DNA from: an uncultured Acidobacteriaceae bacterium
GTDB taxonomy: Bacteria; Acidobacteriota; Terriglobia; Terriglobales; Acidobacteriaceae
Direction: 5' to 3'
Length of the DNA stretch: 64,000 bases
NCBI GenBank assembly: GCA_963722365.1
Contig: CAVRLM010000009.1
Span: 188,861 to 252,860 of the forward strand
Part shown: positions 1 through 64,000 of the stretch, piece by piece
Layout of the letters: every line of letters starts with the position of its first letter
Numbering within the stretch: the first letter of the stretch is position 1
Position numbers and translations under genes: made by a program
The notes under the pieces: generated by a model
Seen by the model: the letters and a program-made list of their open reading frames with translations, nothing else
The model's database searches: none
Told to the model about the DNA's origin: nothing

Positions 1-1413
1 GTGATCTCCAGTGCGTAGGCCGACACGCTTGCATAATTGAGAACGTCCAGTGACTTGCCGCTGGTCATGGTCGAATTCGGCCAGCAGTCATCTGTCTCCC
101 AGGAGACCTGAAAGGAAGACGTTGAGGTGTAGTTCACACTCCAGTTGCCGTTCTTGGAGGGTTCTCCGCCCACCGTTTGGCAAAAACTGGCGTCAGGGCT
201 CGAGTGGCGCAACTGCACTCCGTTGTGCGGGTCCAGCTGAAATCCCGGCGCAAAATGGAATTGATACGTGTCTGTGCCGCCCGGGAAACTGCGCCCTGGA
301 TTCGCGGGAATCGGAAACTGATCGACTGCCGATTCACGCGCCACCGCAATCGTTTCGCCGGGTTGAAGCAGGGCTAACGAAGGCGACTCCACTTCGGGCT
401 GAACCGGGCCGGCCATATTAGCGTTAACCGTGGTCAGACTGACTCCCAAGGGCACGCACGAGTAGCCGGTGGATTGGGCGCAAACTGGCGGTTTTGGGAG
501 CAACTGGAGCATCTGGTCTTCGCGCGCCGCCAGGAAATTCATCCCGTTCGCCTGATATTCCTGCCCTGTGGCGGTCTTTACCACCAGCGTGACGTTATTC
601 GTGTCATAGAAGCCGCCAGCGTTCGAATCAATTTGCGCGATGATCTGCCGATCGCTCCATCCATCAGGGGCAATCTGAAATGACACACGATCGCGAAATA
701 TCGGGGAGCTCAGCACTCCGCGTGAGGTGCCCATCGGCGAAGCTGAACGGTAATGCAGGCCGCTCAAATAGACCTGCGCCTGACGTGTTCCCAAATCCAC
801 AACCCTGGATCACGAACGTGCCATCTGGCCCGAGCACGGGGCTGAACCATATCCCCGATTTCTGCCCGTCCACGCTTGCGATTCCGCCCACGCATAACTG
901 TGTCGGATTAGAAGCCCGAGTGCCGATCACTTGCGGCTTTGGCGAATCGGGAGCTTGGTGCCGAGTGGGTCCGCTCTGAGCTGCTGAGGTCGTTGTAGAG
1001 CCGTTCAGTGTTGTCTGACCACCGGATGCAGACATCGTCTGGCCTGCGCCAATCTGTGGCGCAGCGCCGTTTTCCATGGGTTGCGGGTTTGTTCCGCCGT
1101 TCAGCAGCATTCCGTTCTGCGGTGTGCCCGCGGGGCGCACACCGCCTGTGAAGGTACGAGCGCTCGCTCCCGAGGACAAAATGGTTTGTGCTGCCGCACT
1201 CTGCTTGCGCAGCAGACCCGTCACAGCGGAGTTGCCGCCATCGCCGCCCGGCATAGTACGCGTTGGTCTCACCAGAACGGAGCGAGCCAAGGCCGACGAA
1301 ATCAACCGGTTGGATTTCCACTTCCCGGCGGTCACCGCTGGGTTGGCCGCCCTGCCCTGCATCAGGGACGTTGCCGTCCTGCTTTGGATCCGGTCGCTTT
1401 CTTGCTGGGCCAA
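1..1413 (-). pseudogene. Partial (3' end runs off the left window edge) secreted low-complexity / IPT-like surface protein; reading frame switches near 775-780
   Basis: ORF 664..1413 (TTG start) reads ...GPDGTFVIQGCGFGNTSGAGL...DCP*. By hand translation, a second minus-strand frame is open from 809 down to base 1 and beyond: ...QVYLSGLHYRSASPMG...DRVSFQIAPDGWSDRQIIAQIDSNAGGFYDTNNVTLVVKTATGQEY.... Joining them gives GFGNTSG-QVYLSGL, an IPT/TIG-like pattern. The N-terminal boundary is unclear because ORF 908..1513 overlaps in a third frame. Confidence 0.4.
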
Positions 1414-1524
1414 ACATTTTCCAATGCACAGCCCGGTCAGCAGCAGACTTCAGTGTCAGATTCCTACGCATTTGGCTTCCTCCCTTCATCGTTGGCCTCA
1501 TGGCCTTTGCCAAGGAGCCGGCAT

Positions 1525-2553
1525 CTACTGGACCGGAATCGTCAGTTCTTTTGCCTTAGGTCCGGACCAGTCCGCGCTGAAGCGGTGAAACCCGAACTGG
1601 GTGATGCGCCGAGATACCGAGTTCACCCACGCGTCAACCTGCATGGAGTTCATATTCCAGTTGTCTCCGCCGGAGCCGCCGGCGAATGTGTCAGAGAGTG
1701 TTATGGTCTTGATCTGGTCGACGGTTACTGGTCGGTTAAGGAGGACCTCAGCCCCATGGGTGCTTCCATCCGCCCATCTCTGGCCGTGATTGACATTCGG
1801 CTCAGATTGCGTCGTGCCGTCAGAGAAATGAATCGTGATATTCAGATTGTCATTTCCTCCACGGAGGTCGTCGTCTCCGGTCCAGAACGTGAAGACCAGC
1901 TTGCTCACCTGGTTCTCTGCGGGACAACTCACATCCGGCCTCGCCGGAATCGAAAGGTTCGGGTTACTACCTGTGAAGCGATGGAATCCGAACGAGGCGA
2001 TGGGCGCACCGGAAACGTTATTTCCCATCGCGCTCGCCTGGAACTCCGCCATATCCCAGTTGTCTTCCGATTTCACACCTTGCGCCGCGTAGATCGGGGC
2101 AAGCGCCGGGCCCGCCGGAGTGGCCAATGCGCCAACTCCTGTAGCAGAAGGAGGGGTGAACCCGCCCCCCGCTAAGTGGACCAGCCCAATTGACTTGATC
2201 TGGTTCGGCGCGACCGGCCGTTTCAGTGGAACGGTCACGAAATTCGTGCTGTTGTTTCCCCAATTTGCGCCGCGGTTCACATTGTTTGAAACCTCCATCG
2301 TGCCGTCGGCGAAGTGTATCTCTACGTTCAGGTTGTTCTGCCCACCCCGAAGATCATCGTTTCCGGTCCGGAACCGCAGTTGCAGTTGGCTGACCGTGCA
2401 TCCTGCGCTCAAAATCGTGGTGCGCTGGGGATGGAGCAAGCCCGTCGGCTTCGTCGCTTGCCCGTAAACTGTGCTTCCCGTCCAAAGCCAGCAAGTGATC
2501 ACAACCACTCCTTTAATTACCCAGTTATATCTGCTGCAATTCTTTAAGTTCAT
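1525..2553 (-). CDS. Secreted protein of unknown function built from two tandem copies of an uncharacterised ~135-150 aa domain
   Basis: N-terminal hydrophobic signal-like segment (VIKGVVVITCWLWTGSTVYGQ). Two copies share the pattern C..L.F.TG(N/D)DDLRGG.(N/D)NLN(V/I).IHF.DGT ... RPV...QIK.I.L ... DNW(D/N)M ... FGFHRF (aa ~51-199 and ~209-342). Confidence 0.7.
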   Translation of the reverse strand: MNLKNCSRYNWVIKGVVVITCWLWTGSTVYGQATKPTGLLHPQRTTILSAGCTVSQLQLRFRTGNDDLRGGQNNLNVEIHFADGTMEVSNNVNRGANWGNNSTNFVTVPLKRPVAPNQIKSIGLVHLAGGGFTPPSATGVGALATPAGPALAPIYAAQGVKSEDNWDMAEFQASAMGNNVSGAPIASFGFHRFTGSNPNLSIPARPDVSCPAENQVSKLVFTFWTGDDDLRGGNDNLNITIHFSDGTTQSEPNVNHGQRWADGSTHGAEVLLNRPVTVDQIKTITLSDTFAGGSGGDNWNMNSMQVDAWVNSVSRRITQFGFHRFSADWSGPKAKELTIPVQ

Positions 2554-2794
2554 TGTGCGTTTCCTCCCCGCTGCCGCATGCGTCTGAAATACAGCTCCGA
2601 GAGTGCGAGCGTCAAAGGAAATGCAGATTAAACGACGCTGACTTAGTAAGCGCTGCTATCTCAATGGGTTGTAGCGACGGATGACACAGAGATGCGATTC
2701 ACAGAGGCAGGTAGTGGGACCTGCAACGAGCAGTTCGATTGGGGGAAACCCTGGTCAGGTGCGGCGTAGGAGACAGAACTTGTGCGGGCGCCTG

Positions 2795-5665
2795 TTAGCG
2801 GGTTGAGCGATTCTCAGCAACCACCGCGCCGCTGGACATCGCTTCTTCCGCGTGGCGGGCGACGAGCTCGTAACCACGCTGGCGTGTTTCTGCGGTGAGT
2901 GCTTTCAGCTGCTTGCGCCCCAATGACGAGTTGATTTTCAGTTCTAGTTGGCCGAGCGTCAGTCGCGCTTCGCTTTCGACGTTGTAATAACCCAGTCGTT
3001 TGGAGGTAGCAATGACCGAATTCAGGCGCCGAAAGGCCGACGCTGAACTTGCGTTCTCATCCTTCGAACTTGCCATATCCACTCGCGCTTGTTGAATTTG
3101 AGCCGGGAGTTTCAACGCAGGATCCGAACTGGTAAGGCTAAGGTCAGCTCCATGCTGGGCCGCTTTGCGTGCTTCGTCCAGTTCGCCTTGGATAAGCAAG
3201 GTCCGGCTTAAAAGCGTATACGCCGTGCTTGAATCCGGATCATTTTTTTCCTTCTCAAATTCAGTGAGTGCAGCTCGAATCAAAGACCCAGCTTCTTCGG
3301 TTCGACCTTCTTCGATGTCCAAAGCCGCGAGCTCGGCTTGGCTCTCGGCGGTCAGATCCAGTGCGCCTATCTTCTGCCGAATAGCGAGCGTTTGTTCGAA
3401 TTGTGAACGCGCTCCGGCCAGGTCGCCCTGTGCCTCCAAGGCCTCGCCAAGGACAATCATCGCACTGGTCAAGTATTGATACGATCCATGGGTCGAGAGG
3501 TAAGAGTCGATTGCCTGCTGCGCCGATCGGTGGGCATCCTGAACTCGTCCCTCGGTTAAGCTCAAGTCGGCCAGTCGATATAACAAATACCCTGGATCGC
3601 TATTCTCCCGCGCGCTCTCTACTTTCAGCGTCTCCTGATAAAACTTCTCCGCCGTTTTCAAATTGCCTCGGAGGTAGTAGATGTCCGCAATATTGCCCAT
3701 CGCGGTCACTTCGTTGTTCAGATCGCCGCTCTGCTCGAATTCAGACTTGGCCCCGCGGTATAACTGTTCAGCGCGATCCAGCTTTCCCTCATTCTCATAG
3801 GCAATGGCCATGTTATTCAGAACGGACCCTGTTTTTTCGTGTTCTCCCAGACCTTCCAGCAGGTTCAGCGCTCGCTGGTACGTTTCAATTGAGCGCTCGT
3901 AATGGCCCTGAGTTCCGAGCGTATCTGCCATCTGGCGCACAGAGTCGGCGGCAGCAACCTTGTTTCCAGCGGACAGGAAAATGTTGAACGCGTCTTCGCA
4001 AGACGGCAGGCCCTGATCAGGGTGTTCGGTGTAATTCAGAAGCATGCACTCTTCTTTTCTTGCTAGCGCATAAACCAGCTTCTGTCCTCGAGCGGATGCT
4101 TTGCGCATCGCGCTTCGTACCAAGACCAGCGCCGCCGGTTTGTCATCTTTCATCGCCCGTACTTCCGCTAAATCAATTCGCGGATCTTCGGACGAAGGTG
4201 CCGGCAGGCTACGCAGTTGACGAACAACTTCCATCGCCTGAGTGCCGTGACCCGACAAGCTCTGCGCCGAGGCCAGGCGCAGGGCATATTCCACGTTGTC
4301 GGGAAACAGTTCAAAGAGCGCGTGATACACCGATGCCGCCCGCTCCTGTTTTCCCATGCTCTCGTAATATTCCCCTTCGACTAACAACCGCTGGGCTCTG
4401 GGCAAGTCGGTGGATAGGTCGAATGCCTTTTTGGCTTCTTCTTGGTACTTTTGCGCGTACCCTAGTTGCGACCACGCACGCGCCAACATGGCGTGCACCA
4501 GCGAGAATTTGGGATCGATTTCGGCGGCTTGTTCGAGCAGGTCCTTGGCTGCGAGTGCGTCAAACTGCCGCAACTTCGTAACTCCAAGGGAATAGAACCG
4601 TGCTGCTTCGGGATCCAGCGGCAAAGCAGCGAGCACGCCGGCTTCTTCGAACGCCTGCAACTGCTCGACACCAAGGCGACTGCGTAGTTGGGCGCCGATT
4701 CGCGAGACCAAACGGAACAAATCCTGCATGCTACCGACCTCTGCACTTTCCGTCAGTATTTCGCCCGTCTTCCCATTCTGCATACGAACGTCAAGCCGCA
4801 ACTGACCCTGATCAGCTGTGCCGATCATCATGTATGAGCCCAGCACCAGCACGTCGCTGTTCAGGGCATCGCCAATGCGTGCGCTGGTGCCGCTATCGAG
4901 CGAGTCGGCTGAAGGCCATGGGGCAGAGACTCGCAGGTTGGAGACATCTTCACCGGAAACAAGTCGCAATTTTTCGCCACCTGAAAGTTCGGTGCTCAAC
5001 ATCTCCGAAAGGGCTGACGCCAGCCAAGCATCTTCCGCACGGCCCGACAGATTCTGAAATCCAAGCACCGCAACCGACTTGCGCATCTGGACCGAAGATA
5101 CGGTCGGCTTGGTCCCCAACCGCCCGTAGTGCCACGCGAGCGCTACGCCCATCGAGAGCAGCAGGATGACAGAGGCAAAGGCTGCGTATATATAAGGAGA
5201 ACGGCGCCGTTCCAAGTTCGGAACCGGAAATGCAGTTATCGCTGAAGCCTGAGCGGAAGATTGAGGACTTTCGCTCGGCGAGGTGGCATGGAGAAGGGCT
5301 TGCTCCGAAACCGGTTCTGGGATCTTCTCCACGGCAACCGGGGCGATGAACCGGTAGCCGCGCCGCGGGACCGTCTGGATGAACCGCGGATTCTCGGGGT
5401 CGTCATCGAGCGCGGCCCGAAGCCTCTTGAGGATGACGTTAAGACTCCCGTCAAAATCGACGTACGTTCCCTCGGGCCACAGGCTCTGCCGCAACTCCTC
5501 TCGAGTCACAACTTCGCCTGGACGCTGGAGCAACAACATCAAGAGCTGGAAAGGTTGATCCTGGATTTTGACCCGAAGGCCGCCGCGTGTGAGCGTATTG
5601 CTTGTGGAATTTGCCTCGAATAACCCGAAACGAAAGACATTGCCGACGTCGGCCGTGCTTTCCAT
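2795..5665 (-). CDS. CadC/OmpR-type winged-helix transcriptional regulator with one TM segment and a long TPR-rich C-terminal region
   Basis: N-terminus ...LRVKIQDQPFQLLMLLLQRPGEVVTREELRQSLWPEGTYVDFDGSLNVILKRLRAALDDDPENPRFIQTVPRRGYRFIAP is a trans_reg_C winged helix. A hydrophobic segment (YIYAAFASVILLLSMGVALAW) follows, then many TPR-like repeats. Confidence 0.85.
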   Translation of the reverse strand: MESTADVGNVFRFGLFEANSTSNTLTRGGLRVKIQDQPFQLLMLLLQRPGEVVTREELRQSLWPEGTYVDFDGSLNVILKRLRAALDDDPENPRFIQTVPRRGYRFIAPVAVEKIPEPVSEQALLHATSPSESPQSSAQASAITAFPVPNLERRRSPYIYAAFASVILLLSMGVALAWHYGRLGTKPTVSSVQMRKSVAVLGFQNLSGRAEDAWLASALSEMLSTELSGGEKLRLVSGEDVSNLRVSAPWPSADSLDSGTSARIGDALNSDVLVLGSYMMIGTADQGQLRLDVRMQNGKTGEILTESAEVGSMQDLFRLVSRIGAQLRSRLGVEQLQAFEEAGVLAALPLDPEAARFYSLGVTKLRQFDALAAKDLLEQAAEIDPKFSLVHAMLARAWSQLGYAQKYQEEAKKAFDLSTDLPRAQRLLVEGEYYESMGKQERAASVYHALFELFPDNVEYALRLASAQSLSGHGTQAMEVVRQLRSLPAPSSEDPRIDLAEVRAMKDDKPAALVLVRSAMRKASARGQKLVYALARKEECMLLNYTEHPDQGLPSCEDAFNIFLSAGNKVAAADSVRQMADTLGTQGHYERSIETYQRALNLLEGLGEHEKTGSVLNNMAIAYENEGKLDRAEQLYRGAKSEFEQSGDLNNEVTAMGNIADIYYLRGNLKTAEKFYQETLKVESARENSDPGYLLYRLADLSLTEGRVQDAHRSAQQAIDSYLSTHGSYQYLTSAMIVLGEALEAQGDLAGARSQFEQTLAIRQKIGALDLTAESQAELAALDIEEGRTEEAGSLIRAALTEFEKEKNDPDSSTAYTLLSRTLLIQGELDEARKAAQHGADLSLTSSDPALKLPAQIQQARVDMASSKDENASSASAFRRLNSVIATSKRLGYYNVESEARLTLGQLELKINSSLGRKQLKALTAETRQRGYELVARHAEEAMSSGAVVAENRSTR

Positions 5666-5742
5666 GAGCCCCGTCCCCCCACGAATGTGGCTGGAATAAT
5701 AGCATTGACGTTAACGGTCTGCCACAAAATACAGCGCTGCCT

Positions 5743-5788
5743 TAAGTAGTGTTGTGCCACGTAAGTAAGTAGTGTCGTGCCACGTAAG
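5743..5788. repeat. Two tandem 23-bp direct repeats (TAAGTAGTGT[T/C]GTGCCACGTAAG), candidate operator in the divergent promoter region
   Basis: Units 5743-5765 and 5766-5788 differ at one base. They lie 78-123 nt upstream of the winged-helix regulator start (5665, minus strand) and ~195 nt upstream of 5984 (plus strand). Confidence 0.8.
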
Positions 5789-5983
5789 TCCGTTACAGGT
5801 AGACCCGGAGTGCGTCCCGTTTTCCGAACGATTCGACGTGTCAGCAAACTTTCTAGCATGCTCAATACAAAAGGTTTGTCATGTCAGAACGGTTTAATTT
5901 GCGTTTCATTTGACCCTTCGCCCACTTTGACGCATTCTGCCCAGCGTTGGAAGTGAGACCAGTTTTGTCGAAGGAGGAGCACC

Positions 5984-6562
5984 GTGAAGAAATTCGTCAC
6001 AATGTTGTTCGGATTGGCCGGCTTCGGTTTGCCGTTTGCAGTTGTCGATGCGAACGCCGCCTGGGCCCAGACCCAGAACTCTGCGCAACCCACGGTTAAG
6101 CTGCAATCCCTGAATATTAAGCCTGGCCTTTGGGAGAGCACGCGAACGATCAAGAGGACAGGTGAGATGCCGATCCCTACTGAAATGCTGAACCGATTGA
6201 CTCCAGAGCAGCGCGCCAGGATGCAGGAAAGAATGAAGGCGAACGCAGGGGGGCACACGAGCACCGAAACCGAGAAGCACTGTGTCACCAGGGAGGACTT
6301 GGAGCGAGACAGATTGAAGATCGCGGAAGCAAAGGAATGCACCACGACCGTGGTCAATTCCACAACCACAAATCTCAGGGGAAAAATTGTCTGCGAGACA
6401 GCGGGCATGCATGCAACCGGCATGCTTGAACTGGTAGCGGTTGATTCAGAACATGTTAATGGCTCATACCATTCGACAGTGGACGGTAACGATCACACCA
6501 TGAACCTGGAAGGCACGTGGACCTCGAAGTGGCTGGGTTCTACCTGCGGCGATGTGAAATAA
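5984..6562 (+). CDS. Secreted DUF3617-like protein
   Basis: Signal peptide MKKFVTMLFGLAGFGLPFAVVDANAAWAQ. The PGLWE motif early in the mature part and conserved Cys positions match my recollection of DUF3617. Confidence 0.7.
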   Translation: MKKFVTMLFGLAGFGLPFAVVDANAAWAQTQNSAQPTVKLQSLNIKPGLWESTRTIKRTGEMPIPTEMLNRLTPEQRARMQERMKANAGGHTSTETEKHCVTREDLERDRLKIAEAKECTTTVVNSTTTNLRGKIVCETAGMHATGMLELVAVDSEHVNGSYHSTVDGNDHTMNLEGTWTSKWLGSTCGDVK

Positions 6563-6573
6563 GGAGAAGAGGC

Positions 6574-7206
6574 TTGGAGAGGGCCAGCTATGGTTTCGGT
6601 GTCGGCGCCCAGAGGAAACGGGGTGGGCGATTCGGCTTCTTCGGACTGATTGCCAGCGTGTTCGTGGTCTATGCCGTGGTTGCGGGGCTGGATCCTTGGG
6701 CCTTGCACATCGGTGAGCGCTGGACGCCCCTGTTGTATTGGACGGGGACCGGCAAACTAGTTACGAAGCACGGAACCCACCCTCTGATGGTTACTCTCTT
6801 CCCCGCGTCGCACTTCTCCCGCCTTCGTCTTGATGGCTTGCGACCAACAGGAGGCATACACGGCAAGGCGTGGCTGTGTACTTCACGGGGCGTGACGCAA
6901 TCCTTCGACCTGAACGGCACGATCTATGGCAAATGGCGGAGCACCGACGGTGCCTTGATGGGTTTTCGCCTGCTTGAGCGGCGAACTGCCCGCGATGCGC
7001 TCGTCGGTGACAGCTATAGAGGCTACTTCGATCTCTTCGGATATTGGCATGGCCCGCAACTCACAATGGACGACCGCGGAGAATGGTCCGAACGGCTCCG
7101 CTCCGGATTGAGAGTCGAGCAGGCGTCCGTGACCCTTAACTGGGGAGACGAGGCCGATTTCAATGCTGCATGCGCCAGCATGGCCAATCCGGCGTCGGGG
7201 CGATAG
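6574..7206 (+). CDS. Hypothetical single-pass membrane protein
   Basis: Same frame as ORF 6517..7206. I prefer the TTG at 6574, which has AGGAG 7 nt upstream and lies just after the stop of the previous gene (6560-6562). TM segment FGFFGLIASVFVVYAVVAGL. No recognisable domain. Confidence 0.55.
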   Translation: MERASYGFGVGAQRKRGGRFGFFGLIASVFVVYAVVAGLDPWALHIGERWTPLLYWTGTGKLVTKHGTHPLMVTLFPASHFSRLRLDGLRPTGGIHGKAWLCTSRGVTQSFDLNGTIYGKWRSTDGALMGFRLLERRTARDALVGDSYRGYFDLFGYWHGPQLTMDDRGEWSERLRSGLRVEQASVTLNWGDEADFNAACASMANPASGR

Positions 7207-7237
7207 CGTAGGCAGCCTTTCATAAACACGAATTCCC

Positions 7238-9109
7238 ATGTTGAATGCTCATCCGACCGGCGAACTTACCGAACCAAACGCCAGACAGCGCTTCGAGCCT
7301 CGCGATCGCGAGAGCTTCTTCGCTGCGCAGGCGCAAAACCGTCGCGCGACTTGGCGGATATCAGTTCTATGCGTGCTTGCCGCGGCGCTGATGGGCATCC
7401 CGCTCGCGTTGATCATCACACCGCTGCTCTACGGTGTGGCATTAATCATTGCTGACGCGGTAAATCTTTTCGCTCCCCTCCCCGCTGAGTTCTGGCGACA
7501 GGCGAATGAAGTCTCGCGCTTTGGGCGGGTCGCTCTCGATTGGCTATTGCAACAGAAAACCGCTGATCCGCAGGCGCTCGCAATAGGAGCATCGGTCATG
7601 CTCCTGCCGGGAATTTTGTTCTCCCTGGCGCTTTGGGCAGCAGTCAACCTCATGTTTCATCGCAGCGGGACCGGCGGTGGAGTGCTAGCGCTGAAGGCGC
7701 GGGAGCCCAAACCAAGTGAACTGAAAGAACTACAACTTGTCGATGTGGTTCAGGAGATGGCCATCGCCGCTGGCCTGCCTGCGCCACAAGTGATGCTCAT
7801 TGATTCACCCGGCGCGAATGCCGGGATCATAGGCGCGTCTCCCGAGGATGCGCGGCTCATTGTGTCGCGCACCCTCATCGAGGATCTTAGCCGTGACGAA
7901 CTGGAGGGCGCTGTCGCTCACCTCATTGGCTCGATTGGCAATGGTGACTTGCGTATCTCGATGCGGATGACGGCAGTACTTGAGGCTTGCGGGCTGTTAA
8001 CGACGATCATGAATGCACCTTTCGGTCCACAATCTCGCAGAATTCTTTGGCGTATGGTGCGTTATTCGTTGATACAACGAGAAGGTGACCCGCAGGAAGC
8101 GGCGGCGGTTGCGGACCTTCTTACGCGAAGCGCCGATCTCGAGGTCGACGATATTGATCGTTTCTTTGACGCAACGGGAAAGAAGTCGTGGCTGCGCTCC
8201 ATTCGCAATTTCATCTTCTTCCCCATTTTTCTTACCAATACGGCTGTCAAGCTGTTGCTGTGGTTTTTTTCCTGGGCAGTATTGGGGCCGCTGATGGGAT
8301 TACTGTGGCATACAAGGCAATATCTTGCAGACGCATCCGCAGTGCAGCTTACGCGCGATCCCGACGGCTTGGCGCGAGCGTTGCAAAAACTCAATGAGGA
8401 CCCTGGAGAGATTCCGGGCGGAGATTGGGCATCGCACCTGTTTCTGGTCCGCCCCAGGCGGGGCAACGGCGGCTTTGTGCCGAGTGCAAAGCAGCGGCAA
8501 ACGCTGGCTCAAGCCTGGGCCGCCTCTGCGACCGCAGACTTAACCTCTATGCCTGGCAACTCCGCCGATTTTGCAGCGATCTCCCGGCAATTACCCGAGA
8601 TCATGCGCGCGGCGTTCGCAGGAGATGAGCGCGCTGCCGCTCAGCTGCGCTCCCTTCACCAGTCAGTGTCAGCCGCGGATCCCGAGTTGGCCGCACAATT
8701 CCCCAATCCCGACGACCTGATCGCGGCTCGCAAAGGTGATCTTGAGGCTATGTCTCGTCTGCGAGCCGCTCGACGCAATCCGGCAGCCTTGGGTCAAGCC
8801 GGCAAGCAAAACGATCAGGCCCCTTCCTCACCCGAGACATCCAGTCTCGTGGGATTTCATGCCTCCCTGACGCGGCGACTGAAACGTCTCGCACTTTTGG
8901 GAGCGCACATCGATCCGGTTGCTCGAGATCGCAAGGCGGGGATCGTGATATTGGTGTTCTCGTTGCTGCTGGGGCCGTTCGCCCTGCTGGCAATTCTCTT
9001 GTTGCTGCTTCTTATCGCGGTCATGACGTTGGCCAGCTTGACATTTGTTGTGATCTGGCTCGCGGTGATTCACAAGCTCTTCGCCCTGGCTGGAAGCCCG
9101 AGTGCGTGA
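7238..9109 (+). CDS. M48 (HtpX/Ste24-like) peptidase-fold membrane protein with degenerate active site (probable pseudo-peptidase)
   Basis: Family-typical blocks are present: ...ANAGIIGASPEDARLIVSRTLIEDLSRDELEGAVAHLIGSIGNGDL... and ...TRQYLADASAVQLTRDPDGLARALQKL. The HExxH position reads HLIGS, and the distal R.xE..AD Glu reads Q. N-terminal and C-terminal TM segments are present. Confidence 0.8.
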   Translation: MLNAHPTGELTEPNARQRFEPRDRESFFAAQAQNRRATWRISVLCVLAAALMGIPLALIITPLLYGVALIIADAVNLFAPLPAEFWRQANEVSRFGRVALDWLLQQKTADPQALAIGASVMLLPGILFSLALWAAVNLMFHRSGTGGGVLALKAREPKPSELKELQLVDVVQEMAIAAGLPAPQVMLIDSPGANAGIIGASPEDARLIVSRTLIEDLSRDELEGAVAHLIGSIGNGDLRISMRMTAVLEACGLLTTIMNAPFGPQSRRILWRMVRYSLIQREGDPQEAAAVADLLTRSADLEVDDIDRFFDATGKKSWLRSIRNFIFFPIFLTNTAVKLLLWFFSWAVLGPLMGLLWHTRQYLADASAVQLTRDPDGLARALQKLNEDPGEIPGGDWASHLFLVRPRRGNGGFVPSAKQRQTLAQAWAASATADLTSMPGNSADFAAISRQLPEIMRAAFAGDERAAAQLRSLHQSVSAADPELAAQFPNPDDLIAARKGDLEAMSRLRAARRNPAALGQAGKQNDQAPSSPETSSLVGFHASLTRRLKRLALLGAHIDPVARDRKAGIVILVFSLLLGPFALLAILLLLLLIAVMTLASLTFVVIWLAVIHKLFALAGSPSA

Positions 9110-9121
9110 GGAAAGAACACG

Positions 9122-9682
9122 ATGCTGATTTCTCCTGTAGTAATTGGAATCATCGTTGCAGCTCTTGTGCTGATATGGCTGATCGCCGTCTTCAACGGCC
9201 TGGTCGCTCTCCGCAACCGCGTGCAAAATGCCTGGGCGCAAATTGACGTTCAGCTAAAACGACGCCACGATCTGATTCCCAATCTTGTCGAGACGGTGCG
9301 CGGATACATGCAACACGAGAGGTCGGTCTTTGATGCGGTTACCGAGGCCCGTGCACAGGCGATCGTCGCCGGCAGCAACATTCCGGTGCGAACTGCAGCC
9401 GAGTCGGCACTCAGCGGAGCGCTCGGAAAGCTTTTCGCCATGGCGGAGAATTACCCGCAGCTGCGTGCCGTTGAGAACTTTCAGATATTGCAGGAAGAGC
9501 TCACTTCGACGGAAAACCGCATCGCCTATGCCCGGCAGTGCTACAACGACGAAGTCATGAAGTACAACACCACCCAATCCACATTCCCGCGCAACCTTTT
9601 CGTCAGGATGCTCGGATTTTCACCCGCGAGCATGTTCGCCGGAATGGATGCTGATCGCGCCGAGGTGTACGTCAAACTGTGA
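9122..9682 (+). CDS. lemA: LemA family protein
   Basis: N-terminal TM followed by LVALRNRVQNAWAQIDVQLKRRHDLIPNLVETVRGY...ENYPQLRA...FQ.LQEEL..TENRIAYAR..YN, the LemA signature. Confidence 0.9.
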   Translation: MLISPVVIGIIVAALVLIWLIAVFNGLVALRNRVQNAWAQIDVQLKRRHDLIPNLVETVRGYMQHERSVFDAVTEARAQAIVAGSNIPVRTAAESALSGALGKLFAMAENYPQLRAVENFQILQEELTSTENRIAYARQCYNDEVMKYNTTQSTFPRNLFVRMLGFSPASMFAGMDADRAEVYVKL

Positions 9683-9830
9683 TCAGCATTGATTGCGAGA
9701 GAGTCAATGCCGTCCGGTCTCGCTCAAATATTGATGGAAGAAGCTGACAGTCTTGTCGTCCCTCTCGTGTCTCACGTTTCAGAATGTTCGACAATCTGTG
9801 CAGTATTCGCTCTATCAAGGAGAGACGACA

Positions 9831-10042
9831 ATGTCGCACAGACATCAACGCGGCTGGCTAAAGAAGGAAAAGCGCGCGCAAGGCGAAACCTGGGTTTTCG
9901 CCACAGCGACGTCAAGCTGACGCTTCAGTTCTACACCCACGCAGTCAGCCGCGATCGCATGGTCGCAGCGGGGAAAATGCTAACGGCGATTCTCAGCCAT
10001 GCGCCAGACAAGAACGGACGAAACGGACTGACAGCGGACTGA
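9831..10042 (+). pseudogene. Tyrosine integrase remnant: ~23 N-terminal codons fused out of frame to the last ~50 codons
   Basis: ATG at 9831 gives MSHRHQRGWLKKEKRAQGETWVF (a typical integrase N-terminus), then a stop. Frame +2 continues with RHSDVKLTLQFYTHAVSRDRMVAAGKMLTAIL (the catalytic-Tyr C-terminal block), ending at TGA 10040-10042. It lies on the 3' side of tRNA-Phe. Confidence 0.65.
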
Positions 10043-10137
10043 ATTGGAAGACAGTTCGAGATAAGTTCTTCTAGGACATGGAGGTATGCGTTGGTCTCCT
10101 TGCTCCACTTTCTAGATGCGGACTGAGAGCGGACTGG
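10024..10137. repeat. Four copies of CGGACTG(A/G) arranged as two 11-nt-spaced pairs between the integrase remnant and tRNA-Phe
   Basis: Copies at 10024-10031, 10035-10042, 10119-10126 and 10130-10137 (the last is CGGACTGG). Confidence 0.6.
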
Positions 10138-10176
10138 AAAGTCACCGAAGTGAGTAACGCAAGTCCTTTAGAATGA

Positions 10177-10252
10177 TGGTGGCCAGGGACGGAGTTGAAC
10201 CGCCGACGCCAGCCTTTTCAGGGCTGCGCTCTACCACCTGAGCTACCTGGCC
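10177..10252 (-). tRNA. tRNA-Phe (GAA), CCA encoded
   Basis: Reverse complement: GGCCAGG-TA-GCTC-AGGTGGTA-GAGC-G-CAGCC-CTGAAAA-GGCTG-GCGTC-GGCGG-TTCAACT-CCGTC-CCTGGCC-A-CCA. Full cloverleaf, anticodon GAA. Confidence 0.93.
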
Positions 10253-10522
10253 ACGTTTCGAAACCCGCTATCCGCGGGCTGCGAGGAGTGTTCGCTTCAC
10301 GCTGTTTGTGGCGGGAATCGCTGCCGAAGGAAATTCTTCGCCTTCAGAAGCGCTTGGAACGAATCCGATTATAACAACCGCGAGGATTTCCCTCAACGCT
10401 CTCTCTGTCTTTTTCCGTGAACTCACCGACGCAGCCACGGAATCTCGGGAGCTCTACTGGACTCAGGGAATATTGAACTCTCACCTACCCAGCATCATCC
10501 GCGTGAATCCGTGGCCGGATCT

Positions 10523-12034
10523 CTACTTGGCGAAGCTCTTCACAAACTCCACCAGACTCCGCAACGCAATCCCGGACGGTCCTTTCGCGATCCATGGCTT
10601 TTGATCTTCCATCCACGCCGTACCCGCGATGTCGAGATGGATCCACGGCGTCTCTTCCGCAAATTCCTTTAGGAACATTGCAGCTGTCACCGCGCCTCCC
10701 CAGCGTCCGCCGGAATTCACGATGTCGGCAATCGATGAGCGAATCTGCTCTTTGTATTCGTCGTCGAGCGGCATGCGCCACATCTTTTCGCCGGCCTTGG
10801 CGTTGGCGTCGTGGAAGCGGTTGTACATATCGTCGTCATTGGCAAAAATTCCGGCGTTGTTGTAACCCAGAGCCACTACGACCGCCCCCGTCAGCGTGGC
10901 GGCGTCTACCAGATGCGTGCAGCCCAGTTGTCGCGCGTAATAGAGACCATCCGCCAGCACGAGGCGGCCCTCGGCATCGGTGTTGATGATCTCAATTGAC
11001 TTGCCCGACATGGCAATCTGTACGTCGCCGGGCTTCTGCGCTTTTCCCGAAGGCATGTTTTCCGTCGCGCACACGATGCCGATGACTTTGACCTTCGGCT
11101 TCAGCAGCGCAATCGCGCGCATGGCACCGATCATTGTGGCCCCACCGGCCATGTCGTACTTCATCTTCTCCATGCCGTCGGCCGGCTTGATCGAAATGCC
11201 TCCCGTATCAAAAGTAATTCCCTTCCCGACAAGTCCCAGCATCGGTTTTTCGGGCGCGCCAGCCGGTTCATATTTCATGACAATCAGCGCGGGTGGCTCG
11301 TCGGACCCTTGAGCGACGCTCCAGAATGCCCCCATCTTCATCTCTTTAATCTTGTCGGCGCCAAATACTTCACACTTCAGGCCGACTTCGGCGCACATCT
11401 TCTTTGCGCGATCGGCAAGAATCGTTGGTGTCATGCGATTGGAGGGTTCATTCACCAGGTCGCGGGTAAAGTTTTGCGAGTCGCCGATGACTTGCGCTTC
11501 GTTCGCGACTCTTTCGAGAGCCGCCTTGTCGCCACTTGCGATGACGGTCAGCGCATCGATTTTCTGGTCCTTGCGATCGCTGCGGTAGTAGTCGGGGTCG
11601 AAGTTTCCAACGTGCGCGCCTTCCACAATCGCGCGCACGGCCTCCTCGGCGGGAATGCCAGGCGGAGCGATGAATGCGAAACTGCGGATTCCGCGCGACT
11701 TAAGCGCCCGCACCGCAGCTCCCGCAACGCGGCGCAAATCGTAGCTGGAGAATTTCTTTGCGGTCCCGCCGCTAATCAGGAGCAACCGTTTCGCCTTCAC
11801 GTTGGCGGGCTTGTGTAGCAGATTGGTTTCGAACGCCTTACCCGCAACTTCACCACTCGCAAGCAAGTCAGCCGCGACAGACTGCACGATAGGATCGTTG
11901 GTGGCGACTCTCAGTTGCGGCTTCTTGTCTTTCTCTTTTTCGTTCGGTGCTGGCTCGGCGTGATCGAGCACCACCGCAACCAGCGATTCGGTTTCGAGTT
12001 CAGCGGGCGTAGAGAGGGAAATTGTTGTCTTCAT
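10523..12034 (-). CDS. pepA: Leucyl aminopeptidase (M17)
   Basis: 503 aa. NTDAEGRLVLADGL signature and VGKGITFDTGGISIKP block. Confidence 0.93.
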   Translation of the reverse strand: MKTTISLSTPAELETESLVAVVLDHAEPAPNEKEKDKKPQLRVATNDPIVQSVAADLLASGEVAGKAFETNLLHKPANVKAKRLLLISGGTAKKFSSYDLRRVAGAAVRALKSRGIRSFAFIAPPGIPAEEAVRAIVEGAHVGNFDPDYYRSDRKDQKIDALTVIASGDKAALERVANEAQVIGDSQNFTRDLVNEPSNRMTPTILADRAKKMCAEVGLKCEVFGADKIKEMKMGAFWSVAQGSDEPPALIVMKYEPAGAPEKPMLGLVGKGITFDTGGISIKPADGMEKMKYDMAGGATMIGAMRAIALLKPKVKVIGIVCATENMPSGKAQKPGDVQIAMSGKSIEIINTDAEGRLVLADGLYYARQLGCTHLVDAATLTGAVVVALGYNNAGIFANDDDMYNRFHDANAKAGEKMWRMPLDDEYKEQIRSSIADIVNSGGRWGGAVTAAMFLKEFAEETPWIHLDIAGTAWMEDQKPWIAKGPSGIALRSLVEFVKSFAK

Positions 12035-12159
12035 AAATTTTAGGAATACTTCCAGTATCGTCGGCCAGGCACAGATTAGGCAAGCCTTCCCGAGGCTAAG
12101 TGGCAGTATTCGAGGCCTGTGGGATATGATTCATGCCGCAGCCCTACAGGTGAGGTTTC

Positions 12160-14229
12160 ATGCAGATTCGATGGAAGATTGTGTTTTGTGCAGCCGTCCT
12201 AGCCCTCGCATTCACCGCATTCATGAGCCGCAACACCACCACGGCAGCCACGCCCCAGGCTGCGGCTCCCGCAGTCGCCCATGCATCGCCGAGCAACGTC
12301 GCCGCGACGACCGGACTTTCGATTCCCGACACCACGACAGCCATCAACTCCGACAAGCCCATGTCGCAGCGCGTCGTGCACTACGAGATCGATGCCAAAT
12401 ATGACGCCGGAAAACACACTATCGATGCAACCGAAACTCTGACCTACCACAATCTGACTGGCCAGGCCCTCGACCACTTCCCTTTCCATCTTTATCAGAA
12501 CGCCTTTCAACCCAAGTCCACCTGGATTCGAGAGGCCAAGCTTGAGGGTAGTCGCGACGTAGCCTACGAAAAGTGGGAGGACAAACTGTATGGCTCAGAA
12601 GACATCAAGAACATTGAGGTTGTAGGCCAAGGCGACGTCACGGGGCAATTGCAGTTCGTCGCCCCAGACGACGGTAATAAAGATGATAAGACCGTCGTAG
12701 ACGTTCATGTGTCCAAGGCCATCCCTCCGGGCGCATTTGTACAGTTTAAGATTGCATTTCAGACCAAGCTTCCCGAGACGCAGGCTCGATCGGGCTGGAA
12801 GCGCGATTTCGTACTCGGCGGACAGTGGTTTCCCAAAGTCGGCGTCTGGTGGAATGGATCGTGGAACTGCCATCAATATCACGCCACCACCGAATTCTTT
12901 GCCGATTTCGGTGTCTACGACGTGAGCCTTACGGTCCCGCAATTTGAAGTTGTCGGTGCCAGCGGAATCCTGGTCAACGAGAAAAACAACTCCGACAACA
13001 CCAAGACCCTCACCTATCACGGCGATGACATTCACGACTTTGCCTGGACGGTCAGCCCTCGCTACAAAGTTCGTGAAAGCGAATATCAGTCACAGATGGG
13101 GCCGATCAAATTGCGCTTCCTCATGCAACCCGCTCACTGGAGTCAAGCCGAACGCCATGAGCGAATCACCCGGCAAACCCTCGATCATTTTGAAAAGTGG
13201 TATGGCCCCTATCCCTATAAGACGCTCACCGTAGTCGATCCGGAACCGGACTCGGCGGCCGGCGGCATGGAATACCCGACTTTCATCACCGGCGATTCCA
13301 GTTGGTTCATGCCGGCGGGCCTGTACTTGCCGGAGATAGTCGTGGAGCACGAGTTCGGACATCAGTATTGGTACGGGATGGTCGCGACCAACGAATTCGA
13401 AGATGCCTGGATGGACGAAGGAATTAACAGCTACACAGAAGTCAAAGTGCTGGATTCAATTCTGGGTCAGAATACGTCCATCCTCAACATCGCCGGAATT
13501 ACGGTAGGCGAACGCGAACAACAGCGGCTCGGCTATCTCAGCGTGGCTGATCGCGATGCCTTGGCTCAAAAAGCCTACAACTATTCCAGCTTCGGATCCT
13601 ATGCCGGCGTTACCTACGGCAAAACCGCCAGCGTCTTGCTGACTCTGGAAGGCATCATCGGCCAGGACATGATGGCCAAAGCCATGCACACTTACTTCAT
13701 GAAATACCGGTTCACTCACCCGGTAAAAGAAGATTTCCTGAAGACCATCGAGGAAGTCTCCGGCAAAGATCTCCGCTGGTATTTCAACCAGGCCGTGTAC
13801 GGCTCTCAAGTCATGGACTATGAAATCCTCAAAGTCGATTCCTTCCCGGCCGAGTGGTATCTCGAAAAGAAGGACAAGAAAGACGCAAAGAAGAACGGGA
13901 AGGATGACACCCTCTACCAGTCCTACGTAACCCTCCACCGCAAGGAAGATTTCATCATGCCTGTCGAGGTGGAGATCAAGTTCGATAACGACGAAAAAAT
14001 TCGCGAGCACTGGGACGGACAGAGCCGCTGGACCCGGTTCAGCTATCTGAAAAAAGCAAAAGTGGTCTCCGCGGAAATCGATCCCGACCACACCGTGCAA
14101 ATCGATCGCAACAACTTCAACAACAGTTACAGGGTCGAACCCAACAGCAAAGCCTCGCACAAAGTAGCGAATTACTTCCTGTTCATCACTCAATTCGTAA
14201 GCCAGGCCTTGGGATGGTGGGCGGTATAA
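12160..14229 (+). CDS. M1-family zinc metallopeptidase, secreted or membrane-associated
   Basis: Signal-like N-terminus. VVEHEFGHQYWYGMVATNEFEDAWMDEGINSY gives HExxH plus a distal E. Confidence 0.85.
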   Translation: MQIRWKIVFCAAVLALAFTAFMSRNTTTAATPQAAAPAVAHASPSNVAATTGLSIPDTTTAINSDKPMSQRVVHYEIDAKYDAGKHTIDATETLTYHNLTGQALDHFPFHLYQNAFQPKSTWIREAKLEGSRDVAYEKWEDKLYGSEDIKNIEVVGQGDVTGQLQFVAPDDGNKDDKTVVDVHVSKAIPPGAFVQFKIAFQTKLPETQARSGWKRDFVLGGQWFPKVGVWWNGSWNCHQYHATTEFFADFGVYDVSLTVPQFEVVGASGILVNEKNNSDNTKTLTYHGDDIHDFAWTVSPRYKVRESEYQSQMGPIKLRFLMQPAHWSQAERHERITRQTLDHFEKWYGPYPYKTLTVVDPEPDSAAGGMEYPTFITGDSSWFMPAGLYLPEIVVEHEFGHQYWYGMVATNEFEDAWMDEGINSYTEVKVLDSILGQNTSILNIAGITVGEREQQRLGYLSVADRDALAQKAYNYSSFGSYAGVTYGKTASVLLTLEGIIGQDMMAKAMHTYFMKYRFTHPVKEDFLKTIEEVSGKDLRWYFNQAVYGSQVMDYEILKVDSFPAEWYLEKKDKKDAKKNGKDDTLYQSYVTLHRKEDFIMPVEVEIKFDNDEKIREHWDGQSRWTRFSYLKKAKVVSAEIDPDHTVQIDRNNFNNSYRVEPNSKASHKVANYFLFITQFVSQALGWWAV

Positions 14230-14300
14230 AGATTCAGCGTTCCGGTATTTGGAACCAATCGTCTTAAAGAACTGAGTGGATGATTTGAGGACACTGACGC

Positions 14301-15272
14301 ATGACTGAGAAAAAGGGTCTCTTGAGCAGCGGATTGAGTATGGTCTTACGCAACAAGCGCTATATCGTCTGGTTCTATGTGCTGAACCTTTTTCTTGCCC
14401 TGTTCGGCACGGTCGCCTTTGTGAATCAGGCCGGATCCATCCTCGACCACAGCCTGCAGTCGCAGCGCCTGGTGCATGGCTTCTCGCTCGGAGTGTTTAT
14501 TGAGATGCTCGCGCGTCCAGAATTCGGACCGACCATGGCCTCCCGCGGGCCAGCCATGTTCTTTGCCCTGCTTTTTATGATCGCGACCGCGCTCTTCCTG
14601 CCCGGCGTATTTCAGGGATACGCATCCACCTACCGCCTGCCGCGGGAAGATTTCTTCCGCGCCTGCGGAAGAAATCTCTGGCGCTTCATCCGCCTGCTGA
14701 TCATTTCAGGCATCGTGATGATCCTTGTCACGATTGCGCTGTTTAGCCTGCATGGATTTCTTGAGCGCAAGGCCGGCGAAAGCACCAACGAACTTCTGCT
14801 GCCCGAGGTACGCTTCATCGGTCTCGGCGTGATCTTCCTGATCATGACGGTTTTCCGCATCTGGTTCGATTTAGCCGAGGCAGACATTGTTTTGGAAGAT
14901 CAGCGTGCGGTGCGCAAGTCGATTCTCGCAGGCTTGCGACACACGTGGCGCGGCTTGGCTCGTTTGCTCGGCAGCTACGTTGTCACTGCCATCGTAGCGA
15001 CTCTCATTCTGGCCGCAGGGCTGCTGTTCTGGGAGCATTTCGTGCCCTCCGCCAGCGTAGGGGGCGCATTTCTAATGGCGCAATTCACTCTCCTGCTGCT
15101 TCTGATACCGCGTTTTTGGCAGCGTGGCATCGCGGTTTCCTACTGGCAGCAGTACATGCTGATGCCGGTCGTTGTCGTCGAGCCAGTCGAACCTGCACCG
15201 GTTCCAGTTGCCGCGATCCCCGAAGCTTCGCCGGTAATTCCGAATTTGCCTCCCGCCCCGCAAGGAGCTTGA
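14301..15272 (+). CDS. Hypothetical polytopic membrane protein
   Basis: 323 aa with several long hydrophobic segments and a Pro-rich C-terminus. No domain recognised. Confidence 0.6.
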   Translation: MTEKKGLLSSGLSMVLRNKRYIVWFYVLNLFLALFGTVAFVNQAGSILDHSLQSQRLVHGFSLGVFIEMLARPEFGPTMASRGPAMFFALLFMIATALFLPGVFQGYASTYRLPREDFFRACGRNLWRFIRLLIISGIVMILVTIALFSLHGFLERKAGESTNELLLPEVRFIGLGVIFLIMTVFRIWFDLAEADIVLEDQRAVRKSILAGLRHTWRGLARLLGSYVVTAIVATLILAAGLLFWEHFVPSASVGGAFLMAQFTLLLLLIPRFWQRGIAVSYWQQYMLMPVVVVEPVEPAPVPVAAIPEASPVIPNLPPAPQGA

Positions 15273-15281
15273 TCGCGGGCT

Positions 15282-15620
15282 TCACAGCAGGACGAGCGTA
15301 ATCCCTTGATTGCGACGGCCGAGGTCCGCATCGCCCTTCGCGGTCGGATGCGCCTGCAACAGGCGCCATGTTTCTTCGTCTGATTTTGACCAGTTCTCGC
15401 CAAAAATGCAGCCGCGAATCTGCCCCGACTCAGTAAGTTGATGCAGCCGCTTTTGCACCGCAATGCGAATGTCGCCGCCAACCCCTGTCGATCCGTAGCC
15501 GTGGACAACTTTCAACAGGCGTAAGCCTTCCTTCCGCGCAAGCGCAAGCTCGCGATCGAGACGCTGCAGTGCCTCTTCGACCTGAGGCATATCCGACTTG
15601 AGATTCACGGTCTTGATCAC
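15282..15620 (-). CDS. Smr domain protein (start uncertain)
   Basis: ...VIKTVNLKSDMPQVEEALQRLDRELALARKEGLRLLKVVHGYGSTGVGGDIRIAVQKRL... resembles an Smr/MutS2 C-terminal fold. The upstream part of ORF 15282..15827 is Arg-rich junk, so I chose GTG 15620. Confidence 0.55.
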   Translation of the reverse strand: MIKTVNLKSDMPQVEEALQRLDRELALARKEGLRLLKVVHGYGSTGVGGDIRIAVQKRLHQLTESGQIRGCIFGENWSKSDEETWRLLQAHPTAKGDADLGRRNQGITLVLL

Positions 15621-15849
15621 GCTCCCCCGCTTCGTTTCAGCCCATTGTAAGGGTTCATTCAGAACTGGGACCTTGGAGTCGCGGGTGCACCATTTCTTGC
15701 GCGTTTTTTTTTGCGCGAGAAATGCGGATTTTCGACAGCGCGAAGTCGGAGGGATAGGGACTTCAAGAGACCGTAACCAGTCCGTTCGATACAAAAAGTG
15801 GCGCCGCATTCGCATGCGGCGCCACAATCGTTTCCCTGCAGTGAGTGCT

Positions 15850-18800
15850 TTAGTTCACGGCGAAGATCAAATCGTCGTGATCGTCATAGGCTCCCGTGCT
15901 GCACGAAGACGCGCTTCCCTGGTATCGGAAGTTCGCCCTCACAGCCTGCAACGCGCCGGTTGGCAACGTGTACGTCGCGGACAGCGGCTGCGCTCCTCCC
16001 GCCGGTGGCACGATCGTTCCAATGAACACCCACATCGGACTGTTCGCATTGGCTGCGTAGTACAGATCGAGAGAGTCAGACGATCCAGTACTCCAAGCCC
16101 ATACCGTCGCGGTGACTTTCACGGTTTGCCCGTGCGTCATCGTTCCGCCTCCCGTGGATGCGACCATGATGCGATCATTGGATTCATCGGAGTGGAATGT
16201 TCCCGAGGAACCGTCTGCGCACGAGCCATTGATGTTGTTGGGTTGATTCGGCTCCGCGCCTCCCGACATCGTGTCGCGTCCCAGCAGCAGCGTCGTTCCT
16301 GAGTCGCAGGACGAACCGGCCGTCGCGCATTTCGGAGCCTTCAGAGTCGTATCGAAGACCGCCGTTTGCGCGCCGCCTGTGGAGCTCACCGTTAGCGTGA
16401 TGTTGGCCGTGGCCGTGGTTGTGCCCGACGTCCCAGTTACAGTAACCGTGCTCGTCCCGGTCGTGGCGGTTGGTGATGCGGTGAACGTTAGGGTTGAAGT
16501 TGCACTGCCGTTCGCGGGCGGCGTTACCGGATTCGGAGCAAATCCTGCCGTCACTCCCGAGGGCAAGCCCGAGACACTCAGCGTTGTGGCCGAGTTGAAG
16601 CCGTTCTGACTGGTGACTGTGATCGTGCTGTTGGCGGTTGAGCCCTGCGTCACGCCGACCGAACTCGGAGCGGCAGAGACGGTGAAGCCCGGGGTTCCTG
16701 CGCCCACGGCGAAAATCAGATCGTCGTGATCGTTGTACGCTCCCGTCGTGCAAGAGGACGCGCTTCCCTGGTAACGGAACTGCGCCCGCACCGCCTGCAG
16801 CGTCCCGCTGGGCAACGTGTAGTTTGCCGAAAGCGTTTGCGCTCCCGCTGCTGTCGGCGTCAGCGTTGCGATCAACACCCACGTCGGACTGCTCGCGTTC
16901 GCGGCATAGTACAAGTCAAGATGGTCTGAAGTGAATCCGCTGTACGCCCAGACCGTTGCACTCACCTTGACCGTCTTACCGGCAGCTAGACCGCTGCCGT
17001 CTGTAGTCGCAATCACCAGCCGATCATTCGACTCATCGGAGTGGTATGTTCCCGATGTGCCGTCAGCGCAGCTGCTGTTGATCGTGTTTGGCTGATTCGG
17101 CTCGGACCCACCCGACAGCGTATCGCGGCCAAGCAGCAGCGATGGACCTGAATCGCATCCCGACGCCGCATTTACGCACTTCGGAGCCTTCAGCGTCGAA
17201 TCGTAAACGGCTGTCTGTAATCCGACGGACGAATTGACCGTAAGAGCGATGGTTGTGCTGTGTGACAACGTGCCGGAAGTCCCCGTTACTGTGACAGTGG
17301 CTGCCCCGGTAGTTGCGGTGGCGGAAGCCGTCAGTGTCAGCGTGGAAGTAGCGCTGCCATTGGCCGGAGGAGTTACCGGATTCGTCGAAAACGCTGCAGT
17401 CACTCCGCTTGGCAGGCCGGTCGCGCTGAGTGTGGTCGCTGAACTGAAGCTGTTCTGACTGGTGATGGTGACCGTGCTCGTTCCGTTCCCTCCTTGAGTC
17501 ACGGTTACCGACGACGGCGACGCACCAATCGTAAAGTTCGGCTGCGCCGTCGCATTTACGGTCAAGGCGAGCGTCGTGGAATGAGTCGTCGAACCCGACG
17601 TCCCCGTGATAGTCACGGTCGAACTGCCCGTCGTAGCCGAAGATGATGCCGTTAAGGTCAGCACGGATGTTCCGCTTCCATTCGCCGGTGGCGTCACCGG
17701 ATTCGTCGAGAACGCCGCCGTCACACCGCTGGGCAGGCCTGAGGCACTCAGCGTGGTCGCCGAATTAAATCCGTTCAAACTCGTGATCGTGATCGTGCTG
17801 GTTCCGTTGCCACCTTGTGTCACGGTCACCGACGATGGCGCAGCTCCGATCGTGAAGTCGGGCGTCGACGTCGTGCCGCAGCCCGGGAATTTGAAATTCG
17901 CAATGCGCGTATTCCAGTTAAAGCTTCCCGTTGTTTTCATGTACTCTTCGGTGAACCAGAAAGTACAGTCATCGACGGGATCGACCTGCATGGCACTGTA
18001 GTCGCCCCACCGTGACAGGCTCCCGGTTTGCGAGCCGCTGCCGCTGACGATACTCACCTCCGATTCCAGCGTGCTCGCCGGATCTGTCGGCACGCGTCCC
18101 GCGAAGCGGATCGACGGTGAAACCGTGCTGCTCGCCAGGCTGTAGCCCAATGCCAAGTCTCCCGCCTGGTCCATTGCGACCGAACCCATCCAGCGGTAGT
18201 TGGAATCCGGAGCAAACGTACTCTGCTGCGCAACTACCGGCGTGCCCGAGGGATTCTGGATCTCGTACCAGCGAACTCCGCCTCCCGAACCCGCAACCAC
18301 CGAATGATTCACCACCAACGACTCGTGCGTCCCGAAGTTGCGGTACGCCAACCGGTACATCAGCCGGTCAGCCAGTGAATCAAGTTTTTGCGTAGTGCTC
18401 GGCTGTGGAACGCAGGTGCCGCCTGCACACAGCGGGCTGAAGGCTGCGACGTTAATCACAGTCGGTCCCGTAAACGTGGAGTTCGCCGTGTTCACAAAGT
18501 CCACGTGGAACTTGTACAAGTTCAAAGTATTCGTGCCGAAATACATCAAGTAGTTTGGAGAACCTGCCGGCGGCGCGGTAGTGCCGTCAATATCCGCAGG
18601 CAGCAAACCTCCAACCGAAGTGCCCTGCTGGAAGCAAACCTGGGTGGCGGCTGTGCCAGCGAGCATGGCCGCGCGATTGTAAGCGCAAGCATCTGCCCCA
18701 ACGAACGTCGTGCCGCCCGCGAACATGTTGAAGGTCTCGTAGTAAGCGTCTGACCACACGCTCATCTTTGGATAATCATCGAAATTCGAATATTGGAAGG

Positions 18801-19440
18801 AGTACCGGTTGTAAGTTCCAGTCGCGTCCGACGTGGTCGACACCGCAATGCACTGCAAGTAAGGAGTCGTCGAAACCGAGAACTGGCTGAAAATCCAGCG
18901 TTGCGCCATCTTGTCGTAGATCACGATCGGGTCGCCATCATTATTAGTCTGGCAACCTCCGCCAAATCCCGACCACAACGTGTTGCCCGCGGTCGGCCCC
19001 GCAATCAACGCGCCGGTCGATTTGCTGAAAATTGCAAACGAAGTATTCACCCACTGCACGTATTGCGTTGCGCCCACCGTGCCTTCCGTATCTGGCGGTG
19101 CGCCGGTCACGCTGAACCCATATTGTCCGTTTCCCAAGCCTTCAAAACTCAATGCTACCGGCGGCGTCGGCGCGGCCACCGTCCCGACTTGAATCACCGG
19201 ATCCTCTTGCTGCTCGGCCAGCCCGGGAGGCAGCGGAATTTGTCTCATGGGCTCGACCGGACGCCTTTCCAGCGATGGCGGAGGTGCATGTTTGATCATT
19301 TCCGACAGTGGCGGGGAAACGTCGTGATGAACATCGCGGCGCACGGTAGTCGGTCCCGATTGGGCAAATAGAGAAACGGTGAGTAGCAACGTCATCGCCA
19401 GCGCGAAGCGCCTGGCGATCGCAGGGGTGGGAGTCGACAT
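15850..19440 (-). CDS. Large secreted surface protein: N-terminal ~520 aa propeller-like domain, three Ig-like repeats and two lectin/pre-peptidase-like C-terminal modules
   Basis: Signal peptide MSTPTPAIARRFALAMTLLLTVSLFAQ. Three repeats of ...FTIGA.PSSVTVTQGGNGTSTITITS.N.F.SATTLSA.GLPSGVTAAFSTNPVTPPANGS.TS.LTLTAS... Two repeats of LKAPKC...SCDSG..LLLGRDT.SGG.EPNQPN.IN.SCADG.SGT.HSDESNDR...LDLYYAANA.SP.WV...LQAVRA.FRYQGSASSC.TGAY.DHDDLIFAV. Confidence 0.85.
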   Translation of the reverse strand: MSTPTPAIARRFALAMTLLLTVSLFAQSGPTTVRRDVHHDVSPPLSEMIKHAPPPSLERRPVEPMRQIPLPPGLAEQQEDPVIQVGTVAAPTPPVALSFEGLGNGQYGFSVTGAPPDTEGTVGATQYVQWVNTSFAIFSKSTGALIAGPTAGNTLWSGFGGGCQTNNDGDPIVIYDKMAQRWIFSQFSVSTTPYLQCIAVSTTSDATGTYNRYSFQYSNFDDYPKMSVWSDAYYETFNMFAGGTTFVGADACAYNRAAMLAGTAATQVCFQQGTSVGGLLPADIDGTTAPPAGSPNYLMYFGTNTLNLYKFHVDFVNTANSTFTGPTVINVAAFSPLCAGGTCVPQPSTTQKLDSLADRLMYRLAYRNFGTHESLVVNHSVVAGSGGGVRWYEIQNPSGTPVVAQQSTFAPDSNYRWMGSVAMDQAGDLALGYSLASSTVSPSIRFAGRVPTDPASTLESEVSIVSGSGSQTGSLSRWGDYSAMQVDPVDDCTFWFTEEYMKTTGSFNWNTRIANFKFPGCGTTSTPDFTIGAAPSSVTVTQGGNGTSTITITSLNGFNSATTLSASGLPSGVTAAFSTNPVTPPANGSGTSVLTLTASSSATTGSSTVTITGTSGSTTHSTTLALTVNATAQPNFTIGASPSSVTVTQGGNGTSTVTITSQNSFSSATTLSATGLPSGVTAAFSTNPVTPPANGSATSTLTLTASATATTGAATVTVTGTSGTLSHSTTIALTVNSSVGLQTAVYDSTLKAPKCVNAASGCDSGPSLLLGRDTLSGGSEPNQPNTINSSCADGTSGTYHSDESNDRLVIATTDGSGLAAGKTVKVSATVWAYSGFTSDHLDLYYAANASSPTWVLIATLTPTAAGAQTLSANYTLPSGTLQAVRAQFRYQGSASSCTTGAYNDHDDLIFAVGAGTPGFTVSAAPSSVGVTQGSTANSTITVTSQNGFNSATTLSVSGLPSGVTAGFAPNPVTPPANGSATSTLTFTASPTATTGTSTVTVTGTSGTTTATANITLTVSSTGGAQTAVFDTTLKAPKCATAGSSCDSGTTLLLGRDTMSGGAEPNQPNNINGSCADGSSGTFHSDESNDRIMVASTGGGTMTHGQTVKVTATVWAWSTGSSDSLDLYYAANANSPMWVFIGTIVPPAGGAQPLSATYTLPTGALQAVRANFRYQGSASSCSTGAYDDHDDLIFAVN
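15853..17545. repeat. Tandem ~850-nt duplication of an [Ig-like + lectin-like] module inside the surface-protein gene
   Basis: Module 2 is 15853-16704 (lectin-like 15853-16371, Ig-like 16372-16704). Module 1 is 16705-~17545. A further Ig-like copy lies at ~17546-17870. The DNA copies are clearly alignable by eye but diverged. Confidence 0.8.
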
Positions 19441-19704
19441 AAATTCTCTCCTGAGCTTTCCGAATCAGATTTGATTCCACGACACGGCGCGCTAGAACCC
19501 TCCAGTAGGCCACCGTCAGTTGCGTTCGCCGACGTGACTACTAGTCAAAATAGTTGGCATAATAACGGACCTTCTATGTTTTGTTTTAGGTTTTTTTTGA
19601 AGGCAGGAAAAACGAACAGCGTCTGTGAGGGCCAAACGATCCGGACGGTCGGTTGGCGTTACTTCTTAAATGCGGCTTCGGACGGCCCGTTTGGGCCCTC
19701 GAAC

Positions 19705-20325
19705 TCAATACTCGTCGTTTTCATCAAACGATTTAATATCCAGTTCCGAAAAAGGAAATCGCTGCTGACCGAGCGCCCCTAGCTTCCGACTCCTTCCCCT
19801 CGCGACCGCCTCCCTCGCCTCTTTATCGGCGGTTCGGCGCCTCTCGGTCTCGCGCTTATCCCAAAGCTGCTTGCCCTTGGCCAACGCCAGTTCTACCTTG
19901 ACTCGGCCATTCTTAAAGTACATCCGGGTGGGAATGAGCGTCAGTCCCTTTTGCTGCGTCTTGCCGATCAGTTTCCGGATCTCTTCGCGGTGCATCAGCA
20001 GCTTTCGGGTGCGCAGCGGGGCATGATTGTGGATGTTGCCATGCTCGTAGGGCCCAATGTGCGCGTTCAACAGCCAGACCGCATCGTCCTTGACCAACCC
20101 ATACGAGTCCTTCAAGTTGGCAAGCCCGCCGCGTACCGATTTGACCTCGGTTCCGGTCAAAACCACTCCCGCTTCAAATTTTTCCAGCAAGAAGTAGTTA
20201 TGTGAAGCGATCCTATTAACAGCGGCATCACGATCGCCGCTGGCTGTGGGATCACGGCGCGGGGATTTCTCCGCGCTGGGCTTCGTCTGATGTGTGGATT
20301 GGCGAGCCATAGCAGGCGAATTCAA
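19705..20325 (-). CDS. smpB: SsrA-binding protein SmpB with N- and C-terminal extensions
   Basis: Core [38 protein letters not shown]...[68 protein letters not shown]. Confidence 0.92.
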
Positions 20326-20493
20326 TCTTAGCAGGAGAGGCGCGCTACCTCAGGCGTCGGACATTCGACCTCATACCGGCGGTGGCTGAGATCGGATGTC
20401 CGACCGTCTCGGCTCGCGCCCCGCCCCATTAGTCCTACGACCAAAGAGTGTAACTCCCGTGTGCGCAAGCACTTCGGGAGCCGGAAAGAGCGA

Positions 20494-20502
20494 TGCTATA
20501 AT
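20494..20502 (+). promoter_or_regulatory. Candidate extended -10 promoter element (TGCTATAAT) upstream of the secretin gene
   Basis: The sequence gcgaTGcTATAATcgc carries a perfect TATAAT at 20497-20502 with TG at 20494-20495. It lies 140 nt upstream of ATG 20642. No convincing -35 element. Confidence 0.3.
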
Positions 20503-20641
20503 CGCCTCACCGAAGCCTATTTTTCGAGTATTAAGTGGATTTTCCCGCGCAAAATCCAATCATCACGCGGCGAAATGCGGGAAATCTGCTAGTCCGGCGA
20601 AGTCCGTAAATCAAAGAGGATCATGTCGTGAGGATTATCGA

Positions 20642-22639
20642 ATGATACGCCTGAAGCGCCCGGCCCTTTTGCTCTTGCTGGTCGCGGCTGTAACGCTCCC
20701 CGCCATCGCCGACAAAGCTAAAGATCTATTCAACCAGGGTCAGGACGCCGAGGCTCGCCAGCAGTATGAAACGGCCTACGGTTTCTTTAAGCAGGCCTAT
20801 GATCTCAAACCCAAGGATCTTCGCTACCGAGCCTCCTTTGAACGCATTCGCTTTGAGGCTGCTGCCTCCATGGTGCACAACGGCCAGAAGTTACGCGACG
20901 ACGGCAAACTCGACGAAGCCGTTGCCGAGTTCCAGAAAGCCCTGGCCATTGATCCCTCCCTTTTCATCGCCAAGCAAGAACTGATCCGCACGCAGAAGAT
21001 GATTAACGATCTGCACAATCCTCCGCCCCAAGCTGTCGGAATTCCTCCCGGCCTCGCGCGCAGGGTTCACGAAGCTGCTGGTCCCGTGGAACTCACTCCT
21101 ATCTCCAACGTGCCTGTCACCCTCAAAATGCTTGCCACGAAGTCCGACGTCGTCTACCGCACCGTCGGACAGCTCGCCGGCATCAATGTTCTGTTTGACC
21201 CCGACTACACGCCGCGTGCGATTAACGTGGATCTGAACGGCGTTTCTCTCGAAGATGCACTGGAAATCACTGCCCTGGAATCGAAGACATTCTGGCGTCC
21301 CGTTACGACGAATACCATCTTCGTGGCGCAAGACAACCCCGCGAAGCGCAAGGAGCTTGAACAGAGCGTCCTCAAGACTTTCTATCTCACGAACTTGTCG
21401 GCTCCGACCGAACTGCAGGATGTGGTGAACGCGATTCGCGCCGTGCTCGATGTTCAGCGCGTGCAGCAGTTGCTCTCACAAAATGCTCTGGTCGTGCGTG
21501 GCACTCCCGATCAGATCGCGCTCGCGGAAAAACTTGTCGAAGATCTCGACAAGGCGCGCCCCGAAGTCATCGTCGACATCGCCATCATGCAGGTCAGCAA
21601 AGACAAGTCGCGCACCTTGGGATTACTTCCACCCACCAGTGCCACGGTGACCTTGCAGTCGAACATCAATAACACGACCACGACTACGACTGGCACCACG
21701 ACCTCCGGCACGGGCGCCACCGTCACCCAAGGCACTGGCCAGAACGGAATCAATCTCAACACTCTCGGCAACCTGAACGCCACCAATTTCCAGGTCGTCA
21801 TTCCATCCGCCAATCTTTCGGCGGTCATGAACGACAGCGACACCAAGCTCATTCAGAATCCCCAGATTCGGGCTCTCGATGGCCAGAAAGCTTCGCTGAA
21901 GATCGGCGACAAGGTTCCCGTCGCCACCGGATCCTTTCAGCCCGGCATCGGCGGCGTCGGCATCAACCCCCTCGTCAATACGCAATTCCAGTATCTCGAC
22001 GTCGGCGTCAATATCGACATTACTCCTCACGTCCATTCCAACGGCGAAGTCACACTGAAAATCTCGATGGACGTCTCCGCCGTCACCGGACAGTCCAACA
22101 TCGGCGGCATCAGCCAGCCCATCATCGGTCAGCGCAAAATCGAACACGAAATCCGGCTGAAAGATGGCGAAGCCAACCTGCTCGGCGGTATCATGGAAGA
22201 TCACCAGACGAAATCCCTGGCCGGGATTCCGGGCCTGGCGCAGATTCCAATCTTGCGGTACCTCTTCGGCCAGGTCAATCAGGATCACTCCGAAAACGAA
22301 ATCGTCTTCGCGATCGTCCCGCACATTATTCGCAGCACCGATGTGAACGAACTCAACCAGCGTCCGATCGACATCGGTACGTCGACCACAATCTCGCTGC
22401 GCCACTCCGCCAAGCAGCAAGCCGCTCCGGCGCCCACGCAGCCCGACAAACCGGCCCCACCCAGCCGTCGATCACTCCCGCTCCCGCCACGCAGCCGCCG
22501 ACTTCAAACCCCGGCACCGGCGGAACAGCCAGCTTCCTCTTCGATCCGCCCACCATTCAGGCGACTAAGGGAAATACGTTCGTGGTCAATTTGCTTCTGT
22601 CGGGCGCGCAAAACGTCTATTCCGTCCCGGTACAGTTGA
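20642..22639 (+). CDS. Type II/IV secretion-system secretin (GspD/PilQ family) with N-terminal TPR-like region; the 3' end appears frameshifted
   Basis: Start moved to MIRLKRPALLLLLVAAVTLPAIA (in frame with ORF 20396). Secretin block: ...IQNPQIRALDGQKASLKIGDKVP...QYLDVGVNIDITPHV..NGEVTLKI...RLKDGEANLLGGIMED...SLAGIPGLAQIPILRYLFG. The last ~60 codons (PPSRRSLPLPPRSRR...) look out of frame. Confidence 0.85.
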   Translation: MIRLKRPALLLLLVAAVTLPAIADKAKDLFNQGQDAEARQQYETAYGFFKQAYDLKPKDLRYRASFERIRFEAAASMVHNGQKLRDDGKLDEAVAEFQKALAIDPSLFIAKQELIRTQKMINDLHNPPPQAVGIPPGLARRVHEAAGPVELTPISNVPVTLKMLATKSDVVYRTVGQLAGINVLFDPDYTPRAINVDLNGVSLEDALEITALESKTFWRPVTTNTIFVAQDNPAKRKELEQSVLKTFYLTNLSAPTELQDVVNAIRAVLDVQRVQQLLSQNALVVRGTPDQIALAEKLVEDLDKARPEVIVDIAIMQVSKDKSRTLGLLPPTSATVTLQSNINNTTTTTTGTTTSGTGATVTQGTGQNGINLNTLGNLNATNFQVVIPSANLSAVMNDSDTKLIQNPQIRALDGQKASLKIGDKVPVATGSFQPGIGGVGINPLVNTQFQYLDVGVNIDITPHVHSNGEVTLKISMDVSAVTGQSNIGGISQPIIGQRKIEHEIRLKDGEANLLGGIMEDHQTKSLAGIPGLAQIPILRYLFGQVNQDHSENEIVFAIVPHIIRSTDVNELNQRPIDIGTSTTISLRHSAKQQAAPAPTQPDKPAPPSRRSLPLPPRSRRLQTPAPAEQPASSSIRPPFRRLREIRSWSICFCRARKTSIPSRYS

Positions 22640-22938
22640 ACTACGATCCGAAAATGCTGCAACTGGTCAATGTGTCGAATGGCGGATTTCTCTCGCAGGA
22701 TGGCCAGGCCGTGGCCTTGGTGCATCGTGAAGATGAGACCGTGGGTCAGTCACAGATTACGGCCACGCGGCCGCCCGGTGCCGGAGGAGTGTCCGGCCAG
22801 GGCGCGGTCGTCTCCATTACGTTCCAGGCAAAAGCCGATGGCCAGACCCCTCTGACCATCACACGAGGCGGCGCTCGCGATCCGGGCTTACAGGCCATTA
22901 CGGTGAACGGAGCGCAAGCGTCGGTCACGATCCAGTAA
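22456..22938 (+). CDS. Cohesin-like domain, probably the original C-terminus of the secretin but now in a different frame
   Basis: This frame is open well upstream of the listed ORF 22582..22938. Hand translation: ...PTQPSITPAPATQPPTSNPGTGGTASFLFDPPTIQATKGNTFVVNLLLSGAQNVYSVPVQLNYDPKMLQLVNVSNGGFLSQDGQ...ITFQAKADGQTPLTI... Confidence 0.6.
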   Translation, partial: PTQPSITPAPATQPPTSNPGTGGTASFLFDPPTIQATKGNTFVVNLLLSGAQNVYSVPVQLNYDPKMLQLVNVSNGGFLSQDGQAVALVHREDETVGQSQITATRPPGAGGVSGQGAVVSITFQAKADGQTPLTITRGGARDPGLQAITVNGAQASVTIQ

Positions 22939-23155
22939 GAGCATCGGTTTGCAATTTCGGTCTCGCCTCCGTTAAGCGACATGGCGAGGCAACGACCGGG
23001 ACAACCACCCGACAACAATCGGGATAGCAACCGGACGGGAAGGGCACCGCTTTTAGCCGTGTCGTCATCGGCGAGTCAAAATGAAGACTTTAGCCACTGA
23101 GGGGCGTCTTCCCTGCGAAGTCAAAGATCGCCGCTTGATAACGAGAGCAAAGGCA

Positions 23156-23638
23156 ATGAAGATTCACAAATTCCGTCACGGGCCTAACCCCAAGCCCGCC
23201 AGGGGTTTCACACTCCTTGAGCTGATCATCGCCTCGACCATCCTGTCCGTTCTTACGTTGATGGCATTGCCGTTGGCGCGTGTAACCATTCAACGCGAAA
23301 AGGAGAAAGAACTCCGCAAGGCGCTCTGGGACATGCGTGACGCCATCGACCGCTACAAAGATGCGACCGACCGGCAACTGGTGCAGACGAAAGTCGATAG
23401 CGGAGGCTATCCCCCCGACCTCGACACTCTCGTTAAAGGCGTCGACGTGCAAGGCGGCAAGAAGCTCCGCTTTCTGCGTTCTATCCCCGTAGACCCCATG
23501 ACCAAAACGAAAGAGTGGGGCATGCGCTCGATGCAAGACGATACCGACTCCGACTCCTGGGGGGGGCAGAGCGTCTTTGACGTATATACGAAATCCGAAG
23601 GCACCGCGCTCGACGGCACGAAATACAAGGACTGGTAG
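23156..23638 (+). CDS. GspG-like pseudopilin (prepilin-type N-terminal cleavage/methylation domain)
   Basis: MKIHKFRHGPNPKPARGFTLLELIIASTILSVLTLMALPLA..., then ...GGYPPDLDTLV...LRSIPVDPMTK..EWG. Confidence 0.8.
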   Translation: MKIHKFRHGPNPKPARGFTLLELIIASTILSVLTLMALPLARVTIQREKEKELRKALWDMRDAIDRYKDATDRQLVQTKVDSGGYPPDLDTLVKGVDVQGGKKLRFLRSIPVDPMTKTKEWGMRSMQDDTDSDSWGGQSVFDVYTKSEGTALDGTKYKDW

Positions 23639-23692
23639 ATGCTACGGAGGCTGAACAATTTGGCGCGGCGCACTACCTGCACAACCTCAGGT

Positions 23693-24106
23693 ATGCGCGC
23701 GCTCACTCGCCGTCGACGCCTACTCAACGCCCGCGGTTTCACTCTCCTCGAGATGATGATCGTTATCAGCATCATCATCATTCTGATGGCAATCGCGATT
23801 CCCAACTACAACCGCACCGTCATCCAATCGCGCGAATCCGTTCTCCGCTCCAACCTGAGCACCTTGCGTAGCGTCATCTCGCAATACACGCTCGATAAGC
23901 AGAAAGCCCCGCAGTCACTCGACGACATCGTCCAGGCAGGCTACCTCCGCCAAATTCCCGTGGATCCCATGACCAAGGAGACCAACTGGGAGGTCGTGCA
24001 GGAAGACGTGATGATGGCAGTCGATCAGACCGAACCCGGCATCACCGACGTGAAATCCGCCTCCAGCGGCACCGCCAGCGACGGCACCGCCTACAACACC
24101 TGGTGA
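23693..24106 (+). CDS. GspG-like pseudopilin, second copy
   Basis: MRALTRRRRLLNARGFTLLEMMIVISIIIILMAIAIPNY..., then ...PQSLDDIVQAGYLRQIPVDPMTKETNW. The start is one of two in-frame ATGs (23639 or 23693). Confidence 0.8.
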   Translation: MRALTRRRRLLNARGFTLLEMMIVISIIIILMAIAIPNYNRTVIQSRESVLRSNLSTLRSVISQYTLDKQKAPQSLDDIVQAGYLRQIPVDPMTKETNWEVVQEDVMMAVDQTEPGITDVKSASSGTASDGTAYNTW

Positions 24107-24116
24107 ATCTCGTAGC

Positions 24117-24214
24117 GCCGGCATCCTGCCGGCTGTAGCGAGGTTATCTTGGCCTCGCATTCGCAACTTTTCCGAGCCCCAGATCCTGTAGGGGACGGAC
24201 GCATTCGTCCGTCC
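24117..24214. repeat. Three consecutive GC-rich stem-loops downstream of the pseudopilin genes (REP-like or transcript-end structures)
   Basis: GCCGGC-atcct-GCCGGC (24117-24133). GCGAGG-ttatcttgg-CCTCGC (24138-24158). GGACGGACG-catt-CGTCCGTCC (24193-24214). None is followed by a T-tract. Confidence 0.5.
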
Positions 24215-24315
24215 AGCTAAGGGAAGCGCGGCGGAGACTTCACGGTTCTTCCGCGAAAGCCATTCAAGTCCGAAAACGGCTAGTTTGCTTCACCGCGAAT
24301 GCGAAAATCAGGCCC

Positions 24316-26355
24316 ATGCTTCGCACCCGAGTCCTTTCGCTTCTCTTCATCCTTGCGCTTTCCCTCAGTACATCGGCACAAGTTGATCAAGCCGTGGCCA
24401 CGCAGGATCAGGAAATAGATCGTTCCATCAGACCAGGCGACGACTTCTATCGCTACGCCAATGGAAGCTGGCTCAAAACAACAGCCATACCCGCCGGCCA
24501 AACCACCTTCGACAACCGAGCGATCTTAGTAGAAAAAACAAGCAAGCGTGTAAGCGATCTCATTCAGGAGGCGGCCGCGGCCAACCCAGCCCGCGGCACC
24601 ATTGCTCAGAAGGTCGGTACCTACTATTCGGCCTTCATGGACGAAGAGGGCATCGAGTCCAAGGGGCTAATTCCCCTGTCCGACGAAATGGCGCGAATCT
24701 CCGCGATCACCAACAAAGCCTCGCTGTCCGCCTATCTCGGTGCAACCTTAAATACTGAAGTGGACGGCCTCACCGGCAACTTCGATCACATCTTTGGCGT
24801 GTGGGTGAACCAAAGTTTTACAGACTCTGACCATTACGTTTTCCACTTACTGCAAGGCGGGCTGGGAATGCCCGACCGCGACGAGTACCTTGATCCGTCG
24901 CCGAAAATGGCCGACTTGCGCACGCAGTACAAGTCGCACATCGCCGCGATCCTGAAACTCGCAGCAATTGCAGACGCGGAAAGCGAGGCTTCACGAATCC
25001 TCTCGCTTGAAATTCAGATTGCCCAGTCCCACGCCCCAGACTCCGATGCCGCCGACGTCTTCAAGCAGAACAATCCGTGGAAACGCTCCGACTTCGATGT
25101 CAAAGCCCCCGGCATGGATTGGAACGCGTATTTTTCGGCCGCGGGAGTCGCCAGCCAATCGCAGTTCATCGTTTGGCAGCCCTCCGCCGTCATCGGAACG
25201 TCCGCCCTGGTCGGCAGTAAAGACCTCGACGTGTGGAAGGACTACCTCAGATTTCACCTGATCGAACACTATGCCAGTGTCTTGCCCATGTCCGTCGGTG
25301 CCGAAGATTTCGCCTTCTACGGCACCATCCTGTCAGGTGCGCAGCACATGCCCGATCGCAGCAAGCTCGCCATCGACGCCACCAACGCCGCCCTCGGCCA
25401 GGCCGTCGGCCAACTCTATACCCAACGTTACTTCCCGCCCGAAGCCAAAAAGAAGGCGCAGGCCATGGTCGCCGACTTGATCACTGCCTATCGCGCGCGC
25501 ATTTCAAATCTCACCTGGATGTCACCTCCGACCAAGGAAAAGGCATTAGCAAAGCTGGCTGCGCTTCGCATCGGCGTCGGCTACCCCGACAAATGGATTG
25601 ACTACTCCACATTCGATGTCGTGCGTGGCGATGCCTTCGGCAACATGCGCCGGGCAGAAGCTTTCAACCGCCTGCTGAACTTGGCCAAGCTCCAACAACC
25701 CGCTGATCCCGACGAATGGAGAATTGATCCGCAGATCGTCGGCGCTATCATTCTCTTCACTCCCAACACCGAGACTTTCTCCGCCGGAATCCTGCAGCCA
25801 CCTTATTTCGACAGTGAAGGTGACACTGCCTCCAACTACGGCTCCGCCGGCGCCGGCATGGCCCACGAAATTACCCACAGCTTCGACGAACTCGGCAACA
25901 TCTATGATGCCCACGGCCGCCTCGGCAATTGGTGGACCGCCTCGGATCTGGCCAGCTACCAGGCAGCAGCGGCGAAGTTGGTCGCGCAGTTCGACGGCTA
26001 CTGCCCGCTTCGTGATCTGTGCGTGAATGGCAAGCAGGTGCTTGGTGAAAATATCGCTGACCTGGCTGGATTGCTGGTGGCGCATGACGCCTACGTCCTG
26101 TCCCTGAAAGGCAAGTCCGATGTTGTGATCGGCGGTGTCACCGGCGATCAGCGGTTCTTCCGGGCGTTCGCCCAGCGATGGCGCAAACTTCTGAGCGACG
26201 ACGGTCTGCGCCAACAGATCAAAGCCGATCACCATTCGCCGGGAGAATTCCGCAGCGACACAGTGAGCAACGTCGCGGCTTGGTACAAAGCCTTCGACGT
26301 CAAGCCGAGCGATAAGCTCTACCTGAAACCCGAAGACCGTGCCGTTATCTGGTGA
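24316..26355 (+). CDS. M13 family metallopeptidase (PepO / neprilysin-like), secreted
   Basis: Signal peptide. HEITHSFD (HExxH) and GENIADLAG (ExxxD) motifs. 679 aa. Confidence 0.9.
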   Translation: MLRTRVLSLLFILALSLSTSAQVDQAVATQDQEIDRSIRPGDDFYRYANGSWLKTTAIPAGQTTFDNRAILVEKTSKRVSDLIQEAAAANPARGTIAQKVGTYYSAFMDEEGIESKGLIPLSDEMARISAITNKASLSAYLGATLNTEVDGLTGNFDHIFGVWVNQSFTDSDHYVFHLLQGGLGMPDRDEYLDPSPKMADLRTQYKSHIAAILKLAAIADAESEASRILSLEIQIAQSHAPDSDAADVFKQNNPWKRSDFDVKAPGMDWNAYFSAAGVASQSQFIVWQPSAVIGTSALVGSKDLDVWKDYLRFHLIEHYASVLPMSVGAEDFAFYGTILSGAQHMPDRSKLAIDATNAALGQAVGQLYTQRYFPPEAKKKAQAMVADLITAYRARISNLTWMSPPTKEKALAKLAALRIGVGYPDKWIDYSTFDVVRGDAFGNMRRAEAFNRLLNLAKLQQPADPDEWRIDPQIVGAIILFTPNTETFSAGILQPPYFDSEGDTASNYGSAGAGMAHEITHSFDELGNIYDAHGRLGNWWTASDLASYQAAAAKLVAQFDGYCPLRDLCVNGKQVLGENIADLAGLLVAHDAYVLSLKGKSDVVIGGVTGDQRFFRAFAQRWRKLLSDDGLRQQIKADHHSPGEFRSDTVSNVAAWYKAFDVKPSDKLYLKPEDRAVIW

Positions 26356-26814
26356 TAGCGAAAATATTTTCCACAGCGCCCTTGTGACATCTGCCCTTGC
26401 GGCGCCTGTAAGAAGCGCAGAACATGGTCAAGGCGGAGGCGGTGTACGAGAGCCTGGTCAAAACAGAGCTAACTGCTTTGTTGTCAAGATTTTGACCTCT
26501 AACTCCTTGGCGCTCAAGATTTTGCAACGACATTTTGCAAAACCCGCGTCAGTCGCGGCTTCCAGAGGGGTGGGGGAGGGGGGGTACCCGGCTCCACGCC
26601 ACAATTCCCAAAACAGAACAGTCCTCGCAAGCGTTTTCCGCAGCGTTCCCCGAATTTTTTTCAGGCAATTTCCACAACGCAGTTAACGCTGTCTGGACGG
26701 TGAGACAACGTTGGTGTCAAGAACGGTGCGCATCAGGCTACGCCTTCAGGTGCAGCGTAAGGGTGGAAAAATCGATCGTGCCTTCAGGCGCTGCACTCGC
26801 AAAACATCAACCTG

Positions 26815-28367
26815 CTAGAACGACAGCCGCGCGCTCAACTGAATCTGTCTTCCAGGAGTTGTCGCCTCGGTGATCGTCCCAAACTGCGGCGTGTTCACGA
26901 AGCGATCTGGCGTTCCCAGATTCGTATGGTTCAGAGCGTTGAAGAATTCTCCGCGGAACTGGAAAACCGCTCGCTCGGTTAGATTGAAGTCGCGGACTAA
27001 CGCCAGATCCAGCGTCTGCAGTCCCGGACCATACACCGAGTTCCGTCCCACATCGCCAAAGGTGTAAGCCGCAGGCGCCGCAAACGCGGCCCGGTTCATC
27101 CAACTGGAAGCAGCGCGCGTTCCCGACGGGAAGATTGGCTCTCCGGTCAAATTCGCGCGGATCGGATTCTCTCCCAACACTGTGCCCGAATTCGCAGTGT
27201 CTCCAAATACCGAAACCGTGAACGGAAATCCAGTCTGGATTTGGTAAACCGTCGAAACATGCCAATCTTTGCTGATCGCTCGTACAAAGCTCGAACGATC
27301 CCACGCGGGAATGTCATAGACCACGCTCGCGGCAAAACGATGTCGAATGTCGCACGCCGGACCGCGCTCCGCCTCCAGATCACTGTTGTTCTGCGGAATC
27401 GATGACTCAAACATCGGCGAGCGGAAATCCGGAGCGTCGCTCAGATTCTTCGCCCATGTGTAGTTCGCGAGAAAGGTCAGCCCTCCTGTGTAACGCCGGC
27501 GAACGTTGATGTAGCCCGCGTCATACCAACTCTGCGCCGTATTCTCGAGCAGATTGATCGTGCTGACCGGAAAGCAAATCTGATCCGTTGGGCATCCCGT
27601 TACAGGCGGAACGTAAGTCACGCCATCCGGCAACACCGAACCCGCCACGAAACTGATCTTGGGAAATGGACGCCGCGGTCCAATCGCTCCCGCTCCCGGA
27701 GGCGCGTTGTTGATCAGGTGCGCGCGCTGCAAGTGCACGCCGTGAGAGCCGAGATATCCGATCTCGAGCGTCGTCTGATGTCCAAGACTCTTCTCTACTG
27801 AAGCGCTCCACTGCTCGATGTATTGCGACGGCGCATGTGGATCCATTGCCGTGAAGCTCACGGTTGTCTGCCCTAGCACCGCAGGACCGAAGTTCAGATG
27901 GCTTGCCAGGATCGGAACGGATGGCGTGAAGTTGTCGCTCTGCTGCGTCTCCGCTCGCGGACAGCAACGGGCTCAATGACCTCGCCCACCGATGAGTCGG
28001 TAGGATGCAGTAACGGAGCGATGCCTCCGACCTCGAGAACGTTCTTCACCGAAGCGACCTTCAAACTGAGGTTCACGACCATCTGCTGCGCCACCTCAAG
28101 GCGCAGACTTTGGACGAGGGGAGAAAATCCAGGAGCCTCTACTTTGAGTTCGTAATCTCCCGGTTGGAGCCCAGTGATCTCAAAACTTCCCTGCTCGCTG
28201 CTCGTCACATGGCGGACTGCCTGCGTACTAGAAGAAGTGAGAACAACGTCCGCGCCGGCAAAGGCTTTGCCTTGCGGATCGGTGATGGTACCGCCTAGAC
28301 CTGCGTAGTTGATTTGGCAAAATGCTGAAAGAGAAACTAGGCAAAGAACGAATAGCAGATGGCGCAA
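26815..28367 (-). pseudogene. TonB-dependent receptor (carboxypeptidase-regulatory-like N-domain type) remnant with large internal deletion
   Basis: ORF 27894..28367 holds the signal peptide plus the CarboxypepD_reg-like domain (GTITDPQGKAFAGADVVLTS...FEITGLQPGDYELKVEAPGF...) and ends out of frame after ...SVGEVIEPVAV. ORF 26815..27879 holds only the last ~380 aa of a barrel, ending ...QLSARLSF; its frame extends upstream to ~27960. Plug and most of the barrel are missing. Confidence 0.75.
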
Positions 28368-28596
28368 ACCTCACCCCCACGGAAATGGACGTACTCCCCA
28401 AGCTGCGACGCGATAGAGCAGGGTCGATAGGCGTCAAACTACGTTGGTCGAGCATTCAAACGTGAAAGGATTTGTGAAGCAATAATCAAAAAGAATTAGA
28501 GTTCATCCTGAAGCATTCAGGGCCGACCGTGTCGCGGCTTTTCCCGGTCGCTGACGCAAGTTGTACGCTGCTGCCGCGAGCAATTAACATCTATCC

Positions 28597-30270
28597 ATGC
28601 CCGTCGATACAGAAATCCAGGCTCCCGTTTCCATTCGCGCTCCTCGCGGCAACACCATCACTTGCAAAGGCTGGCAACAGGAAGCAGCCATGCGCATGCT
28701 CATGAACAACCTCGACGAAGAGGTTGCCGAGCGTCCGAGGGACCTTGTGGTTTATGGCGGAACGGGCCGCGCCGCGCGGAGTTGGGAAGCTTACCGCGCC
28801 ATTGTCGAGACGCTGAAGAAACTGGACAATGACGAGACTCTGCTGGTGCAGTCGGGCAAGCCCGTAGGCGTCTTCAAGACGCACGATCACGCCCCGCGAG
28901 TGCTCATCGCGAACTCGAACCTCGTAGGTCATTGGTCGAACTGGGAGAAGTTCAACGAACTGGAACGAGCCGGTCTCATGATGTACGGGCAGATGACAGC
29001 CGGTTCCTGGATTTACATCGGCTCGCAGGGAATTGTACAGGGAACATTCGAGACTTTCTCAGCTGCAGGCGAGAAACACTTCGGCGGCGACCTTGCAGGT
29101 AAGTTGATCGTCAGCGGCGGAATGGGCGGAATGGGCGGAGCTCAGCCTCTCGCAGCAACCATGACTGGCGCGGCGTTTCTAGGGATTGATGTTGATCCCG
29201 AGCGCATCAAGAAGCGGCTGAAGACTGGTTACTGCGACTTCATGGTGACCACGCTCGATGAAGCCTTGCGCATTCTGAAGAATGCCGTGCGTAAGAAAGA
29301 AAACGTTTCGGTTGGGCTGGTGGGAAACTGCGCGGACGTGATTCCTGAGTTAGCCGAGCGCGGTGTCGTTCCTGACATCCTGACCGATCAGACCTCGGCG
29401 CATGATCCCCTGAATGGATATGTGCCGAACGGCATGACGTTGGAAGAGGCTCTGGAGCTACGCAAGCACGACCCAAAGGCGTATCAAGAGAAGTCCCTGG
29501 ACGCAATGGCGCGACACGTGGAGGCCATGCTGCGCCTGCAGAGGATGGGCTCGGTCACCTTCGATTACGGCAACAACATTCGGACCTTCGCTTTCCAGCG
29601 CGGCGTGAAGAACGCGTACGACTTTCCCGGGTTTGTGCCAGCATACATTCGTCCCCTGTTCTGCGAAGGGCGCGGACCGTTTCGCTGGGTCGCCTTGTCG
29701 GGCGAAGCGTCCGATATTCACGTAACCGATAACCTTGTCCTGGAGTTGTTTCCTGACAACAGAATTTTGCGCCGCTGGATTGACCTCGCGCGCAAGCGCA
29801 TCAAGTTCCAGGGATTGCCCGCCCGTATTTGCTGGCTGGGATACGGCGAACGCGCGCAGTTCGGACTGGCCATAAATGATCTGGTAAAGAAGGGCAAGAT
29901 CAAGGCGCCAATCGTGATTGGCCGCGATCATCTCGACTGCGGTTCGGTGGCGTCTCCGTTCCGCGAGACGGAAAGCATGAAAGACGGCTCCGACGCTGTC
30001 GCTGACTGGCCGCTGCTCAATGCTCTCTTGAATACAGCAGCGGGCGCTTCATGGGTATCGATCCACAACGGAGGCGGCGTCGGAATCGGCTACTCACTGC
30101 ATGCGGGGCAAGTAACGGTTGCCGACGGTACCGACGAGATGGCGAAGCGTATCGAGCGCGTGCTGACCACGGATCCGGGCATGGGCGTGATCCGGCACGT
30201 GGACGCGGGGTACGACGAGGCGAAAGAGTTCGCGAAGAAGAAGGCAGTCGAGGTGCCAATGAATCCGTAG
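28597..30270 (+). CDS. hutU: Urocanate hydratase
   Basis: 557 aa. ...[44 protein letters not shown]....[34 protein letters not shown].... Confidence 0.95.
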
Positions 30271-30284
30271 ATCCTTAGAGGATC

Positions 30285-30686
30285 CTAGCTACGTGAGTTT
30301 TGCATGCGTAAGTATTCTCCAGGTAGCATGATCTGAATTCCCGCAATCTTCTTCCCAAAGTAGGCACCGAAGTGGCGAACGTCCCCTGTCAATAGGTAAG
30401 TTGCGCGAGCCTCAATGGCGGCCACCATGATTGGCACATCCTTTTCGGGAAGAGAGATGCCTTGCTGAAGATTCCCCTCGCTCGCATCAAACAAATGGAG
30501 CGCCGCGGACAACTTATTCAGACGTGTTCTCTGAGCCTCGTCGGAAAGATTAATTCTCGCCTCCTCTAAGGCATAGCCAGAACTGCATAGCACAACATCT
30601 TTGAGCTTCCAGAGTTGGAGGAGTCGCGTATCCGTCTTGTATGCCGCGGAGAACAATACGTTGGCGTCGAGGAACAGCCGATCCAT
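30285..30686 (-). CDS. PIN-domain toxin (VapC-like)
   Basis: MDRLFLDANVLFSAAY... and ...YLLTGDVRHF: acidic residues in a PIN arrangement. The start abuts the stop of the upstream antitoxin (TAA-ATG). Confidence 0.8.
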   Translation of the reverse strand: MDRLFLDANVLFSAAYKTDTRLLQLWKLKDVVLCSSGYALEEARINLSDEAQRTRLNKLSAALHLFDASEGNLQQGISLPEKDVPIMVAAIEARATYLLTGDVRHFGAYFGKKIAGIQIMLPGEYLRMQNSRS

Positions 30687-30971
30687 TTAGTCGGGTCGCC
30701 GGTGGGGAATTGAATCCGGATCAAGACCCATCTTCCGGACATCTTTTCGCGCCTTGCGGTAGTCGTCGCCATCGACAGCGTTAGACAACAGGAACTCCGC
30801 CTTTCGTTCCGGAGTGTATCGTTCGACCGGGACGACCACAGCGGGACGAATGAGGATCCCGTCATCCTTCTCCTCTGCGATGACGATGCTTCCTTCCTCA
30901 ATTCCAAAGCGCTTGCGCAGCTTTGCAGGAACGATGATGGCGCCGCGTTTACCGACTCTTGAGGATTGCAT
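30687..30971 (-). CDS. AbrB/MazE/SpoVT-type antitoxin
   Basis: Internal ATG 30971 of ORF 30687..31103 gives MQSSRVGKRGAIIVPAKLRKRFGIEEGSIVIAEEKDDGILIRPAVVVP... (swapped-hairpin AbrB-like fold). Confidence 0.75.
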   Translation of the reverse strand: MQSSRVGKRGAIIVPAKLRKRFGIEEGSIVIAEEKDDGILIRPAVVVPVERYTPERKAEFLLSNAVDGDDYRKARKDVRKMGLDPDSIPHRRPD

Positions 30972-31086
30972 CGCAAGGGCTCCAATGTTTGAATGCCTGA
31001 TTATACAGTATGTCTGATATTCAGGCAAAGACCGAGCCACTTGCCAAAACCAGCACAGGTGCGGGTGGCTGCTAAACTTCTTAAGC

Positions 31087-32391
31087 GTGACCTCATCCCG
31101 CAAACCAGGCTTGAAGCCTCAGAGCCCGCTGTTTCTCGCCAACATTAGCCAACTTCTGACGCTTCGCTCTTCCACAGCAAATGCCGGCCCATGTCGCGGT
31201 TCTGACCTGAAGGAACTGGGCATCATCGAAGATGGGGCGGTCCTGAGCTTGGGCGGGAAAATTGTCTCGGTCGGTACTGTCAAAGACGCCCTGCGCGATT
31301 CATGGCTGAAGAAGCATCGCGAGGGAGTGGTCGAGGTCGATTGCGCGGGCAAAGTCGTCCTTCCCGGATTCGTGGATTCGCATACGCATCCCGTCTTCGC
31401 GAGTCCGCGGCTTGTTGATTTTGAGAAGCGTATCGAGGGTGCTTCCTACGAGGCAATTGCCGCCGCGGGAGGCGGGATCCGCTCTAGCCTGGAGGGTGTT
31501 CGTAAGACGGCAAAAAGCGAACTTGCGGCGAAAGTGGCAAGGACGCTGAAGGAGATGGCCGCATACGGCACGACCACCGTAGAGGCCAAATCGGGCTACG
31601 GACTCACGCTGGACTCGGAGCTCAAGTCGTTGGAGGCGATCGGTGAAGCCGCCTCCAGTTGGCCGGGAACCGTGGTAGCCACGCTGCTCGGAGCCCACGT
31701 TGTCCCAAAAGAGTTTCAGGGCTGCTCACAAAAGTATGTTGAGATCGTCTGTAAGGAGATGATTCCGCAGGCCGCGAAGCGGAAGCTTGTCCAATTTGTG
31801 GATGTTTTTTGCGACAAGGGGGCCTTTACTCCGCAGGAAACGGAGCAGATTTTTGAGGCCGCGAAGCAACACGGTTTGAGCGTCCGCGCACACATGGGCC
31901 AGCTTTCGGAAACGAAGTTGTCGCCGTTCCTGCGCTTCAATCCGGCATCATTCGACCATATGGATCATGTGAACGACGACGATATTTTGCGGTTGGCGCA
32001 GCATGATACGGTGGCAACGCTTGTGCCGGGAGCGAATTACTTCCTAGGATTGAAGGAGTATCCGAACGCGCGGCGGTTGATTGACGCTGGCGTACCCGTG
32101 GCCCTCGCATCGGACTACAACCCCGGGACTTCCCCCACGATGAGCATGCCTATGGCGATGTCGCTGGCTTGTACGCATATGAAAATGTCTCCGGCAGAAG
32201 CGGTGGGGGCGGCCACGATCAACGGGGCGTGGGCCCTGCGCGTTGCGGAACGCAAAGGCAGCATCGAACCAGGAAAAGATGCCGATTTCGCAATATTCGA
32301 AGCGAAAGATTACCGCGAGATCCCGTACTGGTTTGGCGCCAATCACTGTGCAATGACGATTCTGAATGGAGTGATCGCGTCCCGCGACTGA
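31087..32391 (+). CDS. hutI: Imidazolonepropionase
   Basis: 434 aa. ...VLPGFVDSHTHPVF...EAKSGYGL...LGAH..P.E...VDVFC..GAF...H..QL...DH...ASDYNPGTSP. Confidence 0.92.
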   Translation: MTSSRKPGLKPQSPLFLANISQLLTLRSSTANAGPCRGSDLKELGIIEDGAVLSLGGKIVSVGTVKDALRDSWLKKHREGVVEVDCAGKVVLPGFVDSHTHPVFASPRLVDFEKRIEGASYEAIAAAGGGIRSSLEGVRKTAKSELAAKVARTLKEMAAYGTTTVEAKSGYGLTLDSELKSLEAIGEAASSWPGTVVATLLGAHVVPKEFQGCSQKYVEIVCKEMIPQAAKRKLVQFVDVFCDKGAFTPQETEQIFEAAKQHGLSVRAHMGQLSETKLSPFLRFNPASFDHMDHVNDDDILRLAQHDTVATLVPGANYFLGLKEYPNARRLIDAGVPVALASDYNPGTSPTMSMPMAMSLACTHMKMSPAEAVGAATINGAWALRVAERKGSIEPGKDADFAIFEAKDYREIPYWFGANHCAMTILNGVIASRD

Positions 32392-32512
32392 ACTTTCACG
32401 GTTCTCGATCCGTATCAAATGTGGGCGTACTGGTTCGTCTGGGTTCGGGCACTCCGGGAAACACAATATTCATGGCAAGAAGCAATCCGATCGAATCTTC
32501 TGAGGGAAACCA

Positions 32513-35128
32513 ATGAAAAGAATTATTTCAGTTACGAGTTTTCTTGTGCTTGCACTCTCGATGGCAGTCGCGCAAAGGCTGCCCGAAGTGGCACGGCCTG
32601 AGAATTACAAACTCAAGTTCACGCCCGATCTCGATAAGGCCAAGTTCGAGGGTGACGAGACGATCACGCTACGTTTGCTGAAATCAACCTCGGAAGTCAC
32701 CCTTAATGCTGTCGACATCGACTTTCACGATGTGTCCATCACGAGCGGCGGCGCCGCGCAAAAAGCCAAGGTCACACCTCTGAAAGAAAAGGAAATGGTT
32801 GTGCTGTCGGTGGAAAAGCCGTTGGCCGCGGGAACGGCCACCGTGCACATTACCTACACCGGCATTCTCAATGATGAAATGCGCGGTCTGTACCTTGGCA
32901 AAGACGACAAGGGACGCAAATACGCTGCCACGCAATTTGAAGCCACCGACGCGCGGCGCGCGTTCCCTTCGTTTGATGAGCCTGACTACAAGGCGACCTT
33001 CGACATTACTGCAGTCGCCGACAAAGACCAGGTCGCGATCTCGAACTACAAGATCGTATCGGACACGCCGGGACCCGGCGACAAGCACACCGTGAAATTT
33101 GCCACCACTGCAAAGATGTCGGCATACCTGGCCGCGCTGGTGGTGGGCCAATTCGAATACGTCGAGGGCTCGGTGGACGGCATCCCGATCCGCGTCTACA
33201 GCACTCCGGGCAAGAAAGAAATGGGCAAATTTGCACTTGACGCGGCGGAATACATTGTCGGCTACTACAACAAATATTTCGGGATCAAGTATCCCTACGG
33301 GAAGTTGGACCTGATCGGCCTGCCGGACTTCTCCGCCGGCGCGATGGAGAATGTGGGCTGCATCACCTTCCGCGAAGTGATTCTGCTCATCGATGAAAAA
33401 GAGGGTTCGGTCGATCTCAAGAAGACCATCGCATCGGTCACCGCTCATGAGATCGCTCATATGTGGTTCGGCGATCTGGTCACGATGAAGTGGTGGGACG
33501 ATGTGTGGCTGAACGAAGGCTTTGCTACATGGATGTCGAGCAAGCCGGTTCAGAAATGGAAGCCCGAGTGGAACTTTGATCTGGATGATGTGAGTGGAAC
33601 TGGTGGAACTCTCAACGTCGATTCGCTGGCCAATACGCGGCCGATTCATCAAGCAGCCGAAACTCCCGCACAGATTCAGGAACTGTTCGACGGAATTGCT
33701 TACGGCAAGGCGGCCTCGGTACTGCGCATGTTGGAAGCGTACCTCGGCGAAGAGACTTTCCGCGCCGGCATCAATGCCTATCTGAAAGAACATCAGTATG
33801 GCAACGCGACCGCCGACGATTTCTGGGACGCACAAGCGAAGGTCTCGCACAAGCCTGTCGACAAAATCATGCCGACGTGGGTGAAGCAGCCGGGCGCGCC
33901 CATCATCAATGTGAAGGCACAATGCACGGGGAATTCAACAAACGTCACGCTGGAACAGCAGAGGTATTTCGTTGACCGAGCTAAGTTCGAAGCGGTCAAT
34001 GATCAGCTCTGGCAGATTCCGCTGTGCCTGAAGGGTTCTGCGAGTAGCACTGCGAAGTGCGAACTCATGACCAAGAAGGAAGAGACCTTCACCCTGCCGG
34101 GTTGCTCGACGTGGGTTCTGACCAATGCTGGCGCGACTGGATACTACCGCACGGGCTACCAACCGGATGCAGTCCGGGCCCTGGCAAAGGATGCAGAGAC
34201 CAAACTCAGCCCTGCCGAGAGAATTGCGTTGCAAAACGACATCTGGGCTTCTGTGCGAGTTGGCCGCGAACCGGTGGGCGACTATCTGGCTTTCGCGCAA
34301 GGTCTGCAAACGGATCGTAACCGCGCTGTGCTGGAAGATGTGCTGGGACGGCTCAACTACATTGGTCAATACGTGGTGAGTGACAGCGATCGCGACGCCT
34401 ACCGCATGTGGCTCCGCCAGTATCTGACTCCGCCGATGAAAGAAGTTGGATACGAACCGAAGCCGGGCGAAGCCGATGAACAGAGAACGCTGCGGGCAAG
34501 ACTGTTCAATGCCTTGGGATACGACGCCCGTGATCCGGAGACACTGGAGCAAGCGCGCAAGATTGCAAACAAAGCTCTGACGGATCCAGCATCAGTGGAT
34601 CACGAAATCGCCGGAGTTGCGTTGAGTCTAGCTGCACTCAACGGGGATGCAGCGTTTTACGATCGGGTGATGGCGGCCTTGAAGAATCCGAGATCGCCCG
34701 AAGAATATTATGTCTACCTGTTCACGTTGCCGCAGTTTGGCGATCCGAAGCTGCTGCAGCGGACGCTCGACTTTGCGCTCTCGCCTGATGTGCGATCGCA
34801 GGACGCGCTGGGAGTAGTCACGAGCGTGATGGGAAATCCGGCCGGGGAACAACTGGCATGGGACTTCGTTCGGCAGCACTGGCCTGAAATTGAAAAGGCG
34901 GGTGGGCCGTTCGCCAGCGCACAAGTAGTGGGAGCCACCAGCGTCTTCTGTGATACAGCATCGCGTGATCAGGTCACGGAGTTCTTTACCGCCCACAAGG
35001 TCGCAGCCGCGGAGCGGACGTACAAACAATCGATCGAACGAATCAACAACTGCGTCGATCTGAAGTCGCAACAGGAAACGAAGCTGGCGTCGTGGCTGGG
35101 ACAGCACGGCAACGCCGGCGGAAAATAG
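32513..35128 (+). CDS. pepN: Aminopeptidase N (M1 family), secreted
   Basis: GAMENVG exopeptidase motif and HEIAHMWFGDLVTMKWWDDVWLNEGFATW. 871 aa with an ERAP1-like C-terminal region. Confidence 0.9.
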   Translation: MKRIISVTSFLVLALSMAVAQRLPEVARPENYKLKFTPDLDKAKFEGDETITLRLLKSTSEVTLNAVDIDFHDVSITSGGAAQKAKVTPLKEKEMVVLSVEKPLAAGTATVHITYTGILNDEMRGLYLGKDDKGRKYAATQFEATDARRAFPSFDEPDYKATFDITAVADKDQVAISNYKIVSDTPGPGDKHTVKFATTAKMSAYLAALVVGQFEYVEGSVDGIPIRVYSTPGKKEMGKFALDAAEYIVGYYNKYFGIKYPYGKLDLIGLPDFSAGAMENVGCITFREVILLIDEKEGSVDLKKTIASVTAHEIAHMWFGDLVTMKWWDDVWLNEGFATWMSSKPVQKWKPEWNFDLDDVSGTGGTLNVDSLANTRPIHQAAETPAQIQELFDGIAYGKAASVLRMLEAYLGEETFRAGINAYLKEHQYGNATADDFWDAQAKVSHKPVDKIMPTWVKQPGAPIINVKAQCTGNSTNVTLEQQRYFVDRAKFEAVNDQLWQIPLCLKGSASSTAKCELMTKKEETFTLPGCSTWVLTNAGATGYYRTGYQPDAVRALAKDAETKLSPAERIALQNDIWASVRVGREPVGDYLAFAQGLQTDRNRAVLEDVLGRLNYIGQYVVSDSDRDAYRMWLRQYLTPPMKEVGYEPKPGEADEQRTLRARLFNALGYDARDPETLEQARKIANKALTDPASVDHEIAGVALSLAALNGDAAFYDRVMAALKNPRSPEEYYVYLFTLPQFGDPKLLQRTLDFALSPDVRSQDALGVVTSVMGNPAGEQLAWDFVRQHWPEIEKAGGPFASAQVVGATSVFCDTASRDQVTEFFTAHKVAAAERTYKQSIERINNCVDLKSQQETKLASWLGQHGNAGGK

Positions 35129-35140
35129 CCGTTTGAGGTG

Positions 35141-35175
35141 AAAAAAGGCCCGGGACTTTTCCCGGGCCCTTTTTA
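35141..35175. terminator. Bidirectional intrinsic terminator between convergent pepN and S15 hydrolase genes
   Basis: AAAAAA-GGCCCGGGA-cttt-TCCCGGGCC-CTTTTTA: a 9-bp GC stem flanked by an A-tract and a T-tract. Confidence 0.8.
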
Positions 35176-37071
35176 TTGCACGACGGGCAGTATCAGATGG
35201 GAGGGCATCTCTGGCGAACAATAGATCCGCTGCGTTGCGGAAACAAAATCCGATGCAGCCGCCTGGTAGATGCTTGGCACAAATTTCTGCGGATTGCGAT
35301 CGATCACCGGGAACCAGGTCGATTGCACTTGCACCATGATGCGGTGGCCTTTCAGAAAAACATGGTCGTGATCGCGCAAAGGAATTTCCCACTCGGCTGG
35401 CTGGTTCGGAGTTAGCGGAGCGGGCTTCTCATAGCTCTTGAGGTAACGGCCGCGGCGCACCTCCATTGCAATCGGCAACTCGTAGCCATTCAGCGACTGG
35501 GCATATTGACCTGGCTTCGGTCCGTCATCGGGATTCCAGTCGTTCTTCTGCGTGTTCTCCGGGTATACATCGATCAGCTTGACGATGAAATCGCTGTCGC
35601 TTCCGGAAGTTGAGGCAAACAATTTCGCTGCGAGGGGACCTGTAACGGTGAAGTCGTGATCGAGTGGCTGGCTGACGAAGGACAGCACATCGGGCCGACC
35701 GTCAACAAAGCGCTGATCCGCAACTTCCCAGGTGCGCCAGTCACCGGCGGGATAGGTGGGCGAAATCGGGCGCTGGCGATAAGGAACTGGGTTCGCTGGA
35801 TCGGAGACATATTCGCGGTAAGCCTGACCCGTTTTCGCGGCGCCCGGCGCTGTAAATGAAAGAGTTCCGTCCGCATGTAAATACAAGCTTGTCGGCTTCG
35901 CTTCTTTCGGAGGCCACGCTGGATATGTGCGCCAGGTATTCGATCCGCTCTGAAACGTGCTGGCCTGCCACGCTGGCTTTGAGCCTTGACCGTGCAGGTA
36001 GTAGCGGAAAAACGGTGCTTCAATATTTTCGCGGAACTCGCGGGCAGTTTCGTGACCTGCGAATGGGATGATGCCGATGCTGTCGCCTTTGGGCGTCTGC
36101 CACTCACCATGGAACCACGGACCGGCAACGATGAAGTTCGTGTGCTGAGGATCGTTCTCTTCGGCGTGACGAAAAATCTGCCAAGGCCCCCACGGATCCT
36201 CCTGATCCCAAAATCCGGCGACGTTCAGGTTGGGCACGGTCGAGGCGTGGAGTTGGCTCACCCAAGCTTCTTTCTTCCAGAAGTCGTCGTAGTCGGGATG
36301 CTCCACACTTGAATTCCAATAAGGAATCGAGCCGTGTAGATATTTCGAGTTGATATTCGAAAGTGGCCCCAGATCGAGGTACCACTGATAAGTGTCGTAG
36401 GTCTCAAAATCGAAATGCGTGTTCTTGTTCTTGTCGGCCTGCTCCATGACCGCGTATTCAAAGTCGTAGCTTTCGCGGAGCGCGCCGAAGCGGTGGTCGT
36501 CGTCGTTCATCCACTGATCGACCGGCGAGGCTTGTTCGCTGATCGCCATCAGCGCCGGGTGCGGATGAAGCAACGTGAGCGCCGTCGTCAGCCCGTCGTA
36601 AGAGACGCCAAACATTCCGACCTTCCCATTGTTGTTTGGGACATTCTTCACCAGCCACTCGATCGAGTCGTAGGCATCGGTGGTTTCGTTCGTGGCCTTG
36701 GGATCTTTCAAGTCGACCCACGAAGAGAGATTGAAGACGCCCTCGGACTTGAAGCGGCCGCGCAGATTCTGGATGACGAAGATGTAGCCATCTTGTGCGA
36801 ATTCCTTGAGCGATGACGGCATCTGCTCGGGGGCTCTATCGGGGACGCCATAAGGTGTGCGGCGAAACAGGATGGGCAGTGGGCCCTTCTGGTCGAGGGG
36901 GGTGAGGATCGCAGTCTGCAGATGAACTCCGTCGCGCACGGGAATCATGACTTCCTGCAGTTTGAAAATTGGCTTGGCCGTGGGTTGCTGGGGAGTCTGT
37001 TGAGCGGAAGAGAAGGTCGCACTCGTAGCAATCGACAAGAGAAGCCCAAAACGCAGGATGAATGGCCGCAA
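35173..37071 (-). CDS. CocE/NonD family hydrolase (S15 X-Pro dipeptidyl-peptidase-like), secreted
   Basis: Signal peptide. GMFGVSYDG nucleophile elbow. 632 aa with the typical C-terminal beta-domain. Confidence 0.85.
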   Translation of the reverse strand: MRPFILRFGLLLSIATSATFSSAQQTPQQPTAKPIFKLQEVMIPVRDGVHLQTAILTPLDQKGPLPILFRRTPYGVPDRAPEQMPSSLKEFAQDGYIFVIQNLRGRFKSEGVFNLSSWVDLKDPKATNETTDAYDSIEWLVKNVPNNNGKVGMFGVSYDGLTTALTLLHPHPALMAISEQASPVDQWMNDDDHRFGALRESYDFEYAVMEQADKNKNTHFDFETYDTYQWYLDLGPLSNINSKYLHGSIPYWNSSVEHPDYDDFWKKEAWVSQLHASTVPNLNVAGFWDQEDPWGPWQIFRHAEENDPQHTNFIVAGPWFHGEWQTPKGDSIGIIPFAGHETAREFRENIEAPFFRYYLHGQGSKPAWQASTFQSGSNTWRTYPAWPPKEAKPTSLYLHADGTLSFTAPGAAKTGQAYREYVSDPANPVPYRQRPISPTYPAGDWRTWEVADQRFVDGRPDVLSFVSQPLDHDFTVTGPLAAKLFASTSGSDSDFIVKLIDVYPENTQKNDWNPDDGPKPGQYAQSLNGYELPIAMEVRRGRYLKSYEKPAPLTPNQPAEWEIPLRDHDHVFLKGHRIMVQVQSTWFPVIDRNPQKFVPSIYQAAASDFVSATQRIYCSPEMPSHLILPVVQ

Positions 37072-37205
37072 CAGTTCCTCCGTGGTCGTTCGATGAGATG
37101 TACCGAGGGGCGCAGTATATCAATCTGCGCTAGACTGGGAAAGCCGATCGTTTGAGCCATCATCTACTACATCACCCTTACGACATTTCCGGAAAGAGAG
37201 CAATC

Positions 37206-38267
37206 ATGAGCAAGAGCAAAGGCTACGCGGCGTTGAACCCCAAGGCTCCGCTCGCTCCGTATTCGTTTGATCGGCGCGAACCGCGCGAGCATGATGTTGT
37301 CATCGAGATCAAGTATTGCGGAATCTGTCATTCCGATATTCACCAGACGCGCGACGAGTGGAGCGACTACCAGGAAGAATCGATCTTCCCCATGGTGTCT
37401 GGGCATGAAATCGCCGGCGTAGTTATCGCAGTGGGCAGCAAGGTGACGAAGCACAAAATCGGCGACAAGGTAGGGGTGGGCTGTTTCGTCGATTCCTGCC
37501 GCACCTGTGCCGAGTGCAAGCGAGGCCTCGAGCAATATTGCAGCGTGCAGACCATCTGGACTTACAACGGACGCGATAAAGAGGGCAATCCAACCTACGG
37601 CGGATATTCCGACCGAATCGTAGTCGATGAAAACTATGTACTGCGCATGCCGAGCAATCTGCCGCTCGATGCCTGCGCTCCCCTTCTGTGCGCGGGAATC
37701 ACGCTGTATTCGCCGCTTCGGCAGTGGCATGCGGGCCCCGGCAAGAAAGTAGCGATCGTCGGCATGGGCGGCCTGGGGCACATGGGCGTCAAGCTGGCGC
37801 ATGCGCTGGGCGCCGAGGTCACCGTGCTGAGCCAGTCTTTGAACAAGCAGGCCGATGGAAAACGGCTGGGCGCGGATCACTTTTATGCAACCTCAGATCC
37901 CGAGACGTTCACCAAGCTGGCCAATTCGTTCGACCTGATCATCAACACGGTTTCCGCGAAAATGGACTGGAATGAATACCTGTCGCTATTGAGGATTGAC
38001 GGGACCATGGTTCTCGTGGGGCTCCCTGAGAAGGACGTGCCCGTCGGAGCATTTTCGTTGACGGCGCGACGCCGCAGGCTGGCGGGATCGCAGATCGGCG
38101 GGATTGGCGAGACACAAGAGATGCTGGATTTCTGCAGCAAACACGGGGTCGCGTGCGACATTGAAGTCGTGCCCATTCAGAAGGTCAATGAGGCGTACGA
38201 ACGCGTTCTGAAGAGTGATGTGCGCTACCGGTTTGTGATCGACATGGCATCTCTGACGAAGGCTTGA
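37206..38267 (+). CDS. Zinc-dependent NAD(P) alcohol dehydrogenase (YahK/cinnamyl-ADH-like)
   Basis: Start MSKSKGYAA.... [20 protein letters not shown]...C structural-zinc block, and [17 protein letters not shown] Rossmann motif. Confidence 0.88.
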
Positions 38268-38372
38268 TGACGCGATTCAAGCGAGATCCTTCCCTCCGCC
38301 TGAAAAACGGCTACGGTCAGGATGACTCCTCAAGGCGAAAACGGGCACCGAAGTCGATGGCGTGTGCTTTGC

Positions 38373-40631
38373 TTAAAACAGCCGTCCAATTGAGAAGTTC
38401 ACGCGGCTTTGACCAGTCGGGCTGATACTGCCGGCCAGCGTGATCGGGCCGACGATCGTGTCGGCGATTACTCCGAGGTTGAAGGTGCCGCGGACGACGA
38501 CCGGCCCGGGATCATCGTCCGCCGTTCCGAATGCGGTTCCCGCCTCATACCATCCGCCCCAGTAGACCCCTCTTCCCAGCAGCGCAGGCAGGCGGTAGAG
38601 CTCGCGGCGAAATCCGAATGAAGTATACGCGTAGTGATTTCCCACGAAGGCGTAGGGCAGGTAGGCACCGAGCCGGAACGGTCCGCCGAGCGCGAAAACC
38701 TGAAACGGACCTGCAGAACCATTGAAGGTTGTTCCGCCGTCGATGTTAAAGAAGATCGATGTCTTCGGACTGACAGGCACGAAACTGGAAGTCTGTACGT
38801 CGAGTTGGCCGATGGGGTGCGCCAGCCCAGGGCTTTGCAGTACGCGCGACAGAGTAGTGACTACGCGCGTTCCGCGACTCGGAACCGACGGGCTGTCCTG
38901 ACCATCCCAGACGTAACGCGCGCGGAATTGTCCGGTGCTTCCGTCGATGATGGGCAGGCCCTGGCTGCCGATAAGTGGACTCAGCTTGCCGTCGAAGATT
39001 TCATAGCCGATGCGGAATTCGCTACGGCGTCCGGTGTTGTAGCCAATATCGAAGCCGCCGCCAGCGCGTTCATCGCCGAAAACGGCCACACGAGTCGACC
39101 CGGTGAACGAGTTGCGGGCGTACTTGGAGGCAAAGGCGTAGGGAGCCACAAAGAAACGCGACTGCCCAATTGGCTGGTAGAACTCGGACGCCGCTAGGTT
39201 GCTGGACCCGAAAAGGAGATCGTTGCGCCATTCGCCTCCGCGGTGGGCAACATCCATAAAGGTTACCCGCGCCCCGGCAGAGAAATTGAAAGACGCCACG
39301 CCCGAGCCATCGACATTGACCGCGAGATCTACGAAAGGTGGGCCGTACGATTTGTCGCGCGTCGTAATGCGGAGACCGGGAACTCCATTCTGCGTAAATC
39401 CCTCGTAGCCGAGTCGATCGAACTGTCCTTCACCGGCGATTCGGGTAAGTTGGGTATCGACCTTGGACAGATCAAGTGGACCTTTGAGCGCCTTGGTCAG
39501 GTGTAGCTGGAGCCGGCCATCCGTATCGGGATCGGCTCCGGCAACTTCGACGATCTCCACGCTCTCGTTTGGCTTATGCTTGCGCGCAGCACGCGCTGCT
39601 AGATACTCCTGCCACTCGGTTGGATCCTGCATTGCATAAGGCAAGAGAGCAGCCGACTGGGCAGACGCACTCTTATAGCCGAGTTTGACCAAATCCTTGA
39701 CGCGGCCGTAATCCGTTATCGCAAAGCCGCTCATGGCAATACTCACCGTGGCCCGTGCCAGAGCCAGCGAGTGGCGCTCGTTCTGCGTAATCATTACGTC
39801 GACTGCGCGAGTCAGGACTCCCGTGATCGTTTCCAGTTCTTTCGGATTACCCGGAGGAAGCCGCAATTCCACGGCGATAACCGAGTCCGCATCCATGCCA
39901 AGGACGGTTTCCACTGGAATGTTCTGCACCATGCCGCCATCCGCCAGGACGCGGCCATCGATTTCCACTGGAGTAAACACACCGGGGATGGCCATGGATG
40001 CGCGCACAGCTTGCGCCAAACCTCCTTGGTGCAGAACAACGCCCTCTCCACTGAGCATGTCGGTGGCGACGCAACGAAATGGAATCGGCAAATCGTCAAA
40101 GCTTGTGACACCGGACTCGGGAAACGCGATCCGGTCTAGTAACAATCCAATTCCCTGACCCGAGTTGAAGCCATTGGGGCCACTCAATCCGTGCTTCAGG
40201 CCGAGAGGCGCATTGATCAAATAATCGCGGCGATCCTGTTTGCGCCGGAAAGAAAGCTGCGTGTAAACCGTCCCGGGCAGAAACGCTTCATCCCAATTGA
40301 TCTTTTCGGCGAACGCCTGAATCTCCGCGGGAGTCATGCCGGTGGCATACATGGCGCCGATGATGCTGCCCATGCTGGTGCCTGCGATCCGGTCGACCGG
40401 AATGTGATTTTCTTCCATCCATTGAATGACTCCGATTTCAGCCAGGCCCAACGCGCCGCCGCCACTGAGCGCCAAGCCGATCCGTGGACGGTGCGCGGGA
40501 ACTGGGGGCTGCATAACCGATGAGTCGTCCTGTGCCTGCATCAATCCAGACAAGACAAGACTCAGTATGAAAATGCTCCACACAATCGGGAGTTCGGTCG
40601 GGATGCGAGAGAGCGGAGAAGTACGCTTCAT
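38373..40631 (-). CDS. Patatin-like phospholipase fused to a C-terminal Omp85/surface-antigen beta-barrel (PlpD-like, type Vd secretion architecture)
   Basis: IGLALSGGGALGLAEIGVIQWM...GTSMGSIIGAMY (GxGxxG and GxSxG) and a DGG block. The C-terminal ~300 aa have alternating beta-strand character and end in ...NFSIGRLF. Confidence 0.85.
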   Translation of the reverse strand: MKRTSPLSRIPTELPIVWSIFILSLVLSGLMQAQDDSSVMQPPVPAHRPRIGLALSGGGALGLAEIGVIQWMEENHIPVDRIAGTSMGSIIGAMYATGMTPAEIQAFAEKINWDEAFLPGTVYTQLSFRRKQDRRDYLINAPLGLKHGLSGPNGFNSGQGIGLLLDRIAFPESGVTSFDDLPIPFRCVATDMLSGEGVVLHQGGLAQAVRASMAIPGVFTPVEIDGRVLADGGMVQNIPVETVLGMDADSVIAVELRLPPGNPKELETITGVLTRAVDVMITQNERHSLALARATVSIAMSGFAITDYGRVKDLVKLGYKSASAQSAALLPYAMQDPTEWQEYLAARAARKHKPNESVEIVEVAGADPDTDGRLQLHLTKALKGPLDLSKVDTQLTRIAGEGQFDRLGYEGFTQNGVPGLRITTRDKSYGPPFVDLAVNVDGSGVASFNFSAGARVTFMDVAHRGGEWRNDLLFGSSNLAASEFYQPIGQSRFFVAPYAFASKYARNSFTGSTRVAVFGDERAGGGFDIGYNTGRRSEFRIGYEIFDGKLSPLIGSQGLPIIDGSTGQFRARYVWDGQDSPSVPSRGTRVVTTLSRVLQSPGLAHPIGQLDVQTSSFVPVSPKTSIFFNIDGGTTFNGSAGPFQVFALGGPFRLGAYLPYAFVGNHYAYTSFGFRRELYRLPALLGRGVYWGGWYEAGTAFGTADDDPGPVVVRGTFNLGVIADTIVGPITLAGSISPTGQSRVNFSIGRLF

Positions 40632-40743
40632 TCTGTGCTCCTGGAATGCAGAGGCAATAGCAATCGCGTGCGGAAAGCGGATGAGGAAAAAAGGTTAGCA
40701 GGTTTGTGCGACCAGAGTCAGCAACAGGAGTTTCATGAGCGAC

Positions 40744-41808
40744 TCAATTCGGTTTCGACAATGTCGCACCCTGCGCGGCGCGCACCTGGTCCACTACGTC
40801 GCGAACTGCGTCTATGACCACTTCAGGGCGATCGCTCTGAATGTAGTGCGAACTATTCTTCGCGATCACCTGCGTTCCGCGAGTCGACAGATGTGCCAGT
40901 TCCTCTTGCATTTTCTCCCATGCTTCGTTGGTAGGCTTGGCGAGATCTGCTGGAAGCTCGGCCGACGGTTTATCTGGATCGTGGGAAAACACCACGAGCG
41001 GAATATCGCCGAGAGTGCCGGTGGCCGCGGTCTGGGCGGCGCTTTCTGAAAAGGCTTTCAGTTCGGCGACGCCCTCGCGAGCACTATGAAAGTTACACTC
41101 GGCCGCGCGCTGCACCGGCTCTTCATCGCACAAGCCCAGCAGCCGGGGAATACCAAATGGCGTGGTGTACTCCAGGAACTGTGCTTCGCGCTGCCATGTT
41201 CCTTCCATATTCTTAAGCTCCGGGGGTAAGCGTTTTTCCTGGTCGGGATGAGAGGCATCGACCAGCACCATGCCCGCGACTTCGTTGCGGTAGAGGCTGG
41301 CGTAAAGGCGCACAGTAAATCCACCCATTGAATGACCGACCAGTACATAGGGCGAAGCTACTCCCGCGGCCTGCAGCAACGCGTGCAATTCGCCGGCGAT
41401 CACCTTGCTGGTGCGAGGCTGCGAACTGGATTCGCTGTAGCCAATGCCAGCGCGGTCATACGAGCACACGCGGGTGAACTTCGCGATCTGCGGCTGCACT
41501 TTGCGCCACGACACGTAAGTGTCGCCGAGCCCGGACTCGAGAATGACCGCTGGGCTTCCTTTTCCCGTGCAGTCGATGTGCATCTTGAATCTGCCCACGT
41601 CGTAGAGCCTCCCGGGCATGGGATTAAAGCGACGGTCGCGCGCCTCGAAGATGTTCTCGTAAATCACTCCGGCAACGGCGAGGATTAGCACCAGCAGGAG
41701 CGCGCCGCGGACAATTCTCCCTAGCCACGGACGAGAAGGAACGGACGTAGGCGCTGAGGTGTGCATAGGTTGGAGAAAATGCGCGACCCGTCCGAGTCGC
41801 GCTGGCAC
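40744..41808 (-). CDS. Alpha/beta-fold hydrolase with N-terminal membrane anchor
   Basis: VLVGHSMGG nucleophile elbow. TM segment GALLLVLILAVAGVIY. Confidence 0.8.
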   Translation of the reverse strand: MPARLGRVAHFLQPMHTSAPTSVPSRPWLGRIVRGALLLVLILAVAGVIYENIFEARDRRFNPMPGRLYDVGRFKMHIDCTGKGSPAVILESGLGDTYVSWRKVQPQIAKFTRVCSYDRAGIGYSESSSQPRTSKVIAGELHALLQAAGVASPYVLVGHSMGGFTVRLYASLYRNEVAGMVLVDASHPDQEKRLPPELKNMEGTWQREAQFLEYTTPFGIPRLLGLCDEEPVQRAAECNFHSAREGVAELKAFSESAAQTAATGTLGDIPLVVFSHDPDKPSAELPADLAKPTNEAWEKMQEELAHLSTRGTQVIAKNSSHYIQSDRPEVVIDAVRDVVDQVRAAQGATLSKPN

Positions 41809-41813
41809 GCATT

Positions 41814-43811
41814 TTACATGACCGGGGGTACGGTGATGCCCATGACTGCAAGGCAGCGAACCAGTTCGCGGCGAACCACCGCGACGGTCGCGAGCAGCAG
41901 TTGTTTTCGCTTCTCATCGGGCTCGCTCAGGATTGGATGCCGATGGTAAAAAGTGTTGAAGAACTGCCCCAACTGGAAAACGTGTTTCGCCAGGTATGCG
42001 GGTTCGGTGGTGACGATGCACTGCTCGATCACTGAAGATGTCTTGGACGACGCCAGCCACAGCTCCCAAATTTCGTTGGCATCCTCTCGGTTGAGAAAAC
42101 TCGCGAGATCAGCCGCGGTCACATTGCTAGCGGATTCCTTAAAGAAGGTATCGGGGTCGAACCCAGCTTTGCGGAAGATGCTGCTAGCGCGAACGACCGC
42201 ATATTGCGCGTAGGGCCCGGTCTCGCCTTCAAAGCTGAGCGCCTCCTTGAAATCGAAGGCGATCACGGACTGCTTGGTGTACTTCAGCATGAAGTAGCGC
42301 AGAGCCCCGATGGCGATCTGCGTGGCAATCTGCAGGCGTTCCGGTTCGCTGACCTGCGGATGGCGCGAGTCGACTTCTTTCTTGGCCGACGCGATCAGCT
42401 GATCGAGTAGATCGTCAGCCTTCACGCCAAAGCCCTTGCGCCCGCTGACTTCGATGTAAGAACGAGCCTTGTCTTCTTCGCTCAGGGTGTAGCCGAGTTC
42501 CGCAGCGCAACGCGGGGTCAGCGCGACCATCTCGTAGGAGAAGTGTGTGTAGTGGCTGGCGGCCTCTCCATGCCCGAGTCCGCGCAACGCCTCGATGACT
42601 GTGTTCTGCGCCTCGGACTGGCGCGCATCGATAACGTTGTAGATTTCGGCGACGTCGCCGAAGTGAGGATGGTCCTTTTCGCCGTCTGCGGTTGAGATCC
42701 AGCAGTCGTGATTGTTGGGATAACGGTAGAACTTGCGATATCCGAAGTCGCGGCCGAGCAGGCCGAACTTCCACATGTGGTAGGCGATGTCTTTGCCCAC
42801 GTAACCGACGGTCCCGTTAGAGCGGACGATAACTTTCTGATCTTCCTCGGTAATCTTGCCATCCTCCGTGTTCTCTGTGTCCCCTGTGGTCAAGGTGTTC
42901 GCGGTTCCAGCCCGCCGCATCACCCAGCATCCTTTGTTCTTCCCTTCATTCTCGAAGGTGAGCACGCCGGCATCTTTTAGTTTGGTAAAGGCGGCGTCCC
43001 AAAAATGCAGGTGCAGAATTTCGCTTTCGCGCGGAAGGAAATCGTATTCGATGTCGAGCCGGTCCATGGTCTCGAGATGGCGGCGCAGCACCGCCACCGA
43101 AATCAGTTCCGCGATAGCGGCAGTCTCCGTCGTGCCGTCTTCAATGGCATGCAGCGTTTGCAGACGCACTTGCAGATTCTGTTTGTCGGCCTCGTACCAC
43201 TGCGAGACTCGAGCGTACAAATCCCAGCAGTAATAATCGAAACGTGGCTGGCGGGTAAGAGCCTCGATTTCCGCGCGAGATTTTTTCTCGATGTTCGTAA
43301 AGCCAACTACAACATCGGCCACCTGAACCCCGGTGTTGTCGATGTAATTCTGGACGTCGACTTCTCTGCCCGCCGACCGGAGCAATCGCACAAAGGTGTC
43401 GCCGAGGATCGCATTGCGCAGATGACCGATGTGCGCGGCCTTGTTGGGATTGATGCTCGAATGCTCCACCAGAATCTTGCCGAAAGCGATCTCGGCGGGC
43501 GGTTTCTGATCGGCGGTCAACGCAGCCGCCATCCAACCTCGGTCAATCTTGGCGTTGAGGTAGCCGGGAGGCGCGACCTGCATTTCCGCGATGCCTTCGA
43601 TCGGGCCGATCTCAGCACGGATCGTTTCGGCAATCTTCAGCGGTGCCGAACGCAGGGGCTTAGCGTAAGGAAAAATGGGAATCGCAAGATCCCCGAGTTC
43701 GACCTTCGGAGGCTGTTCGACGACCACGCCGGGCAGGGGGACGCCAGGGTACTTGCGCTGCAGACACTCCAGCACGCGCTGGGCAAGGCGATGTTCGAGA
43801 TGACGATACAA
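41814..43811 (-). CDS. argS: Arginine--tRNA ligase
   Basis: SINPNKAAHIGHLRNAILGD (HIGH) and a DALR-type anticodon-binding C-terminus. 665 aa. Confidence 0.93.
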   Translation of the reverse strand: MYRHLEHRLAQRVLECLQRKYPGVPLPGVVVEQPPKVELGDLAIPIFPYAKPLRSAPLKIAETIRAEIGPIEGIAEMQVAPPGYLNAKIDRGWMAAALTADQKPPAEIAFGKILVEHSSINPNKAAHIGHLRNAILGDTFVRLLRSAGREVDVQNYIDNTGVQVADVVVGFTNIEKKSRAEIEALTRQPRFDYYCWDLYARVSQWYEADKQNLQVRLQTLHAIEDGTTETAAIAELISVAVLRRHLETMDRLDIEYDFLPRESEILHLHFWDAAFTKLKDAGVLTFENEGKNKGCWVMRRAGTANTLTTGDTENTEDGKITEEDQKVIVRSNGTVGYVGKDIAYHMWKFGLLGRDFGYRKFYRYPNNHDCWISTADGEKDHPHFGDVAEIYNVIDARQSEAQNTVIEALRGLGHGEAASHYTHFSYEMVALTPRCAAELGYTLSEEDKARSYIEVSGRKGFGVKADDLLDQLIASAKKEVDSRHPQVSEPERLQIATQIAIGALRYFMLKYTKQSVIAFDFKEALSFEGETGPYAQYAVVRASSIFRKAGFDPDTFFKESASNVTAADLASFLNREDANEIWELWLASSKTSSVIEQCIVTTEPAYLAKHVFQLGQFFNTFYHRHPILSEPDEKRKQLLLATVAVVRRELVRCLAVMGITVPPVM

Positions 43812-44006
43812 AAAGTCCCTCTAAGCTGTTGAAGAAACAGTGATTTTATCAGAGTGCGCGAGGAGCGCGCGTTTGACGGAGGTGGATTGCTTCCCTATGA
43901 TGAAAGTTTCTCGTCGTGACTACGTTAAACCCTTAACCACAGAGGTCATAGAGACCGATCTGCTGTGAGCGTTCTCTGCATCTCCTGTGGTGAAGACTTG
44001 GACTTC

Positions 44007-45347
44007 ATGCGGATAGCCTATCTTGAATGTTTTTCCGGTATAAGCGGCGACATGTTCCTCGGCGCCCTTATCGATGCCGGAGTTCCGCCGCGCGTGCTGG
44101 AGGAAACCGTCGCGGCGCTCAACGTAGGCGCTCGTCTGGAAATTTCGCGGGTTGTTCGTAGCGGTATTTCGGCCATGAAGGTTGACGTCTGGGTCGATGG
44201 CGAGAAGGACATGCCGCGCGAAGAATACTGGGCGAAACAAGAGCATGCTGAACACCAGCATAGTCATGACCATGGGCACGACGACGAGCATCATCACGAT
44301 CATCAGCACTCTTCCGAGTCCGATGGAACGCGGGCGGGGACGCCCCCGCTACATTTGCAATCTCACAACCGCGGATTGACTGAGATTCGCGAGATCATCG
44401 GCAAGGCCGCGATCAGCGACTCTGCAAAGCGGACAGCGGTCGCAATATTTGAGGCGCTCGGAACGGCAGAAGCGAAAATTCACGCCACTTCCATCGAGAA
44501 GGTACACTTCCACGAAGTGGGCGCCGTGGATGCGATGGTCGACATCGTCTGCGCTTCGGTCGGGGCAGAAGCGCTGGGAGTAGACGAGATTGTCTGCTCT
44601 CCTCTGAATGTCGGTGGCGGGTCGGTGAAATGTGCGCACGGAACATTTCCGGTGCCCGCACCCGCGACGATCGAATTGCTGAAAGACGCTCCCGTGTACT
44701 CGTCGGGTGTTCAGGCGGAATTGGTGACACCCACAGGCGCCGCAATTGTGAAGGTTTTGGCGAAGCGCTTCGCGGCGTTTCCTGAGATGAAGATCAAGAA
44801 GGCGGGATACGGTGCGGGGACGCGCGAGTTCCCTGGCTTGCCAAACGTGGTGCGGTTGACGATCGGTGAATCCGCGTCGAAGTCGGCGGCTAAGACGGAG
44901 TCCGATACGGTCGCCGTTTTGGAAGCGAATCTCGATGACCTGAACCCGCAGGTGTTCGGGTATGTGATGGATCGACTGCTTGAAGAAGGAGCGCTCGACG
45001 TGTTCGGCATGCCGGTGCAAATGAAGAAGAATCGGCCCGGAACGCTATTGACCGTCCTATGCAAGCCGGAAGATGCGAGCAAGCTATCGCACTTGATCTT
45101 CACCGAGACCACTACGCTGGGCGTGCGCCGGCGGGACGAAGCTCGTGAAACCCTGGCGAGGCGCTGGGAAAACGTGCGCACCCAATGGGGCGAGGTTCGC
45201 ATCAAGATTGCCAGCATGAATGGGACCGTCACCAATTACGCGCCCGAGTATGAGGACTGCCGGCGCATTGCCACGGAGCATCACGTGCCGCTCAAGAAAG
45301 TAATGCAGGAAGCCTCGCGAGAGTACACGAACAGCGGTCGCAAATAA
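44007..45347 (+). CDS. larC: Nickel-pincer cofactor nickel insertase LarC (DUF111 family)
   Basis: MRIAYLECFSGISGDMFLGALIDAGV... with a His-rich stretch EHAEHQHSHDHGHDDEHHHDHQH, then ...HFHEVGAVDAMVDIV. Confidence 0.88.
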   Translation: MRIAYLECFSGISGDMFLGALIDAGVPPRVLEETVAALNVGARLEISRVVRSGISAMKVDVWVDGEKDMPREEYWAKQEHAEHQHSHDHGHDDEHHHDHQHSSESDGTRAGTPPLHLQSHNRGLTEIREIIGKAAISDSAKRTAVAIFEALGTAEAKIHATSIEKVHFHEVGAVDAMVDIVCASVGAEALGVDEIVCSPLNVGGGSVKCAHGTFPVPAPATIELLKDAPVYSSGVQAELVTPTGAAIVKVLAKRFAAFPEMKIKKAGYGAGTREFPGLPNVVRLTIGESASKSAAKTESDTVAVLEANLDDLNPQVFGYVMDRLLEEGALDVFGMPVQMKKNRPGTLLTVLCKPEDASKLSHLIFTETTTLGVRRRDEARETLARRWENVRTQWGEVRIKIASMNGTVTNYAPEYEDCRRIATEHHVPLKKVMQEASREYTNSGRK

Positions 45348-45368
45348 GTTCCGAACTATCCGAGCCAA

Positions 45369-46040
45369 ATGATTGACGAGAAGATCAACGACGTTCAGTC
45401 CGGCTATGACTTGGTAGCCGAGGAGTATGCCCGGCGCATCTACGACGAGCTGCAGCATAAGCCGCTCGACTGCCGCCTGCTCGACCGGTTTGCCGAGAGC
45501 GTGCGCAATGCGGGCGTGGCGTGCGATCTTGGCTGCGGACCAGGACAGGTCGCTCGTTATCTTCTGGGGCGTGGACTCCAGGCTTGCGGCATGGACTTGT
45601 CGCCGGGAATGATTCAATGCGCCCGGCAATTGAATCCCGGCATCGAATTCAAGCAAGGGGACATGCGTGCCCTTCCCGTGGCTGACAACTCTTGGGCTGG
45701 GATCGCCGCATTTTATGCCATCGTCAACTTGCCGCCCGACGATCTTGTGCAAGCCCTGCGGGAGATGATGCGTGTACTGCTACCCGGCGGACGGCTGTTG
45801 CTGAGTTTTCACATCGGCGACGACACTTCCCAGGTCGAAGACCTTTGGGGCTCGGGAGCTGTGCTTGAATTTCATCTCTTCCGCGTGAGCACGGTGGAGG
45901 ATCACATTCGTCGTGCGGGATTCGAGATTGAAGAGACTATCGAGCGCGACCCTTATGCGCCGGAGGTTGAGTATCAAAGCCGGCGCGCTTACATTTTTGC
46001 TAAAAAACCCAGGACGAAGATCGCACAAGAGATCGCATAA
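45369..46040 (+). CDS. Class I SAM-dependent methyltransferase
   Basis: Motif I VACDLGCGPGQVA. Methyltransf_11-like layout. Confidence 0.8.
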   Translation: MIDEKINDVQSGYDLVAEEYARRIYDELQHKPLDCRLLDRFAESVRNAGVACDLGCGPGQVARYLLGRGLQACGMDLSPGMIQCARQLNPGIEFKQGDMRALPVADNSWAGIAAFYAIVNLPPDDLVQALREMMRVLLPGGRLLLSFHIGDDTSQVEDLWGSGAVLEFHLFRVSTVEDHIRRAGFEIEETIERDPYAPEVEYQSRRAYIFAKKPRTKIAQEIA

Positions 46041-46042
46041 GA

Positions 46043-48055
46043 ATGACCAGAAAGTTCTACATCACGACCCCGATTTATTACGTAAATGCGCGGCCACACA
46101 TCGGCCACGCCTATACGACAATCGCCTGCGATACGATCGCGCGACGTCAACGACTGCTGGGCGCCGATACGTTCTTCCTGACAGGCACCGACGAGCACGG
46201 TCAAAAGATCGAGCGTGCGGCTGAGGCCGCGGGCAAGACTCCACAGAAATATGCGGACGAGATCTCTTCGGAGTTCCGCAAGCTCTGGCAGCGGATGGGA
46301 ATCTCCAACGATGACTTCATCCGCACCACGGAAGAGCGCCACAAGAAGCGGGCGCAGGAGCTGTTTCGGCGCATTCGCGATAACGGCTACATCTACAAAG
46401 GCACCTACACCGGTCAGTACTGTGTGTCCGACGAACTCTACGTCGATGGCGCGCAACCCGGCGATCCTTGCCCCACCTGCGGACGGATCACCGAGACCGT
46501 TCATGAAGAGAATTACTTCTTCAAACTGTCGGCGTTTCAGGACAAACTTCTGGAGTTGTATGCGAATCCAGATTTCATTCGGCCGGAGACGCGGCGCAAT
46601 GAAGTGATTTCGTTTGTGCGTTCGGGACTTCGCGATCTCTCGATCAGCCGCTCGACGTTTTCGTGGGGCATTCCGGTGCCGGACGATCCCAAGCATGTCA
46701 TTTACGTATGGCTCGATGCACTGGCCAACTACATCACGGCGATCGGCTACGGCTCTTCCCATGCCGGGGCACAGGAGGCGTTTAAGAAATATTGGCCCGC
46801 CGATGTGCACATGATCGGCAAGGAGATCGTTCGTTTTCACTGCGTCTACTGGCCGGCATTTCTGCTGGCGGCAGGATTGCCCTTGCCCAAGGCGATCGTG
46901 GCTCACGGCTGGCTGCTGTTCGAAGAGAGCAAGATGTCGAAGTCGCGCGGCAACATTGTGCGCACCGAAACGATTCTCGATGTGCTCGGGGCCGATGCCC
47001 TGCGCTACTTCCTGCTGCGCGAGGTCGTATTCGGGCAAGATGGTTCGTTCTCGTTCGACGCGTTGGTGCAACGCTATAACTCCGACCTGGCGAACGGCCT
47101 GGGAAACCTGGCCAGCCGCACGCTGACCATGATTAACCGGTACTTCAAGGGCGAAGTCCCGTATCCATCGCCCTCGGCGTCGAAGCTTCCCGCAGATGAC
47201 GCGGTCGCGGATACGGCGCGCAAAACGATTCGTGAATTCGGCACGCTGTTCGACCAGTTCCAGTTTTCGCGCGCCCTTGAATCGGTATGGGGCTTGGTAG
47301 CGACGGTCGACAAATACATCGTCGAAAACGAACCTTGGTCTCTCGGAGAGAAGCAGGATGCCGAGAGTCGCGCACGGCTAGCGACCGTGCTCTATACCTC
47401 GGCAGAAGCTTTGCGGATCGCGACCGCGTTGGCGCATCCAGTCATGCCCGATGCAACTGCCAAAATCTGGGAGCAGATGGGACTGGGAGACATCAAAAAG
47501 CTTGCCCTGGCCGATCTGGCGTGGGGCCAGTTGCAACTGGGCACGAAGCTTGGTGATGTCCACCCGGTCTTCCCACGCGCCGACAAGAGCGCCATCGAAA
47601 GGATGCAGAACATGGAAGATCAGCAACGAGGTCCGGCGGTGGAAGAAGCGAAGGAAGCAACCGCTACCATGCCGAGCGTGACGCCCCAGCAGACCGTCGC
47701 GCCCGCTCCTCCGGCGGCAACTGACGGCGGCAAGATTACCATCGACGACTTTGCGAAGATCGAACTGCGCGTTGGCGTGGTGAAAGTTGCCGAGCGCGTG
47801 CCCAAAGCCGACAAACTCCTTCGTCTTGAAGTCGACATCGGCACGGAAGTGCGGCAGGTTTTGGCGGGGATTGCCGAGGCTTATGCGCCCGAAACTTTGG
47901 TCGGTCGCAAAGTTGTGATCGTCGCTAACCTCGCCCCGCGGAAGCTCCGCGGCATGGAGTCGAACGGAATGATCGTCGCAGCCTCACTGGAGGGTGGAAA
48001 GCCGGTGCTGGCAAGCTTTCTGGAGGATGTGCCCGTCGGGGCAAGATTGAAATAA
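46043..48055 (+). CDS. metG: Methionine--tRNA ligase with C-terminal tRNA-binding (EMAP-like) domain
   Basis: YYVNARPHIGHAYTT (HIGH), KMSKSRGN (KMSKS), and a Zn knuckle CVSDE...CPTCG. Confidence 0.95.
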   Translation: MTRKFYITTPIYYVNARPHIGHAYTTIACDTIARRQRLLGADTFFLTGTDEHGQKIERAAEAAGKTPQKYADEISSEFRKLWQRMGISNDDFIRTTEERHKKRAQELFRRIRDNGYIYKGTYTGQYCVSDELYVDGAQPGDPCPTCGRITETVHEENYFFKLSAFQDKLLELYANPDFIRPETRRNEVISFVRSGLRDLSISRSTFSWGIPVPDDPKHVIYVWLDALANYITAIGYGSSHAGAQEAFKKYWPADVHMIGKEIVRFHCVYWPAFLLAAGLPLPKAIVAHGWLLFEESKMSKSRGNIVRTETILDVLGADALRYFLLREVVFGQDGSFSFDALVQRYNSDLANGLGNLASRTLTMINRYFKGEVPYPSPSASKLPADDAVADTARKTIREFGTLFDQFQFSRALESVWGLVATVDKYIVENEPWSLGEKQDAESRARLATVLYTSAEALRIATALAHPVMPDATAKIWEQMGLGDIKKLALADLAWGQLQLGTKLGDVHPVFPRADKSAIERMQNMEDQQRGPAVEEAKEATATMPSVTPQQTVAPAPPAATDGGKITIDDFAKIELRVGVVKVAERVPKADKLLRLEVDIGTEVRQVLAGIAEAYAPETLVGRKVVIVANLAPRKLRGMESNGMIVAASLEGGKPVLASFLEDVPVGARLK

Positions 48056-48143
48056 GGATCAAAACCGGGCCTCGTTTGCGAAGCCGGACAAACCGAAGGC
48101 CTTCCCTGAGCCTGTCGAAGGGACGGCTGTCTCCACATGAATC

Positions 48144-48968
48144 ATGTTCGTCGATTCTCACGCACATCTCGATGGCAAACAGTTTGACTCGGATCGCGAG
48201 CAGGTGATCGCTCGCGCCCGCCAGGCCGGCGTACAAACGATGGTGGCGATCGGAAACGGTGACGGCCCTCCGACGCTGGACGCCGGAATACAGCTCGCCG
48301 AGCAATATCCGTTCATCTACGCAACCATCGGCATCCATCCGCACGAAGCCAGGCTCGCCGATGATGCGGCGTATCAGACGATGGAACGCCTGGCGCGACA
48401 TCCCAAAGTGATTGTCTGGGGCGAGATCGGGCTGGATTACTACTACGATCACTCTCCTCGCGATACCCAGAAGCAGGTCTTCTCCCGGCAAATGGAGCTA
48501 GCGGCAGCCGCGAAGCTCCCCATCGTAATCCACAACCGGCCTTCCGACGGCAGCGACAATGCCTGGGATGACTGCCTCGCCATGATCAATCAACAATGGG
48601 CGCCGAGCGGATTGGGCGGGATTCTGCACTGCTTCACGGGAAACTGGGGACAGGCCAAGCGCGCCCTCGACATGGGCTTCATGATCTCGTTTGCCGGCAA
48701 CTTAACTTTCCCCAAGGCACAGCAGATTCGCGACGCGGCTCTTGCGGTTCCACTCGACCGCATGTTGATCGAGACCGACTGCCCCTACCTGGCACCCGTC
48801 CCGCACCGAGGCAAGCGCAACGAACCTGCTTTTGTGAAGGAAACGGCGGGCAAACTGGCCGAACTACGCGGATTGTCCACAGAAGAAGTGGGCGAGCAGA
48901 CCTCCCGTAATTTCTACAATTTTTTCAAATTGACTGAAATGATTGAAAGCAAAGTTCCCGCCCGCTGA
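48144..48968 (+). CDS. TatD family metal-dependent hydrolase
   Basis: MFVDSHAHLD...IGLDYYYD...HCF.G...ETDCPYL. It follows metG, as in many bacteria. Confidence 0.9.
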   Translation: MFVDSHAHLDGKQFDSDREQVIARARQAGVQTMVAIGNGDGPPTLDAGIQLAEQYPFIYATIGIHPHEARLADDAAYQTMERLARHPKVIVWGEIGLDYYYDHSPRDTQKQVFSRQMELAAAAKLPIVIHNRPSDGSDNAWDDCLAMINQQWAPSGLGGILHCFTGNWGQAKRALDMGFMISFAGNLTFPKAQQIRDAALAVPLDRMLIETDCPYLAPVPHRGKRNEPAFVKETAGKLAELRGLSTEEVGEQTSRNFYNFFKLTEMIESKVPAR

Positions 48969-49029
48969 AACGCGCAGTTCTGGTAGTCTCAGTGGTTAGA
49001 TTCCTTTCTTTCAGAAAGATTAGAAATGT

Positions 49030-49524
49030 ATGCCCGATAACAGTTTCGACGTCGTAAGCAAGATCGATCTGAATGAGGTTTCGAACGCCATTCAGCAGGC
49101 GCTCAAGGAGATTCATACGCGCTTCGACCTGAAAGATTCGAAGTCGAATATCGAACTCGAAAAAGACGCCATGGTGCTGCACTCCGCCGATGAGTACAAG
49201 CTGAAAGCCGTGAACGACATTCTCCAGCAAAAGCTGGTAAAACGCGGAGTTTCCCTAAAAGGCCTGACTTACGGCCCGGTCGAATCCGCCGCCGGAGGAA
49301 CAGCCAAGCGCAAAGTCACCATGCAGCAGGGGATCGTCATCGAAAAAGCCCGCGAGATCGTAAAGCTGGTGAAGGACTCGAAAAAGAAAGCGCAAGCCTC
49401 GATTCAGGGAGATCTTGTCCGCATCAGCAGCAAAGACCGCGATACCCTGCAGGAAACCATTGCGCTCCTGAAGGGACACGATTTCGGAATCGATTTGCAG
49501 TTTACGAACTATCGCACGAACTAG
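49030..49524 (+). CDS. yajQ: YajQ family (UPF0234) nucleotide-binding protein
   Basis: MPDNSFDVVSKIDLNEVSNAIQQALKEIHTRFDLKDSKS.... 164 aa. Confidence 0.88.
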   Translation: MPDNSFDVVSKIDLNEVSNAIQQALKEIHTRFDLKDSKSNIELEKDAMVLHSADEYKLKAVNDILQQKLVKRGVSLKGLTYGPVESAAGGTAKRKVTMQQGIVIEKAREIVKLVKDSKKKAQASIQGDLVRISSKDRDTLQETIALLKGHDFGIDLQFTNYRTN

Positions 49525-49531
49525 AGACTGC

Positions 49532-49616
49532 TTCACCACGGAGACGCGGAGTCACAGAGAAGTTCAGGGGCTTTCGATTCAGTTTTTAGTTTTCTCTTCT
49601 CCTCTCCGTGGTGAAA
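49532..49616. repeat. Perfect 13-bp inverted repeat (TTCACCACGGAGA / TCTCCGTGGTGAA) flanking 59 nt, filling the yajQ-to-polyprenyl-synthase gap
   Basis: Arms at 49532-49544 and 49604-49616. The interior has a T-rich run (agtttttagttttctcttctcc). Confidence 0.7.
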
Positions 49617-49618
49617 AC

Positions 49619-50626
49619 GTGGTTGGACTTTCAAAATTGAGCGCATCGACCACCATTAACGGGAAGGAAGTCTTCGATCTGCTGCGAGACGATCTCGTGG
49701 CACTGGAAGACGAGTTCGGCCGCGACACCGTCTCGGGCGTTCAGGCCATCACCGAGATTGGTGAGTACCTGCGCAACGGTGGCGGCAAGAGAATTCGTCC
49801 TGCCCTGCTGCTGCTTTCCGCGAAACTGCTTGACTATCAGGGGCAAGGCGCCGTCCGCTTAGGGGCGGTCGTAGAGATCATTCACACCGCGACCCTCGTA
49901 CACGACGACATTATTGACGAGGCCAAGACGCGCCGGGGCCGTCCCGCGGCCAATACGCAGTGGGGCAATTCGAAATGCGTGCTGGCCGGCGACTGGCTGT
50001 ACATGCAGGCCTTCAAGATCGCGGTGCAGGAGCGTAACTTTCGAATTCTCGACACGCTGATCGAACTCACCCAGCAGATGGTTGAGGGCGAACTGCTGCA
50101 AATGGAAAAGTTGGGCAAGCTGATCACGCTCGACGAGCACTTCGACCTCATCTTCCGCAAGACCGCCTGCCTGTTCTCAGTCTGCATGCGCCTGGGAGCA
50201 ATTCTGGGCGGCGCGACGGCCGAGCAGGAAGAGGCTCTAGGCCGTTACGGACACAACCTGGGGATGGCTTTTCAGATTGTCGATGATGTGCTCGATCTGA
50301 CTGCAACGGAAGATGTGCTGGGCAAGCCCGTCGCCAGCGATCTGCGCGAGGGCAAGGCCACCATGGCGGTCATCCATGCCATTGAACGCTGCACCGCCGA
50401 AGAGCGGACCAAGATCGAGACGGTGTTGCAGCACGGCGCTTTCAACGGCGTGACCCATGCGGAGATCCTGGAAATTCTGCAGCTCTACGGCTCCCTGGAA
50501 GCTGCCACGGCGATGGCCGTGCAATACGCGGAATCCGCCTGTAAGTCCATTTGCACCTTCCCCGACACGGAGATTAAGCGTGCCCTGCTCTGGGCGCCCG
50601 AGTTTGTGGTCGCGCGAGAGAAATAG
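49619..50626 (+). CDS. Polyprenyl diphosphate synthase (IspB/octaprenyl-type)
   Basis: GTG start. First and second Asp-rich motifs LVHDDIIDE and QIVDDVLD. Confidence 0.88.
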   Translation: MVGLSKLSASTTINGKEVFDLLRDDLVALEDEFGRDTVSGVQAITEIGEYLRNGGGKRIRPALLLLSAKLLDYQGQGAVRLGAVVEIIHTATLVHDDIIDEAKTRRGRPAANTQWGNSKCVLAGDWLYMQAFKIAVQERNFRILDTLIELTQQMVEGELLQMEKLGKLITLDEHFDLIFRKTACLFSVCMRLGAILGGATAEQEEALGRYGHNLGMAFQIVDDVLDLTATEDVLGKPVASDLREGKATMAVIHAIERCTAEERTKIETVLQHGAFNGVTHAEILEILQLYGSLEAATAMAVQYAESACKSICTFPDTEIKRALLWAPEFVVAREK

Positions 50627-50911
50627 GGACCTGCGGCGGAAATACCTGCCTCGCGCCCTGTGAGCCTAAGCACAGAAGCCCCCTCTAAATAAAATTGACC
50701 GCCGTCACCATCAGCCGTGACCGATGTTACAGACTATTTTTCTCGTCCGTTTAAGAATGCGGGCAGTTGCTGGGAATGTCCGCCAGAGCGGAAGGCTAAC
50801 GAGACGCACTGGCATGTGACGAGGCGCGAGAATCGCGACCTCAATCTCCCCCCGGCACCTGAGAAAGGCAGGTCGTCGAGGGTCCTGTCCGCTGCGGACG
50901 AACCATCAACG

Positions 50912-51015
50912 AAGACGGCGGCTTCAGTCGAAGCTTTAGACGAAAGGCGCCTGGGTTTTTCGACGCGCCGGCCCGGACAGGGTCGGAAAAGACTTCGAGT
51001 GCAAGCCGCTGTCTT
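50912..51015 (+). ncRNA. Candidate structured RNA or palindromic element: 104-nt hairpin formed by a 26-nt imperfect inverted repeat
   Basis: 50912-50937 pairs with 51015-50988: 25 pairs (one G-U), one G/G mismatch, two 1-nt bulges. The 50-nt interior holds smaller hairpins (GGCGC...GCGCC, CCC-ggaca-GGG). No credible ORF on either strand. Confidence 0.3.
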
Positions 51016-51070
51016 GCTCACCCTGAACGAGGATAGTCCTCCTGACAGACTCGCTCCTCGTGCAACAATA

Positions 51071-51110
51071 GCCGGGCGTCGGTCCATCGGACCCGCCCGG
51101 CTTTGTTTAT
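51071..51110 (+). terminator. Intrinsic terminator
   Basis: GCCGGGCG-tc-GGTCC-atc-GGACC-CGCCCGGC followed by TTTGTTTAT. It lies 445 nt after the polyprenyl synthase stop and 70 nt before the DedA start. Confidence 0.7.
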
Positions 51111-51180
51111 ACTGAACCCTTTACTGGATTCGCGGAATCAAAGCTGTGCACGCGCAGAGCCCGGTAAACTCTAGCTGCCT

Positions 51181-52152
51181 ATGAATGATCTACTCTCCAT
51201 GATGGCGCGCCACGGGTATGCCTTGACGTTCGTCTTGCTGTTTGCGGAAGCCATTGGCCTTCCGTTCCCCGCAGCGATCGCCCTGGTGGCGGCCGGCGCC
51301 GCCGTCGCGTCGCATACCCTCGCAGGCGGCGGGGTTGTGCTGGCGGCCATGGTCGCCCTCATGATCGGCGACACATTGCAGTTTTGGCTCGGGCGCTACA
51401 CCGGATGGGCTCTGCTGGGATTGCTTTGCCGCCTGTCGATGAATCCGGAAACCTGCATGCTGCGGTCCGCCGAATCGTTTTATAAACGCGGTAAGAAAAC
51501 CCTGCTCGTGGCCAAGTTCATTCCCGGTATTAACACCATGGCCGCGCCTCTGGCGGGCAGCATGAAAATGCGCTTCGGCCAATTCTTCCGCCTCGACCTG
51601 GCTGGAGCGCTGCTCTATACCGTGACCTACCTTCTGGTGGGTTACGTCTCCCGCGATTTTCTGGCAGCGACGTTGAACGGCTTCCATGCGGCCGGCCGCG
51701 CCATGGAAGTCATCATCATTGCCGTGTTGATCGCATACTCGGTCTACCGCGTCTCGCAGTTCTATCGCTACAGCAAGTACCGGATCATGCCACGGATCCA
51801 GGTGCAGGAACTCGCAGCGCGTATCGCGGCGGGCGACGGCGACCGGTTGCAAATCGTCGACGTGCGCAGCCACGGTTATTACGATATCGGCGCCGAGCGC
51901 ATCAAAGGCTCGATTCGAATAGAGCCCAACAACCTCGACGAGGAGCTCAAGAATCTGTCCAAAGACAAGGACATTTACTTGTACTGTACTTGAACACGCG
52001 AAGCGACTAGCGCCCGGGTGGCGCATCTACTGCAGGAAAGAGGCTTCAACACGTTCGTGATCGTCGGAGGACTGACCGCCTGGCTCAAGGCCGGAGGTCC
52101 GCTGGAATCGATTCCCAAGAACGATCTGGTCAAGCTCCCGACCTTCTCGTAG
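51181..52152 (+). CDS. DedA-family membrane protein fused to a rhodanese domain; contains an in-frame TGA (51991-51993) inside the rhodanese active-site loop (Sec candidate or nonsense mutation)
   Basis: ORF 51181..51993 holds the DedA/SNARE-associated core (LLFAEAIGLPFP...) and the N-terminal half of a rhodanese domain (...LQIVDVRSHGYYD...IKGSIRI...DIYLYCT*). The same frame continues TREATSARVAHLLQERGFNTFVIVGGLTAWLKAGGPLE... to TAG 52150-52152. Confidence 0.6.
52010..52024 (+). promoter_or_regulatory. SECIS-like hairpin 16 nt downstream of the in-frame UGA
   Basis: GCGCC-CGGGU-GGCGC: a 5-bp GC stem whose apical loop contains GGU. Confidence 0.3.
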
Positions 52153-52163
52153 GCGCTTCCATC

Positions 52164-52613
52164 TCAGGCGCCGAATTGCCGCAAGTGATGGTCTAAATGT
52201 TTGTACATCCCTCGGCTCCACTGCGGCGGAGTGAGAGCGCCGAAAAAGGGATGCGGGTTCCGGGTGCATTTCGCTTCCCCACCCTCATAGAACAGCCGTA
52301 CGCAGCGTTTGAGTTGCTCCTTCTCGCGCAGGAAATCCTTCTTGTCTGACATAACCAATTTCTTGTCCGTGGGACTGTTGCGCGAAAACGGCTTCTCATT
52401 CCAGTACATTGGTTTGACCAAGGGCCCGATCAGCCTGCCAATCAAGATTCGCGGCAGAATGAGCTTGCCCGAAGCCATATCGAGGGCCGCGGAACAATGC
52501 GCCATCATCTGCGCGACGTCCATCTTGCCCCACTGGCGTTCTGCGGCAGGCTGAAGCGTGTCAATCCGCGAAATTACTTGGTCGATTGTTTCTCGCTCGA
52601 AAAGATTTTTCAT
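52164..52613 (-). CDS. DUF1569 (DinB-like) protein
   Basis: Internal ATG 52613 gives MKNLFERETIDQVISRIDTLQPAAERQWGKMDVAQMMAHC...HPFFGALTPPQWSRGMYKHLDHHLRQFG. The longer ORF prefix looks non-coding. Confidence 0.75.
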   Translation of the reverse strand: MKNLFERETIDQVISRIDTLQPAAERQWGKMDVAQMMAHCSAALDMASGKLILPRILIGRLIGPLVKPMYWNEKPFSRNSPTDKKLVMSDKKDFLREKEQLKRCVRLFYEGGEAKCTRNPHPFFGALTPPQWSRGMYKHLDHHLRQFGA

Positions 52614-52779
52614 ACCGATCCTGCTAAGGCTATGATCGTCAAAAATCATAGCACCATCGACGCACAGGATTTGGATTAGCGGCAGGGTTAGGATCGTGGG
52701 ATCCATCGCTGCCGATCCTCCTCTAGAATTTGCCGGCAAATTCGCAGAGATGGTGTAGCATTGTCGGGCTTTTGCCCCA

Positions 52780-54075
52780 ATGCCTGCTACCTCAACCCAC
52801 GAAGCGCCCCGCAGCGCAGCGATGAATGGCGTCCTGTTTCTGTTAAGCCTGTCGATTCTCATCAACTACATCGACCGCAGCAATCTCTCGATTGCGGCGC
52901 CACTCATCAAGGGCGAGCTCGGCCTCTCGGACTGGCAACTCGGCACGCTGTTGGCAGCCTTCTTTTGGACCTATGGGTTCATGCAGATTCCTGCGGGCTG
53001 GCTGGTCGACCGTTTCGACGTGAAGTGGGTCTTCGCCGCGGGGTTCTTCCTGTGGTCCACGGCGACGGCCGTCACGGGAATCTTGCACGGATTTGCCGCC
53101 CTGATTGTCATCCGCATAATTCTAGGTGTGGGCGAATCAGTGGCTTTTCCGTCCTACTGTAAGATTCTCGGCACCCACTTCACTGAGAGTCGCCGCGGTT
53201 TCGCGAATGCCGCCATTATGGCTGGCCTTGGATTGGGTCCAGCCATCGGTATTCTCGTCGGCGGGAACGTGGTGGGGCGCTTTGGCTGGCGGCCGTTCTT
53301 CCTGGTCCTGGGCCTGGGAGCACTGCTGTGGCTGATCCCGTGGATAAGCTTGATGCCGCGCCGTACTCGAACTGCCGCCCCAGTCGGCGAAGTCACCGTT
53401 GGGATTCTCGATATTCTGAGACAACGGTCTGCTTGGGGCACGTGCCTGGGACAGTTCTGCACCAACTACACGCTCTATTTCCTGGTTACTTGGTTGCCGT
53501 CGTACCTGATTCGCGGTCGTCACCTTTCGATGAATCAAATGGCAAAGGTGGGCGGACTGGTCTTTTTCCTGGCGTCGATTTCAGGAATCGTCTTGGGGAA
53601 GCTCTCGGACCAGTGGATCGCCGCGGGATCCTCCACAACGCTCGTCCGAAAGACCATGCTCGGCGTGGGACAGACTGGCTTGGGGATTTTGCTGGCTGCC
53701 GCGGCATTTGCACCCGACAGCGTTTTCATATGGGTCCTGGCCCCGGCCGGCATCTTCCTCGGAATGAGCGGCAACAATTGCTGGGCAGTCTCGCAGACTC
53801 TGGCGGGAACGAAGGTCGCAGGCCGTTGGGCCGGACTGCAGAATTTCGTCGGCAACTTCGCCGGCGCTGTGGCGCCGATGCTGACCGGATACCTGTTGGG
53901 CCGCACCGGAGAGTTTTATTGGCCGGTGGTGATCGCAGCAGTGGTTTCGTGGATCAGCGCGCTCAGCTGGGTATTCGCCGTGGGTCCGATCGAACCGGTG
54001 GACTGGGAAAAGAAACTTGGGCCCGATCGATTTCCCCTTAGCGCGACAGCAGCGACGGGTGCGGCCCGGCCGTAA
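52780..54075 (+). CDS. MFS transporter (anion:cation symporter / hexuronate-like subfamily)
   Basis: ...INYIDRSNLSIAAPLIKGELGLS..QLG.L.AAFFWTYGFMQIPAGWLVDRF.... About 12 hydrophobic segments. Confidence 0.85.
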   Translation: MPATSTHEAPRSAAMNGVLFLLSLSILINYIDRSNLSIAAPLIKGELGLSDWQLGTLLAAFFWTYGFMQIPAGWLVDRFDVKWVFAAGFFLWSTATAVTGILHGFAALIVIRIILGVGESVAFPSYCKILGTHFTESRRGFANAAIMAGLGLGPAIGILVGGNVVGRFGWRPFFLVLGLGALLWLIPWISLMPRRTRTAAPVGEVTVGILDILRQRSAWGTCLGQFCTNYTLYFLVTWLPSYLIRGRHLSMNQMAKVGGLVFFLASISGIVLGKLSDQWIAAGSSTTLVRKTMLGVGQTGLGILLAAAAFAPDSVFIWVLAPAGIFLGMSGNNCWAVSQTLAGTKVAGRWAGLQNFVGNFAGAVAPMLTGYLLGRTGEFYWPVVIAAVVSWISALSWVFAVGPIEPVDWEKKLGPDRFPLSATAATGAARP

Positions 54076-54089
54076 TACACTCTTCCTGA

Positions 54090-54647
54090 ATGCCACGCGA
54101 AATCGAAGTCAAATTTCAGGTGAAGGATGTGCGGAACCTGGTCCGCTCCTTACGGGCGGCTGGATTTCGTCTGGTCACTCCACGCACCAACGAGATGAAT
54201 ACGCTCTATGACCTGCCGGGAGGAGTCTTGCGGATGCGACGGGAACTCCTGCGACTGCGAAGGTACGGATCAGCGTGGAAGTTGACTCACAAAAGCGGCG
54301 GCACGAAAGGCCGTCACAGCAGTCGCGTGGAATTGGAAACGGGCGTGGCCGACGGAAAGACGATGGACGCGATCCTGCGCGGATTAGGGTACGCTCCAAC
54401 TTTCCGCTACGAAAAGTTTCGCGCCGAATGGACCGACAGCAAAGGTCAGGTGGTCGTAGACGAAACGCCGATCGGGAATTTCTGCGAGATCGAAGGCCCG
54501 CCGCGTTGGATCGACGCGACGGCGAAGAAACTGGGAGTCACTCCGGCAGAATACATCACCAAGAATTACGCAACGCTTTTCATGGAGTGGAAGAAGGCAA
54601 CGAACAGCCCAGCGAACGAAATGACCTTCAAAGCCATTAAGCGATGA
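54090..54647 (+). CDS. CYTH domain protein (class IV adenylate cyclase / triphosphatase fold)
   Basis: MPREIEVKFQV... (ExExK motif). 185 aa. Confidence 0.8.
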   Translation: MPREIEVKFQVKDVRNLVRSLRAAGFRLVTPRTNEMNTLYDLPGGVLRMRRELLRLRRYGSAWKLTHKSGGTKGRHSSRVELETGVADGKTMDAILRGLGYAPTFRYEKFRAEWTDSKGQVVVDETPIGNFCEIEGPPRWIDATAKKLGVTPAEYITKNYATLFMEWKKATNSPANEMTFKAIKR

Positions 54648-54696
54648 TCGGGTGCCCCACCCTGTTGCCAAAATCGCGACAACCAGTTTTAACGCA

Positions 54697-57726
<3,030 letters not shown>

Positions 57727-57866
57727 CCGGAAGTCCTTCAGAGGGCAGCGCGCCCACACTTACCTTTAAAGCCTAGCACATTCGATGCTGGCGGAGTCGC
57801 AACGACGCAGGCATTGCGCACCTCAAGTATAATGGCCGCGTTAGTCGTCTGGCCACGGAGGCTCCC

Positions 57867-58490
57867 ATGACTGCACGCCTCTCCTCACTGGTCCTGTTAG
57901 CCGCGCTGCTGATCGTTCCTGCCACCGCGAAGGACAAGAAGAAAGTTACTCTGCCCGAATATGTTTTGAGAGCCAGCACCGTGCGAGTAGTGATCAACCC
58001 CGACGCCGGCGAGCCGATTGACAATCCCATGGCCAACAGCACCGCGCGCGAGAATGTGGAGAGGGCGTTGATGAATTGGGGCCGCTTTCAACTGGCTCCC
58101 GACGGTGGGGAATCCGATCTGCTGATCGCGGTCCGTACCGGGTCCGGCAAGATGATGCGCCCAACCATCAAGGGCGGGCCGATCGACAATCGTCCCGGCG
58201 AGGCCCAGACCACCGATGACAGCATTCGAATTGGCGGACACCAGGGGCATCCTCCGACGAATGATCCCGGCCTGGGCCCTCAAGGCAGCCCCCGCATGGG
58301 CAATGAGGTCGGCCCGTCCGAGGATATGTTTGAGGTATATCGCGGCGGTACGGTCGATCCGCTGGATGCGCCCGCCGTCTGGCGCTATACCGCGAAGGAC
58401 TGCCTGCGCGCACCCCAGGTTTCTGCCGTCGAGGAATTCCGCAAAGCGATCGCGGAAGCGGAAAAGCCGCAACCACCCAAGAAACCCTGA
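57867..58490 (+). CDS. Secreted hypothetical protein
   Basis: Signal peptide MTARLSSLVLLAALLIVPATA. No recognisable domain. Confidence 0.55.
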   Translation: MTARLSSLVLLAALLIVPATAKDKKKVTLPEYVLRASTVRVVINPDAGEPIDNPMANSTARENVERALMNWGRFQLAPDGGESDLLIAVRTGSGKMMRPTIKGGPIDNRPGEAQTTDDSIRIGGHQGHPPTNDPGLGPQGSPRMGNEVGPSEDMFEVYRGGTVDPLDAPAVWRYTAKDCLRAPQVSAVEEFRKAIAEAEKPQPPKKP

Positions 58491-58548
58491 CCCGAGTACC
58501 GCCAGGCACTGCGTCCGACGGCGCTTTCGTGTATATTCGCCGGGACCA

Positions 58549-61290
58549 ATGCCCACTTTCTACGATCGCTTTGTCGAATGCGCCGAGCGCTGGCCAAATA
58601 ATGTCGCCCTCGAACTCCAGCGTGCGGACCACCTCGAAAGTTGCACCTACGCCGAACTGCGCCGCATGGCTGAATCCGTCGGCCGCTGGATCACGGAAAA
58701 ACAATTTCCCCGCGGATCGCGTCTCGCGATTCTCGCAGACAATCATCCTCGCTGGGTCGCCGCCTATTTAGGAATTATCGCCTCCGGTTGCGCCGCCGTT
58801 CCTCTTGATACCGCCCTGCACGACGACCAAGTCACCAAGCTCCTGAAAGACAGCGGAGCCACCGCGATCTTCTGCGATGCGAAGCACGTCCCGGTCGCTC
58901 GGCCGGCTGCCACCGAACTGAAATTGAGAATGATCCTCACCGACCCCGACCGCGCAACCGGCGATTGGAAAAAAGAACACTGGCTCGGCGACATGCCTGC
59001 CATCTTTGAAGCGGGCCCAGGAAACTTCGCCCCTGCGGCCGCGAACGATAGCGATCTCGCTTCCCTGCTCTATACCTCCGGCACAACCGCTGACCCTAAG
59101 GGCGTCATGCTCACGCACTCCAATTTCCAGGGCGAAGTCGCAGCCGTATTCGACTGGGTCGAGCTTGGCCCCTCCGACGCTCTATTGGGTGTGCTCCCCC
59201 TGTTTCACGTTCTGGCGCAGATGGCCAATCTCCTCCTGCCACTGGTCAAGGGCTCGCGGGTTGTTTATCTGGAGACCCTCAACACTACGGAACTCTTACG
59301 CGCTCTGACCGAGCGCAACATCACGGCCTTTGCCGTCGTGCCCCAATTTTTCTACTTGATTCATGAGCGGGTTTTTCAGGAGGTCGCGAAGCGAGGCGGG
59401 CTTACCCAGAAAGTATTCGGCGCGATGGTTGTGCTCAACCGCATTCTTCGCAAGATCGGAATCAATGCCGGTCCCGTACTTTTTCGCAAGGTACACGAAA
59501 CTCTGGGACCAAAGATGCGCTATCTCGTCACCGGAGGATCGCGTTTTGATCCTGCAATCGCGCGGGATTTCCGTGACCTCGGCGTCGACGTGCTACAAGC
59601 CTATGGCCTCACCGAGACGACAGCCGCAGTCTTCGCCAATTCTCCAAACGATAACGAGATTGGCTCGGTTGGGAAAGCGCTGAAGGGTGTGGAAGCAAAG
59701 ATCATCGATCCACAGCCACAAGAGGAGGGTCCGCCCGTGGGTGAGGTGGCCTTGCGCGGCGCGGTCGTGATGAAAGGATATTGGAACCGTCCCGACGCTA
59801 CCGCCGCCGTCCTTCGCGACGGATGGTTCCTGACCGGCGACCTCGGCTACTTCGACTCTCACGGTCACCTGTTCCTCACCGGCCGCAAGAAAGAAGTGAT
59901 CGTGTTGAGTAACGGCAAAAACGTTTACCCGGAAGAGATCGAAGCGCACTACCTGAAGTCGCCGATCATCAAGGAAATCGCCGTCATGGGACTCGAAGGC
60001 AAGCCTGGCGAAGGTGGCGATCGTCTACACGCTGTCGTCGTCCCGAACTTCGACACGCTACGCCAACGCAAGATTGTCAACGCGAAAGAGGCCATACGCT
60101 TCGATATTGAAGGCCTCGCGCCCACGATCGCCTCCACCAAGCGCATTGGCAGTTACGAAATCTGGCAGGAAGATTTGCCCCGCACCACCACGCGCAAGAT
60201 CAAACGCTTCGAAGTCGAGAAGCGCGTAAGGGCGAACCAAGCCAACAAGCTCGCCGACAATTCTGACTTGCCGGCCGACAAGCCGCTGACCGCAGATGAA
60301 GCCGCATGGCTCGATCAACCGGACGTGCAGCGCGCCCTCAAGATTGTCCGGGAATCGTCGCGTTCTGCCCCGTCAACCATGCGCCCTTCTCTGAGTCTCG
60401 ATCTCGACCTTGGCCTCGACTCGATGCAACGCGTCGAACTGCTAAGCCGTCTCGAACAAGAACTCGGCGGCGATCTCGAAGAATCGCAACTCACGGAAAT
60501 CTACTCGGTTCGCGACCTGGTCGACGCGGTTCTGCAAAGCGCGGCCAGCGGTGCCCCCCCGGGATCGCGGGTCACCTTCGCTGGATGGAAAGCTATTCTG
60601 GCCGAAGATCCCGACGATCCGGATGTCCTCGCCCTGGCACATCCCAGCAAATTCAACGACATATTCTGGTACGTCGTAACGCGCGTGATGCAGATGTTTG
60701 TGCGCGACCGTTTTCATCTGCAGGTGAGCGGTCTCGAGAAACTCCCCAAGACTGGCGCCTATATTATTTCGTCGAACCACCAGAGCTATCTTGATCCGCT
60801 GATTTTAGCCAGCCTGCTCCCTGCGGAGATTTTCTATCGTGCGTTTGCCGTGGGTACCAGCGACATCTTTGGCAAGGGCTTCATGCGCAAGCTGGCGCGC
60901 TCCATCAAGACGGTCGTGCTCGATCCCGACGGGAATCTGGTTCCCGCCATGCGCGCCGGAGCGTTTGGTCTGAGGCACGGCATGGCGCTCGTGCTCTATC
61001 CCGAAGGCGAGCGCTCCATCGACGGCACGCCGAAAGTTTTCAAGAAAGGCGCGGCGATTCTATCGATCCACCTGCAGGTGCCAATTGTTCCGGTGGCGAT
61101 TGAGGGCTTCTACGAAGTGTGGCCTCGCAATCAGAAATTCAAGGGATTCAGGCCGCTGAAGATGATCTTCGGCGATCCGATTTCTCCGCCGCCCGAATCG
61201 GAAGCCTCGGAAGCCGCCTATGAAAAGCTGACCGCCGATTTGAAAGCGCGAATCGTGGAGATGTGGGAAGGACTTCGGAAGTCTCAGTAA
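58549..61290 (+). CDS. Tri-domain fusion: acyl-AMP/acyl-CoA ligase + acyl carrier (phosphopantetheine) domain + PlsC-type lysophospholipid acyltransferase
   Basis: Start MPTFYDRFVE... (ATG 58549, in frame with ORF 58216). LLYTSGTTADPKGVMLTHSN, GDLGYFDSHGHLFLTGRKKEVIV and PRTTTRKIKR are adenylation cores. LGLDSMQRVELL is the carrier site, Ser codon 60421-60423. NHQSYLDP (HX4D, His 60778-60780) and YPEGERS are acyltransferase motifs. Confidence 0.85.
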   Translation: MPTFYDRFVECAERWPNNVALELQRADHLESCTYAELRRMAESVGRWITEKQFPRGSRLAILADNHPRWVAAYLGIIASGCAAVPLDTALHDDQVTKLLKDSGATAIFCDAKHVPVARPAATELKLRMILTDPDRATGDWKKEHWLGDMPAIFEAGPGNFAPAAANDSDLASLLYTSGTTADPKGVMLTHSNFQGEVAAVFDWVELGPSDALLGVLPLFHVLAQMANLLLPLVKGSRVVYLETLNTTELLRALTERNITAFAVVPQFFYLIHERVFQEVAKRGGLTQKVFGAMVVLNRILRKIGINAGPVLFRKVHETLGPKMRYLVTGGSRFDPAIARDFRDLGVDVLQAYGLTETTAAVFANSPNDNEIGSVGKALKGVEAKIIDPQPQEEGPPVGEVALRGAVVMKGYWNRPDATAAVLRDGWFLTGDLGYFDSHGHLFLTGRKKEVIVLSNGKNVYPEEIEAHYLKSPIIKEIAVMGLEGKPGEGGDRLHAVVVPNFDTLRQRKIVNAKEAIRFDIEGLAPTIASTKRIGSYEIWQEDLPRTTTRKIKRFEVEKRVRANQANKLADNSDLPADKPLTADEAAWLDQPDVQRALKIVRESSRSAPSTMRPSLSLDLDLGLDSMQRVELLSRLEQELGGDLEESQLTEIYSVRDLVDAVLQSAASGAPPGSRVTFAGWKAILAEDPDDPDVLALAHPSKFNDIFWYVVTRVMQMFVRDRFHLQVSGLEKLPKTGAYIISSNHQSYLDPLILASLLPAEIFYRAFAVGTSDIFGKGFMRKLARSIKTVVLDPDGNLVPAMRAGAFGLRHGMALVLYPEGERSIDGTPKVFKKGAAILSIHLQVPIVPVAIEGFYEVWPRNQKFKGFRPLKMIFGDPISPPPESEASEAAYEKLTADLKARIVEMWEGLRKSQ

Positions 61291-61335
61291 CGGTCGGCCG
61301 GCATCATCCTCGCGGGCTCCCGGCAAGCAATTCGC

Positions 61336-62241
61336 CTACTTCGCGCGCGGATGTGTCTGATCGTAGACCTGCAGCACGTGCTTCATCGAAAGCTGCGTAT
61401 AACGCTGCGTTGTGGCCAAACGCTCGTGACCCAGCAGTTCCTGGATGGCACGAAGGTCGGCGCCTTCTTCCAGCATGTGAGTGCCGAAAGCATGGCGCAA
61501 CGTGTGTGGATGCACGTCTGGTGAAAGACCTTTGGCGACCGCAATCTTTTTGATGATGCGCCCCACGCTGCGTGCGGTCAGCCGCCCGCCGCGTTGATTG
61601 ATCAGCAGCGCGGCAGTGTTCTTGCGAGTTTCCGCCAGCATAGCTTGCCGTGCCGGAAGATAGGCCGCCAGCGCGCTCTTCGCCGATCCACCAAAGGGAA
61701 CGTATCGCTCCTTCTTCCCCTTGCCACGAATCAGGATCGCCTCCGCACTCAGCCGGATGTCGTCAAGATTGATTCCGGTGAGTTCCGAGTTGCGAATGCC
61801 ACACCCATAGAGCAGTTCGAGCATCAACCGGTCGCGCTCTGGGAAGGCCGCTGTCTCCGGCATTTGCCCGTCGAGCACAGCATTCATCTCTTCGATCGTC
61901 GGGACGCGTGGAAGTTTCTTCGGCAGCCGCGGCGTCGCCACAAGTTTCGCAGGATTCTGTTCGACCACACCCTCCCGTGCCAGCCACCGATACAGCGACC
62001 GCACCGCCGCCAACGAACGCGCCACGGATGTCTTACCCAATCCCTTTTCGTAGAGCTGCGATAGAAATCCGCGAATCGAGATGTGGTCGATCGACTTCCA
62101 TCCCCGCGAACCAGCATAGGCAGCGAAGTTTGCCAGATCGCCGCTGTAAGCCTTGATCGTGTGCGGCGAAGAATTGCGCTCTCTCAGGTGGCGAAGAAAG
62201 TCGGCTACGGCCTTCTCCACGATTGTGCTGCTCTTCGTCAT
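61336..62241 (-). CDS. xerC: Tyrosine recombinase XerC-like
   Basis: ...[40 protein letters not shown]...HPRAK. N-terminal SAM-like core-binding domain. Confidence 0.85.
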
Positions 62242-63222
62242 TTACCTCGCCTTCGCCCTCGGGTGATGCTTCTGATACACACTCCGCAGCCGATCGAGCG
62301 CCAGATGCGTATAGACCTGCGTCGTCGATATGTCAGAGTGGCCCAGAATGGTCTGCACCGTGCGCAAATCGGCCCCGTTCTCCACCATGTGCGTGGCGCA
62401 TGAATGCCGCAACATGTGCGGCGATGCATGACGTCCCGAAGCGGCCGAAGCTTCCCCCACCATCTGCCAGACCCTCTGCCGCGTCAACTTACGTCCCCCG
62501 CGAGCAATAAACAGCTGCGGGGAGTTTTTGGTTGAGACTATCGATACTCTCGCGGCATTCTTCGCGCGCTTGGCCACCCGCAGCCCGGCGAGCACGGGCC
62601 GCCCTTGCTCCAGATACTCCGAGAGCGCGTCCTGCGCCGGCTTGCCCAGCGGCACAATGCGCTCCTTGTCACCCTTCCCGCGCACCAACATGTATCCGGA
62701 TTCCAACTTCAAATCCTCAAGCGTAGCGTTCACCATCTCCGAGACGCGCAGCGCCCCCGCATACAACAATTCAAGCATCGCCCGATCGCGAATCGCCAGG
62801 GCGGTTGCATCCTTCTTCCCACGAGTCCCTGCGCGGGCCGCCGGAGCCGCCAACGTCGATTCCACTTCATCGCGCGCCAGCGACTTCGGCAATACCTTCC
62901 ACTGCCGCGGCGACTCAATATTCAGAGTCGGATCATGATCGATTCGCTTGTCGAGCAATAGGTATCGGTACAAATGGCGCAGCGCCGAAAGCTTCCGCCC
63001 CACACTCCTCCCATCGACCTGATGCGAAAAAAGCTGCTGCAGAAATTCCCGCACATCGTTCCGCCGCGCCGTCAACAGCAAGCGCTTATGCTTCTCAAGA
63101 AACTCGGCGAATTGCAGGATGTCAGTCGTGTAAGCGCTGATGGAAAGTCGCGCCAGCCCCTTCTCGATCCGCAGATAATCAAGAAAGCCCGAAAGCACGC
63201 GCGAGTTCGCCTCAGCAGCCAT
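62242..63222 (-). CDS. xerD: Tyrosine recombinase XerD-like
   Basis: FLDYLRIEKGLARLSISAYTTDILQF... and ...HMLRHSCATHMVENGADLRTVQTILGHSDISTTQVYTHLALDRLRSVYQKHHPRA. Its stop TAA directly abuts the xerC ATG. Confidence 0.85.
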   Translation of the reverse strand: MAAEANSRVLSGFLDYLRIEKGLARLSISAYTTDILQFAEFLEKHKRLLLTARRNDVREFLQQLFSHQVDGRSVGRKLSALRHLYRYLLLDKRIDHDPTLNIESPRQWKVLPKSLARDEVESTLAAPAARAGTRGKKDATALAIRDRAMLELLYAGALRVSEMVNATLEDLKLESGYMLVRGKGDKERIVPLGKPAQDALSEYLEQGRPVLAGLRVAKRAKNAARVSIVSTKNSPQLFIARGGRKLTRQRVWQMVGEASAASGRHASPHMLRHSCATHMVENGADLRTVQTILGHSDISTTQVYTHLALDRLRSVYQKHHPRAKAR

Positions 63223-63312
63223 AAGAGAAGAGATGTAGTGTGACAGTTCCTGGACGCCAGAAAAAGTGCTGAAGAAGATGCCGAGAAACTGCTCTCGTAG
63301 TGACGTAGCTTG

Positions 63313-64000
63313 CTACGTCTCGCTCACCAGAGCGCCCTCCGCGCCACTCACTTCCCGCAGCAATTCCACCGCGTAGAGCGCGCCTTCCGGCGTCTCTTCG
63401 TGTTTGAAATACGCAAACACGTCGCGACCCGCTGCAACATGCTGCTGAATGCGATCGATCATTGACCGCCGCTCATCTCCCGTATAACTCGGCTTGCGAA
63501 AGCGGTAGTAGACGAAACCTGCCGTGGCGACCTCGGGCGTCGTCATCGTCTCCGTCTCGGCCACACACAACGCCACGTTGTTTGACTTCAGCAGATCCCA
63601 TGTCGAATCCGCAAACCATGATGCATGGCGGAATTCAAAGGCCGCTGGCACGGTACGAGGAAGAATTGCGAGGAAGTCCTTGAGCAGCGCCTCATCGACC
63701 TTCAGATTCGGAGGAAGCTGAAATAGCACCGGCCCGAGCTTACCAGCAGCCGCCAGGGGCTCAATGGTGGCCAGAAATCGCGGAACAAAATCCTCCGTCG
63801 CCTTGAGGCGCCTGATGTGCGTGATGACCTGGTGCGCCTTTACGCCGAAGCGAAACTGTGCGGGCGTGTCTTGCAGCCAGTTCTGGATGGTCGTTTCTTT
63901 AACAAGCTGCCGGAAAGTGAAATTCACTTCGACCGTATTGAGCTTCGTCGAGTAGTGTCCCAGGAATTTCTTCTGCGCCAGCTTGGCCGGATAAAAATCA
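63313..64000 (-). CDS. DUF72 family protein, 5' end beyond the right window edge
   Basis: The listed ORF 63313..63927 begins at an internal GTG. The frame stays open to base 64000 (hand translation ...DFYPAKLAQKKFLGHYSTKLNTVEVNFTFRQL...), which is the conserved DUF72 N-terminal region. Confidence 0.8.
   Translation of the reverse strand, partial: DFYPAKLAQKKFLGHYSTKLNTVEVNFTFRQLVKETTIQNWLQDTPAQFRFGVKAHQVITHIRRLKATEDFVPRFLATIEPLAAAGKLGPVLFQLPPNLKVDEALLKDFLAILPRTVPAAFEFRHASWFADSTWDLLKSNNVALCVAETETMTTPEVATAGFVYYRFRKPSYTGDERRSMIDRIQQHVAAGRDVFAYFKHEETPEGALYAVELLREVSGAEGALVSET

Follow-up and report, generated by a model that had tools for sequence, protein, structure and literature searches.

The best-matching described family for the protein reported here is NCBIfam NF041203 (‘rhodanese_LYCAU rhodanese-related (seleno)protein’), which comprises stand-alone rhodaneses of about 126–150 aa that begin with a signal-like hydrophobic stretch. 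A second described selenocysteine (Sec) rhodanese, TsoB (‘rhodanese form 5’ of a review table; NF045694), is fused to an integral membrane module of the DsbD type and has a UxxxxU motif with two Sec residues. In the E. coli fdhF-type SelB/SECIS system, an in-frame UGA is followed by a nearby stem-loop that lies within the coding sequence and carries a G (and a GU) in its small apical loop. A small apical loop containing G is a reported SECIS feature (PMC1088965). A G in the first or second loop position is likewise described, and the lower stem is missing from some elements (PMC13582414).

Here we describe a gene for a DedA-rhodanese protein in a 64-kb stretch of acidobacterial DNA (“the window”). 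On the strength of comparative evidence, we consider it very probable that this gene encodes one 323-residue selenoprotein, in which UGA 51991-51993 is recoded as Sec and a small hairpin acts as a minimal bacterial SECIS. The product shares with NF041203 the rhodanese subfamily and the signature ...LYC-x-U-(PNE/TRE)-x-TSAR..., reading LYCT-UGA where the known CxU rhodanese selenoprotein TKB26178.1 reads LYCAU; it differs in that the rhodanese is the C-terminal part of a 323-aa DedA/VTT protein. Residues 199-309 match profile positions 16-124 of 126 with 78.3 bits (E = 3.9e-22), which does not reach the curated cut-off of 115. TKB26178.1 is 31% identical (E = 3e-17), and its U aligns without gaps with the TGA in the window. 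Like TsoB, the protein would combine a Sec rhodanese domain with an integral membrane module; however, that module is of the DedA type rather than the DsbD type, and there is no match to NF045694 at E ≤ 0.01.

On the membrane side, the protein passes the Pfam VTT threshold (PF09335, the family of E. coli DedA/YqjA and of UptA) and shows a weak likeness to the NCBIfam DedA and UptA models. Its scores fall far under the equivalog cut-offs for UptA and E. coli-type DedA (43.4 vs 300, 38.3 vs 250 and 47 vs 236 bits), and thus no specific transport function can be transferred. The link between DedA and selenite in E. coli is a literature lead only and not evidence about the protein in the window. 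No DedA fusion of a Sec rhodanese is mentioned in the selenoprotein reviews and supplements that we searched, and the selenoprotein catalogues searched list none other that has a DedA/VTT domain. Neither a DedA selenoprotein nor any mention of selenocysteine in connection with Sulfotelmatobacter turned up in searches of the literature.

A DedA-Rhodanese Gene Interrupted by an In-Frame UGA

As the original prediction had it, the TGA falls in the middle of the rhodanese domain (...KDKDIYLYCT*TREATSARVAHLLQERGFNTFVIVGGLTAWLKAGG...) and the frame stays open for 52 more codons (Table 1). Both halves of the domain are intact. The Pfam match spans the TGA, and the codons beyond it supply the second half of the fold, including the GG..AW block; PDB rhodanese structures also match this domain. 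Residues 2-202 are mostly helical in a structure model (AF2). The predicted product begins with a multi-helix membrane domain of the DedA/VTT type, continues through a long connecting helix and ends in the rhodanese domain. From the positive-inside rule applied to ...YRVSQFYRYSKYRIMPR, the segment after the last membrane helix, we infer that the rhodanese domain is cytoplasmic.

Table 1. Features of the DedA-rhodanese gene (positions in the window).
Feature	Coordinates	Strand	Remarks
Complete DedA(VTT)-rhodanese gene	51181..52152	+	ATG start; 323 sense codons including one UGA, then TAG stop
VTT/DedA membrane domain, residues 29-155	51265..51645	+	Pfam PF09335, 45.3 bits vs cut-off 33.9
Rhodanese domain, residues 209-303, across the UGA	51805..52089	+	Pfam PF00581, 47.3 bits vs cut-off 22.2
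Cys269 codon TGT, first residue of C-x-U motif	51985..51987	+	Invariant Cys across all homologues
Thr270 codon ACT, immediately 5' of the UGA	51988..51990	+	Synonymous position frozen
In-frame UGA, predicted Sec codon, residue 271	51991..51993	+	Probable catalytic-Cys column of the rhodanese loop
SECIS-like hairpin GCGCC-CGGGU-GGCGC	52010..52024	+	16 nt after the UGA; within codons +6..+11 (S-A-R-V-A-H)
True stop TAG	52150..52152	+	Orthologues stop here too, by TAG, TAA or TGA

The gene occupies a syntenic slot common to the UGA forms and to orthologues with Cys at this position (TatD, YajQ, polyprenyl synthase, [gene], MFS, CYTH, SecA). These neighbors are unrelated housekeeping genes, so the operon context offers no functional clue. 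Just upstream of the gene, at about 50766-51112, lies a covarying RNA of about 350 nt that belongs to no Rfam family.

Conservation of the UGA and of the Downstream Frame

The window and 158 related loci have TGA at the residue-271 column, and none has TAA or TAG. The protein of one close relative (CAVSVS01) is 96% identical to that of the window. TGA is found there in 78 of 80 species-level genome loci and in all 80 metagenome loci; these 80 were returned by a metagenome scan with a Cys-form query, and all turned out to be TGA forms. The Cys-form control DNAs were instead obtained by exact-protein look-ups, which yielded nine distinct syntenic orthologues with TGC at this column. The Cys orthologues are likewise 323 aa long, align end to end with the DedA-rhodanese product at 71–77% identity and share both domains and the genomic neighborhood; they differ in having TGC in place of TGA and in 8 variable sites within the 15 nt of the hairpin. 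Their annotations read ‘membrane protein DedA.../rhodanese-related sulfurtransferase’. The active-site motif of the close Cys orthologues is YCTC[ATV]R[DE][AG]TSA. The residue-271 column is Cys in every full-length homologue and TGA in relatives.

The same arrangement extends to distant members of the family. At five loci of divergent relatives (32–45% protein identity) a TGA is followed by an open extension of 40–58 codons, which encodes PNEA[ST]SARAA..GG..AW, and by a hairpin at the same offset from the UGA with stems of 5–8 bp. Among the best 150 family representatives (50% clustering), at least 31 end at ...C-x, whereas the sequence C-x-C-PNE is present in at least 57. The motif YC(T/S)CPNEATSA of the original prediction does occur in distant full-length members. 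Judging from these comparisons, the recurrence of TGA, extension and hairpin in related loci is far beyond chance.

A recent nonsense mutation, a pseudogene or a sequencing error in one genome is refuted by these comparative data and has a negligible probability: the TGA is common to independent assemblies, comprising at least 78 species-level genomes and 80 metagenome contigs, and is also present in the five distant relatives. A search for further disruptive mutations downstream in relatives found none. Beyond the TGA the frame runs for exactly 52 codons in every complete locus except one, which has 53, and about 160 sequences show no indels. Synonymous changes make up 75% of codon differences downstream of the TGA vs 66% upstream, and the two alternative frames downstream are open in only 1/80 and 17/80. 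The alignments thus indicate that the post-UGA extension evolves under purifying selection.

These observations bear on the simplest reading of the annotation, in which the TGA is a real stop, translation gives a DedA protein of 270 residues that ends in a rhodanese stump, and the conserved sequence beyond is, for example, a 3' UTR element or a separate peptide. In line with the expectation that gene callers would truncate the gene, every public gene call examined ends at the TGA (position 51993 here; 270 aa), and a GTG at 52018 starts a 44-codon ORF in the same frame. We nevertheless regard termination as hardly credible. The 52 downstream codons evolve as coding sequence in the frame of the upstream part, the half domain that would remain could not fold alone whereas the missing half is encoded just beyond, the other two stop codons are never used at this column, and the syntenic orthologues run through it with a Cys.

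A UGA-Specific Hairpin Resembling a Minimal SECIS

The hairpin that had been proposed 16 nt after the UGA is present and recurs across related loci. Its stem (52010-52014/52020-52024) consists of 5 G-C pairs and closes the loop CGGGU (52015-52019), which begins 21 nt after the UGA. It thereby has the small apical loop with G of described elements. The likeness to fdhF-type geometry held in part: distance and loop G agree, but with its 5-bp stem and pentaloop the hairpin in the window has no bulged U and no lower helix.

Constraint on the hairpin is visible at synonymous sites. Summed third-position entropy is lowest in the whole gene at codons +6..+10 (0.24 bits, against a gene mean of 1.23 bits per codon), and the six degenerate codons without any variation all lie between -1 and +13 of the UGA. 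Only 1 site within the 15 nt of the hairpin varies in 140 UGA forms vs 8 in 9 Cys forms, the overall divergence of the two sets being similar (0.40 and 0.48, respectively). An intact stem with G at loop position 2 is found in 142/142 distinct UGA forms and an intact stem with G at position 1 or 2 in 0/9 Cys forms, a comparison whose Fisher p-value overstates independence because the UGA forms are phylogenetically related. In the Cys forms the hairpin is less stable or has no G in its loop, and in the five that were folded its stability is -1.4 to -6.2 kcal/mol vs -9.1 kcal/mol in the window. The codon preceding residue 271 is ACT in 140/140 distinct UGA forms, whereas the 9 Cys forms have a mixture of ACC, ACA, ACT and ACG.

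RNAalifold recovered the invariant 5-bp hairpin only, with no extended lower stem and no compensatory pairs, and the lower helix in the minimum free energy fold of the window sequence is not conserved. Since the stem never changes, it shows no compensatory covariation; thus, the support for the hairpin is synonymous-site constraint and not pair covariation. The proposed check against SECIS covariance models came out negative, as no Rfam 15 SECIS family matched region 51900-52160 at the gathering score or even at E ≤ 10. The thermodynamic significance of the 60-nt fold is unremarkable (z = -0.07). Overall, the idea that this gene encodes a selenoprotein is strongly supported by the UGA/Cys column, by selection on the downstream codons and by hairpin constraint specific to the UGA forms.

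Position of the UGA in the Rhodanese Active Site

The original prediction placed the TGA on the second, catalytic Cys of the active-site loop. The Cys column in full-length homologues and an ungapped alignment to domain 1 of 6mxv, which puts residue 271 on the catalytic Cys, agree with this, but a gapped HMMER alignment to domain 2 of 6mxv (2-residue gap) favors Cys269 as the catalytic position. The AF2 model, with a strand at 264-269 and the next helix from 276, fits either residue 269 or residue 271 as the canonical catalytic position. Cys269 is a candidate resolving or partner cysteine.

We infer decoding by SelB and tRNA(Sec), Sec as the inserted residue and the chemistry that follows. The UGA would be recoded co-translationally as Sec rather than read as a stop, with the 15-nt G-C hairpin recruiting SelB, loaded with Sec-tRNA(Sec), to the ribosome arriving at the codon. 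Sec271 would then be the first residue of the active-site cradle of the rhodanese (U-x4-T-S, followed by a helix), in the position of the catalytic cysteine of rhodaneses, and could serve as a nucleophile, taking up sulfane sulfur (or selenium) and handing it on. Alternatively, it may cycle via a selenenyl-sulfide bond to Cys269, the invariant residue two positions before it (C-x-U).

Sec-Decoding Machinery and Other Modes of Recoding

We found no selA, selB, selD or tRNA-Sec in the 64-kb window or the fetched flanks (Pfam scan of 40 window ORFs, ARAGORN and Rfam), and ARAGORN found no tRNA-Sec in the 80 genome loci. Sec decoding does occur in Acidobacteriota (PMC1794560), among them Occallatibacter riparius (PMC12013277). 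Nearly all acidobacterial-type FdhA fragments (119/120) are cut at the canonical Sec codon. The named fragments come from Occallatibacter, ‘Acidobacteria bacterium AB60’ and Bryobacterales and none from Sulfotelmatobacter, and we therefore dropped FdhA as a tie of Sec use to the Sulfotelmatobacter lineage.

Scans of the window for ORFs reading through a TGA and for a TGA plus hairpin returned the DedA-rhodanese gene as the only convincing selenoprotein gene. A TGA at 58488 was rejected as a recoding site, as it terminates an ORF that runs in another frame across the 5' end of the AMP-binding gene.

Two further modes of decoding share the full-length product with the Sec reading. The UGA could be recoded as Cys in a SECIS-dependent manner, always or when selenium is scarce, by a tRNA(Sec)-like cysteine tRNA, SelC*/tRNA-ReC, that SelB or one of its paralogues delivers. 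When a SECIS lies downstream, tRNAs of this type insert Cys at UGA (PMC5389517; PMC13582414), an inserted Cys would give an active protein given that the orthologues have Cys in this column, and the conserved UGA, hairpin and frame are explained equally well. We judge it improbable all the same: the surveyed selC* genes come from Firmicutes, Thermodesulfobacteria, Nitrospirae and Proteobacteria, not Acidobacteria (PMC5389517), and the window contains no SelC*/tRNA-ReC-like tRNA. It would also be hard to explain why a costly UGA and hairpin were kept over many lineages when TGC works in the orthologues.

The last possibility is SECIS-independent read-through by a suppressor allo-tRNA or a near-cognate tRNA, with the hairpin as a pause or stimulator and Ser, Ala, Trp or Cys inserted. 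Nonsense suppression may be a role of the allo-tRNAs of 8/4 or 9/3 structure known from Acidobacteria (PMC5389517), and the Sec machinery missing from the window would agree with this. However, Ser, Ala or Trp in the probable catalytic-Cys column would inactivate the rhodanese, and a general suppressor would also read the TGA that ends 13 of the 36 other genes in the window; TGA ends some orthologues of the DedA-rhodanese gene as well. The position, size and loop G of the hairpin, moreover, agree with SECIS features and with the known Sec rhodanese family, so that read-through of this kind seems very improbable. Recoding as Sec remains our preferred reading.

Implications for Acidobacterial Selenoproteins

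In public annotations the truncated product is named ‘VTT domain-containing protein’ or ‘membrane protein DedA’. The gene occurs in 575 GTDB species. Because the public gene calls examined stop at the UGA, as do roughly a third of the family's sampled sequence clusters, the annotation of a protein widespread among abundant Acidobacteria of peat and soil (Ca. Sulfotelmatobacter/Terriglobia) is systematically wrong, and the phylum's selenoproteome is underestimated. If confirmed, the protein would bring selenocysteine into the DedA/VTT superfamily, a group to which functions are only now being assigned, and it would add a membrane-anchored architecture to the Sec-rhodanese group. Its putative SECIS is very small and built on conserved S-A-R-x-A codons. 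The UGA forms, together with syntenic Cys orthologues in which the hairpin has decayed, make a clean natural system in which to study Sec/Cys interconversion and minimal SelB recognition.

A more far-reaching and, in our estimate, improbable proposal is that this is the first membrane selenoprotein of the DedA/VTT superfamily, found across its family and absent from catalogues so far, and that it handles chalcogen traffic at the membrane. Its DedA module would move selenium or sulfur species that the Sec-rhodanese captures as perselenide or persulfide for SelD or for sulfur acceptors. If such chalcogen traffic were real, the protein would be a selenoprotein that feeds the selenium pathway in dominant soil Acidobacteria.

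A conserved in-frame TGA in a DedA-rhodanese gene

The gene examined here combines a VTT/DedA domain (residues 29-155) with a Rhodanese domain (residues 209-303, Pfam), and the in-frame TGA (residue 271) therefore lies within the latter. The ORF, its TGA, the 52-codon extension and the position of the hairpin were all borne out in the window sequence as the original prediction had described them.

Coordinates of the DedA-rhodanese gene, its associated RNA elements and transposase genes at related loci
Feature	Position	Strand	Remark
Conserved structured RNA, ~350 nt	50766-51112	+	Flanked by the genes for polyprenyl synthase (49619-50626) and the putative selenoprotein (51181)
DedA-rhodanese ORF start, ATG	51181	+	Window sequence
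In-frame TGA after ...KDKDIYLYCT	51991-51993	+	Window sequence
Hairpin GCGCC-CGGGT-GGCGC	52010-52024	+	Begins 16 nt past the TGA
Frame beyond the TGA, 52 codons (TREATSARVAHLLQERGFNTFVIVGGLTAWLKAGG...), ending in TAG	52150-52152	+	Window sequence
Transposase genes in a Cys-form lineage	L161 12565-13140 and 15635-16597; L162 3459-4034 and 6528-7490		L161 and L162, related DNA loci

A search of a 5.8-billion-protein collection returned dozens of homologues with 81-97% identity whose gene calls are exactly 270 aa long, with ...YLYCT as the C-terminus, together with a 323-aa class (71-77% identity) carrying the motif YCT-C-[ATV]R[DE][AG]TSA; thus, the TGA column is Cys in every full-length homologue. 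In the DNA of relatives, 80 species-level genome loci, almost all from Acidobacteriota (Ca. Sulfotelmatobacter/Terriglobia MAGs), comprise 78 with TGA, two with TGC and none with TAA or TAG; a second scan found TGA in all 80 metagenome loci. A recent nonsense mutation or base-call error, the alternative raised in the original prediction, is excluded by this sharing of the TGA across genome and metagenome loci.

Past the TGA, the open frame runs to exactly 52 codons in all complete loci except one (53 codons); alternative frames are open in just 1/80 and 17/80 loci. Synonymous changes make up 75% of codon differences downstream of the TGA vs 66% in the 52 codons upstream. Since TGA is also the final stop of this gene in several orthologues and the stop of 13 of the 36 other window genes, it serves this organism as an ordinary stop and is recoded only at 51991-51993. 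The contigs with the Cys form (TGC at this column) share the gene order of the window (TatD, YajQ/DUF520, polyprenyl synthase, DedA-rhodanese gene, MFS transporter, CYTH, SecA, AMP-binding/acyltransferase); the putative Sec forms and the Cys forms are orthologues differing at the TGA codon.

A hairpin linked to the UGA

Across 70 distinct UGA-form sequences, RNAalifold predicted only a 5-bp G-C stem with a pentaloop, and no pair covariation was seen because the stem is invariant. The hairpin region had no match in Rfam, and the 60-nt stretch folds with unremarkable energy. It is the synonymous sites that provide the evidence for the element. Third-position entropy averages 1.23 bits over 308 codons in 77 sequences; codons +6 to +10 from the UGA (AGC GCC CGG GTG GCG), which span the whole hairpin except its last base, total only 0.24 bits, less than any other run of five codons in the gene. 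Six degenerate codons never vary, and every one flanks the UGA (ACT -1, AGC +6, GCC +7, GTG +9, GCG +10 and CTG +13).

The 15 nt of the hairpin have eight variable positions among nine distinct Cys-form orthologues vs one, a loop base, among 140 UGA forms, at similar overall third-position divergence (0.48 and 0.40, respectively). The Thr codon preceding the site is ACT in 140/140 UGA forms, and ACC, ACA, ACT or ACG in Cys forms. An intact stem with G at loop position 1 or 2, a published hallmark of bacterial SECIS elements (PMC1088965, PMC13582414), occurs in 142/142 UGA forms vs 0/9 Cys forms, a comparison that treats phylogenetically related forms as independent. The hairpin has a stability of -9.1 kcal/mol in UGA forms, compared with -1.4 to -6.2 for the five Cys forms that were folded. 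The proposal of a SECIS-like hairpin is thus strengthened by synonymous constraint in UGA forms and by a combination of loop and stem features absent from the nine Cys forms.

Distribution and relation to known Sec-rhodanese families

A full HMMER scan with a Cys orthologue, run against 1.84 billion cluster representatives, found 7,553 relatives. Among the best 150 representatives, at least 31 (at 30-58% identity) terminate exactly at ...[LIVMF][YFV]C-x and at least 57 are continuous with YC-x-C-PNE-x-[TS]-[SA], which confirms the YC(T/S)CPNEATSA motif given in the original prediction. All five divergent shortened members whose DNA was examined have TGA, then 40-58 open codons that encode PNEA[ST]SARAA...GG..AW, and a hairpin with a GCGCC-type core at the same offset as in the target. 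These hairpins have stems of 5-8 bp and the loop CGKGY, and one C-to-U change retains a G-U pair.

The top NCBIfam match of the target was NF041203 ("rhodanese_LYCAU, rhodanese-related (seleno)protein", E=3.9e-22), at 78.3 bits, below the curated cut-off of 115. This family, which appears in reviews as the "CxU" rhodanese selenoprotein, is modeled as a stand-alone protein of 126 positions, whereas the target is fused to a DedA/VTT domain. Its representative TKB26178.1 reads ...IVLYCAUPNEYTSARLA... after a signal-like N-terminus; it shares 31% identity with the target rhodanese domain, and its U falls on the target's TGA column. A DedA or VTT fusion is unmentioned in the selenoprotein reviews consulted, the deep-Sep paper and its supplements. 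In NCBI and JGI annotation, the UGA forms appear solely as shortened DedA/VTT proteins, and every public gene call among the matches listed stops at the TGA.

In ungapped alignments to 6mxv, the catalytic Cys falls opposite residue 271 (C-GGGFR-S vs U-TREAT-S); in a gapped alternative it falls opposite Cys269. In the AlphaFold2 model (pLDDT 74) built for a Cys orthologue, residues 264-269 form a strand, 270-275 a loop, and a helix starts at residue 276. The predicted structure fits a U-x4-T-S cradle and would accommodate either residue 271 or Cys269 as the catalytic position. Cys269 is invariant in homologues and may be the partner of Sec271.

A structured RNA upstream of the gene

Upstream of the gene, the RNA was traced in 111 loci at 73-99% identity. 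In an alignment of 50 sequences, 13 helices comprising 67 base pairs were supported, with double-sided changes in 30 pairs vs 12.1 +/- 2.1 in shuffles (the observed value was reached by 0/500) and 96% of cells paired vs 34-44% with partners slid by 1-3 columns. At its 3' end, UUUGUUU follows a terminator stem (about 51072-51103) that covaries, and the RNA has no match in Rfam. We rejected an "ORF" at 50717-51115 as coding, as both strands are conserved, with frame jumps; gene callers wrongly annotate the RNA either as an ORF of 97-132 aa or as extra N-terminal sequence of the DedA gene (database proteins P0111 and P0117). Because it also precedes some Cys-form genes, it is not tied to Sec, and could be either an independent ncRNA or a leader.

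Other loci

In one Cys-form lineage, IS200/IS605-type (Y1_Tnp) and IS1595-type (DDE) transposase genes break the conserved neighborhood downstream of the DedA-rhodanese gene. Within the window, two adjacent ORFs in different frames (26815-27879 and 27894-28367, minus strand) resemble opposite ends of a single TonB-dependent-receptor-like outer-membrane protein. A CarboxypepD_reg domain is present in the upstream ORF; the match of the downstream ORF to the 838-position OMP_b-brl_4 profile is confined to positions 517-838, so that ~500 barrel residues are missing; the pair is probably a deleted or frameshifted pseudogene. Two abutting tyrosine-recombinase genes (61336-62241 and 62242-63222, minus strand; 301 and 326 aa) with Phage_integrase and SAM-like N-terminal domains adjoin, on the downstream side, a large AMP-binding/PP-binding/acyltransferase gene; they may resemble XerC/XerD or mark the edge of a mobile element. 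No Pfam match (E<=1e-4) was obtained for ORFs at 15850-19440 (-), 14301-15272 (+), 1525-2553 (-) and 6517-7206 (+), of 1196, 323, 342 and 229 aa; the first is the largest gene-like ORF of the window lacking any annotation.

Selenocysteine use in Acidobacteriota

Genes for selA, selB, selD and tRNA-Sec were found neither within the 64-kb window nor in the fetched flanks. Four selenoproteins in three families are reported from Acidobacteria (PMC1794560), and Occallatibacter riparius, a member of the Acidobacteriota, carries AhpD-like, deiodinase-like and FdhA proteins that contain Sec (PMC12013277). Of the 120 closest database relatives of the O. riparius FdhA N-terminus, 119 end at the canonical Sec codon; the named ones derive from Occallatibacter, an "Acidobacteria bacterium" and Bryobacterales. 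Such Sec use in other Acidobacteriota would lend background support to the selenoprotein reading of the target. FdhA selenoproteins of Acidobacteria are also commonly shortened in public annotation, for example in O. riparius DSM 25168, where a 180-aa N-terminal fragment (P0271) called "hypothetical protein" ends in ...ENQARI, just ahead of the canonical Sec.

Two minor alternatives concern what is inserted at the UGA: SECIS-dependent insertion of Cys through tRNA-ReC-like tRNAs, or suppression by acidobacterial allo-tRNA suppressors. On the comparative sequence evidence, UGA is genuinely recoded at this conserved site, which occupies the active-site Cys column and has a UGA-linked hairpin. 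The DedA-rhodanese protein is most likely a selenoprotein using a minimal SECIS, and the candidate put forward in the original prediction is supported by the conserved UGA/Cys column, the downstream coding frame and the UGA-linked hairpin. The DedA-rhodanese would represent a new architecture among the known CxU rhodanese selenoproteins, one that is widespread in soil Acidobacteria.
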